Shown here: positions 1 through 6,580 of the stretch, in pieces | Numbering within the stretch: position 1 is the first letter of the stretch | Layout of the letters: the number at the start of each line of letters is the position of its first letter | Source: Octopus sinensis | Taxonomy: Eukaryota | DNA: 6,580 nucleotides | Direction of reading: 5' to 3' | Assembly (NCBI RefSeq): GCF_006345805.1 | Contig: NW_021829305.1 | Coordinates: 1 to 6,580, forward strand | The notes under the pieces: model-generated | Database searches by the model: none | The model's input: the letters and a program-made list of their open reading frames with translations, nothing else | What the model was told of the DNA's origin: nothing | Translations under genes and position numbers: made by a program

Positions 1-24
1 TATATTAGTTGGTAGGTATCAGTG

Positions 25-75
25 AGTGTATGTATGTGTATACGAGCGTGTATGTGTGTGTGTGTGATTAGGTGC

Positions 76-106
<31 letters not shown>
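25..106. repeat. (TG)n / (TGTA)n microsatellite
   Basis: Direct reading; pure TG run at about 77-106. Confidence 0.95.
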
Positions 107-107
<1 letters not shown>

Positions 108-340
108 ACAGAGGCAATCACGCACAGTTCTTCACATACACAAAGCCACATATTCACGTAGAGCGAAAGCAGTTCCATACATACAGATCCAACTCAGATA
201 CATTTAGGCACAGAGACACAGAGGCACACGCATTTATGAACCATTGCAAACATTAACTATTCTGATGAGTTGAATATGTACACTTCCATAGAGTTACCTA
301 GAAATTTGTTATTCATCTTTATATATATATATATATATAT

Positions 341-531
341 TCTTTTATTTGTTTCAGTCATTTGACCGCGGCCATGCTGGAGCAGCGCCTTTTGTCGAGC
401 AAATCGACCCTAGGACTTATTCTTTGTAAGCCTAGTACTTATTCTCTTATACTGAACCGCTAAGTTACGGGGACGTAAGCACACCAGCATCGGTAGTTAA
501 GCAATGTTGAGAGGACAAATACGGACACACA

Positions 532-534
<3 letters not shown>
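341..534 (-). mobile_element. 3' half of a family-A SINE (head missing)
   Basis: The reverse complement (TTTGTCCTCTCAACATTGCTTAACTACCGATGCTGGTGTGCTTACGTCCCCGTAACTTAGCGGTTC) matches 2592-2658 at roughly 80-85%. It is flanked by (TA)n at 320-340 and 535-566. Confidence 0.82.
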
Positions 535-568
<34 letters not shown>

Positions 569-921
569 ATCCTTCTCTAAGAGAAGTCTATCTTGCATCT
601 TACACCATTCTGTATCCACACATTACCAAGCCGTTGTCTATTAGGACAATGATATTAAAGAGTCGCCATCTTTGGCGCTTCAAACTAGTGCAGTATTTAG
701 CCAACTTCACGTACCGGTTTTACCTCTAATCATAGATAGCTGAGGGTCTACTGTCAAAAGAATTTCTCTAAAATTTGTTGAACCAGTTCATATTTTATAT
801 AACAGAATGAACGAAAAAAAGAATCAAGACAAACGTACGAGACGCACCAACGGCCGTTTCTATGTAGAACCGTTTAGAACGCCTTTGAGCTTGAGCAAAA
901 TAATTGGGGTACATCTGGAGC

Positions 922-1274
922 TAAGTTAAGTTAAGTTAAAGTTTTGGCTCAAAAAGCAAAAAGCAAGGCCATGTAGGGGGACATGGAGTTATGTACAGGG
1001 AGGGTGGTCATGCAAAGAGTTCAGGCCATTTCTGGTCAAGAGAGACTTTGAAGTGAACGGTCGTCGGCAACTTCACTATCTCGTCCGGCAGCTTATTCCA
1101 CGGATCCGCAACCCGGACGGAGAAAGCCCCTCTCCTTCGATTGAGATGAAATCGTCGCAGATAGAGCTTTTTGGAATGACCCCGCAGCCGACGCTCTGGA
1201 GCAGGGGTGAAGAACAGCTCTTTCGAGAGGTTACACTTTCCGCTTATGATGTTGTGAGCAAGAATGAGATCACC
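922..1274 (-). mobile_element. 5'-truncated CR1/L2-type LINE 3' end (ORF2 C-terminus, 3'UTR, short tandem-repeat tail)
   Basis: 1274->1008 translates without a stop for 88 aa: GDLILAHNIISGKCNLSKELFFTPAPERRLRGHSKKLYLRRFHLNRRRGAFSVRVADPWNKLPDEIVKLPTTVHFKVSLDQKWPELFA*. This carries the GDLI, RGH..KL, FS.RV...WN.LP and FK..LD motifs typical of CR1/L2-group ORF2 ends. A short 3'UTR and an (AACTT)n-like tail follow at 943->922. Confidence 0.88.
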
Positions 1275-1940
1275 AAGAAATAAATATCTTGGGCCAGTAG
1301 ATATCGAGGCACATCACATGAAGGTGTAAACAATAACAGGTATATATTGGATTGAAAATTCGAACGTTATCAATGCATTTCGAAGCCACATCGCCTTTAG
1401 ACATGACAGATGTTCCACCATCGGACCAAATGATTCCTTCGAGTTTCTCTATCAATTTTAGAAACATTATTCGTACCAGCGTTTGTTTAATATACAAGGG
1501 ATTCTAATGTGAGATACTATTAGTTTCATGCCTCAGAATGTACACTTATCGAACAGCTCTTTCGAGAGGTTACACTTTCCGCTTATGATGTTGTGAGCGA
1601 GAATGAGACCACCAAAAAATAAATATCTTGGGCCAGTAGATATCGAGGCTCATCTGTTGAAGGTGTATACAATTACAGGTACATATTGGATTGAAAATTC
1701 GGACGTTATCAATGCATTTTGAAGCCACATCACCTTTAAACGTGACAGACGTTCCACCATCGGACCAAATGATTCCTTCGAGTTTCTCTATCAATTTTAG
1801 AAACATTATTCGTACCAGCGTTTGTTTAATATACAAGGGATTCTAATGTGAGATACTATTAGTTTCATGCCTCAGAATGTACACTTATCGAACAGCTCTT
1901 TCGAGAGGTTTTTTCACTTTCCGCTTATGATGTTGTGAGC
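1212..1940. repeat. Tandem duplication, 339-bp unit, about 2.15 copies
   Basis: GAACAGCTCTTTCGAGAGGTT starts at 1212, 1551 and 1890. Copies 1 and 2 align without gaps with 16 substitutions by manual count. The third partial copy ends at 1940. Confidence 0.97.
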
Positions 1941-2006
1941 TAAGCAATAATAATAAAGAAAAACTATTAGGTGTTACATTTCGGGTCACGTTTAATTTTT
2001 ACGTAC

Positions 2007-2266
2007 CTGCGTTGGAGTCAAATTTATCATACTGGCAAGATGCTCCCGTTCGGGCGCCGATAAGTATTTCTGCTGTTTAAACCGGCGTTCCAATTCATAT
2101 ACTTGTGCTTGAGAAAATAACACTCTTCGTTTACGTCGTTGCGTGATGGGGAACTGGACACCGGGTGGTTTCTGGTCTAAACCACCCAACGCTGACATGT
2201 TTACATGATTCATGGACGACTGCATAGGTGACATTGCACACGAACTGGTGCCCATAAGCCGCGAGA
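2007..2266 (-). CDS. NKX2-1: Internal coding exon of an NK2.1-family homeobox transcription factor (linker + homeodomain residues 1-44)
   Basis: Minus-strand translation is (x)[86 protein letters not shown]. The homeodomain part (2138->2007) matches recalled human NKX2-1 at 43/44 positions (N for H at 39) and has NK2.1 rather than NK2.2 residues (SQAQVY, KQQKY, ASM). Acceptor is TATTTATTTTCAG| (AG at 2268-2267), phase 1; donor is CAG|GTACGT (GT at 2006-2005), phase 0. Length 260 = 2 + 86 codons. Confidence 0.96.
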
Positions 2267-2312
2267 CTGAAAATAAATATCGCCAAATATGAGTCAAGAA
2301 TTGAGTTAAATC

Positions 2313-2316
2313 AATG

Positions 2317-2351
<35 letters not shown>
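2313..2351. repeat. (AAT)n microsatellite
   Basis: Direct reading; about 45 nt upstream of the exon acceptor. Confidence 0.95.
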
Positions 2352-2352
<1 letters not shown>

Positions 2353-2355
2353 TGT

Positions 2356-2524
2356 AGGAGGAGTGGCTGTGTGGTAAGTAGCTTGCTTACCAACCACATG
2401 GTTCCGGGTTCAGTCCCACTGCGTGGCATCTTGGGCAAGTGTCTTCTGCTATAGCCTCGGGCCGACCAATGCCTTGTGAATGGATTTGGTTGACGGAAAC
2501 TGAAAGAAGCCTGTCGTATATATG

Positions 2525-2578
<54 letters not shown>

Positions 2579-2678
2579 GTGTGTGTGTGTTTTTTGTCCA
2601 CCTAGCATCGCTTGACAACCGATGCTGGTGTGTTTACGTCCCCGTAACATAGCGGTTCGGCAAAAGAGTCCGATAGAA
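2356..2678 (+). mobile_element. tRNA-derived SINE (family A here; resembles abundant octopus SINEs), 3'-truncated, with internal (TA)n/(TG)n
   Basis: A-box-like TGGCTGTGTGG at 2364-2374 and B-box-like GGTTCAGTCCC at 2407-2417. Internal microsatellite at about 2517-2590. The segment ~2590-2665 aligns with the reverse complement of ~452-520. Confidence 0.85.
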
Positions 2679-2731
2679 ATACCGCTTTGGATTTTGCCCG
2701 GTGTGCGAACGTTTTAAGCCAGCTCGCCGCC

Positions 2732-2735
<4 letters not shown>
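2679..2735 (-). mobile_element. 5' head fragment of a family-B SINE
   Basis: The reverse complement AGGCGGCGAGCTGGCTTAAAACGTTCGCACACCGGGCAAAATCCAAAGCGGTATTT aligns with 3912-3966. Confidence 0.75.
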
Positions 2736-2767
<32 letters not shown>

Positions 2768-2887
2768 TAAAATAATAAATAATAATAATAATATTAATAA
2801 TAATAATAACGATGATGATAATAATAATAATATAATAATAATAATAATAAATAATAATAATAATAATATATAATAACGATGATGATG

Positions 2888-2955
<68 letters not shown>

Positions 2956-2998
2956 GATGATGATAATAACGATGATGATAATAACATGATAATGAAGA
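2736..2998. repeat. Long (AAT)n microsatellite with (GAT)n interruptions
   Basis: Direct reading; recurring AACGATGATGAT interruptions. Confidence 0.95.
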
Positions 2999-3039
2999 TG
3001 ACTGTAGAATGTAAGTATCATAGGGTTTTTCCCTCAATG

Positions 3040-3372
3040 ATTGACCAAACTATTGAAGCGAGAAGACCAGATATGGTGATTAAGGATTAAAAAACTAAAC
3101 AAACGTTGTAAGATCATAAATTCTGCAATTTTCTATGTTAATAGAGTCGCTACCAAAGAAATTGAAAAAAACTGAGAAATCTCTTGATCTAGCCAAAAAC
3201 CTGATGGGAACTGCGGAAGTCTAAGACTACAATTATTCCTGTGGTAATTGGTGGAGTTGGCACAGCATCCAAAATGCTATCTAACAGACTGGAAGAAATT
3301 GGAATTGAATTTTGCTTTGTTGGCCTGCAAAAATGTACCATCCTATATTCTGTAAAAATTCTAAGGAAGATT
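3040..3372 (+). mobile_element. Decayed restriction-like-endonuclease (RLE) domain of an R4/Dong- or NeSL/CRE-type non-LTR retrotransposon
   Basis: Frameshifted translation gives IDQTIEARRPDMVIKD* / CKIINSAIFYVNRVATKEIEK / KTTIIPVVIGGVGTASKMLSNRLEEIGIE...LQKCTILYSVKILRKI. This resembles the RPD...IIDxAxP...KExEK..KY...IPxVIGALG...LQK...ILRK C-terminus of RLE-bearing elements. It contains stops and frameshifts. Confidence 0.8.
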
Positions 3373-3424
3373 CCAGCGATTTCAGATTTTAGAGCATTAA
3401 AAAGTAATATAGACCCGTGTTCCT

Positions 3425-3820
3425 ACATGACCTTCCAAGCGGGGCCCAGTCAGAATTTTCTTCAAGTTAAGTAGCCCATCGTGCTCAAAAGGTCCCTAAA
3501 TAAAGCTTGTTTAAGGATGATGGACGAAACACCCATGTTTCCAGAGGTGAATTATTGAAACCCCAAAGAATCCCTCTCAACACATGGCTATGATGCTCCC
3601 CCACTACTTCTGCTCGTGATCAGAGGTGCACATATCGTCAGCTACCAAGGGACATGCTCAACTGGTTAAGGTCAAACAACTGACAAGCAAATCTGTGGTA
3701 TTGAGCAGAATATTTGCTGTAGCCCATCTTTTATACCAAGACAAAACAATGTACATGATAACACTTCCAATGAGTTAAGATCAGAAGCCATGAGAGCCAC
3801 TGCCTGGTACTGCATCAGAG

Positions 3821-3821
<1 letters not shown>
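3425..3821. mobile_element. Unclassified interspersed repeat (family C), copy 1
   Basis: 3518-3815 aligns with 5480-5777 at roughly 90% in direct orientation. Extension to ~3425 is inferred from composition and recollection, not from in-window alignment. It is followed by (ATT)n. Confidence 0.8.
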
Positions 3822-3882
<61 letters not shown>

Positions 3883-3910
3883 TATTATTATTATTGTTGT
3901 TGTTGTTGTT
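3822..3910. repeat. (ATT)n grading to (GTT)n
   Basis: Direct reading. Confidence 0.95.
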
Positions 3911-3911
3911 T

Positions 3912-4127
3912 AGGAAGCGAGCTGTCAGAATCGTTAGCACGCCGGGTGAAATGCTTAGCGGTATTTCGTCTGTCTTTACGTTCTGAATTCAAATTCAGCC
4001 GCGGTCGACTTTGTCTTTCATCCTTTCGAGGTCGATAAATTAAGTACAAGTGAAACACTGCAATTGATGTTATCGACTAGCTCCCTGCACACAAAACTGA
4101 GGTCCTGTGCCTCCAGTAGAAAGGATT
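3912..4127 (+). mobile_element. tRNA-derived SINE (family B here), apparently full length, in (TTA)n
   Basis: GC-rich head AGGAAGCGAGCTGTCAGAATCGTTAGCACGCCGGG, B-box-like GAATTCAAATTC at 3985-3996, ending AGTAGAAAGGATT followed by (ATT)n. The head matches the reverse complement of 2679-2735. Confidence 0.8.
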
Positions 4128-4167
4128 GTTATTATTATTATTATTATCATTATTATTATTATTATTA

Positions 4168-4256
<89 letters not shown>

Positions 4257-4258
4257 AT
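4128..4258. repeat. (ATT)n with (ATC) variants
   Basis: Direct reading; tail of the family-B SINE. Confidence 0.95.
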
Positions 4259-4368
4259 CAGAAAGGATAAGGAATACAAAGTGTCCCCGAAGGAATTTGA
4301 GTCCAGAATAAGAAAGGGACATTACCATATAAGGTGTTCATTACTATCACTCCACTCACTTCCGCTTG
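4255..4368 (-). mobile_element. Old, diverged family-B-like SINE fragment
   Basis: The reverse complement TTCTGGACTCAAATTCCTTCGGGGACACTTTGTATTCCTTATCCTTTCTGATAA resembles TTCTGAATTCAAATTCAGCCGCGGTCGACTTTGTCTTTCATCCTTTCGAGGTCGATAA (3981-4038). Similarity beyond ~4310 is weak. Confidence 0.5.
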
Positions 4369-4409
4369 AACCATCTCCAGTAACAACCATTGACAATAAA
4401 CAAACAAAG

Positions 4410-4585
4410 ATATATATATATATATAGATATATATATATATATATATATATACATACATACATATACATATATATATACATATACACATATCCACACATT
4501 TACATATATATATATATATATGCATATACCATATAATTTACATATATATATACACACATAATATATATTACACATATACATATAT

Positions 4586-4639
<54 letters not shown>

Positions 4640-4668
4640 TATATATTATATTATATATATATATATAT
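4410..4668. repeat. Compound (TA)n/(CA)n/(TACA)n microsatellite
   Basis: Direct reading. Confidence 0.95.
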
Positions 4669-4884
4669 TGGAATGTTTAGAGATGATGTACATGTATTAT
4701 ATATTAGAAGAAATGAGGTATCAGAAGATCGGATGGTTTATATTTACAGATATTTATTTATATATTACATTTTTTATATATATATCATATCACTTAGATC
4801 ATTAGCACTTTCTCCCTTTCTAGTGGGGTTTTCAAATCAAAATAATTCCTTATATATATACACACACATATATATATACACATA

Positions 4885-4996
4885 TGGCCTGCTCGCTTAA
4901 CCAGCGGGGTGGCATCATTTGAAGGCTAAAACAATGCGAAGCGCATTGTGACCAGCGATGTGTCGCAACATCTGATAGCCTGGTCGATCACGGTGA
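4885..4996. mobile_element. Probable short interspersed-repeat fragment
   Basis: A ~110-bp GC-rich island sharply bounded by (TA)/(CA) repeats. It resembles repeat sequence I recall from octopus DNA; there is no second copy in the window. Confidence 0.4.
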
Positions 4997-5023
4997 TATA
5001 TACACATATATCAAAAAACTGCT

Positions 5024-5052
5024 ACAAGAACAGCAACAACAACAACAACAAC
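5024..5052. repeat. (AAC)n microsatellite
   Basis: Direct reading. Confidence 0.9.
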
Positions 5053-5223
5053 GATAAAAACGAAAAATCAACAATTTTATATAACATTTATATCTGGAAT
5101 AACATTAAATACATAAAAATGAATGCGTAACAAAAGACAAAAATAAAATTGACCATGCCTCCGCCATTACTGCAAAGCATTCACGCAACGTGAAATCGGA
5201 AGCACTTAATATGTCACACACAC

Positions 5224-5271
5224 CTTCTTCTTCGATCCATGTTGGATAACTCCGGCAGTTCTGGACGAAAT
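5224..5271 (-). CDS. Candidate 48-nt cassette exon of the NK2.1 gene (phase 1-1 reading xFVQNCRSYPTWIEEE)
   Basis: Minus strand reads TTCTGAC (branch-point consensus, A about 29 nt upstream of the junction), then ATTCGTTTCCATTTCATTATTCCACAG| with no earlier AG, then 48 nt, then AAG|GTGTGT. The length is a multiple of 3 and has no stops. It lies in a non-repetitive island between microsatellites. No homology evidence. Confidence 0.5.
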
Positions 5272-5345
5272 CTGTGGAATAATGAAATGGAAACGAATGT
5301 CAGAATATTATAGAATTCCCACCGTCTACGTACACATTGAATTAA

Positions 5346-5414
5346 TCATTATTATTATTATTATTATTATATTATTATTATTATTATTATTATGCAAAAA
5401 ATTACTACTAATTA

Positions 5415-5479
<65 letters not shown>
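5346..5479. repeat. (ATT)n microsatellite, interrupted
   Basis: Direct reading. Confidence 0.95.
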
Positions 5480-5777
5480 TGTTGAATGAAACACCTATGT
5501 TTCCAGAGGTGAATTATTCAAACCCCAAGGAATCCCTATCAGCACACGGCTATGATGCTCCCCCACTACTTCTGCTCATGATCAGAGGTGCACATATCAT
5601 CATCCCCTAAGGGACATGCTCAACTGGTTAAGTCAACAACTGACAAGTAAATCTGTGGTATTGAGCAGATATTTTGCTGTAGCCCAATCTTTTATAACAA
5701 GACAACACAATGTACATGATAACACTTTCCAATGAGTTAAGATCAGAAGCAATGAGAGCCACTGCCTGGTACTGCAT
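5480..5777. mobile_element. Unclassified interspersed repeat (family C), copy 2
   Basis: Direct ~298-bp match to 3518-3815, with (ATT)n arrays on both sides. Confidence 0.82.
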
Positions 5778-5783
5778 ATTATG

Positions 5784-5859
<76 letters not shown>

Positions 5860-5869
5860 TATATTATTC

Positions 5870-5905
<36 letters not shown>
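5778..5905. repeat. (ATT)n microsatellite
   Basis: Direct reading. Confidence 0.95.
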
Positions 5906-5907
<2 letters not shown>

Positions 5908-6034
5908 ATTCTTATTATATTCATTTCCAACCCACCAAGTTGCACAATTTTACTTGTGTTAAAATTAGTAGGGCGTAGATTTCTTTAAAATAATTATTAG
6001 AGCAAGTTAAATATTTCAAATATTAATTATAACC

Positions 6035-6580
6035 TCAATAATGATAATAGTAATAATAACGATGATAATAATAAAGATAATAATATTAATAATAGTAATA
6101 ACAAACAATACTTATAATGATGACATAAAGAACAACGATGATGATGATAGTGGTTGTGGTGGTTGTGGTGGTAGTGGTAGTGATGATGACGGTGACGATG
6201 GTGAGGTTGTTGATGGATAGGAGGAGGAGGAAGAGGAGGTGAGGAAAGGGAGGAACAGCACAATTGATACGATGATGATGATGACGACGACGATGATGAC
6301 AATGAAACAGACGTTGATGTTGAAGATAATGAGGAGGAAGAGAAGGTGGAGGAGGAGGAGGCGGAGGAGGTGGAGGAAGAGGACGCAGAGGGAGAAGATA
6401 ATTGGTACGTTGATGCTGCTACTGCTGCTGCTACTGCTGCTGCTACTGCTAATGATGGTGATGATGATCATGCTTTTGACAATGGCTGTTATGATAACGA
6501 CGATGAAGAATAGGAAGTTTATGAAGATGATGATGATGATGGCGGTGATAATTGTCATACTGGGACTAATGAGGATAATG
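6035..6580. repeat. Compound degenerate trinucleotide low-complexity tract (AAT/GAT/GGT/GAG/CTG-CTA)
   Basis: Successive blocks of different triplet repeats with short non-repeat spacers. Confidence 0.9.

Follow-up and report, generated by a model that had tools for sequence, protein, structure and literature searches.

A 48-nt exon that very probably serves as a coding cassette in the NK2.1 homeobox gene of cephalopods

NK2.1 is a deeply conserved patterning factor of the anterior and ventral neural territory and of the foregut. In the canonical gene (NK2.1 or NKX2-1, TTF-1) a phase-1 intron lies between ...DPRFx(I) and SRLMG or SRFMG, and cephalopods have the same intron. The cephalopod protein also resembles canonical NK2.1 in its TN motif, its NK2 homeodomain, its NK2-specific domain and its C-terminal NGRTW. 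However, the cephalopod intron differs from the canonical one in that it holds an extra exon of 48 nt which splits the conserved motif. Some other described systems come close to this arrangement. Microexons (51 nt or less) occur in disordered regions of regulatory proteins, and the cephalopod exon is likewise 48 nt long, symmetric in phase, alternative and the source of a deeply conserved peptide; its length falls inside a broad cutoff (51 nt or less) and outside a strict one (27 nt or less). In neural microexons that depend on SRRM3/4 the cis signature is a UGC close to the 3' splice site. Another such system consists of the Trp-containing motifs that interact with PBX/Exd, as in YPWM of the Hox proteins and WPAWV in the EH2 motif of Engrailed.

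We analysed a stretch of 6,580 nt from Octopus sinensis (contig NW_021829305.1), which we refer to as the window. Our main conclusion is that positions 5271..5224 on the minus strand are very probably a real, coding cassette exon in the cephalopod gene for NK2.1 (thyroid-transcription-factor-1-like), which gives rise to two in-frame products. The features of the gene within the window are as follows (here and below ^ marks a splice junction):

5224..5271, minus strand: 48-nt cassette exon of NK2.1, phase 1-1, encoding (N)FVQNCRSYPTWIEEE(V)
5272..5305, minus strand: 3' splice region with acceptor AG at 5273..5272, a pyrimidine-rich AG-free tract and the candidate branch point TTCTGAC
5218..5223, minus strand: 5' splice site GTGTGT after AAG, a moderate donor at which a short GT run starts
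2267..5223, minus strand: intron of 2,957 nt that separates the cassette exon from the homeobox exon and is filled with (ATT)n and (TA)n microsatellites and with SINE-like repeats
2007..2266, minus strand: NK2.1 homeobox exon from (V/I)SRLMG... to homeodomain residues 1-44, acceptor ttttcag^TC, donor CAG^GTACGT

The gene and the splice signals of the exon

The exon at 2266..2007 covers the pre-homeodomain segment and homeodomain residues 1-44, and its top matches were NK2.1 or thyroid transcription factor 1-like proteins. Its translation was identical to the proteins of O. vulgaris and O. bimaculoides, its DNA flanks showed 82-87% identity to O. bimaculoides, and a full-length relative matched the Pfam homeodomain PF00046 with E = 1e-20. 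The TN motif TPFSVTDIL, the NK2-specific domain SPRRVAVPVLVKDGKPC and the C-terminal ...ILNGRTW, which are encoded outside the window, were found in the full-length proteins P0339 and P0405. On sequence grounds, namely the NK2-type homeodomain and best matches to NK2.1 orthologues, we assign the gene to NK2.1 (Nkx2-1). An exact search for the ORF of the window returned no match.

Exon 1 of NK2.1 is absent from the window. In O. bimaculoides it ends with ACA A^GTAAGT in phase 1 (locus L027). The gene spans 185 kb in O. vulgaris, and intron sizes at this locus vary greatly among cephalopods. We compared the window to L001, a cuttlefish-like 20-kb piece of ENA ERZ21867824 (contig ctg99646l) with a homeobox exon 92% identical to the transcript L002. 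No mini-exon was found in the 10 kb upstream of this exon, compared to a distance of 2,957 nt in the window, and searches of up to 10 kb upstream of the homeobox exon (blastn, blastn-short and tblastn) recovered neither the island 5130-5345 nor the peptide. The L001 gene may have a longer intron, with only the homeobox exon alignable. The mini-exon was also not found in the two O. bimaculoides loci L026, in which the sequence preceding the homeobox exon is only 296 nt long, and L027, which holds exon 1 and 10 kb that are mostly N.

Read on the minus strand from 5271 to 5224, the sequence of the 48-nt exon is ATTTCGTCCAGAACTGCCGGAGTTATCCAACATGGATCGAAGAAGAAG, followed by GTGTGT. The heptamer TTCTGAC at 5305..5299 puts a candidate branch A at 5300, that is at -29 from the acceptor, and may be the branch point in use. 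The final 25 bases of the intron are 77% pyrimidine and end in CACAG^, and no AG was observed between -56 and the acceptor. The exon is open in all three frames, and translation in frame +2 gives FVQNCRSYPTWIEEE, which joins position 2266 in phase 1 as ...EEE-V-SRLMG. AACATGG also occurs in the exon; its ATG has the A at 5240 and is accompanied by a purine at -3 and a G at +4. The frame of this ATG starts MDRRRSLAAYG... and ends at a stop codon within the homeobox exon. The island around the exon (~5130-5340) is unique within the window, with (ATT)n microsatellites and a repeat copy (5480-5727) on its flanks. An earlier reading of the letters alone (the sequence-only reading) had listed the TTCTGAC, the AG-free CACAG tract, the 48 nt and the AAG^GTGTGT donor, the open frames, the AACATGG, the phase 1-1 join to 2266 and the non-repetitive island, and we could reproduce each of these observations. 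It had left the first codon open as x. This residue is N (A^AT), while the rest of the predicted peptide stood as proposed.

The splice sites were scored with a rough metazoan matrix that serves as a yardstick only. By this measure the acceptor was the top-scoring one among 261 AGs on the gene strand and it outscored the acceptor of the downstream constitutive exon. The donor GTGTGT is off consensus at +4, and its score was reached by no donor other than itself and the true donor of the homeobox exon. No second acceptor and donor pair of equal quality was found on either strand of the 6.6-kb window, so that the splice-site scoring which had been suggested as a check returned this pair as the best one, with the same rough matrix. 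The splice sites of the cassette exon exceed chance, yet their quality alone would not settle whether the exon is real. For description only we mention three other cis features: a (GAA)3 purine run at the 3' end of the exon, the GT run at the donor and a GCATG at +66.

Inclusion and skipping of the exon

Exon 1, which is located outside the window, ends ...DPRFT + A in phase 1, and two splice routes would lead on from it. Along the first, exon 1 would be joined to the 48-nt exon and this to position 2266, to yield ...DPRFT-N-FVQNCRSYPTWIEEE-V-SRLMG.... Along the second, exon 1 would be joined to 2266 directly, to yield ...DPRFT-I-SRLMG..., the junction motif common to NK2.1 from molluscs to vertebrates.

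The product of the first route was found in annotated Octopus proteins, where the peptide occurs with exact junctions as ...NPDPRFT-N-FVQNCRSYPTWIEEE-V-SRLMG.... A first protein search had yielded no protein longer than ~179 aa, and most of its hits were ORF calls from single exons; longer queries led to the full-length proteins. The carriers are CAI9742193.1 (P0268, 'thyroid transcription factor 1-like') and CAI9742194.1 (P0339, 396 aa) in O. vulgaris and XP_014781009.1 (P0340) and XP_014787907.1 (P0341) in O. bimaculoides. The last two are partial models on separate scaffolds, with exon 1 on L027 and the homeobox exon on L026; going by NCBI practice, we presume that transcript data were used to complete the O. 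bimaculoides protein. The O. vulgaris annotation drew on Iso-Seq, RNA-seq, protein alignments and ab initio predictions (PMC10700109). Inclusion in Octopus rests on gene models. The exon had been described as hidden in the sequence-only reading, which does not hold given that it is already contained in the public gene models of O. bimaculoides and O. vulgaris.

RNA-seq assemblies encode the full-length NK2.1 protein with the insert as well: P0405 (397 aa) was represented by 83 contigs, P0247 (397 aa) by 2 and P0408 (412 aa) by 8. Six of the runs, SRR19578103/07/14 and SRR31864756/57/59, are from Sepia esculenta larvae, BioProject PRJNA844162 (PMC11917092), and SRR19578103/07/14 are also listed as Sepia esculenta larvae elsewhere (PMC10466719). 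We aligned the window to the transcript L002. Positions 5224-5271 matched L002 nt 484-531 from end to end with 43 of 48 bases identical, and all five differences were synonymous. Positions 2004-2268 matched L002 530-794 at 81% identity in an alignment that abuts the one of the mini-exon. The match of the 48 nt stopped at both edges and did not extend into either flank. As the limits of the alignment coincide with 5271 and 5224, the predicted boundaries are the boundaries used in the mRNA. The frame-preserving coding exon proposed from the letters, with its peptide at the predicted junctions, is thus borne out: Octopus proteins and cuttlefish mRNAs carry the peptide, and the spliced contigs of the cuttlefish RNA-seq assemblies span the exon edges exactly.

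The product of the second route was observed in the cuttlefish. The protein P0406 (381 aa, 11 contigs) differs from P0405 only by an I in place of NFVQNCRSYPTWIEEEV. At the DNA level, 8 contigs of the skipped form (L004-L011) read ...CGATTTACGA^TTTCTCGTCTTATGG..., with TTTACGA^TTTCTCG at the junction, and 10 contigs of the long form (L012-L021) read ...CGATTTACGA^ATTTTGTCC...GAGGAGGAAG^TTTCTCGTCTTATGG..., that is TTTACGA^ATTTTGTCC...GGAGGAAG^TTTCTCG around the junction. The skipped form lacks exactly the 48 nt and reads DPRFT-I-SRLMG, the canonical junction motif of NK2.1. Since the flanking exons are joined directly in P0406 and L004-L011 with exactly 48 nt removed, this is a true cassette exon in Sepia, and the mRNA form without these 48 nt confirms the alternative use that had been proposed. 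The cassette preserves the frame (48 nt, phase 1-1) and the products of 397 aa and 381 aa are otherwise identical. Both splice forms were found within one BioProject, PRJNA844162. The commonest including form accounted for 83 contigs compared to 11 for the skipped form. Contig counts are a crude proxy for the isoform ratio and the cuttlefish assemblies are from whole larvae; judged in this crude way, inclusion prevails in these larvae.

In O. bimaculoides exon 1 ends with A in phase 1, and skipping would therefore yield A^TC, i.e. Ile, in Octopus too. We infer that Octopus also skips the exon. Among the four annotated Octopus proteins, all of which are gene models, we saw no skipped form.

A Logan contig similar to O. 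bimaculoides (P0414) reads exon 1 and then ...DPRFT-SKYSLRQPPCWIKLCY into intron 1. This read-through indicates intron retention or pre-mRNA and is consistent with the exon 1 donor A^GTAAGTAC in L027.

Constraint, distribution and competing readings

We estimated sequence divergence between Octopus and S. esculenta by Nei-Gojobori counts for the mini-exon and its two neighbours:

Mini-exon: pS 0.65, pN 0 (0 changes at 37.3 non-synonymous sites)
Homeobox exon: pS 0.74, pN 0.025
Exon 1: pS 0.52, pN 0.018

Between octopus and cuttlefish the mini-exon has 5 synonymous and 0 non-synonymous differences, with the synonymous sites saturated. That the peptide is unchanged despite this saturation implies strong purifying selection since the split of Octopus and Sepia, and the insert is constrained as tightly as the homeodomain. 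The absence of non-synonymous changes against saturated synonymous divergence also excludes a non-coding or an out-of-frame reading. We considered an unusual conservation of synonymous sites in the mini-exon and rejected it, as its pS of 0.65 compares to a median of 0.656 in 15-codon windows of the flanking exons. The higher nucleotide identity of the mini-exon is due to codon make-up only.

The distribution of the insert was studied in an alignment of 32 NK2.1 sequences from a chiton, bivalves, gastropods, nemerteans, brachiopods, an annelid, arthropods, amphioxus, a frog and a bird in addition to the cephalopods. None of the 27 non-cephalopod proteins aligned carried the insert. Their junctions read DPRF(A/T/S)(I/F/L)SRLMG or near variants, and those of frog and bird DPRFS(T/S)ISRFM, in agreement with the earlier statement that vertebrate NKX2-1 crosses this junction without such a peptide. 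The skipped cephalopod form DPRFT-I-SRLMG is close to the DPRFAISRLMG of bivalves, nemerteans, annelids and arthropods. The cephalopods were sampled by Octopus and cuttlefish. As the exon is present in both Octopus and Sepia, it is common to Octopodiformes and Decapodiformes. The exon had been proposed to be lineage-specific. This part stood (0 of 27 non-cephalopods), and its extent is at least the coleoids, represented by Octopus and Sepia, rather than octopus alone.

Other molluscs have sequence at the same place. The Littorina saxatilis NK2.1 isoforms X2 and X4 (P0294, P0125), which are predicted models, show an insertion at the same DPRFA^SRL junction with V before SRL, and the insert of X2 (relative to X4) is 44 aa long with an unconvincing similarity to the 16 aa of cephalopods. 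A gastropod-like transcript (P0263) has CEYV at the DPRFx^SRL junction and the chiton Leptochiton (P0232/P0234) has SYAAV. All inserted forms in molluscs end in V before SRL. The intron at the NK2.1 junction may repeatedly host alternative coding sequence in molluscs.

Two readings would deny that the exon is a coding part of the mRNA. A stretch of 48 nt that is open in three frames is unremarkable and long introns are rich in decoy splice sites, as would be expected of a chance pseudo-exon that is never used. However, an exon with exactly these boundaries is found in spliced mRNAs and annotated proteins, and no non-synonymous change has accumulated against a saturated synonymous divergence. 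The L002 alignment, the cuttlefish contigs and the selection counts together refute a pseudo-exon, to which we give virtually no chance. The sequence-only reading had itself offered an exon of the 5'UTR, or a uORF read from the AACATGG at 5240, as an alternative, and the purine at -3 and the G at +4 of this ATG would suit such a start. On the other side, the exon lies in frame +2 about 120 codons into the CDS in all full-length transcripts, all differences between the species are synonymous in that frame, and the ATG frame MDRRRSLAAYG... hits its stop in the next exon, inside the homeobox. We rejected this alternative as well because the exon is internal to the CDS and not upstream of the main start codon; its probability is close to nil.

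The alternative with most weight accepts that the exon is real and coding and takes it to be constitutive in Octopus, with skipping confined to decapodiforms such as Sepia. All four annotated Octopus proteins include the insert, among them both O. vulgaris isoforms, the acceptor scored higher than the one of the downstream constitutive exon (rough matrix), and even in Sepia the commonest including form with 83 contigs outnumbers the skipped form with 11. Against this, skipping keeps the frame and restores the ancestral DPRFxISRLMG, Sepia skips an exon that encodes an identical peptide, the donor GTGTGT is non-consensus at +4, and only gene models represent Octopus. On balance we regard a constitutive exon in Octopus as unlikely, though it deserves more credit than the two readings above, and we prefer a cassette exon with two in-frame products.

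Consequences for the protein and other contents of the window

The two products share the frame, the TN motif, the homeodomain, the NK2-specific domain and the C-terminus, and they differ by 17 residues which replace a single Ile. The insert follows the TN motif and precedes the homeodomain by ~45 residues. The annotated proteins and mRNAs confirm the 16-aa acidic and aromatic module that had been proposed upstream of the NK2.1 homeodomain. In AlphaFold2 models the homeodomain alone was confident, whereas the insert region showed a pLDDT of 35-45 and no secondary structure. The insert is therefore predicted to be part of a disordered N-terminal linker, and owing to the low confidence and the missing secondary structure the model is uninformative for the insert itself. 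It may act as a short linear motif, or it may break one, namely the conserved DPRFxISRLMG, and an effect on cofactor binding or transactivation would be expected rather than one on DNA recognition.

With respect to the microexon signature, no UGC was found near the 3' splice site of the cassette, the nearest TGC upstream being at -125. This speaks against the classic signature of SRRM3/4-dependent (eMIC) microexons. With respect to the PBX/Exd motifs, the Y-P-T-W-I of the insert followed by EEE shows a loose likeness to their pattern of aromatic, Pro, any residue, Trp and aliphatic. Like the Trp-containing motifs it stands upstream of the homeodomain in a disordered linker, but unlike in Hox proteins it is YPTWI and not the canonical YPWM. 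To our knowledge NK2.1 is not a known PBX partner. By analogy, the exon could be a coleoid innovation that toggles a Trp-containing SYPTWIEEE motif for an alternative cofactor, for example a TALE protein of the PBX/Exd type, while disrupting the ancestral DPRFxISRLMG; we consider this specific reading improbable.

The existence of the exon is already known from public gene models and is not a discovery. A description of it was not found in the literature searched on octopus, cephalopod and Sepia NK2.1 and on octopus microexons. Undescribed in the searchable literature seem to be its use as an alternative cassette, its occurrence in both coleoid branches and the constraint on its peptide, which is as tight as that on the homeodomain. 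An unchanged insert of 16 residues, optional in at least one of octopus and cuttlefish, that interrupts a motif shared from molluscs to vertebrates points to a cephalopod-specific modulation of NK2.1. If the reading as a Trp-containing motif were true, it would link the switching of isoforms in a conserved patterning gene to the group of invertebrates whose brain is the most elaborate. We judge the exon to be of moderate interest for cephalopod evo-devo. It also illustrates that a real short exon can be recovered by reading the raw sequence alone.

The remaining parts of the window are largely repetitive. On both strands of 6112-6558 there are long open frames (e.g. 148 aa on the minus strand) made of trinucleotide runs of the CAT, CAG, CCT and GAA type, in which no signs of coding were seen. 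On the minus strand of ~1010-1215 an open frame reads ...FTPAPERRLRGHSKKLYLRRFHLNRRRGAFSVRVADPWNKLPDEIVKLPTTVHFKVSLDQKWPELFA up to a stop codon. It resembles the C-terminal tail of an ORF2 of LINEs or other retroelements; this fragment had no Pfam match. No tRNA-like gene was detected by ARAGORN in the SINE-like repeats of the window. A tandem duplication of ~300 nt (1212-1511 and 1551-1850), with copies 95% identical at a spacing of 339 nt, lies in the intron by which the homeobox is split after TPTQ. In an older O. bimaculoides model (P0002, UniProt A0A0L8FQ48) TPTQ is spliced to a sequence that reads LQMYPNYVAQSQRRSKRFY... and not to VKIWFQN...; its counterpart in the window lies at ~850-924 on the minus strand in the same intron, with 82% identity between the two species. 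The extra exon of this model is probably spurious. An interspersed repeat is present in two copies (3518-3766 and 5480-5727) that are 90-93% identical and each adjoin an (ATT)n microsatellite, the second of them just upstream of the island of the cassette exon. Pieces of other repeats, at 320-543, 2517-2678 and 3917-4051, are also present at unrelated sites of O. bimaculoides loci.
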